Part shown: in pieces, positions 1-30,642 of the stretch
Numbering within the stretch: position 1 is the stretch's first letter
Layout of the letters: the number at the start of each line of letters is the position of its first letter
IMG/VR virus record: IMGVR_UViG_3300036779_000147
Span: 1 to 30,642 of that record
Length of the DNA: 30,642 nt
From: a virus
Taxonomy: Duplodnaviria > Caudoviricetes
Reading direction: 5' to 3' (one strand)
The notes under the pieces: generated by a model
The model's database searches: none
What the model was told of the DNA's origin: nothing
Seen by the model: the letters and a program-made list of their open reading frames with translations, nothing else
Position numbers and translations under genes: made by a program

Positions 1-846
1 GGCAAAGCACGGCGTGGCTGGTCGAGGCTGGCAGAGCAGAGCTGGTCTTGGCGTATCGGGCAAGGTCTTGCACGGCGTAGCGAGGCGAGGCTGGCTAGGC
101 AAAGCCGAGCACAGCGGGGCGAGTCGTGGCACGCCTAAGTCTGTCATGGCGAAGCGCAGCCGGTCGAGGCTGGCAGCGCTAAGCACGGCTCTGCGGTGCT
201 GAGCAGGACAGTGTCCGGCTCGGCACGGCCCAGCCGAGCGCGTCGAGGCTGGCTCTGTATGGCTTTGCGCGGCAGAGGCGAGGCGCGGCCGGTCGAAGCA
301 AGGCTGGCGGGGTTTAGCCTGTCTTGGCCGGGCTTGGCGTAGCGTCGCGATGCGTGGCTGGCAAGGCTGGGCTCGTCAACGCACGGCAAGTCGTTGCCGG
401 TCCTGGCGAGGCGCGGCGCAGTATGGCGAGGCCGGCGCGGCGCGGCAGCTCCGAGCAGCGCATTGCTCGTCGCTGCCCTGCTTGGTCTGGCTGGGCATGG
501 CGAGGCTGGCGCAGCAAGTCCCTGCGCAGCGAGGTGCGGCAGGGTAGGCAGTGTCCAGCACGTCACGGCGAGGCTGGCAGTGCGCGGCCCGGTGATGCTC
601 GGCACGGTAGGTCCGAGCTGGGCACGCCGTGGTCGGGCGTGGCGTTGCACGGCAAGGCTGGCGCGGCTTTGCTGGTCTTGGCGCAGCAACGCGTGGTTTG
701 GCGCGGCGTGGCGAGGCTGGCCTTGCATGGCACGTCCTGGCTGATCCGCGTTGGGCGAGCCCGGGCGAAGCGAGGCTGGCGGAGCGGAGCATGGCACAGC
801 CGGTCCAGGCGCGGTATGCCTCGGTCAGGCTGGGCAAAGCTGGCAA
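1..846 (+). repeat. Array of degenerate GGY-NN pentamers in 12 complete units (plus a partial one) separated by a 4-nt GGCT phase shift; truncated at the left edge
   Basis: Hand parse. Units start at 30, 93, 172, 251, 306, 360, 434, 508, 576, 660, 719, 778 and 842 (lengths 63, 79, 79, 55, 54, 74, 74, 68, 84, 59, 59, 64; 9 of 12 are 5n+4). Example unit 778-841: ggcGG agcGG agcAT ggcAC agcCG gtcCA ggcGC ggtAT gccTC ggtCA ggcTG ggcAA agct. Position 3 of every full pentamer in my parse is C or T, and the boundary consensus is C(G/A)AGGCTGGC. Confidence 0.95.
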
Positions 847-851
847 GCGAG

Positions 852-882
852 AGGGCGAGTCCTTCGGGACTCGCCCTTTTTT
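852..882 (+). terminator. Rho-independent terminator closing the array
   Basis: AGGGCGAGTCC-TTCG-GGACTCGCCCT is a perfect 11-bp stem with a C(UUCG)G tetraloop, followed by a T run that overlaps the stop of the convergent Cro-like gene. Confidence 0.93.
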
Positions 883-1117
883 AACCAAAGAGATCGGGCC
901 GTTGTACCTCACGCGGAATGCCGAACTCTTGTTCAATTACCCGCATATGTTTGAGCGGCACCAGCTTCCACTGAATAACCGCTTGTCTTGAAATATTGCC
1001 GCAAATCTCCATGACGCGCCCGATGCGATCGTGCGCCGTCAAGAATTCGATCACCTGTTCCGGCGTCTTGATTCGCTTCGCTGTCAGCGTCGTCGTGTTG
1101 AGCACACCGCGGGGCAT
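881..1117 (-). CDS. Cro/YdaS-like helix-turn-helix transcriptional regulator (78 aa)
   Basis: C-terminal part of the 881..2479 ORF, from the ATG at 1117: MPRGVL...ICGNISRQAVIQWKLVPLKHMRVIEQEFGIPREVQRPDLFG. The IS-QAV-QW--VP...IE---GIPR---RPDLF pattern is typical of Cro/YdaS-like phage proteins. Confidence 0.85.
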   Translation of the reverse strand: MPRGVLNTTTLTAKRIKTPEQVIEFLTAHDRIGRVMEICGNISRQAVIQWKLVPLKHMRVIEQEFGIPREVQRPDLFG

Positions 1118-1146
1118 CGGCTTTCCATCATTGAATAATCCACCGA

Positions 1147-1175
1147 AACATAGTGCGGCGATCGGCGATTTGCAA
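1147..1175 (-). promoter_or_regulatory. Putative sigma70-type promoter for the Cro-like gene
   Basis: Minus strand TTGCAA (1175-1170), 17-nt spacer, TATGTT (1152-1147), about 30 nt upstream of the ATG at 1117. Confidence 0.6.
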
Positions 1176-1177
1176 AT

Positions 1178-1204
1178 TCGACCTTGCAATTGTAGCAAGG
1201 TCGA
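1178..1204. promoter_or_regulatory. Inverted repeat, candidate operator in the divergent control region
   Basis: TCGACCTTGC-aattgta-GCAAGGTCGA has perfect 10-bp arms and a 7-nt spacer. It lies next to the palindrome ATTTGCAAAT (1168-1177). Confidence 0.6.
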
Positions 1205-1237
1205 GCTTACATCAGCGGATCGCAGAGAGAGGCGGCA

Positions 1238-2191
1238 GTGAAGAGCATTCAGTGGGACCATAATCCGGTAAGTGTGGGCGGCTGCTACGCCGGCATTCCA
1301 CTTGAAGAATACCATGCCGATTTGTGCGTTGGCCCGTCGGTGTCGTCGAGCGGCCTGCGGATCATCTATCACAAGAGCCCGCTGCACTTCTTCGATCAGT
1401 CGTATCTGAATCCATCTCGCGAAGAGCGTGACGAAGCCAAGGCCGATCGTGAATGGGCGGTGCTCGGCTCGGCCTCGCATAGTTTGCTGGTTGGAGGTGT
1501 CGGAAGTTTCCGCGATTCGTTCGTGATCCGTCCACGATTCGCCCCCGACCGCACCGGCCGTGCATGGCATGCATCGAATCACTCTTGTCAAGAGTGGATG
1601 ATCGCGCGCCATCGCGAGGGCAAGATGGTATTGACCGACGCCCAAGTCGAGGTCGTCAGAGGCATGGCGATCCAACTGTCCAAGCACCCGATGGTCGCCG
1701 GTGGCGTCCTTGATGGACTGATCGAGAGAAGTCTGATTTGGCGCGATCCTGAAACAGGAGTTTGGCTCAAAAGCCGGCCCGACGCGATCCCAACCGACTC
1801 GGGCGATGTCGCCGATCTCAAGACGACGCGCTCGGTGGTGATGAGCGATGTGGTCCGCACCATCGGCGAGCTGTCCTATCACCAACAGGCAGCGCTGATC
1901 GCCGACGGCCTCAAGGCCGTGTTCGACATCGAGATGAAGAGCTTCACGTTGGTGATGGTCGAGAAGACGCGGCCGTTCTGTGTGCGCGTTACCCCACCGA
2001 TGCATCAGGACGATATCGAAAGAGGTAGACGACAAAACCGCGTCGCGTTGCGCACCTTCGCCAACTGTCTGGAAAGCGGACGTTGGCCCGGTCCCGATCC
2101 CGGCGACGACAGCGGCCCACGTTCCCTGAACCTCTCGGTGCCGCAGCGCGAACGGATCGATGCGCGACTTCGAGTTGAGGGCATGATTTGA
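1238..2191 (+). CDS. recE: RecE/exonuclease VIII-like PD-(D/E)XK nuclease (DUF3799-type)
   Basis: Motifs EEYHAD...SVSSSGL...SP..F, GSASHSLL, IERSLIWRDPETGVWLKSRPD...VADLKTT, YHQQAA, VEKTRPF. GTG start after GAGAGG; RecT lies nearby. Confidence 0.88.
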   Translation: MKSIQWDHNPVSVGGCYAGIPLEEYHADLCVGPSVSSSGLRIIYHKSPLHFFDQSYLNPSREERDEAKADREWAVLGSASHSLLVGGVGSFRDSFVIRPRFAPDRTGRAWHASNHSCQEWMIARHREGKMVLTDAQVEVVRGMAIQLSKHPMVAGGVLDGLIERSLIWRDPETGVWLKSRPDAIPTDSGDVADLKTTRSVVMSDVVRTIGELSYHQQAALIADGLKAVFDIEMKSFTLVMVEKTRPFCVRVTPPMHQDDIERGRRQNRVALRTFANCLESGRWPGPDPGDDSGPRSLNLSVPQRERIDARLRVEGMI

Positions 2192-2197
2192 TGTCTC

Positions 2198-2635
2198 ATG
2201 GTCCAGTGGCCCGAGTGGCGTGTAGTTCGGCTGCGGGAGCTGATCGGCGACGGCAACATGTCGGCAGCCGAGATCGGCAAAGAACTCGGCGTGTCCAAAA
2301 ACTCGGTGGTCGGCAAGGCCGAGCGGCTTGGTCTCAGGCTCGCCGGGCATCGCCCACCGCGACCAAAGCCGAAGCTGCGAACCGTGGCACCACCGCCACC
2401 GCCGCCACCAATGCCGGAACCAAAGCCACCTCCGCCGCCCGATACGCTCACCAATCAATTCGAGGGCAGCACCGGTCACTATGCGCTGTTTGGGGTGCCG
2501 ATCGCCGGATGCCTGTGGCCAATCGGCGATCCGGCAAGCCAGGACTTCCGCTATTGCGGCGCCAAGCGGCAGGCATCATGCCCGTACTGCGCCGAGCACG
2601 CCAAGATGGCGTACCAACCGAGGAAAGACAGATGA
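2198..2635 (+). CDS. gcrA: GcrA-family cell cycle regulator homolog
   Basis: N-terminal W..RV..LREL..G.MSAAEIGKELGVSKNSVVGKAERLGL, Pro-rich linker, C-terminal CLWPIGDP...FRYCG....PYCAEHAKMAYQP. Confidence 0.92.
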   Translation: MVQWPEWRVVRLRELIGDGNMSAAEIGKELGVSKNSVVGKAERLGLRLAGHRPPRPKPKLRTVAPPPPPPPMPEPKPPPPPDTLTNQFEGSTGHYALFGVPIAGCLWPIGDPASQDFRYCGAKRQASCPYCAEHAKMAYQPRKDR

Positions 2636-2859
2636 CCGGTCTGCAGCTCTTCGCATTCCGCGCGCTGATCGTGCTGGCAACGCCAACCATAATCACATGG
2701 GCGGTCGTTGACCGACTGATCTCCGAATTCAAGTTGGGGTTTCGCATGGCATGGCTCGATGCGAGATCGGTGTGGGGCGATGCCTCCGATGCCTGGAACG
2801 ACGCCGCAACCATGACCTGGGCCGAGATGAAAGAAAAAGTGGAGAAGTCCCGTGAGTGA
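2632..2859 (+). CDS. Small hypothetical membrane protein (75 aa)
   Basis: ATGA overlap with the gcrA stop and AGGAAAG upstream. Hydrophobic N-terminus MTGLQLFAFRALIVLATPTIITWAVV. Confidence 0.7.
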   Translation: MTGLQLFAFRALIVLATPTIITWAVVDRLISEFKLGFRMAWLDARSVWGDASDAWNDAATMTWAEMKEKVEKSRE

Positions 2860-3802
2860 TACTGGCCAGACCCGTGAGCAGCGGCAATCGCTGCTGATTG
2901 ACTCCAAGCTCGACAGCGAGCGCATCGGCGAGATGACGATCTCCGGCTCGCAGCCGGGCGAGCTGGTCGGCGTCAAGTTCGCTTCGATGCTTGAGGTGAT
3001 GGAGTTCGCTAAGTTGATGGCGCTCGCCGACACGGCGGTGCCACCGCATCTGCGCAACAAGCCGGGCTCGTGTCTCGCCGTCACCATCCGCGCACTGCAA
3101 TTACAGATGGACCCATTCACCGTTGCCAATTGGAGTTACGAGGTCGAGCAAAAGGGCGTCAAGCGGATCAGCTATGAGGCGGCGTTCTACAACGCTGTGA
3201 TCCTCGCGCGCGCACCGATCGACGGCCCGCTCGAATACGAAATCCTCGGTGAGGGCGACGAGCGCAAATGCAAAGTGACGTTCACCTTGCGCCGCAGACA
3301 CAAGACGATCTCCTACATTTCGGAAAAGCTCGGCAAACTGCGACCTGGGCGCAACGAGAGCGGCACCATCAAAGGCTCACCGCTGTGGGAGAAAAAGCCC
3401 GAGGTGCAGATGATCTACAACACCGTGCGCGACGTGGCGCGGATTTACTTCCCACACGTCACCGCCGGGCTCTACACATCCGACGAGCTGGCCGACTTCG
3501 ACGAAGATCAGGTGACGATGGAGCAGCCGACGGCTGGCCTGCTGCAGCGCCTGCAGCCACGCGCCACCGACGAGGGCTTCAATCAAGCCACCACCGCCGG
3601 TCAGTTCGACGAGGCGATCCAGGCCGCGCGCGCGCCTGAGCCCGAGATCATCGAGCCGGAAAAGAAGCCACGCACCCGCAAGGGCGGTGCGACCAATGCA
3701 GCCACCGGTGACGACCCGGCGGCTGAGCAGGCGGCGTCCTCTACTGCCCCTCGTTCACAAGGGGACGCCGCCGAACCACAAGGAGACAAGAATGGCACGT
3801 GA
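2852..3802 (+). CDS. recT: RecT-like single-strand annealing recombinase
   Basis: VMEFAKLMA....VPPHLRNKPGSCLAV...ALQLQMDPFTVA...SPLWEKKPEVQMIY...ARIYFPHVTAGLYTSDEL, then an acidic disordered tail. Paired with the RecE-like gene. Confidence 0.85.
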   Translation: MSDTGQTREQRQSLLIDSKLDSERIGEMTISGSQPGELVGVKFASMLEVMEFAKLMALADTAVPPHLRNKPGSCLAVTIRALQLQMDPFTVANWSYEVEQKGVKRISYEAAFYNAVILARAPIDGPLEYEILGEGDERKCKVTFTLRRRHKTISYISEKLGKLRPGRNESGTIKGSPLWEKKPEVQMIYNTVRDVARIYFPHVTAGLYTSDELADFDEDQVTMEQPTAGLLQRLQPRATDEGFNQATTAGQFDEAIQAARAPEPEIIEPEKKPRTRKGGATNAATGDDPAAEQAASSTAPRSQGDAAEPQGDKNGT

Positions 3803-4196
3803 GCCGACCCCGATCCCCGACGATCTCATGCCCAAGACAGTGCCGGCTCGTGGCCTGTCATCCACCACGCTCGACAAGCTCGAAGACGAGATCGCCGAGC
3901 ACGTCAGCACCATCAAGACCACCGCAACCCAGGAGCAAGAGCTAATGCAGGATCGTCCCGCCGCCGCGCCGGCAACACCTTATGTGCCGGCAACGCCTTA
4001 CGCGCCGGCACCACGCCCGGCCACAGCCGTGATCCCGAACCAGCCGCAGCATCAATCGGCGTTGGATTTTCAATTCAACGGCAAGTCGCTGCGCGTCACC
4101 GCGACCTGCAACACCGACGCCGAAGCGCTCAGTTTGAGCGACCTGTTGACCAAGGTGGCGCCGTTTCTCGCCAAGGCGGACCCACCAAGAGAGTAA
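3792..4196 (+). CDS. Hypothetical protein (134 aa, Pro/Ala-rich linker)
   Basis: AGGAG upstream of the ATG at 3792; MAREPTPIPDD...; fits the operon tiling. Confidence 0.75.
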   Translation: MAREPTPIPDDLMPKTVPARGLSSTTLDKLEDEIAEHVSTIKTTATQEQELMQDRPAAAPATPYVPATPYAPAPRPATAVIPNQPQHQSALDFQFNGKSLRVTATCNTDAEALSLSDLLTKVAPFLAKADPPRE

Positions 4197-4198
4197 CC

Positions 4199-4585
4199 AT
4201 GGACGCCAAGATCGCCGCGATCGGCCGCCAGCTCGCCAATGCCCTCTCACTGTATGCCCACGAGCGCACGTCGCCCGCTGGCGTGCAGGCACAGAAGGAC
4301 ATCGCCCGACTGCACTGGGAGCTGGTCACGGCGGTCAGCGACGAGAACACTCTCATTGAGGGGACTATGGCCGCGGGCAAGGAGGTGGCACCGGTAAGCC
4401 CGCGCTTCATCCGCGGCGATGCCGTCCAGAAGACCACGGGCGACTATACCTTCAACGGTCGCGTGGCGTTCTTCGGCTACAAGCTCGAAAGCCACGTGCT
4501 GCGCTACGTCATACAGGATCGGCGCGGCCTTCTCTTGATCATGAACGAGCAGCAACTGCGGACAGCGCCAGATGAATCACATTGA
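4199..4585 (+). CDS. Hypothetical phage protein, possible C-terminal SH3-like beta domain
   Basis: Operon tiling. RFIRGDAVQKTTGDYTFNGRV...RYVIQD..G.L.I.NEQQL looks like small phage beta-barrel proteins (inference). Confidence 0.7.
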   Translation: MDAKIAAIGRQLANALSLYAHERTSPAGVQAQKDIARLHWELVTAVSDENTLIEGTMAAGKEVAPVSPRFIRGDAVQKTTGDYTFNGRVAFFGYKLESHVLRYVIQDRRGLLLIMNEQQLRTAPDESH

Positions 4586-5057
4586 GGATCACGTGACTAC
4601 CAAACCAACAATGAGCGGGCCGTTCGGCCGGGCGTGGCGCGTCGATACCCCTCGCGTTCCCGATGGTAGCGATGTCATCGTCGACTTCTATGTCGTCGAA
4701 TGTCCGGGCGCGCATCCGGCGTGGCACTCGTACATCATGTTTGTGATGAACCTCAAGCCGCGACCGGGACTCGAAGATGCCGCGATCTATCTGCCCGACG
4801 CCAGCCATGAATTCCATATCTGGGCGCTCAATCCCGAGATGCCGCGACAGCCGATCATCGAGGCCGGCGAATGGTTCGGCCGGGTGCTGCAGCCGATGAA
4901 CTTCGCCGCCCAGGTGTGCATGAGCCAACTCGAAGTCGAAACCAAGCTCTACGCCTCGGTCAACGATATTCTGCATGGCCGCATCTCACCAGACACCGAC
5001 TACGTGCGGGCGTGGGCGCAGCTGTGGGGCGACAACATGCTAAAGGATCGCCGATGA
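4572..5057 (+). CDS. Hypothetical phage protein
   Basis: 161-aa ORF overlapping both neighbours; globular composition (PGAHPAWHSY...ISPDTDY..AW). Start uncertain. Confidence 0.75.
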   Translation: MNHIEDHVTTKPTMSGPFGRAWRVDTPRVPDGSDVIVDFYVVECPGAHPAWHSYIMFVMNLKPRPGLEDAAIYLPDASHEFHIWALNPEMPRQPIIEAGEWFGRVLQPMNFAAQVCMSQLEVETKLYASVNDILHGRISPDTDYVRAWAQLWGDNMLKDRR

Positions 5058-5416
5058 CCGACAAACCTAAGCTGCCGCCCGAAGTCGAGATACACCAGAA
5101 GCTCGCCAACGAGATCGTCGCGCAGGTCGGGCCGTTGATGTTGCGCTATCCACCGCATGCGATCGGCGCAGCGCTGGCGACGCTGACGGCGCAGTGGCTC
5201 GCCGGCTATCGCGGCGCGCGCGGACAACAGGGCGCCGCCGCCAGCGCCACAAAATTACGCGCCATCATGTTTGCGAACCTCGTGAGATCGGTAGTGGGCG
5301 AGCTGCCAGAGATCATGCAGGAAGTCGACGCAGCCGACTTCATCGACGCGCTCATAGCGCTGGATTTAACCGCAGCGGCGCCGGAGATCGGCGCGCCTAC
5401 CATTGGAGTATTTTGA
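5054..5416 (+). CDS. Hypothetical protein (120 aa)
   Basis: ATGA overlap at 5054 with AAGGA upstream; MTDKPKLPPEVEIHQ... Confidence 0.72.
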   Translation: MTDKPKLPPEVEIHQKLANEIVAQVGPLMLRYPPHAIGAALATLTAQWLAGYRGARGQQGAAASATKLRAIMFANLVRSVVGELPEIMQEVDAADFIDALIALDLTAAAPEIGAPTIGVF

Positions 5417-5925
5417 TGGAGCGTAAGTGCGGCGACTGCACTTTGTGCTGTCGATTGGTGCCGGTCGAAGAACTTCACAAGAAAGGCGGCGAACGCTGTA
5501 AGCACCAACGCTTCAACGGCTGCGCCATCTATAAGGACCGTCCGAACTCGTGTCGAATGTGGTCGTGCCGCTGGCTGGTCGACAAAGCCTGTCTCGATCT
5601 GCGGCGGCCTGATCGATCGCACTACGTGATCGACCTGATGCCGGACTACGTCACCTGCGAGCAGGACGGCAAAGAGTTCACCGTTCTGGTGGTGCAAATC
5701 TGGTGCGACCCTAAACACCCGCACGCCCACCGCGATCCGACGCTGCGCGCCTATCTGCACAAGCTATGGCAACAGAACGGCGTGATCGGGCTGGTGCGCC
5801 CGAACGGGATCACGCTTCTGCCGTTGGAAAATGGGACGTTCATCGAGAAGGTCAGTGATGAAGACCCTGGACCGGCCCATAGCTTCGAACAGGTCGCCAA
5901 GGTACTGGCCGGAGTCATACCGTGA
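5416..5925 (+). CDS. YkgJ-like CxxCxxCC cysteine-cluster protein (Zn or Fe-S)
   Basis: TGATG overlap with GGAG upstream. MERKCGDCTLCC...CKHQ..GCAIYKDRPNSCRMWSCRWL. Confidence 0.85.
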   Translation: MERKCGDCTLCCRLVPVEELHKKGGERCKHQRFNGCAIYKDRPNSCRMWSCRWLVDKACLDLRRPDRSHYVIDLMPDYVTCEQDGKEFTVLVVQIWCDPKHPHAHRDPTLRAYLHKLWQQNGVIGLVRPNGITLLPLENGTFIEKVSDEDPGPAHSFEQVAKVLAGVIP

Positions 5926-6488
5926 TCCCGATCCCCGAGCGCATGGCGCATCTGCCGCGCGACCGCCGTGGCTATCCGATCCCATGGAGCGTCTACCACG
6001 ACGCCACCGGACGGCCGCACTTCCAGATCAACGACGATGTCAAGCGCGCCATCGCGCTCGCTCGCGACTGGTGCCCGATCTGCGCCAACGGGCTGTGGCG
6101 CGGCCGCTGGTTTGTCGGCGGCCCATTGTCGGCATTCCATCCCGACGGTGCCTACATCGATCCGCCGATGCACAGCGAGTGCGCCCACTACGCGTTGATG
6201 GCGTGCCCGTATCTCGCTGCGCCCGACTATGCGAAGCGGATCGACGCGCGGACCTTGAGCAAGGACGACAAGAGCACGATGCTACTGGTCGATCCGACGA
6301 TGATCCCTGAACGGCCAGAGGTGTTCGTCGCGCTGATGACCACCGGACAAGAGCGCATCGGCGACAATGTCCGCCCGCGTCGCCCCTACAGCCGCATTGA
6401 GTATTGGCGCCACGGCAAACAGATTAGCGAGGAGGAATATAATGACACCGCAGGAGTTAATCGAGCTGGCATCGAATCTGACCGGTAA
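5922..6488 (+). CDS. Hypothetical phage protein with a probable Zn site
   Basis: GTGA overlap; LPRDRRGYPIPW...CPICAN..DPPMHSECAHYALMACPYLA. Confidence 0.8.
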   Translation: MIPIPERMAHLPRDRRGYPIPWSVYHDATGRPHFQINDDVKRAIALARDWCPICANGLWRGRWFVGGPLSAFHPDGAYIDPPMHSECAHYALMACPYLAAPDYAKRIDARTLSKDDKSTMLLVDPTMIPERPEVFVALMTTGQERIGDNVRPRRPYSRIEYWRHGKQISEEEYNDTAGVNRAGIESDR

Positions 6489-6894
6489 ACTGTTCGACAT
6501 GAGTGGCGAGATGCGCCAGGTCTACATGGTCGAGACCGATGACTCGCTCGATCTGATACCGCCGCCGCAACATCTCTCCAAGAACGCTGCGGTTGAGCTT
6601 GTCAAAGCGCTGATGAAGCATATCGGCGCCACCGCCTATGTATTCGTCGACGAGGCATGGATCGTCGAGGGCGGCAAGGCTGATCTGGACATCCCGCCGT
6701 CCGAGCACCCCAGGCGCAAAGAGGTGGTCGTCTTCATCGCCGAGACCGACAGCGAGACGCTGCTCGGTCATCGCGACATCATCCGCCCGGTGATCGGCGG
6801 CAAGCCGACGCTCGGCCCACTAACGATCGAGAGCAAGCTCAACCATCAATCCGGTCGCATGGTCGGAATGCTGCGCCAGGAGACCGAGCATTGA
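6442..6894 (+). CDS. Hypothetical protein (150 aa)
   Basis: Strong GAGGAGG before the ATG at 6442; YVFVDEAW...PPSEHPRRKEVV. Confidence 0.8.
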   Translation: MTPQELIELASNLTGKLFDMSGEMRQVYMVETDDSLDLIPPPQHLSKNAAVELVKALMKHIGATAYVFVDEAWIVEGGKADLDIPPSEHPRRKEVVVFIAETDSETLLGHRDIIRPVIGGKPTLGPLTIESKLNHQSGRMVGMLRQETEH

Positions 6895-7073
6895 CCTTCG
6901 ATCCCAAGCTCGCATTGAAGAAACTGCGCGAAGATTACGACTGGCGCGGTCCCGGCGGCAAAGCGCAACGTCACCTCGTGATCCCGCGCAAGCTTGCCAG
7001 GATCATCCTTGATGCCGCCGAGCCCAACAACCCAACCGCAGAAGACCCGATCGACGATGCGCAATCTGACTGA
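6891..7073 (+). CDS. Small hypothetical protein (60 aa)
   Basis: TTGA overlap with AGGAG upstream; fills the operon gap. Confidence 0.6.
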   Translation: MTFDPKLALKKLREDYDWRGPGGKAQRHLVIPRKLARIILDAAEPNNPTAEDPIDDAQSD

Positions 7074-7437
7074 GCTTGACCGCTTCCGCATCACCCTCCC
7101 GAGCGAGGCGTGGCTGAGCATGGGCATCACCGACATCAAGAGCATCGACCTGCGCTACAACGGTGCCTTCGTGGTGCCGTGCGGGAAGACGTTCTTGCGC
7201 ATCCTCGCCGCAGCTGGCGGCGGCTGGGATCACGTCTCGGTCTCGGTCGAGGATCGCTGCCCGACCTGGGCCGAGATGTCGTTCGTCCATCGGGCGTTCT
7301 TCACCCCGGATGAAGTGGCGATGCAGCTCCACGTGCCCGAGAAGAACCACATCAACAACCATCCATTTGTTTTGCACATCTGGCGGCCCCGCTCCAAACT
7401 CAAACGGATACCATTGCCACCGAAGGACTTCGTGTAA
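7057..7437 (+). CDS. Conserved phage hypothetical protein (WDHVSVS...CPTW.EM...HP..LH.WRP family, DUF7694-like from memory)
   Basis: GGGWDHVSVSVEDRCPTWAEMSFV...QLHVPEKNHINNHPFVLHIWRP; ATG at 7057. Confidence 0.8.
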   Translation: MRNLTELDRFRITLPSEAWLSMGITDIKSIDLRYNGAFVVPCGKTFLRILAAAGGGWDHVSVSVEDRCPTWAEMSFVHRAFFTPDEVAMQLHVPEKNHINNHPFVLHIWRPRSKLKRIPLPPKDFV

Positions 7438-7670
7438 TGAGCATCATCAACAGCACGACCATCAAAACCCTTTGCCTGCCCGGCTATGGACAGGCGACCT
7501 GCCGCTATCTTGTCGTCACCAACCGCGGTGCGGAGTGCGCCAAGCTGAGCGGCCTGCAGCCCTACATCGACGCCCAGTGCGCCGCCGGCACCGCGACGGC
7601 CTACGGCGACAACTGCCCAGGCATCGCACTGTCGCGCCCGGCGTTGCCGTTGCTACCGGAGCCGGCCTGA
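7437..7670 (+). CDS. Small Cys-rich hypothetical protein (77 aa)
   Basis: TAATG overlap; C.PG.G..TCRYL.....ECAK...A.GDNCPG. Confidence 0.72.
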   Translation: MSIINSTTIKTLCLPGYGQATCRYLVVTNRGAECAKLSGLQPYIDAQCAAGTATAYGDNCPGIALSRPALPLLPEPA

Positions 7671-8113
7671 TGGCCAACCGCGCCCTGATCATCGGCCCGC
7701 CCGAGCGCAACGCCATCGCCAACGCGCTCTCGAATGCGCGCGACCAGACTGCCAGCATGGAGACGGTCACCAACTGGGCGGCGTCGATCCCGCAGGGGCG
7801 CTCATCGGTGCGGTTGAAGGATCGCAAGGCCGGCTTCAAGCGCCCGCCCGTGCAAGAGGTTCTGATCGAGGATGGCTTCCGGGTTTGCATCTCGTTCGAG
7901 AACCAACCCATGGGGCTGTGCCGCCACCTTTCCGTGTCGGTCGACACCAAGGTCACCGAGGGGTTGCCGAGCCGGGAGGCGGTGTCGGTGCTCATGCACG
8001 AGTTCGGCATCAAGCCAGATCGGGTGATCGCCGGGTGGACCGAAGAGTACGAGCCCGGCGAATGGGCGGTTAACGTCCTTGCCCTGGACGATGAGGGTCT
8101 CAGCACCAACTAA
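7670..8113 (+). CDS. Hypothetical protein (147 aa) with RHLSVS motif
   Basis: TGATG overlap at 7670; MANRALIIGP...FENQPMGLCRHLSVSV...LPS.EAV..LM.EFG. Confidence 0.78.
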   Translation: MANRALIIGPPERNAIANALSNARDQTASMETVTNWAASIPQGRSSVRLKDRKAGFKRPPVQEVLIEDGFRVCISFENQPMGLCRHLSVSVDTKVTEGLPSREAVSVLMHEFGIKPDRVIAGWTEEYEPGEWAVNVLALDDEGLSTN

Positions 8114-8143
8114 GTAGACGCATCAACGAGATAACCACGAGTC

Positions 8144-8473
8144 ATGGCTCACCGGCGCCGGCTGCCTCTGCTACTCTGCGTTAAATGCGCCAAGCGGCCT
8201 CGCGCACGACGACACACCATGTGCGTCGAGTGCCTGGGGTACAGCGAGCGTAATAAACGCTCGGCCGCCACCGTGCGGCGGACCAGGGCGCAGAAAAATA
8301 CGATCCGGCGGCTGCGGGCCGTCCCGCCAGGAAGACGCGCCACGGCCGTTCCTATGGCGACGGCGGGCACTTGCGCCTGCGGTCTGGACTGGATGATGTC
8401 GTTCAACCGGCGAAACTTCGTTATGCTCAACCATGGGAAGCGGACAGCGGTCGCCGTTTACGGGAGGCGGTGA
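8144..8473 (+). CDS. Basic Cys-rich hypothetical protein
   Basis: CVKC...CVEC...CAC, Arg-rich. The stop overlaps the next start; RBS is weak. Confidence 0.55.
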   Translation: MAHRRRLPLLLCVKCAKRPRARRHTMCVECLGYSERNKRSAATVRRTRAQKNTIRRLRAVPPGRRATAVPMATAGTCACGLDWMMSFNRRNFVMLNHGKRTAVAVYGRR

Positions 8474-8637
8474 TGACGCCAGATCAATACGAGAGCCTGA
8501 TCACGGCGCTCAAATTCTGCCGTGATCTCGCCGACGAAGAGTTGCCGCACGTCCCGGTCGGCACTGGCGCCGAAGTGGTGCTGCGGCATATCAGGCGCAA
8601 ATGCGACGAGACCTTGAGACTAACCGAAAGGAAATGA
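8473..8637 (+). CDS. Small hypothetical protein (54 aa)
   Basis: GGAGG upstream and TGATG overlap; MTPDQYESLITALKFCRDLADEE... Confidence 0.7.
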   Translation: MTPDQYESLITALKFCRDLADEELPHVPVGTGAEVVLRHIRRKCDETLRLTERK

Positions 8638-8638
8638 C

Positions 8639-8812
8639 ATGGCCGAACACACGCTGTGCCCGCATTGCGGCAACATGACCGCCACCATCGACAATCGTTG
8701 CGCCGTCTGCGAGGGGCGCAAGGTCCACAATCTCGGCGCCGTCTCGCTTGAAGTCGAGGAGCAGAGTGCCGCGCCAAAGGTGAAAACCGGTGAGCAACGA
8801 AAACAACGATGA
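8639..8812 (+). CDS. Small zinc-ribbon protein (57 aa; not in the supplied ORF track)
   Basis: Hand translation MAEHTLCPHCGNMTATIDNRCAVCEGRKVHNLG...; AAGGA upstream. Confidence 0.7.
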   Translation: MAEHTLCPHCGNMTATIDNRCAVCEGRKVHNLGAVSLEVEEQSAAPKVKTGEQRKQR

Positions 8813-8951
8813 CCTACGATGGGAGCCGAAGTCGATTCCACCGCGGCCGCAACGCAAGCTCCAACTTGCCGCTTTCATCGCTCTGGCGCTTGCGGTGCTG
8901 GTGATCTTCGCGGTGATCATACTGCATCCGCATGTCGTGAAGCTGCCGTGA
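8790..8951 (+). CDS. Small single-pass membrane protein (53 aa; not in the supplied ORF track)
   Basis: Hand translation from GTG: MSNENNDDLRWEPKSIPPRPQRKLQLAAFIALALAVLVIFAVIILHPHVVKLP. Confidence 0.6.
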   Translation: MSNENNDDLRWEPKSIPPRPQRKLQLAAFIALALAVLVIFAVIILHPHVVKLP

Positions 8952-8958
8952 GAAACCT

Positions 8959-9384
8959 ATGAGCAAGCGCGCCTACATCCCGCTGCCCGAACGGTTGGCT
9001 GCAGCGCTGGTGTGCTTGCTGCCGCCGCTGCGCCGCGACGAGCTGCGCCGCTACAAAGCATCTGCCGACGACGTGATCGCGCTGTTTCAATTCGATCACA
9101 TCCGGCTGTATGCCCTTGAACGCAACGATCCCGATGTCGATCGGTGGTTCAATCTCGATCCCAAAGACATCGGATCGCACAAGACGAAGAGCGCCACCGA
9201 CACCGGCCGCGTCGCCAAGGTGAAGCGGATCGTGAAGAAACAAGCGGCGCACGCCAAGCGGATGACGCGCACTGACGCTGCCAAGCTTGGGTACAATTGG
9301 CCGAAGTGGCGCAAACCGAAGCGCAAGATACCGAGCCGCCCGTTCCCGAAGACGCAGCGCAAGATGCGAAGCCGACGGCCATGA
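8959..9384 (+). CDS. Degenerate HNH-like protein with a basic tail
   Basis: QFDHI.......D.WFNL......H..K...D...AK.KR...RKIPSRPFPK. HNH-like spacing, but the Zn cysteines are missing. Confidence 0.7.
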   Translation: MSKRAYIPLPERLAAALVCLLPPLRRDELRRYKASADDVIALFQFDHIRLYALERNDPDVDRWFNLDPKDIGSHKTKSATDTGRVAKVKRIVKKQAAHAKRMTRTDAAKLGYNWPKWRKPKRKIPSRPFPKTQRKMRSRRP

Positions 9385-9536
9385 ACGACGAACGCATCGT
9401 GCTGTGCGCGTGCTGCGAGGGCGAGGGCCGCCACGACGACGGCCAGCTGTGCCGCTGGTGCGAAGGCAGCGGACTGGAAGTGATCCCCACCATGCTGATC
9501 GAATTCGACGACTTCGAGGAGTGCTGGGGGCGATGA
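9381..9536 (+). CDS. Small DnaJ-type zinc-finger protein (51 aa)
   Basis: ATGA overlap; two CxxCxGxG motifs (CACCEGEG, CRWCEGSG). Confidence 0.75.
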   Translation: MNDERIVLCACCEGEGRHDDGQLCRWCEGSGLEVIPTMLIEFDDFEECWGR

Positions 9537-9550
9537 AAAGGAGAGCACCG

Positions 9551-9832
9551 ATGGAAACCAGACAGATGCCGGTCAAGCTCGCGATGCGCCGCGAGGGCGA
9601 CATGTGGTGTGCCTACCTGATGGCCAATTTCAAAGAGGAAAAGAAACGAGAGCCGCTGTTGCTCGGCTCGATCCGGATCATCGCGGTGGAGCAGAACGAA
9701 GAACGCAAGCAGCAATTCATGGACATGATGACCAGCTTCATGGGCGAGATGATCGAGCTGGTCACCGGCAAAACGCCGGATCGCTTCGAGGTCCAGCCGG
9801 CGCCGGAGAATGAGCGGAGCGGCAACGCGTGA
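9551..9832 (+). CDS. Hypothetical protein (93 aa)
   Basis: AAGGAG upstream; KLAMRREGDMWCAY...LLGSI...F.DMM...PAPENERSGNA. Confidence 0.78.
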   Translation: METRQMPVKLAMRREGDMWCAYLMANFKEEKKREPLLLGSIRIIAVEQNEERKQQFMDMMTSFMGEMIELVTGKTPDRFEVQPAPENERSGNA

Positions 9833-10062
9833 CCGAGCTTATGACCGTCGCGTTGCTGATAGGTTTGCCGCTGATCGTCATCGCCCACCGCTTCTCGGCC
9901 AACAGCGGCTACCGTTACATGAACTATGCAGCGGCGATGCGCGAAGCTCTGCTGGTCGGCACCATGGTCGCCATCTTCGAGATCATCGGCGTCGGTGGCC
10001 ACTTGATACTGACCGGCGCACCGCTGCCGACCGAGCACCACGATCCGTCAAGGTCTCAGTGA
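9829..10062 (+). CDS. Small two-TM membrane protein, last gene of the early operon
   Basis: GTGA overlap and two hydrophobic segments. Confidence 0.65.
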   Translation: MTELMTVALLIGLPLIVIAHRFSANSGYRYMNYAAAMREALLVGTMVAIFEIIGVGGHLILTGAPLPTEHHDPSRSQ

Positions 10063-10127
10063 ATGGCTTTGCCCATTGCCGTTGGATATGTTGCTTCACC
10101 GACGGCTTGTGCTGCGGCTGTTGCGGC

Positions 10128-10156
10128 AAAAAAAAAGCCGCCCCCGAAGGGGCGGT
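10128..10156 (-). terminator. Rho-independent terminator ending the late (minus strand) operon
   Basis: Minus strand ACCGCCCC-TTCG-GGGGCGGC followed by T9, in the gap between convergent operons. Confidence 0.9.
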
Positions 10157-10179
10157 AGTGGCCGGAAGAAATCACACGA

Positions 10180-10431
10180 TTACGGTCTGTCTCGGATCGG
10201 TTGATCCGGTGAGCACTTCGCTATCATTTCGACCATCAGCTTGCGTTCGTCGGCAAATTGCCGACGTTCCTCGGCGACATTTTTCTCGCGCTGATAGATC
10301 GACCACGTGATGCCCCCAAGGGTGAAGCCCTGCAACACAACGAGCGCGATCAGCACCGGTGCCGACTGCAGCGACTTGATCACTTCACTGGCGACCTGGG
10401 TGCCGCCTTCGATGATGCCGGGGTTCATCAT
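10180..10431 (-). CDS. Small membrane protein with coiled-coil tail (possibly holin- or lysis-related)
   Basis: One TM (PVLIALVVLQGFTLGGITWSIY) then a charged helix; last gene of the late operon. Function inferred from position only. Confidence 0.7.
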   Translation of the reverse strand: MMNPGIIEGGTQVASEVIKSLQSAPVLIALVVLQGFTLGGITWSIYQREKNVAEERRQFADERKLMVEMIAKCSPDQPIRDRP

Positions 10432-10432
10432 T

Positions 10433-10822
10433 TCAGTGCTCTCGCGTTGGCGTTACTGAGGGGAAGTTGTCGATCGAATCGAACGCATTGGCGTCGACCG
10501 CGATGGCGCCGGTCCACACCGTGGCGCGCGTCGAAGCTGCCATGATCACCCGCATCGCATCGACGTAGCGGCCAGCCGGCAGCGTCTTGGTGACGAGGTT
10601 CGGCACGGTGACCAGCACCTGCCCGGCAGTCGGCGGACTGACGACCTGCACCGTCGCCGAGCCCGGCGGCAGGCACGGATTGCCGTCGGGGCCGAGCATG
10701 ATCCACTGGATGTCCTGCACCGTGGTGAGATCGAGCGGCGTGCCGTCAGTATCGGTCAGCGTGCCAGGAATCGTCCAGTCGTCACCGGCCACCAATTCGA
10801 GGTCATCGTGATGCGTCGGCAT
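10433..10822 (-). CDS. Virion Ig-like/BppU-N-like protein
   Basis: LVAGDDWTIPGTLTDTDGTPLDLT...TKTLPAGRY.D....TVWTG.I.V pattern; GAGGA upstream. Confidence 0.75.
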   Translation of the reverse strand: MPTHHDDLELVAGDDWTIPGTLTDTDGTPLDLTTVQDIQWIMLGPDGNPCLPPGSATVQVVSPPTAGQVLVTVPNLVTKTLPAGRYVDAMRVIMAASTRATVWTGAIAVDANAFDSIDNFPSVTPTREH

Positions 10823-10868
10823 CGGTTCCTCGCCCGAGTGTTGTGTTTTTGCTGTATGAGAAGTAGCA

Positions 10869-10902
10869 CCCGACCCGGACGGGGAAGATTGTCCGGGCCG
10901 GG
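10869..10902 (-). terminator. GC-rich hairpin after the fibre gene (weak terminator or processing/stability signal)
   Basis: Minus strand CCCGGCCCGGAC-N10-GTCCGGGTCGGG (12 bp with one G-U), followed by TGCTACTTCT; no clean U tract. Confidence 0.4.
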
Positions 10903-10942
10903 CTTCTGGAATGCAGCCGCATCAGGGCTCGACCGCACCCAT

Positions 10943-13900
10943 TCAGGAAATTGGGACTCGTTCGATGTCGGCCGATCCGGGTACTGCCGGGACCGTCGGC
11001 ATCTTTCCGATCAAAGGCTTCGGCGGCCCGACCACCGCAGTGATGCCGACGCCGGTAATGCCGCCGAAGACCTGCACCAACGGCAGACTGCCGTGAACCG
11101 GCGGTGTCGCCTCGATCTGGCCAGTGATCGAGCTCGACAGAATTACCTGTATAAATCGCGTCAGCGTCGGCATCACCATCACCGGTGAGCCGACATTGAT
11201 GTCGAGCGCGGGCGGCATCTCGGCGCGGCTCATCGTCGGGGCATCGAGCGCGGGCGAGCCGACAACGAAATCGCGTGGGACGATCACTTGCGTCCCGGCC
11301 AGCACCGCCGCACCGATCGCAGGCGAACCGACCACGAGCGCGGACGCCACCAGACGCTGCACCTCGCTGAGCGCCGCCACACCAAGCGTCGGTGAGCCGA
11401 CCACGAGCGCGGGCGCGGGGCCAAGAGCGACGACCACCGTGAGGGCCACAGGGGGGACGACGGGCGAACTCACGGTGATCGAGGTTGCCGTCAGCCCGAC
11501 CGTGGCGCCGAGCGACGGGGCACCGATGGCAGGGGCGCCAACGGTGAGCGGAAGGGCAGCGAGCGCGCCGGTGACGGCGATGAACGGCGCGTCGAGCTGC
11601 GGCGAGGCAACGGCGAGGCCGACGGCCGTCATGGCGCCGGTGACGCCGATCGCCACCGCCGGGATCACCGGCGACGCCACCGCGGAGGACACCGCAGCGA
11701 GCGCAACAATCTGTCTCAGCGTCGGCGCGCCCAGCCCCGGCGACGATGTCGCCAAGGAGGTCGGATAAGCGACATAGCCGCCGGTGGGCGCGCCGATCGC
11801 CGGACCTGCCGGGACCAGCCCGGCGGTACCAAGCGAGATGACCTCGGTGAACGTCAGCGCCGGGATGATCGGGCTGCCGACGGCGAGGTCGACGGCCCCG
11901 GGGCTCGCTATGGCGCCAAATGCCGGCGCCCCCAGCGCAGGGGAGCCCAGGATCAGCGGGACCGCGGCCAGGGCACCAATCTGCCCAAGCGCTGGAACAT
12001 CGATCCATGGGCTCGCCACGACGAGGTCGTAGGCATGTACGCCGATGACACCGGCGGTCTGGCCGATCCCGATCGCCGGTGACGCAACCGTCAGTGGCGC
12101 TGCGGCCAGGACTTGGACTTGCGCGAGCGTCCCTGATTGTACAATGGGGGACGCAACCGAAAGGCCACCGGTGGCCACGGCGTAGCCGCCGGTGGGTGCA
12201 CCGATCGATGGCGAAGCCGGTGTAACGCCAACCGCGGTGAACGCAGTGATCTCTTGGAGCACCGGGGCGCCGAGCGCGGGCGAGCCCACCGTGAGTGACA
12301 CCGCCGCCTGGGCGACGATGATGACCGCGCTGGGGCTGCCCCAGGCGATGGCGCTGACCGCAAGCGGCACGGCGGTGAGGTTGTCGATCTGGCCGAGCGG
12401 CGCCGAACCGAATGCCGGCGAGCCGACGGCGAGCGGCGTCGGGCTGAGCACCTGCACCTGCAGCAGCGGTGACGCGCCGAAAGTCGGCGACGCCGGTGTG
12501 ACGCCGACGCCGCCGAACACCTGCGCCTGGATCAGCAGGGGCGATCCGATGCCGGGCGAGGCGGTGGTGATCGCAATCGCGCTGAGAACGTCTTTCTGAC
12601 CGAGCGGCGGTGCGTCGATTCCAGGCGACACCGTGGTGATCGCGGTGGCAACCAAGACCTGTTGCTGCACCAGCGGTGGCATGCCGAGCGCTGGCGAGCC
12701 CACCGTAAGCGGCGTCGCCGCCAAGACATCGATCTCGTTGAAGGCGGGTGGTGCAAACTGCGGCGAGCCGACGGTGAGCGGTGCCGCGGTCAGCGCGAGA
12801 GTGGGACCGTGGGGCTGCGTTTGCCAGCTGAGGCCGGCGGTCGGCCCGTTGTACCACTGGCCGCCGCTGCCGCTCCACACCCAGACGGCGCCGGTGTAAT
12901 CGATCTCATAGAACGCGCCCCCGGCGACGCTGCCGCCATAGGGCGAATTGCCGCCGTTGATGATGCAGTAGGCGGTGGCATTGAACGCAATCGACTTGTG
13001 CGAGCTGTCGAAGATGCAATGCGTGAGATCGGTGAACGGAAGCGTCGTGCCCTGCGGCGCAGCGGTGGTCGGCGATCCAACCGAGGTAATCCAGATCGTC
13101 GGATTGGTGATGCCCGGTGACGAGGTGACGGCGCCGATCGATGGCGAGCCGACGGTGAGCGGGACCGCGGTCAGTGCCCATTGCGGACCGTTGGTTGGCT
13201 GCGGAGCTGGTCCGGTGTTCCACTGATAAAACGTGTTGTCGGCGCCACGCCAGTAATACCAAACCCCGGCGATCTGCGCCCAGATGTTCGAGCTGATGGT
13301 GGTGGTCGGCGCCGCTTCGACAATGTCGCCGCTGTTGGTGAGCTTCGGGCCGGCGACGGCATAGCCGCCGATCCACACTTGGCCACCGACCCCCGGCATG
13401 ACGATATTGGTGCCGCCGCCACCAGTGACGGCCAAGCTGTGGGCGATATCGATGGCGAGGATCGACTGCCCGAGCGGCGTGATCACCGCGTTGTTGAGCG
13501 CCATCGCCACCAAGGCGTAAGGCGGGCCGGCGGCAAGCTGCGGTGACGCGGTGGCGATTGGAGTGGCGGTGATCGCCCATGACGCCGGACCGTTGGTCGG
13601 CTGTGGCGCAGGTCCGCCATTCCATGGGTAAAGGGTATTGTCGGCGCCGCGCAGATAGTACCAAGCACCGGAGATGCGCACCCAAATAAAGGCGGTGACG
13701 GTGGTGGTGGGGGCAAATTCGATCAGGTCGCCCACCGCCAGCGTACCGCCGGTAACCGGCGTGTTGGGCGTGAGGGTGGTGGGACGATAGATCGTGCCGG
13801 TGGCGTTGATCCAATAAACTTGATAGGCGCTACCGACGGTGGTGGCGACCAGCACGTGACCGGTGTCGCCGAACATGAGCGACTGGCCGAGCAAATTCGG

Positions 13901-14254
13901 CACACTGCCACCGACCGGCATCGCGTTGCCGCAGATCGGCACCGACGACGGCCCGGTGGTGCCGTTGTAATTCCAAACCGTGCCGGTCGGGGTCGTCCAC
14001 CACCAGTCGCCGACCGCTGATCCGGATGTCTGGGTGATCCAGATGTTGCCGGAGGCGTCGATCAACATGTAGCCGTTGCAGCCACCGTTGTTGAACTGCG
14101 CGCCGTTCTTGAGCGTCGCCGTATCGTTGGTGCCGCCATAGGCGATCGACCATTGATTGCCCGACGAATCGGTGATGCAATAGGTGGTGTCGCCGTAATA
14201 CAACATCGACCACGCCGGGGACGGCGTGGTGCCGCCGATCGAAATAAGGGCCAC
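10943..14254 (-). CDS. Repeat-rich tail fibre/adhesin-like virion protein (1103 aa)
   Basis: Trp/Tyr/Gly/Thr-rich N-terminal beta modules, then many ~24-aa repeats of the type L-x-A-x-P-L-x-V-[GA]-S-P-x-[IL]-G-A-P. Very few Lys/Arg; lies in the tail module. Confidence 0.8.
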   Translation of the reverse strand: MALISIGGTTPSPAWSMLYYGDTTYCITDSSGNQWSIAYGGTNDTATLKNGAQFNNGGCNGYMLIDASGNIWITQTSGSAVGDWWWTTPTGTVWNYNGTTGPSSVPICGNAMPVGGSVPNLLGQSLMFGDTGHVLVATTVGSAYQVYWINATGTIYRPTTLTPNTPVTGGTLAVGDLIEFAPTTTVTAFIWVRISGAWYYLRGADNTLYPWNGGPAPQPTNGPASWAITATPIATASPQLAAGPPYALVAMALNNAVITPLGQSILAIDIAHSLAVTGGGGTNIVMPGVGGQVWIGGYAVAGPKLTNSGDIVEAAPTTTISSNIWAQIAGVWYYWRGADNTFYQWNTGPAPQPTNGPQWALTAVPLTVGSPSIGAVTSSPGITNPTIWITSVGSPTTAAPQGTTLPFTDLTHCIFDSSHKSIAFNATAYCIINGGNSPYGGSVAGGAFYEIDYTGAVWVWSGSGGQWYNGPTAGLSWQTQPHGPTLALTAAPLTVGSPQFAPPAFNEIDVLAATPLTVGSPALGMPPLVQQQVLVATAITTVSPGIDAPPLGQKDVLSAIAITTASPGIGSPLLIQAQVFGGVGVTPASPTFGASPLLQVQVLSPTPLAVGSPAFGSAPLGQIDNLTAVPLAVSAIAWGSPSAVIIVAQAAVSLTVGSPALGAPVLQEITAFTAVGVTPASPSIGAPTGGYAVATGGLSVASPIVQSGTLAQVQVLAAAPLTVASPAIGIGQTAGVIGVHAYDLVVASPWIDVPALGQIGALAAVPLILGSPALGAPAFGAIASPGAVDLAVGSPIIPALTFTEVISLGTAGLVPAGPAIGAPTGGYVAYPTSLATSSPGLGAPTLRQIVALAAVSSAVASPVIPAVAIGVTGAMTAVGLAVASPQLDAPFIAVTGALAALPLTVGAPAIGAPSLGATVGLTATSITVSSPVVPPVALTVVVALGPAPALVVGSPTLGVAALSEVQRLVASALVVGSPAIGAAVLAGTQVIVPRDFVVGSPALDAPTMSRAEMPPALDINVGSPVMVMPTLTRFIQVILSSSITGQIEATPPVHGSLPLVQVFGGITGVGITAVVGPPKPLIGKMPTVPAVPGSADIERVPIS
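13184..13732 (-). repeat. Two diverged copies of a 49-aa Trp-rich module (13586-13732 and 13184-13330)
   Basis: GDLIEFAPTTTVTAFIWVRISGAWYYLRGADNTLYPWNGGPAPQPTNGP versus GDIVEAAPTTTISSNIWAQIAGVWYYWRGADNTFYQWNTGPAPQPTNGP. Confidence 0.9.
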
Positions 14255-14263
14255 GTGCTATCC

Positions 14264-15535
14264 TTATGGGCTGGTGAGGGTCGGCTGACCGATGGTCGGC
14301 GACGCCAGCGAGTACATGTAGGCGGTGGGCATGTAGATGTTGGTGCTGCTGCCGACATCGGCCTGCAGTATCGCAATCGCCGCGTTGATCGCGGTGAGCT
14401 GGTCGTTGATGTTGTTGAGCGCCTGTTGGACGCCACCCATCTGATCAACCAGCGGCCCGACCGCAGCTTCCAGAGCGGCAACCCTGGTTTCGAGATCACC
14501 GGTGAGCCCGGAGACATCGAGCGACAGCACGTCGTCGGCGAGCACCAGCGGCTCTTGGACGTTGATCGCCTCGGCCGGACCGCGATTATCGCTGGTGCGC
14601 CCGATCAGCGATCCCGACACCGTCTCCAGCGAAAAGTCGACGTTCAAGTTGGTGAACAGCGACTCCATGATGCCGTCGTAGCGGTGGGTCAGGCACACGA
14701 TCTGCGGGCTTGCCAGGATGGTCGACGGGATGCCAATGAACGGCGACTGCACGATCAGCGGGCGCGGCACCATACTACCGAAGATCGAAAACCGCAGCGG
14801 TGTGTCGATCTCAGGCGAACCGACAACGAGGTCCGCGGCCGACGGCATCGTAGTGGTCTGCGCCACCTTGAAGCCGCCCATCAGCGCAAGCCAGAAGCTG
14901 GTCGCCGTCACGTTGGGCGACCACGTCACGCCAGCGGCGCCGTTTGGATTGATCACGGTCGGCCCGGCAAGTCCGACCAGCGCATCGGCGGTCGCCAGCT
15001 TCTGGAATGGCGGCGACGCCCACTTCGAGGTGGTGTCCTCGGAATAAATTGTATTGGCTGGCCACGGCCGCACCGCGCACACCGCAACCATGAGATCGCC
15101 GCTTGTCATCGACAAGGTCGAGGTGATGGTCGGCTTGCCGGCGCCACCATTGGCGGTGCGGATCGTCGCCAACGGCTCGACGGAGGTGACGATGCCTTGA
15201 GCCCAAAACGCCGAGATCACCGTCGACGCCGCGCCCTGCACATTAGTCGCGAAGGTGATGTTGGTGTTGCCGTAAACCAGCTTGCAGTTCGGACAGTAGA
15301 ACAGCCCGAGCCACACCTGGGTAGTGACATCGTAGCGGGTGACCGAGGCGGCGAGCTTGTAGGTGTTGCCGGAATTGTCGGTGACGGTCGATGGGCCGAT
15401 CACCTGATTCGTACTTGCCACGGCGACGGCAACGAAGATCGTGCTGTTGGCAAAGATGCCGCCGAGGATGTTGAGCGCAACCCCTGGTCCCTGCATCGTT
15501 TGCGTGGACCCGAGGTCGTGCAGATAGGCGGTCAC
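14264..15535 (-). CDS. Virion/fibre-associated protein (423 aa): beta-rich N-terminal domain and C-terminal coiled coil
   Basis: TVTDNSGNTY..., SGDLMVAV; heptads LETRVAALEAAV...INDQLTAINAAIAILQ. Carries the fibre repeat motif (LVVGSPEIDTPL, SLASPTIGQPTL). Confidence 0.78.
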   Translation of the reverse strand: MTAYLHDLGSTQTMQGPGVALNILGGIFANSTIFVAVAVASTNQVIGPSTVTDNSGNTYKLAASVTRYDVTTQVWLGLFYCPNCKLVYGNTNITFATNVQGAASTVISAFWAQGIVTSVEPLATIRTANGGAGKPTITSTLSMTSGDLMVAVCAVRPWPANTIYSEDTTSKWASPPFQKLATADALVGLAGPTVINPNGAAGVTWSPNVTATSFWLALMGGFKVAQTTTMPSAADLVVGSPEIDTPLRFSIFGSMVPRPLIVQSPFIGIPSTILASPQIVCLTHRYDGIMESLFTNLNVDFSLETVSGSLIGRTSDNRGPAEAINVQEPLVLADDVLSLDVSGLTGDLETRVAALEAAVGPLVDQMGGVQQALNNINDQLTAINAAIAILQADVGSSTNIYMPTAYMYSLASPTIGQPTLTSP

Positions 15536-17466
15536 GCGTCGCGATCCTCAAGGGCGGCGCTGACGTTGGCGATCACCGACTTCCAGTCGCGGAATTTCGG
15601 CTGCCGGAAGATTCTCATGGTCGGATACCAGATGCTCGACTCGCCGGTGAGCCCCCAGCGCCAATCGGGATCGTAGGACAACAGCAGCCACACCGGCTTG
15701 CCGAGCGCACCGGCGAGATGCGCGATCGAGGTGTCGACGGTGATGATGAGGTCGAGCGCCATGATCGCGCCAGCGGTGGTGGCGAAGGATTCAAACTGCC
15801 CGGAATGTTCGAGGCTGAAGAACGGCCCGTAGTTTTTGACGAACGGCGCGATCAGCTCGCTCGGGATGTCGCGGGTATAAGGCCGCTCGCTGGTGAGCGA
15901 CCCGACACAGCACAGCCCGACACGAGCGCCGTTGAGCGGATCGCGGCCGTGAGCGAATGGATGATTGCCGTCGCCGCGCCAGTTGGCGATGACCTCGGCA
16001 TCGACGAACAGATAAGGCTTGCCGTCACCCCTGATCTGGTTCTCGCCGACATCGAGCACCACCGGTACCGACGGCAATGGCAGCTGCAACGTGTAGGGCG
16101 GCAGCGTGCGGCGCGAACGATACAGGTCACCTTCATGCGGCAGGTCAAGTGCTTCGCGCGATTGCGGATGATCAAACAGCTCGAACAGCTCAGGCTGCAC
16201 TTCAAGGAACGCGTTGGGCGCGCGATCGTGCACCAAGTCCATGAAGCGGGCGAACATGATCTGGTCGCCAAAGCCCTGCTCGGTCCAGATCAGCACCGGC
16301 TCGTCGGTCGGCGAGCCGTCCCAGCGCGGAATGGCTTCTCGGCATTCTTGTTCGTCACCGGCATCGTCGAGCCGCAAACCGACCCGAAAGTGCTCGCGCG
16401 CGCCGCCGAACATGTGTTTGTTGGCGTGGCCGTAGCGCAGGTCATAACCCTTCCAGCCGTCATGCCAGCGGCCGGCCTGCAGGTCGAGTAGCGCCTTGAT
16501 GTTGAGCGACGCCTTGTGCTCAGGATCAATGGCGAGGTTCTCCTCGATCAGCGCCATCGCCTCGTCGGAGCGCTGCATCAGATTCATGTAATGCGCGGTG
16601 AGCAGCCGCGACATCAGATCGTCGGGAAACTTCTCGGTGACCCGCTGGTAGCGCGCGATCTCGCGATTGAACATGTCGTCGTCTTGACGGATGTCGGCGA
16701 CCTCGTCGAGCCCGGTGATGTCCCACGGCCAGTCGTTGTCGGGAACGCACAGCATCATGATCGAGATCAGCATGCCGAACACGTTGCGCGGCACGCCGCG
16801 GAAGTTGCGCAGATTGTAGTGCGACGGCCGGTGCCAATAGAGCCGATAGCCGTGCTCGACCAGCCACGCGATCAGCGCCTCGCTCTTCTGCTGATCCTCG
16901 TTTTCGATGTAGATGATCGGCTTGTGCGTCGCGATCGTTCCCTCGGCGCCCTTGAGCACCTGCAGCTCGTGGCGATCGACATCGATCTTGATGAAGTTGC
17001 ACTTCGGCAGCTGCAGGCTGTCGATGGTGCGGCACGGTACTTCCAGCTCGCCGACGTTGATCTCGGGGCGGGTATAGGCGTGAAGCGCATCTTGCTTGGA
17101 GACCTTCACCATGCCGATGGTGTCGCTCGCCGCGGCCGGGATCACCACGACGTTCTTGATGCCGTTCTGATTGAGATTTGCTTGCAACAGCGAGACGTTC
17201 TGCACCGACGCCTCGAATGCAACCACCCTGCCGGCGTCGCCGACCAGCTTCGCCATCGGCACCGTGAAGGCGCCGATGTTGGCGCCGATGTCGAGTGCGA
17301 CCTGACCGGGACGAAGACACTTCTCGAAGACGACGACTTCGCCCTCAGAATATTCGCCGTACATCGCGAGCGACATGCCGACGAGTTCGTCTTCGTTGAA
17401 AACCGTGAAGGTGCCGTGGCGGCACTCGAAGGTGTCCGAGGTGAGCGTCGGCTTCGGCTCTAGCAT
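15532..17466 (-). CDS. FkbM-family SAM methyltransferase + TPR + GT-B (GT9-like) glycosyltransferase fusion
   Basis: YGEYSEGE...ALDIGANIGAFT...VVAFEA...IDSL...FIKIDVDRHELQVLKGA (FkbM); helical repeat segment; WDGS...LIWTEQGFGDQIMFARF...LDLIITVDTSIAHLAGALGKPVWLLL...DWRWG...WYPTMRIFRQ (TPR-GT family). Confidence 0.92.
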   Translation of the reverse strand: MLEPKPTLTSDTFECRHGTFTVFNEDELVGMSLAMYGEYSEGEVVVFEKCLRPGQVALDIGANIGAFTVPMAKLVGDAGRVVAFEASVQNVSLLQANLNQNGIKNVVVIPAAASDTIGMVKVSKQDALHAYTRPEINVGELEVPCRTIDSLQLPKCNFIKIDVDRHELQVLKGAEGTIATHKPIIYIENEDQQKSEALIAWLVEHGYRLYWHRPSHYNLRNFRGVPRNVFGMLISIMMLCVPDNDWPWDITGLDEVADIRQDDDMFNREIARYQRVTEKFPDDLMSRLLTAHYMNLMQRSDEAMALIEENLAIDPEHKASLNIKALLDLQAGRWHDGWKGYDLRYGHANKHMFGGAREHFRVGLRLDDAGDEQECREAIPRWDGSPTDEPVLIWTEQGFGDQIMFARFMDLVHDRAPNAFLEVQPELFELFDHPQSREALDLPHEGDLYRSRRTLPPYTLQLPLPSVPVVLDVGENQIRGDGKPYLFVDAEVIANWRGDGNHPFAHGRDPLNGARVGLCCVGSLTSERPYTRDIPSELIAPFVKNYGPFFSLEHSGQFESFATTAGAIMALDLIITVDTSIAHLAGALGKPVWLLLSYDPDWRWGLTGESSIWYPTMRIFRQPKFRDWKSVIANVSAALEDRDA

Positions 17467-17468
17467 GA

Positions 17469-18269
17469 TTATTCCCCTGATGATCGGTAGCGCCGAATTT
17501 TTGGCTCGAATTCGTCAGGCATCTTGTTGCCCTTCGATGCATTGCAGGGGAAACATGCCAGCCGGATATTCTCTGCCGCATTCGTCCCGTCGCGTGAGAG
17601 CGGGATGAAATGATCGACCGTCGGATCGGCCTCCTCGATCAGGTCGACATCGCAGTAAAAACAGATGCCGTCCTGATCCGCAAGAATGCGCTCCAGATCG
17701 GCGACCGTGAAATGTTCGGTCTGACCACGCAACAGCGCTCTCCGCTTCTGCGATAGTACGACTCCCTTGCGGCGCCGATCGTCGAGATTACGAATGCGCC
17801 AGTTGTTCATCGCAGCGCGAATACGCGCCCCGGTGATCGGATCGGCGCGGCGGCGCTTGGCGTAGGCGCTAAGCCACGCACGATAACGAGGCGTATTTTG
17901 GTAGGTGAGGCGTTCGGATTTATGGCGCTGGTAGTTCTCAGCCCGCTCGCGCACGATGCGAGCTTTCACCTCTGGCTGACGCTCGTACTTTTTGCGCCAG
18001 GGGAAGCCAGCTAGACGCTGCTCCTCGCGCCACACCCGTATTGGGGCGTCCTGACGTTCGCGCCATTCCGGATCGATGCGCCGAAGCTCACTCTCCCGCG
18101 CATACCGAGCGGCCTTACGCTCCGGGGTCTTGTTGTAGGCGGCTTGGCGCAATTGAACGCACTTGCGGCATTCGTTGCGCCAACCGTCGGCGGATGATGG
18201 TCGAGGGTGCCAGTACCTCTTGTTGCGGGGTTTCTCCTTCCCGCAAATACGGCAGAGCTTGGTTCGCAT
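17469..18269 (-). CDS. HNH endonuclease with N-terminal Zn finger
   Basis: CRICGKEK...CRKC; long basic helix; QDGICFYC....TVDHFIPLSRDGTNAAENIRLACFPCNASKGNK. Confidence 0.92.
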   Translation of the reverse strand: MRTKLCRICGKEKPRNKRYWHPRPSSADGWRNECRKCVQLRQAAYNKTPERKAARYARESELRRIDPEWRERQDAPIRVWREEQRLAGFPWRKKYERQPEVKARIVRERAENYQRHKSERLTYQNTPRYRAWLSAYAKRRRADPITGARIRAAMNNWRIRNLDDRRRKGVVLSQKRRALLRGQTEHFTVADLERILADQDGICFYCDVDLIEEADPTVDHFIPLSRDGTNAAENIRLACFPCNASKGNKMPDEFEPKIRRYRSSGE

Positions 18270-18275
18270 GAAGCG

Positions 18276-18304
18276 AACATAAGGCGCTGCTGTATTTTTG
18301 GCAA
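18276..18304 (-). promoter_or_regulatory. Putative sigma70-type promoter giving a leaderless HNH transcript
   Basis: Minus strand TTGCCA-N17-TATGTT, with the ATG (18269) only 6 nt after the -10 box and no Shine-Dalgarno. Confidence 0.55.
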
Positions 18305-18331
18305 CACATTCCCGATGACTACTTACTTAGA

Positions 18332-18706
18332 TCATTGATTCGGAATGCGAATATTGAACGAGGTAAGGGTAAATGTGTTCCCCGCGGTGACCACCTGAGC
18401 CGCGCTCAACGTGCCGTGCGCATAGAGCGTGCCGGCGGCGTAGACCGCCCACCACGATGCCGTGCCCGAGGTGGTGATGGTGCCGTCGGTGATCGAGTTC
18501 GACGACACCTGCCGGCCATTGGGCGAGCCCGCTGCGGGCGCACCGAACACGCCGCCGACGCCCCACGATTTGTAGCCGAGCAGGCCGGAGGTCGCGGCAA
18601 TCGCGATCGTGGTCGGCTCGGTCGAGCAGATCGACAGATACGAGGCGAGCGTCGAGAGCTGATTCAGGCCGAAGTCGAGGACAGGATTTTCGAGAGCTGC
18701 GACCAT
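18332..18706 (-). CDS. Small virion structural protein (fibre/baseplate-associated, 124 aa)
   Basis: AAGGAG upstream; beta-rich ITDGTITTSGTASWWAV...GTLSAAQVVTAGNTFTLTSFNIRIP. Confidence 0.78.
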   Translation of the reverse strand: MVAALENPVLDFGLNQLSTLASYLSICSTEPTTIAIAATSGLLGYKSWGVGGVFGAPAAGSPNGRQVSSNSITDGTITTSGTASWWAVYAAGTLYAHGTLSAAQVVTAGNTFTLTSFNIRIPNQ

Positions 18707-18785
18707 AACGGGTCTCCTTGGGTTGCGTGGTCAAAAGGGTAGCGTCGCCCCGCTTGCGGAGCAGTCGCGTCGCAGGAGTTTCTGA

Positions 18786-20027
18786 TTAGCTGGCGCCTAG
18801 CGGCGTCGCCGGTGTCGTTGCGCCGCCCGGCGCATTCGATGGCTGTGCCGGTGCCGCCGGTGGTGCGCCATGCAACGTGTAATAGATATCGCCGCCGCTG
18901 ATCTGGACGGCGTTCACGTCACACCACGTCACATAGCCTTGACGGCTGTAGATGTGCTCGATGGTCGATGCCCAATAGACACCATCGACACCGGGCCGCG
19001 CACCGGACAGTTGGACATAGCAATTCCCCTGCGCGCTGGGCTCACCATTGATGACGATGCGGCCCGGCCCCTGTTGCTGGCCGATGCCATCGTCGTCGCT
19101 CTGATTTTCACCGCCGGCCTGTTGCTCATTGGGTGAGGGCTGCGCACGCATAAACTGCGATGACGCCATGTTGGATGGCGCCGCCTGGGTGGTCGCCTGC
19201 TGGACCTGATTCCACGTTCCACCGCCGACGTTGAAATAATGCTGGCTCGCCGAGCCCCACATCGGCCGCGCCGACAACGGCCGCACCCGCCAGCCGATCA
19301 GATTGATCCCCCATGTCGCGATCACATCCGGCGTAACCGTGCCGTCGATGTTCTGGCCCATCTTGGTGAACTGGCCGATGTTACCACCCTTGACACGAAA
19401 CACCGCCCCCATTTCCTCGGCAAGCCGCTTGGCGAAATGGTAGTAGCTCTCGCCAGCTTGCTGCCAATAGTCGCGCTGCAGCGGCTGCGCATCGAAGTCG
19501 CCATGCACTGAGATCGTATGGCCAGCCTCGCCGGCTGCCGCGGTCAGCGCTTCCGACACCGGGATCATGATCCCGGTCTCCTGACCATCGGTCGCGCCTT
19601 CGCCCCAGTGGTTGTTCTGCGGCTCCTTGCCGCCCCGGAGTTGCTCGGCGCCGAAGCCGTGTATCCACATCCGCCGGCCGCCCTGCTTGCGACCGAAGCC
19701 GTGCTCAATGTCGTGGACGACGCCTTCCCACACCAGCGACGCGCCGCCACCGCGCCAGCCGATGCTGATGTTGAGCGGCGAGTCGATCGGTGGGATTGGC
19801 AGCGTGCCGTCGCGATCGTCGAGTTCGATCTCACACTGGTAGTCTTCGATATGGGCGCCGGTCAGCACTCGCACCATGATCAGGTGCGGATTGACCTTCG
19901 AGGTCACATCCATGCCGGCAACACTGATGGTCACGTCGGCGCGCAGCCGATTGGCTTGTACCGGATCGGCGGCGGCAGAATATGGATCGTAGATGGTGGG
20001 ATCGGCGAGCGTGACGGTGAGCGCCAT
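18786..20027 (-). CDS. P2 GpD-like late control D / baseplate hub protein
   Basis: EIELDDRDG.L.IP....L.I.IGW...GGRRMWI...YWQQAGESY.HF.KRLA.E.GA.FRVKG...G.RPGVDG.Y....IEH; follows GpU-GpX. Confidence 0.88.
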   Translation of the reverse strand: MALTVTLADPTIYDPYSAAADPVQANRLRADVTISVAGMDVTSKVNPHLIMVRVLTGAHIEDYQCEIELDDRDGTLPIPPIDSPLNISIGWRGGGASLVWEGVVHDIEHGFGRKQGGRRMWIHGFGAEQLRGGKEPQNNHWGEGATDGQETGIMIPVSEALTAAAGEAGHTISVHGDFDAQPLQRDYWQQAGESYYHFAKRLAEEMGAVFRVKGGNIGQFTKMGQNIDGTVTPDVIATWGINLIGWRVRPLSARPMWGSASQHYFNVGGGTWNQVQQATTQAAPSNMASSQFMRAQPSPNEQQAGGENQSDDDGIGQQQGPGRIVINGEPSAQGNCYVQLSGARPGVDGVYWASTIEHIYSRQGYVTWCDVNAVQISGGDIYYTLHGAPPAAPAQPSNAPGGATTPATPLGAS

Positions 20028-20299
20028 TAGATGGTGTACCCCTGCTTATCGGTCCACAGGCTGTCCTGACTCTTGATCTGCGGTTTGCCGGCAACGAGAT
20101 CGGGATCGATCGGCACGCGCACATAGGTGCCGACCGGAATGAACGGCGACACCCGATGGCAGAACGCGAGCTGCGGATTGGCGTCGAGCATGGTCTCGAC
20201 GATGCCGATCGCCTTGTTGCGGTAGCGCTTCCACACGATGAGATCGGCGGTGACGTATTCGCTGCCGACCTGCCAAAGCTCGAAACCGGTGATCGCCAT
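20027..20299 (-). CDS. P2 GpX-like tail protein X (LysM-like)
   Basis: From the ATG at 20299: TADLIVWKRY....GIVETMLDANPQLA.....IPVGTYVRVP. Confidence 0.88.
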   Translation of the reverse strand: MAITGFELWQVGSEYVTADLIVWKRYRNKAIGIVETMLDANPQLAFCHRVSPFIPVGTYVRVPIDPDLVAGKPQIKSQDSLWTDKQGYTI

Positions 20300-20835
20300 C
20301 AGCCGCCAGCCCCCGCGGTTTGCCATAGCTGCGAAAAATAGCCGGACGACTCCGGCACTGGAAAACGCGCCATCACCGCCTCGAAGGTGACCTGCTGGCC
20401 GACGCCTTGGGTCGACAGGAATGTATGCGAACGCACCAGCCGCTCGCAGCCGAACCATCCCATCATGATGCCTGGGTTGCCGCGCAGCATCGCATTGACA
20501 ACGCCCTGCGCGCGCATCGACTCGAAGCGCTCCAGATCGCTCATGCCGCCGATACGGTAGGGAAAGATGCGCCCGCGAAAATGCAGCAGCTCGTCGTTCT
20601 CGCCGACCCACTCGCGATAGATCGGCGCACCGGCGATCTCCTTATGCGCCCAGTCAGTCGCGGTCTCGTGGTCGACCTCGTGGATGTTGAGCGGAAAGAC
20701 TTCGAACTGCACGACACCCCAGCTGTAGAGAACCGGACGGCCGCCACCATCGGCGAGCGTCGGTGCCCACCATCCAGAGCCATCGGGCTGGGTGTTGGTG
20801 AAGTCTGGCAGACCAGCTTGTCCACTGTTTGGCAT
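20299..20835 (-). CDS. P2 GpU-like tail protein
   Basis: LYSWGVVQFEVFPLN...DWAHKEIAG....EWVGENDE.....GRIFP...MGWF..ERL; between tape measure and GpX. Confidence 0.88.
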   Translation of the reverse strand: MPNSGQAGLPDFTNTQPDGSGWWAPTLADGGGRPVLYSWGVVQFEVFPLNIHEVDHETATDWAHKEIAGAPIYREWVGENDELLHFRGRIFPYRIGGMSDLERFESMRAQGVVNAMLRGNPGIMMGWFGCERLVRSHTFLSTQGVGQQVTFEAVMARFPVPESSGYFSQLWQTAGAGG

Positions 20836-23042
20836 CAGGCAAATCCTATTTGGCCGGCACCTCTCGCCTGCTGATCGCGTTCAGCGTCGAGATCGCCAAG
20901 TTGTGAAGTATAGCGGGCGGCGCGTTGAAGCTGCCAGCGCGGCGGCGGTTCGACTTCCATCGCGACCTTGATCGGTCGAGATCGCGGTAGCGGCACCGGA
21001 GGTGGCATCGGCGGGCGCGGTGGTGGCAACGGCGGCCGGAATGATGGCTTCGGACCTTCCACCAGCGCGGATGGTGGCCGCGCCTCTGGCCCCGGTCCGG
21101 TCGGTGCTGGACTTGGTGGCCGCGGCGTGCCCTGGGGATCACCATTGCCGGCAGGGTTGGGAGCCCCGCCAGCAGGACCGACATTGAAGCCGCGACCCCA
21201 TTGACTTGCTGGTACGCCCGCCAGCATCGGCCACGGCAGCTCGCCAGCACCCGGCGTGAAAGCGGCACCACGGCGGCCGGGACCGGGCATGGCCATCGAA
21301 TGCACTTCGGCGTCGTTGATCGACTGCATCGTCTTCATGGTGCTCAGGCCGTCACCGCCCATCCCGCCAATGCCACCGGTGCCACTAAACCCGGATGAGG
21401 CGCCGCCGAGCATTTGACTGAGAACGATGTCACCAAGACCGCCGCCGGCGCCGCCCGCAGCACTCACGGCGCCAGCCGCGCCGCCGAGACCGGGCTCACC
21501 TGACGCCGCGAAATAGGTCCGCATAGCATCAGCGACTGTGCTGGCGACATTGCCGGCTGTCGCCGGATCGTTGATGTCGAGTGCACTAATGGCCCCGATC
21601 AACCCGTCATCGGACCCGGGCTCCATGTCGCCGCCACCGCCGCCGGAGAAGAACGCTGGCTTGCCGCCTGCACCGGGCAGCTGCGGTCCGTACGGCTCCC
21701 GTGCGGCCTTGGGCGAATGCGGAAACAACCACCGGCTAAACGGCGTCAACGGCGACCCGAGAGCGCCAGTGTCCTTCCAACGCTCCTGAGTAATGCCGTA
21801 TTTTTCCATCTCCTCGATCGCCGCTCCGGCCTTCTCGGTACCAGCCGTGATCCGCTCGATCTGGTGCGCGATGAATTCGAGGGTCTTGGACGCCGGCAAT
21901 AATCCGCCGATCGCCTCGGACAACGCCAGCAACGCCTCGGTGAGACGGTTGAGTGCGGTTCGCGTCGAGTCCGTCAGCATCGGGTGATCTTTGAACGCGG
22001 TGGCCTTGGTGGTGTTGAGTTCGTGAATGGCTGCGGCGCCCTGCTCCCACGCCTTGATGAAGTCCCTGGTGATCGGATCATTCTGCAGGATCAGTTGGAA
22101 TTGCTTACCAAGCGGATCGGTGCGCGCCATCATCTCGTCGAAGAACTGGGTCAGCGTCAGCTTGCCTTCGCGCAGCCCATTGACCATACGCTGCATCTTC
22201 GAATCGCCTTTGCCGGCGGCAGCCTGCTCGATGACTTTGATCATCGCATCGCCAGCGGCGGTGGCGCTTCCCAGCACCGGCTTGAGCCCGATGATGATGT
22301 TGTTGATCTGGGTTTGCGTGGTGGCGCCGGTGATGCCGAGAGTGCGGTACGATCGCGACACCGCGGCGGCGGCGCTGGTGCCCTTGTCGCCAAGCGTCAG
22401 GTTCGCACGCGCGGCATTTTCGAGGTAGGCGAGCATCTCCGCCGGCTTGACACCGCCGATCAACGCGGTGTTCGCCATGTCGAGCGACGCCCGGAACGAC
22501 GATCCGGTGACCGCCATGTATTGCTGCAGCCCGGCAAAGAACGGCGCCATCTTCGGCGCTTCACCGAGCAGCGTGGCATAGTCGCCAGCGAGATCGGTGA
22601 CGTGCCTGCCGACGGTCGGCGCCAGCTCGCGCCACTCGTGCTCCAACCCCTTGAGCTGATCTTGCGTCACCTTGCCGGTCGCCAGCAGCCGGTTTTCGGC
22701 ATCCTCCATGTCGGCGAATGCCGAGACACCCTTCATCACCAAGCTGGTCAGCTCGCTCGTTGCTGCGGTGATGCCGCCGAGGATGAAGCCACCGGTGAAG
22801 CCTGCGGCGGCGCGGGTCGCCATGCCGAACGCGCCGACGATCTCGTTCTCACCGGGACCGGAGACTGCCTTGGCGAATTTGCCGGCGGCGTTGGTGTAGT
22901 CAGTGACACGCGCCGTGGCGTTTTTCCACGACTGATCGTTGGCGCGGAAGAACTCGGTGGCGCTCTTTGCTGCAACATCGAATGCGTTTTTGGTTTCGAC
23001 CTTGGCGCCGATGGCAACTTTGTTTTCGAGGATGTCGGACAT
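20835..23042 (-). CDS. Tape-measure-like protein, copy 2 (735 aa, Gly/Pro-rich C-terminus)
   Basis: Ala-rich helical N-terminal ~420 aa, canonical position before GpU, clearly paralogous to the upstream gene. Confidence 0.75.
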   Translation of the reverse strand: MSDILENKVAIGAKVETKNAFDVAAKSATEFFRANDQSWKNATARVTDYTNAAGKFAKAVSGPGENEIVGAFGMATRAAAGFTGGFILGGITAATSELTSLVMKGVSAFADMEDAENRLLATGKVTQDQLKGLEHEWRELAPTVGRHVTDLAGDYATLLGEAPKMAPFFAGLQQYMAVTGSSFRASLDMANTALIGGVKPAEMLAYLENAARANLTLGDKGTSAAAAVSRSYRTLGITGATTQTQINNIIIGLKPVLGSATAAGDAMIKVIEQAAAGKGDSKMQRMVNGLREGKLTLTQFFDEMMARTDPLGKQFQLILQNDPITRDFIKAWEQGAAAIHELNTTKATAFKDHPMLTDSTRTALNRLTEALLALSEAIGGLLPASKTLEFIAHQIERITAGTEKAGAAIEEMEKYGITQERWKDTGALGSPLTPFSRWLFPHSPKAAREPYGPQLPGAGGKPAFFSGGGGGDMEPGSDDGLIGAISALDINDPATAGNVASTVADAMRTYFAASGEPGLGGAAGAVSAAGGAGGGLGDIVLSQMLGGASSGFSGTGGIGGMGGDGLSTMKTMQSINDAEVHSMAMPGPGRRGAAFTPGAGELPWPMLAGVPASQWGRGFNVGPAGGAPNPAGNGDPQGTPRPPSPAPTGPGPEARPPSALVEGPKPSFRPPLPPPRPPMPPPVPLPRSRPIKVAMEVEPPPRWQLQRAARYTSQLGDLDAERDQQARGAGQIGFA

Positions 23043-26000
23043 CAGGCGTACCCGATGTCACCGCCGTGGCGGTGGCGGTCGTGGCGGCTCTGCGACATCG
23101 AGGCAATGCGCGACTCGTGACGATCAGGTGGCGGCGCACGCTCGTGCTGGCGCGGATGGGTGACGTTCATCGTCGTCTTGATCGGCTTCGACAGCTCCTC
23201 GCGCTGACGACGGATGTTCTCGTTCTCAGCATGATCACCAGACTTTTCGTCTTCGTAACCTTCGCTGCCGTAGTATTTTGGCGATGTCCCGACATCACTC
23301 GACTTGGCACCGCTCTGAAACTTGCCAAGAATTCGCGTCGAAGCTCCGGTGCCTCGCGGATCACTGTCACGCTGTTTGGCGACATCCTCCATCTCATGCA
23401 TGTACGGCGCGGCGGGGACGCCCTTGTCGAGGCTTGGGCCACCAGCTGGCGGCGGACCGGCGAGCTGCGTCCCGGCATGTAGCTTCGCTAAATGCTCGGT
23501 GCCGTAAATGCTCTGGATCGAGAAGTGGCCGGTGTCTGGACTCTTCCACTTCTCGCCGCCAGACATGCCCCACTTGTCTTCGAGCTTGTCGAGCGTGCCG
23601 CGATTTTGGTTGATCCAACGCTGCACGTCGGGATCGACCACGTTGCGAGAATGCTGCGCCCAGTCGATCGCCATGCCGACCGGATGCTGCGATGGATTGC
23701 CGGGCCGATTGCCATAGCCGCCAAGGCTGTGCACCGGAGCACCGGCGTCGATCATGTCGTTGAAAAAACCCTTGAACTGCTCGGCGACGCGGGCATTGAC
23801 GGTGACCTGTTGGCCGTTCTTGAGTGTGATGGTTTGATGCTGCCCCGACTGTGCTGCACCTCTTGGCGCATTGAATGCCCCACCGTAGCTGCCTGCGCGA
23901 CCCTGAATATCACCGGCAACGGCACCCTCTGGCGCGCCACCAGCTGCCGCTTGGGTGCCGGGCCACGGCGCCGTGCCGGCTTGGCCAGGTCCACCCCCAC
24001 CACCACCACCACCGCCGGCAATATCAACAACACCGCCGCCTCGCACTGCGGCCTGCTGTTGCTCGGTCCACTGACGCGCGTACGCGATACTCTTATAGCC
24101 GCCCCAATTATTGAATCGCTCTCCATTGATGTTAACGCCGACGCCGCCCGCCTGATAATTTGGATCACCGGAGCTGCCTTGATCGGTATACCCTTGAACG
24201 ACATTCGATCCGGCGAGCGCCTGATCAATCAGGCGATCCATCTTGGCCTTCAGCGCCGGGTTTCCCTCGACCTCGCGCATGTGCGAGTAAACGGCGCCAG
24301 TGCGTATCGGACCATAAAAACTCCTTCCGCCGCCGCTCATGCCACCGACCGGACTCATCAACGAGCCACCGCTCATCGACATGCGGTTCATCAGGCTCTC
24401 GACGACGCCCGGTCCGGCGCCAGGATTCTCCGCATGGAGAATCGCGCGCATCATTTTGCGAGTTTCTGGATTCTTCAATTCCTCACCGAACCGCGCACGC
24501 TGCGCCTGCAGATAGGACGATCCACTCAGCGTCGGACCGCCACCACCACCGCCGCCACCGCCGCCAGAGAGATCGTGCGGCGTCATCTGCTCGGCGCGAC
24601 CGTAGCCGGTCGCCGTCGTGGTGCCGGCGATCCGCCCCGCTGGCGCGCTCGTCGGCCATGGCAGCGTCCCGGGGCGGCCAGTGCTGTCACCACCACCACC
24701 GCCACCACCACCACCACCACCGCCGCCGCCGCCGCCACGGCCGCGGTAGCCGCCGCGCCCGCCACCACCGCCACGAGAGCCGCCAACGCCTGGACGAAAG
24801 CCGCCATAGCCGTAGCCGGCACCACCATGGCCGCCGCCGGGTCCCCAGCCTGCACCTGGGCCGCTGCCACCACCACCACCGGGGCCAGGGCCGCCGCCGC
24901 CACCACCGGGGCCGCCCTGCATGCCGGCTTCACCAGCCCATGGATACTCGCCAGCACCGGGCGTGAAAGCGCCGCCATAGCCGCCACCACCACCGCCGCG
25001 CATCGCCATCGCGTGCACGTCAGCGTCGTTCGCTGTTTGGATCGCCGAGGTCGCGGCGGCCACGCTACCGCCCGGGCCAGAGTAGCTGTCACGGCCGCCG
25101 GAGCCGGTGAAATACTGCGCGCCGCCACCACCACCGCCGCCCGGGCCGGCATAGGGCGATTGGTTGCGGCGATCGTCGATGTTCGACGAAGTCGGCCAGC
25201 TGTTGATCCCGAGCGCATCGGGGCGCGAGCCTGGGCCAGAACCGCCGCCGCCACCGCCGCCGCCACTGAAGCGCTGCGGCGTGCCACCAGGGCCAGGGGC
25301 AGCAGCGCCAGGGCGGAAAGTGCCGCGGCCGGGACCGGGGGCAGTCCCTCCCGCCCGCGGAGGAACCGGCCGCACCGCTGGCTTCTGATCCTTCTTGTCG
25401 ATGACGATGCCTTCGAGCCCAAGGCCACGCAGCGCACTGGCTGGTGACAGCTTCGTCAAACCTTCGATCGCATGGGTCAGATGCTCGACGCCGCCTGCGA
25501 TGCCGTGCAGGACGGCAACGGCCGGACGATCGATCAGCTCGCCGAAGGCACGCTGCAGCGCACTGATATCGCCAGTGAGCTGACGAAACGCCTGCGAGGT
25601 GCTCGACTTGAGGATCGGGCTTTCGTCGAGGCCACCGGTCGCCTTGGTGAAATCCTCGACAGCTTTGCGCCCTTGCTGCCAGTTAAGCACCCAGCCCTTG
25701 GTGACAGGGTCCTTTTCGAGGATCGACTGGAAGCTCCGCGCCGCCGGATCGGACCTCTTCATCATGACATCGAAAAACTGATCGAGCGACATCGAGCCGT
25801 CGCGCAGGTACCTGATCATGTCCTGCATGTTGGCGCCGCCCTTGCCGGCAGCGACCTGCTCGATCACCTTGACCAACGCATCAGATGCGTTCTGCACCCC
25901 GCCGACCAGCGGCGCCATCCCGGCAATAGCCGAGCCGATTTGCTTCTGCACCTCAATACCGTTGATGCCGAGATTATGCAGCGCGATCGACGCCTTGGTC

Positions 26001-26662
26001 TGTGCGGCAGCGGCGGCATCGCCGTATTCCTGATAACCGTGCTGCAGCTTGCCGAGATACTCGGGAATCTCCGACGGCTTGAGACCACCGGCAACAGCGG
26101 TGGTCACCATGTTCATCACGCCCTCGAACGACGACTTGGTGATCGCCGCATACTTCTCCATATCGGGAAAGAAGTCCTTGAGCTGAGCGCTGGTGCCGAG
26201 CAGCTTGGCGTAGTCGGCATCCATCTGGGCGAGGTTCTTGCCGACCACCGCGCCCAGCTCGTCCATCCCGGCGCGCATCTCGCGGAGCTGCGCGGTGTTG
26301 GCCTTGCCGGTGGCAAGGATGCGGTTCTCGGCGTCTTCGATCTTGGCAAACTCGTGAACGGCAGCGACCGCGAATGCGGTGACCGCGGCGGGCGCCAACG
26401 CTTTCTTTACACCCTCGCCAAACCCTTCAGCCGCGCCTTGCGCAGCGCCGAACGCACCGGTGAGGTCCTCGGGAGATTTGCCGGATGTTTTCTTGGCGAG
26501 TTTGTCAACCGCCTTGGTGTGCTTGTCGACAGTCTCGGTGACCTGCTTGAACTGGTCGCTGATCATCTTGGCGGCGTCGGTCGCATTGCGCGACGCCGAG
26601 TCGAATGCACCTTTGGTTTCGTCGGACCCGGTTATTCGGACGCTATAGTCGACATCCGACAC
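23042..26662 (-). CDS. Tape-measure-like protein, copy 1 (1206 aa) with Gly-rich linkers, a putative cell-wall hydrolase domain and an M15-family peptidase domain
   Basis: Helical N-terminus directly after the tail chaperone. M15-like GGYGNR.....SQHPVGMAIDW...WG..GG..W..PDTGHF (~23515-23840). Middle globular domain AILHAEN....VVESLMNR...SFYGP (~24060-24520), lysozyme/hydrolase-like by inference. Confidence 0.82.
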   Translation of the reverse strand: MSDVDYSVRITGSDETKGAFDSASRNATDAAKMISDQFKQVTETVDKHTKAVDKLAKKTSGKSPEDLTGAFGAAQGAAEGFGEGVKKALAPAAVTAFAVAAVHEFAKIEDAENRILATGKANTAQLREMRAGMDELGAVVGKNLAQMDADYAKLLGTSAQLKDFFPDMEKYAAITKSSFEGVMNMVTTAVAGGLKPSEIPEYLGKLQHGYQEYGDAAAAAQTKASIALHNLGINGIEVQKQIGSAIAGMAPLVGGVQNASDALVKVIEQVAAGKGGANMQDMIRYLRDGSMSLDQFFDVMMKRSDPAARSFQSILEKDPVTKGWVLNWQQGRKAVEDFTKATGGLDESPILKSSTSQAFRQLTGDISALQRAFGELIDRPAVAVLHGIAGGVEHLTHAIEGLTKLSPASALRGLGLEGIVIDKKDQKPAVRPVPPRAGGTAPGPGRGTFRPGAAAPGPGGTPQRFSGGGGGGGGSGPGSRPDALGINSWPTSSNIDDRRNQSPYAGPGGGGGGGAQYFTGSGGRDSYSGPGGSVAAATSAIQTANDADVHAMAMRGGGGGGYGGAFTPGAGEYPWAGEAGMQGGPGGGGGGPGPGGGGGSGPGAGWGPGGGHGGAGYGYGGFRPGVGGSRGGGGGRGGYRGRGGGGGGGGGGGGGGGGDSTGRPGTLPWPTSAPAGRIAGTTTATGYGRAEQMTPHDLSGGGGGGGGGGPTLSGSSYLQAQRARFGEELKNPETRKMMRAILHAENPGAGPGVVESLMNRMSMSGGSLMSPVGGMSGGGRSFYGPIRTGAVYSHMREVEGNPALKAKMDRLIDQALAGSNVVQGYTDQGSSGDPNYQAGGVGVNINGERFNNWGGYKSIAYARQWTEQQQAAVRGGGVVDIAGGGGGGGGGPGQAGTAPWPGTQAAAGGAPEGAVAGDIQGRAGSYGGAFNAPRGAAQSGQHQTITLKNGQQVTVNARVAEQFKGFFNDMIDAGAPVHSLGGYGNRPGNPSQHPVGMAIDWAQHSRNVVDPDVQRWINQNRGTLDKLEDKWGMSGGEKWKSPDTGHFSIQSIYGTEHLAKLHAGTQLAGPPPAGGPSLDKGVPAAPYMHEMEDVAKQRDSDPRGTGASTRILGKFQSGAKSSDVGTSPKYYGSEGYEDEKSGDHAENENIRRQREELSKPIKTTMNVTHPRQHERAPPPDRHESRIASMSQSRHDRHRHGGDIGYA
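24689..24736 (-). repeat. (GGY)16 trinucleotide run encoding poly-Gly
   Basis: Plus strand acc/gcc repeats. Shorter poly-Gly runs lie near 23995, 24540, 24870-24910, 24985, 25125 and 25245. Confidence 0.9.
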
Positions 26663-26663
26663 G

Positions 26664-27179
26664 TCAGATGACCTTTCTGATCATCGGCGGACCATCCATG
26701 GCAATGCCGATCCCGCTTTCCGCTGCCGGAGCTGGCGCAGGCGGCGGCGCAGGCGCAGGCACTGGCACGGGCTGGTCTGGCTTGCTCAGTGTGCCTTCAT
26801 GCTGCGGGAAGCGCGGATCATCGACCGCCAACGGCCGTGATCCCGGCGCCGGCGCCGGCGCTTCATCGGGCGGTGTCGCCAACGGTCGGTTGCCGTTGGT
26901 GAAGTCGGTCTGGATCGGTTTCGGCACCGCATTGAACAGCGCCATCAGCACACGATCGGCGTCGGGGTAGGTAATGGTGCTGAGGATCGACTCGGGGATA
27001 TCTGACAGCTCGGCGAGCAATGCCATCGATGACGCGATGTCGCCACGCTGCCAGCGGGTGAGAACGCCGATGGTCGGCGCCTTGATTTCGATGGTGTCGA
27101 TGGTCTTGGCGCCATGCCTGATCGGCACCACCAACTCCACCATCCAGCCGCCGGTCTTGCGCAGAATGTCGATCGCCAT
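26664..27179 (-). CDS. Tail assembly chaperone (GpE/gp41-like) with Pro-rich extension
   Basis: VELVVPI..G.KTIDTIEIKAPTIG...LLAELSDIP......ITYPDADRV; between tube and tape measure. Confidence 0.8.
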   Translation of the reverse strand: MAIDILRKTGGWMVELVVPIRHGAKTIDTIEIKAPTIGVLTRWQRGDIASSMALLAELSDIPESILSTITYPDADRVLMALFNAVPKPIQTDFTNGNRPLATPPDEAPAPAPGSRPLAVDDPRFPQHEGTLSKPDQPVPVPAPAPPPAPAPAAESGIGIAMDGPPMIRKVI

Positions 27180-27182
27180 GAC

Positions 27183-27773
27183 TTACGGCGTCCCCGGCTC
27201 GATGACCGGACCGACCAAGACCGGTGCCGCAGTGGCGATCGGGACGTTGAGGATCGCGTTGATGTCGGCATTGCGATCCCAGGTACCGACGACAAAACGA
27301 TTTGCGAAAAAATCCCACGAGTATATCGAGGTGTTTCCGATCACGAGATCATAGGCGATGATACCTTTGATCGCGTAATTGAAATGCTGGGCTCCCGACC
27401 TATTCCAGTTCTGCGGATCGGCGAGGCCGAGCTTGCCGCGCATCTTGGCGGTGACGCGCGATGCCTCGCCGGTCATCCGATCGCGTGCCAAGCCGTAAAT
27501 CCAAAATACGTTCTGCTCGGCCATCCACGACGCGATCAGCGTCTGGGTCTGGATATTCCAGCCGATCAGCTGAAACGTCGACTCCAGCTTGGCGAAGATG
27601 GTGTCGACCTCGATCGCGATCGGCACGCCACCGGCGCGGTGGTCGACGTATTGCTCGTTCATTGCCGGCAGCTTGAACTCGGTGAGTTCGAGATACAGGC
27701 CGTTGTTCACGTCGGTCGGCTCACGACCACAAAACATGTTGGCCTGATCAAGCGTGAGAATGGTTTCCGCCAT
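27183..27773 (-). CDS. Major tail tube protein (P2 FII-like)
   Basis: ANMF...L.L.EFKLP......DHRAGG..IAIEV....KLESTF.L.G...G.LG....W.....F.Y.I..I..Y.L; follows the sheath. Confidence 0.9.
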   Translation of the reverse strand: MAETILTLDQANMFCGREPTDVNNGLYLELTEFKLPAMNEQYVDHRAGGVPIAIEVDTIFAKLESTFQLIGWNIQTQTLIASWMAEQNVFWIYGLARDRMTGEASRVTAKMRGKLGLADPQNWNRSGAQHFNYAIKGIIAYDLVIGNTSIYSWDFFANRFVVGTWDRNADINAILNVPIATAAPVLVGPVIEPGTP

Positions 27774-27788
27774 TTGCGTTCTCCGATG

Positions 27789-27980
27789 TTAAAAGCGTTT
27801 GATCTCGCACACTGTCGTGTCGGGATAGTGCTCGGCGTAAGCACGCTGCACGTAGCGTCCGGTCTTGGCGTCACGACAAACGACGTGAAGAGAGGTTGGT
27901 GGCACTGGCGGCGGTTTCTTCGCCGCCAGTGCGGGATCGACGATCAAACTCGTCGCAAGAAGAACGATGATCATGCTCAT
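27789..27980 (-). CDS. Small exported protein (63 aa) between sheath and tube
   Basis: Signal-peptide-like MIIVLLATSLIVDPALA, then RDAKTGRYVQRAYAEHYPDTTV. Start overlaps the sheath stop. Confidence 0.62.
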   Translation of the reverse strand: MSMIIVLLATSLIVDPALAAKKPPPVPPTSLHVVCRDAKTGRYVQRAYAEHYPDTTVCEIKRF

Positions 27981-29896
27981 CAGCCGGAGAACACCAGCTG
28001 CTCGGAGAGCTGCGCCACCATCGCATCGATCGCTGGCGCATACCGGGCCGACATCGTGGTGATCAACTTGAGCACCGGCGGCTCCTCGGCCGCGAAGCTC
28101 ACCGTCAGATGCCCGAGCCTGATCTCCTCAGCGCTGTTGAGCGAGCCCAAGAACGTCACCTTGTAGCCGAGGATTTGCTGCAGGGCCGTGAGCTGGGCGA
28201 GGAACGACGCGATGGTCTCCTCAACGTTGGTGATGGTCTGGCGATCGATGTTGCTGCGACCGAGATAGGTGCGCAGCGCCGGCATCAGCGAGAGGTGAAT
28301 ATAATCGCGACCTCTTTTCACATTGTACATCTGCCACAAGGGGTCGTCCCCCATGTTGTCGGTCGCGATCAGGATGAAACCGCCGGACGAGATCGCGCTT
28401 TCGACGCCGATCAGGCCGCGGGCGATGATGCCGATGTTGGCACCAAGCAGCACCTGCCCTTCGGTCTCGCCGTCGGTGAGCGAGAACGCGATCGAGCGCG
28501 CCGGGCCGACGATGCCCTGGATCGCGCGGTTGGCTGCACTGTGGAATGGGTAACCAGTCGAGAAATCGACCGCCACCAATGCGCCCGCCATCCGCGGCGC
28601 CAACGGCATCACGATGATGTCGCCGGAGATCGGGTCCTGAATTTTGACGCCGCCCGATAGTCCGATCAGCCTTTGGCTGTTGAGCGTGGTGCGCCAGCTC
28701 TCGTCGGCGATCATCGAAGTGCCGGCGCTCTCGACGATGCCATGACCGATCAGGGTATCGAGAACGCCGGTCATGTTGGCGCACACCGGGTTGGCGCCGA
28801 GCGCCATCGTCGTCATCAGCGTCGCCTGTGTCGCGATCTCGGCATCGGCGCCGCCCTGCAGCGTCGGCGAGCACTGGGCGCCGGTCACGTTGGTCGTGAT
28901 GGTGATGTCGTTCGCCGCTGCCGCCGCGGCCACCGAGGTGATCAGCAGGCTGAGATAGGTCGACGCCGCCTTGACGTAGGTGCACAGCCCGAGATTGGGA
29001 TCGGCCTGCGCCGTGGTGCCCATCAGGTAGGCGACGAGAGCATCGAGCGTGTCGGAGAGATTGGCGCCGAGCGCGACCTGATACGGACCGGGCGTCGTGG
29101 TCGAGGCGACGAAAGTCACCGGCTGACTTGAGATCGTGACGTTGGTGCCGACGCCGGGCTGGGCGTTGAAAATGATCTGGCCCTGCGCCTGCGAGGCGGG
29201 CGCCGCGATGCCATCAGGCGGCGGCAGCGTCGCGTCTGGCGCCACCGTGAACCACGCGCCCCAGGTGTCGATGAACAGCTCTTGCTCGCCGATGTGGCCA
29301 TTGTTGTCGGCGACCGCGTGGCCGGTCGGCAGCACCGAGGTGGTGAGATTCTGCTCGCCGTTACCGAGCGTAAAGGTGATGCCGTAGGTCTGGTTCGGGA
29401 TGTAGGCGACACCGGGGGTTCCGATCGTCAGCGTGTCGAGCGAGTTCGCCATCTGCCCGGTATAGCCGGGCGCGACAATGATGCGCGGCGTGCAATAAAG
29501 CGTGTTGGGCGCCTTGAGGAACGCATAGAGCCCGGTGCCGAGCACGCTGTCGCCCATGATGCGCGCGATGGTCTGCTGCAGCGTCTCGGTCTCGCTGACC
29601 AGACTGTCGCCATAGGCGGTGCGCACGATCACCAATTGCGCCGCGATCTGGAAATCAGCCAGTTGCGCATTGATGCCGTTGATCGCATCGGGAATATAGC
29701 CGTCGTTCCCAAGCGCTGGCCCGAGCGTGAGGTCGTTGGAGAAGAAGAGGACCGGCGTGTCGAGCGGAAAAATATCCGGGTCGGCGGTGGACGACGGGCC
29801 AATAATTCCGATAACGTCCATATTAGCACCTATGACCGGCATCGCCTGATCATCTTGTTGGATAAATTGCAATCCAAACACGGGGGTCGTACCCAT
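27980..29896 (-). CDS. Contractile tail sheath protein (P2 FI-like) with a large insertion
   Basis: VIGIIG.S..AD...FPLDTPV...TGLYAFL.A......PRIIVAPGYT...P.APRMAG...D...GYPFHS.AN..I.GIVG..R...W..YNV.RGRDYI...FAAEEPPVL; GGGAG upstream. Confidence 0.93.
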   Translation of the reverse strand: MGTTPVFGLQFIQQDDQAMPVIGANMDVIGIIGPSSTADPDIFPLDTPVLFFSNDLTLGPALGNDGYIPDAINGINAQLADFQIAAQLVIVRTAYGDSLVSETETLQQTIARIMGDSVLGTGLYAFLKAPNTLYCTPRIIVAPGYTGQMANSLDTLTIGTPGVAYIPNQTYGITFTLGNGEQNLTTSVLPTGHAVADNNGHIGEQELFIDTWGAWFTVAPDATLPPPDGIAAPASQAQGQIIFNAQPGVGTNVTISSQPVTFVASTTTPGPYQVALGANLSDTLDALVAYLMGTTAQADPNLGLCTYVKAASTYLSLLITSVAAAAAANDITITTNVTGAQCSPTLQGGADAEIATQATLMTTMALGANPVCANMTGVLDTLIGHGIVESAGTSMIADESWRTTLNSQRLIGLSGGVKIQDPISGDIIVMPLAPRMAGALVAVDFSTGYPFHSAANRAIQGIVGPARSIAFSLTDGETEGQVLLGANIGIIARGLIGVESAISSGGFILIATDNMGDDPLWQMYNVKRGRDYIHLSLMPALRTYLGRSNIDRQTITNVEETIASFLAQLTALQQILGYKVTFLGSLNSAEEIRLGHLTVSFAAEEPPVLKLITTMSARYAPAIDAMVAQLSEQLVFSG

Positions 29897-29930
29897 ACCT
29901 TATCTCCCATGGTTTAGAGGAGGTTTACTT

Positions 29931-30422
29931 ATGAACCCGCGTCGTCTCGATTTAACTGGGAAACGATTTGGGCGTCTCGTTGTGTTGAAGATGGATCACA
30001 TCAACCGTCACCAACAGTCAATGTGGAAGTGTCGGTGTGACTGCGGTGAAACCATCGTCACTAGCGGATCGACACTAAAGGGTGGTCGGTCGCGATCTTG
30101 CGGTTGCTTCAAAGCGGACAGGGCGCGTGAGACAGCTCATCGACACGGCCAAAGTCGAACGACCGAATATCGAATATGGGCTTACATGCTGCAGCGCTGC
30201 ACCAATCCAAACAACACGAAGTTTCATCTCTGGGGCGGTCGCGGCATCAAGGTGTGCAAGCGCTGGCGAGATTTCGCGAACTTCTTCGCCGACATGGGTA
30301 AGCGCCCATCGCGAAAGCATTCCATCGATCGCTACCCAGACATGAACGGCAACTATGAACCGACCAACTGCCGTTGGGCTACAGCCAAACAGCAATCAGC
30401 CAACAGCAGGCGCTGGGCTTAG
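29931..30422 (+). CDS. HNH-type homing endonuclease inserted antisense in the late operon
   Basis: DLTGKRFGRLVV...WKCRCDCG...RSCGC...EYRIW..M.QRC.NPN....GGRGIKVC.RW..F.NF..DMG.RP....SIDR...NGNYEP.NCRWAT; GAGGAGG upstream; lower GC than flanks. Confidence 0.92.
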   Translation: MNPRRLDLTGKRFGRLVVLKMDHINRHQQSMWKCRCDCGETIVTSGSTLKGGRSRSCGCFKADRARETAHRHGQSRTTEYRIWAYMLQRCTNPNNTKFHLWGGRGIKVCKRWRDFANFFADMGKRPSRKHSIDRYPDMNGNYEPTNCRWATAKQQSANSRRWA

Positions 30423-30642
30423 TACACAAGACCACCGGGCACGCTGATCTGCAGCGGCGTGACATCGCCCGCGGTCTGATCGCCACCGTAGAGGAGCAGC
30501 TCGACGATCGGCCGCCGGTTGGTGACGGTTGGCAGGTCGGCGTAGATTTGGATCAGGCGGACATAGGAATTGCTGTTGGGATCAGGCTGGATGGTCGAGA
30601 TCGAGAACAGGCCGCCAGAGGTCTCGACCTGCGGATCGCCGT
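30419..30642 (-). CDS. 3' end of an upstream late gene (partial, probably virion protein)
   Basis: Hand translation ...GDPQVETSGGLFSISTIQPDPNSNSYVRLIQIYADLPTVTNRRPIVELLLYGGDQTAGDVTPLQISVPGGLVY*; high GC3; stop overlaps the HNH stop. Confidence 0.75.
   Translation of the reverse strand, partial: GDPQVETSGGLFSISTIQPDPNSNSYVRLIQIYADLPTVTNRRPIVELLLYGGDQTAGDVTPLQISVPGGLVY

Follow-up and report, generated by a model that had tools for sequence, protein, structure and literature searches.

The last guide of a staggered VIPR array probably targets the cro genes of rival phages and weakly resembles the phage's own

The question raised by this locus is whether the last unit of a repeat array, which resembles the neighbouring cro-like gene when every third base is skipped, is a guide, and whether it is directed against the phage itself or against its competitors. 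The window is the whole of the Caudoviricetes record IMGVR_UViG_3300036779_000147 (positions 1–30,642; 30,642 nt). Its relevant features are the following.

1–841, plus strand: staggered VIPR guide array, 3' part, with a unit tail at 1–29 and then 12 whole units
778–841, plus strand: last unit, 12 pentamers and a 4-nt end, predicted guide against the Cro/YdaS helix
853–882, plus strand: G+C hairpin seen in the sequence, 10 bp, TTCG loop, six T; fold −27.7 kcal/mol, z −4.6
881–1117, minus strand: cro2 (P0003), cro-like gene of 78 aa, Cro/YdaS-like, its HTH turn longer by one residue
965–1000, minus strand: self near-match site, codons 40–51 of cro2
1238–2191, plus strand: RecE-like exonuclease VIII gene, divergent from cro2
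2198–2635, plus strand: GcrA-like gene, divergent from cro2
2852–3802, plus strand: RecT-like gene, divergent from cro2

Each pentamer of the array consists of a triplet that is nearly constant and a pair (NN) that is free, and a four-base repeat divides the array into units. The window units contain 10–16 pentamers each and are closed by the 4-nt repeat (..GA GGC T, then GGC). The whole array has 17 units; an overlapping contig, G003, contains another four complete ones as well as the beginning of the first. Unit length is exactly 5n+4 nt in 9 of the 12 window units and in 14 of the 17 overall. All 17 units have 9–16 NN pairs, and 16 of them end in the pair GA or AA, so the terminal pair is most likely boundary rather than guide. 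Strict GGY (GGC/GGT) accounts for 92 of the 171 triplets in the window array, the rest being mostly AGC, TGC and GTC. Three of the 12 window units (30–92, 251–305 and 508–575) contain an internal 1-nt slip, and these are either broken guides or units with extra staggered boundaries. No tail is present between units, and the only structured 3' element is the terminal hairpin, which abuts the stop codon of the convergent cro2 and is likely the terminator closing the array transcript. The promoter and terminator scan was empty and did not list this hairpin. Open reading frames spanning the array were without any family match and were regarded as shadows.

Neither Vipr nor Vap was found within the window itself. 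A scan with the boundary motif returned 120 loci, of which two (L047 and L054) are clear staggered arrays, the others being mostly repeats of 15 or 18 nt. The first of the two lies at the end of the viral contig G003 (55.9 kb), which overlaps the window and carries the following features.

Window 1–141, unstranded: overlap with the end of G003 (locus L047), 140 of 141 nt identical
G003 417–369, minus strand: first unit of the array, antisense decode TP[IM][IM]CHAW, a Vipr motif
G003 472–996, minus strand: vap, 174 aa, between vipr and the array
G003 1000–1875, minus strand: vipr, 291 aa, matching SUSP1 Vipr (PDB 36pp) at E 6.5e-7
G003 2091–2360, plus strand: cro1, second cro-like gene, passing the YdaS cut-off

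The single difference within the overlap is at position 127. Because G003 extends the array and bears vap and vipr, the window array is assigned to a staggered-array VIPR system. The match to SUSP1 Vipr, a lone RAMP protein, includes the GVGDWR loop, the vap product is 46% identical to that of the gene at the corresponding position in G002, and both reading frames are open. A complete kin phage, G405 (88.8 kb), is collinear with G003 and the window together; no Vipr and no array were detected in it, and one cro gene stands at the place of the cassette, versus two in the array phage. The cassette and one cro copy therefore look inserted or lost. The layout that we infer is cro1, then vipr, vap, 17 units, hairpin and cro2, then recE, gcrA and recT; the linkage of vipr to the array appears from the 141-nt overlap and synteny rather than from one contig. 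The other clear staggered array (L054; G002 1609–4725) belongs to a complete provirus, which also contains vipr and vap; this array has about 29 staggered units, and its boundary motif is as in the window array. A further record, G407 (L077), contains a vap that is distantly related, together with a Vipr-like match interrupted by one TGA. Searches for Vipr in sets of 6 and 401 genomes found none.

Much of this system is already described. VIPR comprises vipr, an accessory gene and GGY/NN pentamer guides with 9–16 repeats, and staggered vrRNA arrays have a one-base register slip between guides (10.64898/2026.04.26.720920). The guides skip 1 nt on the wobble base, and both the skip rule and the wobble argument were published there (10.64898/2026.04.26.720920). 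Hence the code and the wobble-escape argument proposed in the first-pass annotation, which held that skipping the wobble base makes synonymous escape ineffective, are not new. As far as the available parts of the two preprints go, each Vipr subunit takes one triplet, the NN pairs pair with DNA while each third base is skipped, and binding inside a gene represses on either strand with no PAM (10.64898/2026.04.26.720920; 10.64898/2026.04.26.720927). In the published systems natural guides are aimed at lysis-lysogeny regulators and at VIPR systems other than their own, engineered cro guides block lambda, and a structured 3' guide tail is described for type II (10.64898/2026.04.26.720920).

The present system shares with the staggered arrays of that paper (720920) the vipr and accessory genes, the GGY/NN pentamers, the register slip and the wobble skip, the stagger being compared by the text and the legend of fig. 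S18. It differs in that Vipr has 291 aa here versus 202 aa for the SUSP1 chain, the host is likely alphaproteobacterial, strict GGY occurs in only about half of the triplets, the units are without a tail, and a natural guide is probably aimed at the Cro subfamily to which the phage's own copies belong. According to the accessible part of another preprint, odd triplets occur in many VIPR-like arrays (10.64898/2026.10.21.760802). The vrRNAs of the SUSP1 family, as far as the accessible part of their preprint describes them (10.64898/2026.10.15.759431), also have wobble-aligned guides at genes shared with kin and anti-vipr guides, and the self-match of vrRNA-targeting guides is below the non-self match. 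There, however, the guides target vrRNA and the phages are mostly vipr-null, whereas the array phage here is vipr-positive with two cro paralogues, and its predicted targets are cro and vipr. The last unit is probably a genuine guide that belongs to a known system, and what is added is a natural graded series of self and kin sites on the Cro helix together with a near-self anti-vipr guide.

The two cro genes flank the VIPR cassette as paralogues (35% identical), and each heads a divergent promoter region. The cro2 product scores E 0.064 against Pfam YdaS, below the cut-off, and 95.9% by hhalign against a clear YdaS/Cro member; its relatives and the cro1 paralogue match YdaS and phrog_35. Both genes resemble the Cro/YdaS group (PF15943, PF14549; phrog_35) in encoding a short HTH protein with the helix xGI[TS]RQA[VI]xQW and the end RPD[LI][FY], and in the position of the phage's own cro divergent from an early recombination operon. 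They differ in an extra turn residue (CGG/CGN), in that cro2 falls under the Pfam cut-offs, and in that none of the three records (window, G003 and G405) yielded a CI-type HTH_3 repressor or a tyrosine integrase.

The NN string of the last unit is GG GG AT AC CG CA GC AT TC CA TG AA, and its sense decode, GG[IM]TR[HQ]A[IM]S[HQ][*CW][KN], covers the turn and recognition helix of Cro/YdaS proteins. The site at 965–1000 reads, on the minus strand, GGC AAT ATT TCA AGA CAA GCG GTT ATT CAG TGG AAG (GNISRQAVIQWK). It is the best skip-one site outside the array, with 17/24 nt (71%) and 7/12 dinucleotides matched; the bases matched in successive pairs are 2, 0, 2, 1, 1, 2, 2, 1, 0, 2, 2 and 2. Without the last pair the score is 15/22 (68%), which is the fairer figure because that pair is most likely boundary. 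The decode and the three counts given in the first-pass annotation were reproduced exactly. Its use of the self-match as in-window proof of the skip-one code is not good alone. When the whole window was searched on both strands, a score of at least 17 was reached by 221 of 1500 shuffles of the dinucleotide order and by 234 of 1500 base shuffles, and the self-match is weak taken alone because about 15% of shuffles equal it. For the 11-pair form, 15 was reached by 1198 of 1500 shuffles. In frame within cro2 alone, 17 was reached by 3 of 3000 shuffles, this null being chosen afterwards. Other registers gave best scores in the window of 15, 16 and 16 under skips of 0, 2 and 3. The best score in the phage's own cro1 was 16/24 (67%), and G003 has a site of 18/24; two runs of 100 shuffles each contained 2 and 11 strings that scored as high. 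As judged from sequence, the self-match at 965–1000 is real homology, but modest.

External collections were scanned with the same 1-nt skip register. Perfect external matches had been expected, and an exact target for pairs 1–11 was found in none of IMG/VR, the GTDB species genomes and the JGI metagenomes. Pairs 3–11 matched eight loci in IMG/VR, and all eight are cro-like genes in which the match lies in frame within LGITRQAISQWG and skips the third codon position. Pair 2, which was not queried, was matched in all of them (20/24, 83%), and one of the loci was tested against families and matched P22_Cro (E 9.8e-13). The eight viral matches form one clade of near-identical proteins (54% G+C) and therefore amount to about one independent event. 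The same nine pairs in reversed order, a single control, gave 0 matches in IMG/VR. With pairs 2–11, the GTDB species genomes gave one locus, an alphaproteobacterial YdaS/Cro gene that faces a CI-like S24 repressor, matched at 22/24 (92%). When all 12 pairs were searched with up to 3 mismatches in 401 alphaproteobacterial genomes, the genome of this locus was returned together with one new Cro helix, LGITPQAISQWK, at 21/24; the backwards control in this search also gave one match. In total, all 10 loci found with blind patterns (8 viral and 2 alphaproteobacterial) are Cro helices in the predicted frame at 20–22/24, and they represent about three independent lineages. Among 150 Cro-like representative proteins, a score of 20/24 is possible in 11 for the real guide and in none for 200 shuffled guides. 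As the first-pass annotation had predicted, near-perfect external matches lie in cro-like genes, and the base that is skipped is the third of the codon.

The guide also fits kin better than self. The closest relatives of the cro2 product are 83% identical, and these and the next tier mostly read GGI[TS]RQAV.QW. Kin Cro proteins have the same extra turn residue, which is spelled by the G-G of the guide, and the kin reading considered as a better-fitting allele is GGITRQAVVQWK. Because the amino acid fixes codon positions 1–2, minimum scores can be derived from the protein. Ten of the 13 nearest Cro relatives must score at least 18/22 versus 15/22 for self, and the remaining three score 16–17, 15–16 and 10–13 of 22; all 13 scores come from amino acids, not from DNA. 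Protein-led scans for close-kin DNA found none. On DNA, the cro gene of G405 scores 21/24, which is the best site in that genome and was equalled by 0 of 100 shuffles, and none of the other guides among the 17 has an in-frame match there. This kin cro locus (L133) was matched by a pattern shaped on kin proteins and hence not blind, and the other match of that pattern scores 19/24. The claim that the guide targets the cro of a related competitor is supported by the score in G405 (21/24 versus 17/24 in the phage's own gene). The exact target is unseen because the A-I-S of the guide suits canonical Cro and the G-G suits the kin type.

Target evidence was obtained for only three of the 17 units. 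In the first unit the antisense decode matches the phage's own vipr (G003 1652–1677) at 15/16, or 15/18 (83%) with the boundary pair, in wobble alignment. The nearest kin Vipr (P0162, P0281; motif TPIICHAW) reaches 16/16, which is seen in only 1 of 120 homologues. The self score of this short unit, which has two odd triplets, was equalled by 3–6 of 100 shuffles. It is the only unit with a self-match of at least 80%, the last unit (71% and 67%) and the 15 others being below, whereas the published VIPR search, with an 80% threshold, reported no self-match of at least 80% in three clades (10.64898/2026.04.26.720920). The third unit is the next-to-last.

719–777, plus strand: next-to-last unit, decode L[IM]TLWRW[DE]R[DE][DE], with an excisionase-like HTH gene as its predicted target

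It has one exact 9-pair match in IMG/VR, in frame at RITLWRWEREG (20/22) in the provirus L130, and the target reading frame matches phrog_66, excisionase/regulator, at E 3.6e-4. The other 14 units, scanned against the phage's own genome and G405, gave no credible match. Self-matches of the units starting at 93 (21/30) and 576 (23/32) are out of frame with real genes, and the G405 matches of the units starting at 93 and 360 lie in short frames; all of these were treated as chance. In the staggered system of G002, 0 of 27 scored units had a self-match of at least 80% beyond shuffles, and two short units were skipped.

We consider it likely that the last unit is a guide against the cro genes of rivals, that the phage's own copies (16–17/24) are spared, and that the self-match is family likeness. 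By analogy with the published system, the array would be transcribed from the vipr side to the hairpin, and the transcript would be processed into single guides and loaded on Vipr, with assembly of a filament. The guide would then pair, gapped, with codon positions 1–2 of the recognition helix of a rival Cro, and binding would silence the cro gene of the rival phage or prophage. The real target may be a kin phage whose Cro has the GG turn or a resident temperate prophage whose Cro is canonical. If the 80% search threshold is taken to separate bound from unbound sites, cro2 and cro1 would be spared by mismatches that change amino acids, the sole escape from a guide that skips the wobble base. 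The self-match would then reflect shared ancestry of the Cro helix, possibly lowered by selection against self-silencing.

An unlikely alternative is that the outermost guides autoregulate, the first acting on vipr and the last on cro2, as mismatch-damped negative feedback on the VIPR operon and the cro2/recE switch. The genes flanking the array are the only two in-frame self-matches among the 17 guides, and the first unit, read antisense with its gap on the wobble base, matches the phage's own vipr above the 80% line (15/16 if the boundary pair is left out). The three 3' pairs of the cro2 site match, and target engagement begins at the 3' end according to the accessible part of the structural study (10.64898/2026.04.26.720927). 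The same guide could also occur in close kin with a better-matching cro2 allele. However, weak autoregulation through the site at 965–1000, as the first-pass annotation had suggested, is improbable at a match of 68–71% with two pairs fully mismatched, cro1 has only 16/24, and the first and last guides both fit relatives better than self. The shortness, odd triplets and shuffle scores of the first unit, the 27 scored units of G002 and the published clades (10.64898/2026.04.26.720920) argue against it in the same direction. No report of VIPR autoregulation was found in the literature, and the preprint supplements (target tables, fig. S15 and S18) may hold cases.

It is very unlikely that the guide is a relic, either drifting from a cro that it once fully matched or belonging to a cassette moved beside an unrelated cro2, with a functionless self-match. 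This reading draws on the perfect target found nowhere in the three collections, the slips in 3 of 12 window units, and the single cro of G405 without vipr or array there. Against it, the register of the last unit is intact, 10 of its consecutive pairs are identical to living cro genes, and the vipr and vap frames are open. Mere chance resemblance of the NN string to a Cro helix fits the roughly 15% of shuffles that attain 17/24 in the window, but it is extremely improbable given the 10/10 blind loci in the predicted frame, the failure of all 200 shuffled guides where the real one succeeds in 11 proteins, and the empty reversed-order control.

Under the reading that we prefer, a guide against rival cro genes, the skip-one, wobble-skipping VIPR code is independently confirmed in a distant system whose array is staggered, and the unit is a natural example of a guide directed at the recognition helix of Cro. 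The natural sites of this one guide (22, 21, 20, 17 and 16 of 24) are a gauge for mismatch tolerance and for the discrimination of self from non-self in a PAM-less system. If guides directed at kin favour amino-acid substitutions in Cro, VIPR would help to drive the evolution of immunity types. A bolder proposal, which we regard as doubtful, is that the cassette both controls and remodels the genes around it. Feedback from the first guide would act on vipr and that from the last on the cro helix, forcing a change from GGIT to GNIS or GGIS in the two cro copies. If this were true, RNA-guided conflict among kin would cause phage immunity specificities to diversify, and guides tuned by their mismatches would serve as feedback regulators.

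The host of the array phage is likely alphaproteobacterial because a GcrA-like gene is present in the window. The lack of a tyrosine integrase and a CI-type repressor in the window, G003 and G405 suggests, but does not show, that the phage is lytic. Contigs of run X1, which may be the run that the window came from, break near window positions 128–140 and 1250–1277, and the depth is 5.4 for the piece between the breaks (128–1277) versus about 9.4 on either side; this drop may mean that the array end and cro2 exist in a second allele. A contig of run X3 resembles the array end (window 710–880, with 25 differences) and the start of cro2 (1044–1198), and its letters are unlike the window over 881–1043, as in a relative that keeps the array and hairpin while its cro has diverged. 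An HNH endonuclease gene at 29931–30422, on the opposite strand and flanked by tail-sheath and baseplate genes, was considered as Vipr and rejected. Amid the tail genes, 15532–17466 encodes an FkbM methyltransferase with a weak glycosyltransferase match.

Follow-up and report, generated by a model that had tools for sequence, protein, structure and literature searches.

The DNA analyzed here, the 30.6-kb virus record IMGVR_UViG_3300036779_000147 (called the window in what follows), carries phage genes for a tail sheath, tail proteins, an HNH endonuclease, exonuclease VIII, GcrA and a RecT-like protein, i.e., judging from this gene content, it is a piece of the genome of a contractile-tailed phage. 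The host is probably an alphaproteobacterium, because of the GcrA gene and of the targets described below. The 5' end of the contig cuts into an array of pentamers, which is followed by a hairpin, a convergent Cro-like gene and the early region (Table 1). At the other end, the HNH endonuclease gene (window 29931-30422, opposite strand) is inserted among the tail genes beside the sheath gene.

Table 1. Features of the pentamer array and its surroundings in the window
Feature	Position	Strand	Remark
Staggered GGY/NN-type pentamer array, predicted vrRNA array	1..841	+	13 parsed units, 29-84 nt
Predicted guide against the Arm-DNA-bind_3 + Phage_integrase family	360..433	+	Same elements as the target of 719-777
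Predicted guide, 10 specifying pairs and a boundary pair	719..777	+	Match to the predicted second helix of an AlpA/excisionase-like gene
Predicted guide against the Cro-like gene of a close phage relative	778..841	+	P0122
Hairpin of 14 bp with a T run, closing the array	849..882	+	-27.7 kcal/mol, z -4.6, 0/200 shuffles as stable
Cro-like repressor, 78 aa, self copy of the 778-841 target	881..1117	-	PHROG match of the relative
Exonuclease VIII-like, GcrA and RecT-like genes of the phage early region	1238..3802	+	Context

The 5-base period of the array is real: over positions 1-850 the autocorrelation at lags 5 and 10 is 0.47 and 0.46, and the corresponding values in the adjoining coding region are 0.27 and 0.26. 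The most frequent trimers are GGC (81), AGC (27), GTC (18), TGC (15) and GGT (11) among 171, and 145 of them are NGY, though the parser favours NGY-type trimers. Ten of the 13 units have a length of 5n+4 nt, which fits a 1-nt overlap between successive guides. The boundary 4-mer is GGCT, with GGCC once and AGCT once, and 12 of the 13 units have GA or AA as their final pair. Three units (30-92, 251-305 and 508-575) contain an internal 1-nt slip, and each of them may be two short guides or a decaying guide. No further pentamer array was found elsewhere in the window. The hairpin behind the array is likely an intrinsic terminator, which may also serve the convergent Cro-like gene; it was absent from the listing of a consensus scan, and an Rfam scan gave nothing beyond a sub-threshold partial match at this position.

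This architecture is that of the guide-RNA arrays of VIPR systems, described in 2026, whose guides consist of 9-16 GGY/NN repeats with a 1-base skip on the wobble base, according to the text of the preprint (10.64898/2026.04.26.720920). Vipr subunits are described there as binding the trimers and presenting the pairs to double-stranded DNA with the 1-base skip, and this binding represses transcription (10.64898/2026.04.26.720920, 10.64898/2026.04.26.720927). Staggered VIPR arrays with 1-nt overlaps appear in the Fig. S18 legend, with which we compared the overlap found here; the text reports confirmation by sequencing for the ribozyme and single-guide forms and none for the staggered form (10.64898/2026.04.26.720920). 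The present array is like the staggered VIPR arrays in its fixed trimers and variable pairs, 1-nt stagger, wobble skip, location on a phage and lack of a self match, and unlike them in that its trimers are degenerate (strict GGY in 92/171) and no vipr is seen in the contig. As the VIPR system, its 1-base skip code and its anti-satellite use are already published, the array is a further example, clean to specialists and no surprise, with a target class that is well supported.

The unit at 719-777 comprises 59 bases, i.e., 11 pentamers and a 4-mer, and is parsed without slip as ggcCT tgcAT ggcAC gtcCT ggcTG atcCG cgtTG ggcGA gccCG ggcGA agcGA ggcT. The third base of the trimer is a pyrimidine in 12/12 and the trimer is strict GGY in 6/12. 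The pairs read in the earlier note (CT AT AC CT TG CG TG GA CG GA GA) came out identical in this parse. The folding of the unit is no better than that of shuffles (z -0.75). The peptide that the earlier note had decoded, LMTLWRWERD, stands as a pattern found in register in real genes, whereas its position 8 does not, since the real peptide is LMTLWRWDRD with D there. The 11th pair, GA, also read as part of the pattern, is unmatched in all eight exact matches described below, which have CC; this lack of a match is explained by proline at position 11 in 107/120 homologs. The pair is probably a boundary or scaffold element, because GA or AA ends nearly every unit. The unit finds no target in the window at up to 3 mismatches of 20, as the earlier note had seen, and the best window scores of the other guides are 20/28 or lower.

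It had been predicted from the unit that targets in codon register would lie in AlpA/Xis-like helix-turn-helix genes beside integrases in alphaproteobacterial mobile elements, and such targets were found. The exact scan was performed with the first nine pairs (18 bases), and matches were then extended to 20 bases. In metagenomes this query gave nine matches, six of them in register in one family with the core MTLWRW (L021, L024-L028); all six extend to 20/20, and the three non-family matches do not. In the genome collection (596 Gb) it gave 10 matches, where ~17 are expected by chance. The family accounts for 6/9 of the metagenome matches and for 1/10 of those in the genome collection. Two of the ten (L008 and L010) extend to 20/20, and about one such match is expected by chance in this collection. 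L008 lies in register in an 83-aa gene of an uncultured Alphaproteobacteria genome, reading FNVSLMTLWRWDRDPEL, and a gene with Arm-DNA-bind_3 and Phage_integrase domains precedes it by 1.7 kb. L010 falls in a 1053-aa frame that shows no resemblance to the MTLWRW family and was rejected as a target, being at chance level. The family therefore holds 7/8 exact 20/20 matches. The viral collection gave no exact match to the 18- and 16-base patterns.

Five of the six metagenome members of the family are 86-97% identical to P0002, the L008-type protein, and the sixth (L021), which is adjoined by an integrase, is 58% identical. The exact family matches represent three distinct DNA footprints, which differ at skipped bases only. 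Over 17 distinct footprints the pairwise identity falls from 0.81 at the first codon position to 0.75 at the second and 0.54 at the third; the motif used to locate the footprints fixes some read positions, which biases these values towards such a result. Among 401 genomes of the host's order, up to two mismatches allowed 10 matches (0 in the control), two of them in the family (L008 and L031, a 19/20 match beside an integrase) and eight outside it. Four of these eight (L036-L039) are 18/20 matches in register inside one long conserved gene (open frames of 599-973 aa), which might be an off-target in the host, should two mismatches be tolerated. At the protein level, 52/120 homologs fit all 10 decoded positions, with a mean of 9.12 vs 3.81 for shuffled order and a nearly invariant core MTLWRW; since the set was gathered with the L008 protein, these values speak for conservation and not for independence. 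The skip comparison for this guide on 20 element loci (16.1 vs 13.5-14.1) is circular and was not counted, as homology to the skip-1 match had served to select these loci. Judged at the level of sequence, the decoding of the unit is above chance.

The label AlpA/Xis given in the earlier note is supported by gene position, fold and integrase neighbour, and is not supported by Pfam: Phage_AlpA matched 0/26 family members at E≤0.01, and the target family is therefore not filed as AlpA. Weak Pfam matches among the 26 members are to HTH_23 (8 members) and HTH_17 (1 member). L031 matches PHROG excisionase profiles (PHROG 1553, E 1.4e-8), one homolog carries the JGI name AlpA, and the L008 protein has no PHROG match. 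The structure model of the target protein (pLDDT 81) is predicted as helix-helix-hairpin-helix, with the guide-matched helix at 30-38; its Foldseek rows, all weak (E≥0.1), include RacA, BldC, MerR proteins and TorI mixed with MarR-type proteins. By position and modelled fold the family may be called AlpA/excisionase-like, and its activity could be that of an excisionase. In the Escherichia coli PICI EcCICFT073, AlpA activates the island, is needed for induction, and its loss abolishes transfer, as far as the source covers this point (PMC6092414). The target gene is like AlpA of EcCICFT073 and of capsid-forming PICIs in being a small DNA-binding gene located after the integrase and before primase and packaging genes, and unlike it in falling short of Pfam Phage_AlpA and possibly acting as an excisionase.

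We conclude, with a probability of roughly 0.8, that the unit at 719-777 is a staggered-array guide, likely a VIPR guide RNA that would repress the alpA-like gene and so keep the satellite from induction. In this mechanism a transcript of the array would be split at the GGCT boundaries into individual guides, which would be loaded by a Vipr protein whose gene lies beyond the contig end, upstream of the array. During infection the guide complex would sit in the alpA-like coding sequence and block the start-up of the satellite. Guide 360-433 would strike the integrase in elements of this kind. The Cro-like gene of a sister phage would be struck by guide 778-841, the mismatches sparing the phage's own copy. 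The closest published parallel in purpose is the type II VIPR of Escherichia phage SUSP1, which is described as silencing the recombinase of the F5 satellite (10.64898/2026.10.15.759431). Guide 719-777 likewise matches conserved codon positions of a gene that the satellite would need early. On the other hand, the SUSP1 vrRNAs, which are aimed at the F5 excision recombinase, have a structured ~40-nt tail that the units here lack, and the putative target here is an AlpA/Xis-like regulator in PICI-like elements, the integrase being the predicted target of a second guide. The text of 10.64898/2026.04.26.720920 does not name AlpA or alphaproteobacterial targets, though its data files may list such. 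Likewise, no printed report of an AlpA-class VIPR target was found in the literature since 2025 (two VIPR preprints and one supplement), though data files S1-S4 and the figures may list one.

The 20 homolog loci (15 regions around matches, L047, L048 and three viral loci) have a P4/PICI-type integrase within about 3 kb in 18 cases. PHROG scans covering 59/94 listed downstream ORFs in nine loci identified a primase or helicase in five loci (L066, L067, L069, L070 and L083) and a terminase in three (L066, L069 and, as a small terminase, L083). L083, an 18/20 match, has the full PICI-type gene content (integrase, alpA, primase, packaging and no tail), including portal, protease, capsid, head-tail adaptor and small terminase genes and no tail gene among 12 ORFs scanned; L066, L067, L069 and L070 have it in part. 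The gene layout of L083 is that of a capsid-forming PICI. The IMG/VR records L082 and L083 (12-18 kb), which have genes for an integrase, primase, portal, protease, capsid and small terminase as well as the alpA-like gene (18/20), are both candidate capsid-forming satellites, L083 from its own scan and L082 by its equal ORF lengths. From their gene content, the target elements appear to be satellite-like, integrase-bearing elements of soil alphaproteobacteria.

Alternatively, the guide may be real and its target the regulator of a competing prophage or of a non-satellite integrative island, so that it would serve general competition rather than defence against packaging theft. The exact-match element (L008/L047) fits this idea, for it shows no primase, terminase or capsid match among six downstream ORFs, which include a ParB-like gene; with its flanks of transposase-like ORFs (read by eye) and no packaging or primase gene seen, it may also be a defective element. 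Moreover, no integrase match is seen on the contigs, 1-3.5 kb long, of five of the six exact metagenome matches, and L068, L048 and L071 gave no informative PHROG match. Against it, the 16-18/20 loci keep the order of integrase, alpA-like gene, primase and packaging that marks PICIs and capsid-forming PICIs, with no tail gene in the scanned ORFs, and we regard the competition of prophages or islands as unlikely, though worth serious weight, compared with a guide against satellites.

The Vipr partner of the array is an assumption, because no vipr gene was found in the 30.6-kb contig, which begins inside the array. A 3264-nt contig from run X1, possibly the source sample, overlaps window 1-140 and extends about 3.1 kb upstream. 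A search with the boundary motif gave 10 viral loci, and in eight of them (L011-L015 and L018-L020), among the matches listed, the array lies behind two genes; the flanking proteins of L018 are identical to those of L020, the sequence of L016 begins with the array, and L017 is a locus of another kind. An alignment of five of the first genes shows invariant H, R and G-x-x-[DE]WR residues. These invariant His, Arg and G-loop [DE]WR residues resemble H17, R138 and D177-W178-R179 of the SUSP1 Vipr as given in the text of the preprints (10.64898/2026.04.26.720927, 10.64898/2026.10.21.760802). The best Foldseek rows for a first-gene model from another locus are Csm, Cmr6 and Cas7-type CRISPR RAMP structures, each of them weak (best E 3e-3; model pLDDT 64.5). 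The predicted RAMP fold of the first gene in the same-boundary loci rests on these rows and the motifs. In other loci a gene of 150-215 aa (PHROG 15946), a candidate for the accessory gene vap, sits between vipr and the array.

It may also be supposed that the array is a solo (orphan) one, whose vipr was lost and whose guides, with the same code and target, load onto the Vipr of another phage. The contig without vipr would agree with this, and vipr-null phages with solo vrRNAs are in print, as far as the text goes (10.64898/2026.10.15.759431). Nor was the X1 contig among the pieces listed as matching the vipr-vap region of L015 at 80% identity, though this comparison could hardly be hoped to detect vipr, since the vipr regions of these loci mostly share less than 80% identity (64-80%). 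However, the sequence upstream in the X1 contig leaves room for two genes, published solo vrRNAs have 1-2 guides where at least 13 are present here, and two genes stand upstream in most of the same-boundary viral loci listed. A solo array thus seems improbable, and a vipr upstream of the contig end is preferred. No relative with the whole locus was found by exonuclease, and Cro gave one weak match. One close relative by RecT (86%) is a linear 66-kb fragment that ends before the array region and has no vipr match, and five genomes with 39-49% exonuclease matches showed no vipr. Separately, a vipr-vap locus with the array boundary GGCA (L041:1363-2960, G135) lies in a genome of the target host's family; GGCA instead of GGCT is also found in part of L014. 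Homologs 32-35% identical to the Vipr-like protein of L013, annotated as hypothetical, occur in 32 Mycobacterium and Gordonia phage records.

Two other guides, which played no part in choosing the loci, lend non-circular support to the code at the level of sequence. Guide 360-433 fits 120 integrases with a mean best of 8.42 of 13 residues vs 4.65 shuffled, the best fit being 11 of 13 (GWSKTKQRLDAAM). Its best DNA score is 20/26, and 0/201 family genomes have a site with ≤3 mismatches of 24. It scores 17.25 on the 20 element loci vs 16.25 ± 0.13 for shuffles, and other skips give 16.5-16.7 vs 17.25 at the 1-base skip, a small margin. Guide 778-841 fits 10 of 12 residues of P0122 (GGITRQAVVQWK), which is 83% identical to the window's own Cro-like protein (P0121), and 8 of 12 of the latter (n=4 proteins); at the DNA level the own gene matches at 17/24, and pairs 3-12 of the guide have no exact match in the DNA of the viral collection. 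P0122 matches the PHROG 35 transcriptional repressor (E 1.6e-4), and the own copy has no PHROG match. Targeting of kin with sparing of self is a possible reading of this guide. It would resemble the VIPR clade of Pseudomonas fulva prophages, which in the text of the preprint (10.64898/2026.04.26.720920) is directed at regulators of lysis and lysogeny in other prophages, and differ from it in that the best-fitting Cro-like target is so close to the phage's own adjacent gene. Six of nine guides scored, plus 778-841, gave no excess on the 20 element loci.

These two guides also bear on the suspicion that the match of 719-777 arose by chance from ambiguous two-base codons as the best of many units. 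The unit was indeed picked among 13 units in two orientations, and the one exact 20-base match or so that chance would supply in 596 Gb has its example in L010; nevertheless, seven of the eight exact matches lie in codon register in a single family of small genes that had been predicted in advance, and of the other guides one decodes to the integrase of these elements and another to a relative of the adjacent Cro-like gene, which makes chance very improbable. Still less credible is that the region is simple satellite DNA or a protein-coding repeat of low complexity, since, although open frames span the array on both strands, a period of 5 with 1-nt staggers is unfit for codons, these frames resemble only frames across the arrays of L018-L020, and the variable pairs hold codon-register information on other genes.

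When the 84 units of 10 arrays were scored on 40 of the 120 integrases against 40 shuffles each, five units from four arrays reached z>5, one of them marginally (z 5.1). Units of three other phages' staggered arrays (L013:4153, L013:4069, L019 at 4252 on the reverse strand, and L020:4742) decode to different conserved motifs of the integrase family. A further one, L013:4247, stays below the z>5 cut and reads like the arm-binding motif of this integrase. We put forward tentatively, at somewhat less than even odds, that phages of soil alphaproteobacteria share, in their staggered-array VIPRs, an arsenal against satellites that is aimed at the integrase-alpA switch of PICI-like elements: the array described here would hit both genes, those of three other phages would converge on the integrase family, and the last guide would strike the sister Cro while the own copy is spared. 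If this is true, the pairs of helper and satellite in uncultured soil bacteria could be read off from guide arrays. The putative target would extend VIPR targeting to PICI-like elements of Alphaproteobacteria, namely to their activator or excisionase gene, and provide a natural candidate target for the staggered array architecture. Moreover, the exact target and the mismatched self Cro make it possible to test directly how guides are processed, how long they are and which mismatches they tolerate.

The antisense decoding of unit 576-659, V-T-T-R-T-V-[HQ]-R-L-V-[DE]-S-G-A-L, looks like an excisionase-type helix-turn-helix (HTH_17-type); as a guide against the 20 elements it was rejected, with a score no better than shuffles. 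Finally, parts of the array were found on contigs of other runs. A contig of run X2 carries window 241-437 with three differences, and contigs of X3 and X4 carry window 710-880 with 25 differences. Joints in X2 skip window 506-694 and 579-769, of which short-sided ones may stem from other organisms. These contigs suggest related arrays that share, vary or drop units.

Follow-up and report, generated by a model that had tools for sequence, protein, structure and literature searches.

Positions 1 to 845 (plus strand) of the window, that is, of the whole viral contig of 30,642 nucleotides (30.6 kb) that was analysed, are judged from their sequence to be the 3' two-thirds of a staggered VIPR guide array; the 5' end of the contig lies inside this array, which starts upstream on contig L042 (5262-5551). 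The preferred reading, with a probability of about 0.72, is that a word repeated along the array is the junction of staggered units, that the one-base slip within it stops the protein filament, and that the units are loaded, and probably also excised, as individual guides. Regarding the parts of this reading, the slip is very probably the boundary between guide units, as comparison of related arrays indicates; a filament stop at the slip would follow from the published structure with one protomer per pentamer; and on balance the RNA would be cut at the slip. The unit boundary, already proposed in a sequence-only reading of the same DNA, is borne out by unit-length spacing, by turnover of whole units in relatives and by target matches confined to units, with one exception (locus L049). 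The layout itself has been published, and comparative support is added here: the family counts turn a boundary that had been drawn into one backed by spacing, turnover and target extent.

Known VIPR systems

VIPR is a CRISPR-related RNA-guided DNA silencer described in 2026 (bioRxiv 10.64898/2026.04.26.720920). According to the available text of that preprint, a guide comprises 9-16 repeats and finds its target by a 1-nt skip rule, with the skipped base at the wobble position; relaxed repeats are permitted in its methods, and 'staggered arrays with overlapping vrRNAs' are mentioned. The legend of its fig. S18 places the guides of such arrays at 1-nt overlapping positions, the end of one being the start of the next. 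This text and legend contain neither a turnover analysis nor a junction sequence, which may be given in the accompanying figure and data files. The literature searches listed no paper devoted to the processing of staggered arrays, and the word 'stagger' is absent from the available text of 10.64898/2026.04.26.720927 and 10.64898/2026.10.15.759431. Guide maturation and acquisition are topics that the available text of 10.64898/2026.04.26.720920 and of its companion preprints does not address.

With the staggered arrays as published in that text the present array shares a phage vipr gene with one accessory gene and a GGY/NN array, the 1-nt offset of units, 9-16 repeats per unit, and the 1-nt skip code with a wobble skip, the last being seen here in the family set. 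It differs from them in that only 54% of its triplets are GGY and in its preference for (G/A)A as the NN pair preceding the slip. Shared with the type II VIPR of SUSP1, as far as described, are a homologous Vipr (E 6.5e-7), the G-loop D-W-R motif that grips GGY, and the gene order vipr, vap, array; the guides of SUSP1 end in a structured pseudoknot tail of ~40 nt, whereas the units here are tail-less and abut. Unlike ribozyme-interspersed VIPR arrays, the array has no sequence between its units and no hammerhead ribozyme.

Array locus and phage context

Contig L042 was retrieved by a search with an alignment of genes lying upstream of look-alike arrays. Its end overlaps the window, positions 1-141 of which correspond to L042:5552-5692 (99.3%) with a single difference, T/G at window 127 / L042:5678, which concerns one of the variable NN bases in unit 93-171. 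L042 carries vipr (3818-4693, 291 aa), the product of which matches the SUSP1 Vipr structure PDB 36pp (E 6.5e-7), followed by a vap (partner or accessory) gene (4697-5221, 174 aa, PHROG 15946), homologues of which come after vipr in related loci. The array starts 40 nt 3' of the partner gene and has five further junctions on L042, so that across both contigs it extends from a 3-pentamer stub to a hairpin and has 18 junctions, which delimit 17 units. With its 17 units complete and its junction word uniform, the locus is suited as a test system. Pfam had no family for the vipr and vap proteins tested; the structure model of a related protein from locus L003 (pLDDT 67, nine sequences) matches Csm3/Cas7-type RAMP chains.

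The vipr-vap-array operon (L042:3818-5692) diverges from a small YdaS/Cro-like regulator gene (L042:3333-3602), which sits where a repressor might be expected. Downstream of the array (window 996-3802) lie genes for an exonuclease VIII-like protein, GcrA and RecT, and tail genes are also present in the window; GcrA suggests an alphaproteobacterial host. A search for relatives by way of the downstream exonuclease confirmed none. Treating the two contigs as a circular pair was rejected, the far end of the window being without a match in the L042 contig.

Array layout and junction word

Window 1-845 parses as pentamers, each a constant triplet plus two variable bases (GGY/NN), with 155 of 171 steps measuring 5 nt. 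Among the triplets that are not GGY, AGC (27 of 171), GTC (18) and TGC (15) were counted. Given the 54% share of GGY, the triplet pocket of the Vipr that serves this array may be looser than that of SUSP1, for which perturbations of GGY are reported to have abolished silencing. Long open frames overlap the array on both strands, as is expected for a G+C-rich repeat.

All 13 copies of the word C(G/A)A-GGCT-GGC that had been listed for this stretch, three variants among them, were found, each on the plus strand. The form CGAGGCTGGC stands at 23-32 (where the 4-nt step is GGCT and the next unit begins at 30), 86-95, 165-174, 244-253, 501-510, 569-578, 712-721 and 771-780, and CAAGGCTGGC at 299-308 and 653-662; the variants are CGTGGCTGGC at 353-362, CGAGGCCGGC at 427-436 and, at the final junction immediately 5' of the terminator-like hairpin, CAAAGCTGGC at 835-844. 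The strict word C(G/A)AGGCTGGC is fitted by 10 of the 13. Every copy (13/13) coincides with a 4-nt step, and thus breaks the 5-nt register by one base as had been claimed; a 14th look-alike at position 13 is in register and hence no slip. In 5000 shuffles with slip number and pentamer register held constant, the loose motif occurred on average 1.1 times (maximum 5) against 13 observed copies, and the strict motif 0.4 times (maximum 4) against 10. The description of the motif as the sole long conserved word also holds, since every word of at least 9 nt that occurs at least four times overlaps it; GGCGCGGC is the only frequent 8-mer of the window array unrelated to it.

Nine of the 12 intervals between successive motifs have a length of 5n+4, two (units 30-92 and 508-575) of 5n+3 and one (unit 251-305) of 5n. 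The units span 54-84 nt, mostly 11-16 pentamers with one unit of 17, and abut with a 1-nt offset and no spacer, there being 13 four-base steps in the window and five upstream on L042. It is highly improbable that these slips arose from chance indels, or from misassembly, in a repeat of low complexity: internal slips do occur and the assembly broke within the array, but the 13 copies compare with a shuffle mean of 1.1, identical slips recur in separately assembled contigs, and the spacing is regular over 530 units of related arrays. The motif shuffles and the unit spacing refute this explanation.

Unit length and slip direction in related arrays

The Vipr-alignment search led to 139 fetched loci, of which 107 had an array above the score cut-off and 103 at least one 4-nt step. 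Together with earlier loci, 129 of 162 passed the cut-off, and 123 arrays remained after six duplicates had been dropped. With equal parsing penalties, these arrays contain 829 steps of 4 nt and 58 steps of 6 nt. Between canonical slips, 447 of 530 units comprise 9-16 pentamers (25% under random placement) and 20 of 530 fewer than 7 (41% under random placement).

Several members of the survey deserve separate mention. The 145-pentamer array at L032:2484-3214 lies upstream of vipr and lacks 4-nt steps; its four 6-nt steps and single 7-nt step may represent +1 punctuation within the same Vipr group. Loci L017-L022, from cultured Gordonia and Mycobacterium phages, carry vipr with short staggered arrays, several of them in records annotated as hypothetical proteins, and are ready systems for the mapping of RNA ends. 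Short pentamer tracts in L001/L005 (oriented 5107-5191) and L012, whose retrieved flanks gave no match to vipr, are possible solo guides.

Conserved part of the junction word

The word C(G/A)A-GGCT-GGC is conserved in the window array, but not as a signal of the family, in which only GGC-N-GGY is general. The most frequent slip sequences (n=829, 123 arrays) include GGCAGGC (317), GGCTGGC (172), GGCCGGC (71) and GGCAGGT (54). The slip base N is specific to the array, 68 of 90 arrays having 80% or more A or 80% or more pyrimidine, and it clusters on the Vipr tree, where the L042 Vipr belongs to a well-supported group of 17 members, 13 of which have arrays of pyrimidine type; this clustering is no proof of co-evolution, because kin share labels and the first searches favoured the pyrimidine type.

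Upstream of the slip, (G/A)A precedes 15 of 17 junctions in the combined L042 and window array, compared with 26 of 191 other NN pairs (p 2e-10). The same enrichment is seen in arrays of the clade that were found by protein alone (31/59 before the slip, 109/838 elsewhere), and it is lacking outside the clade (78/395 and 1093/4656, respectively). The final NN pair before the slip, largely fixed to (G/A)A in this subclade, is likely to be a handle and not part of the targeting code.

Unit turnover between related arrays

That orthologous arrays would gain or lose whole units at the motif was confirmed in part. Twenty of 37 breakpoints fall on a slip in both arrays (8% expected), and the other 17 lie elsewhere. 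The count omitted array ends and two overlapping contig pairs, and 50 ends were de-duplicated to give the 37, which derive from 16 array pairs. These pairs, which mostly have GGCAGGC junctions, fall into five sets of closely related arrays; the events are therefore not independent, and the nominal p makes the case look stronger than it is. Blocks common to related arrays often start on the 4-mer and stop at the next GGC.

Direct evidence of turnover for the window array itself is, at the level of contig sequences, thin and mixed. A single contig from another sample (depth 2.6) covers window 241-437 with three differences and no gap, and its match begins at 241, i.e. at the junction at 244-253. 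Two other related contigs part from the window array within unit 576-659, at 641 and 644, and 60 extra letters are present in one of them, a length that is not 5n+4.

The slip might be a scar left in the DNA by unit insertion or recombination, with no role in RNA. This would account for the turnover of whole units at slips and would suit the exonuclease VIII-like and RecT genes just downstream, but it leaves unexplained both the depletion of pieces shorter than 7 pentamers (20/530) and the excess of -1 over +1 steps (829 against 58), and a 4-nt step is incompatible with the one-protomer-per-pentamer register as published; such a scar is considered improbable.

Decoded targets

Decoded with a 1-nt skip and compared with the fetched loci, 600 units yielded seven strong matches and shuffled units none; skips of 0, 2 and 3 yielded 0, 0 and 1 matches, respectively. 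Nine units score at least 12 (2.0 expected), with matches that span the unit, and the units next to them match no better than by chance, L049 excepted. In that locus (5118-5245, compared with L105) a match of 17/18 is followed by 9/10 one codon past a GGCC-GGC slip, as though the 4-mer were read as GG+CC and accounted for one codon; this either contradicts the boundary reading or reflects an internal slip that looks like a junction. Of 792 windows of 10 pairs lying within units, 14 reached at least 18/20, compared with 2 after shuffling; of 410 lying across slips, one did, compared with 3 after shuffling. These counts overstate the strength of the comparison because the windows overlap. Regarding windows that span internal slips, none of 62 reached 18/20, too few to judge. 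Codon orientation gave no separation (rho 0.25 within units, 0.09-0.18 across junctions).

For the window array, four units (576-659, 172-250, 93-171 and 360-433) were searched in viral contigs. The first 12 NN pairs of unit 576-659 (plus strand), decoded with a 1-nt skip, match two small helix-turn-helix genes at 24 of 24 letters, and its last four pairs mismatch. Over the full unit the matches in these genes, L165 (Pfam HTH_17) and L171, amount to 25 and 26 of 32, antisense and with the skip coinciding with the wobble base; the translation of L171 is similar to that of L165, the one of the two that was scanned with Pfam. The other seed matches of this unit (6/8) reached only 22-24 of 32. The target was found in none of four genomes and in none of 401 genomes from the order of an alphaproteobacterial Vipr carrier. 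Since the two genes are presumably actinobacterial and none of these 401 genomes matches, the match is regarded as a lead only, and the natural target of the unit as uncertain. Units 172-250 and 93-171 had no matches in viral contigs; one match of unit 360-433 failed to extend (20/28). No self-targets above shuffles were seen in the L042 and window contigs.

In three related loci the first array unit (L120:5015-5058, L095:4595-4653 and L098:4595-) decodes to the REDMVR motif conserved in vipr. Compared with the vipr genes of other loci, the agreement is 16/16 for L120, 20/22 for L095 and 16/18 for L098; the best match of the L120 unit within its own locus is 13/16. Anti-vipr guides have been reported for SUSP1-family phages, according to the available text of 10.64898/2026.10.15.759431.

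Transcription and proposed processing

The array is followed at 853-882 (plus strand) by a predicted intrinsic terminator with a 10-bp G+C-rich stem, a UUCG loop and six T (-28.6 kcal/mol, z -5.4), which a consensus terminator scanner did not call. Because staggered arrays have neither a tail nor a ribozyme, the slip is the sole visible signal in them. Rfam returned no matches in the window and L042, consistent with the lack of a tail and of a hammerhead ribozyme. A hairpin in each unit as a cleavage signal was rejected, as 357 units fold slightly worse than register-keeping shuffles (mean z +0.19, +0.12); the folding of two junction-centred windows is unremarkable.

In the proposed mechanism, a single transcript would run from vipr through the hairpin at 853-882. 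One Vipr protomer would coat each pentamer, as published for SUSP1, in the structure of which one protomer binds one repeat (10.64898/2026.04.26.720927; PDB 36pp), and the filament would break at each 4-nt step, a pentamer one base short. The exposed bond would then be cut or trimmed, for which a host RNase, Vipr and the partner protein are candidates, and each unit of 54-84 nt would be loaded as a separate guide. The slip word likely doubles as the crossover point at which units are gained, lost or moved.

Alternatively, the slips could be boundaries without cutting, the array remaining one long RNA that bears a string of Vipr filaments uncoupled from each other. The spacing, the turnover and the unit-confined matches fit this equally well; there is no tail, ribozyme, Rfam family or selected per-unit hairpin to direct a cut, and the sRNA-seq in 10.64898/2026.04.26.720920, as far as its available text goes, confirmed only ribozyme arrays and single vrRNAs. 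The same text, however, reports array guides of SUSP1 as separate RNAs of ~100 nt, its fig. S18 legend indicates processed units for staggered arrays, and the array-specific slip base (68/90 arrays) hints at recognition, so that an uncut array is held to be unlikely. In a doubtful extension of the preferred reading, Vipr, as an ancestral RAMP, would itself read the 4-base step and cut the array, and the slip word would be a RecE/RecT-like landing site for guide swaps; if true, a single missing base would allow arrays to be processed and guides to be acquired with no need for Cas6 or Cas1. Cutting by Vipr at the slip, if it occurs, would permit one-base punctuation in the encoding of multiplex guides.

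In Class 1 CRISPR systems, the pre-crRNA is processed by Cas6 or Cas5d. What the present array has in common with these systems is that it is bound by RAMP proteins and divided by a conserved word, the place where whole units come and go; in contrast to them, the window showed no CRISPR repeats or cas genes, the code has gaps, and the nuclease acting at the slip is only putative.

Internal slips

An extra internal 1-nt slip, noted earlier for units 30-92, 251-305 and 508-575, is present in all three (plus strand). Those in unit 30-92 (ATCG at 55-58, present also in the overlapping contig L042) and in unit 508-575 (GGTA at 543-546) are -1 slips; the one in unit 251-305 (GGCAGA at 272-277, within the match of the other-sample contig) is a +1 insertion, not a -1 slip. 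Secondary boundaries at these positions, which the same reading had considered, are disfavoured, because the resulting pieces would be undersized at 5-8 pentamers, a depleted size class. The three units may be working or decayed guides. Across the family, 107 of 475 units have internal steps other than 5 nt, and a slip is thus not always a boundary. Many internal slips consist of GGA, GGT or GGG and a further base; these could be GG+NN with the pyrimidine lost and the code intact. Internal 4-nt steps are frequent in the arrays of L080 (13 of 13 units), L112, L117 and L078-L084, and some of them recur in orthologous units, a hint that the code has a variant of this kind that is tolerated or regular.
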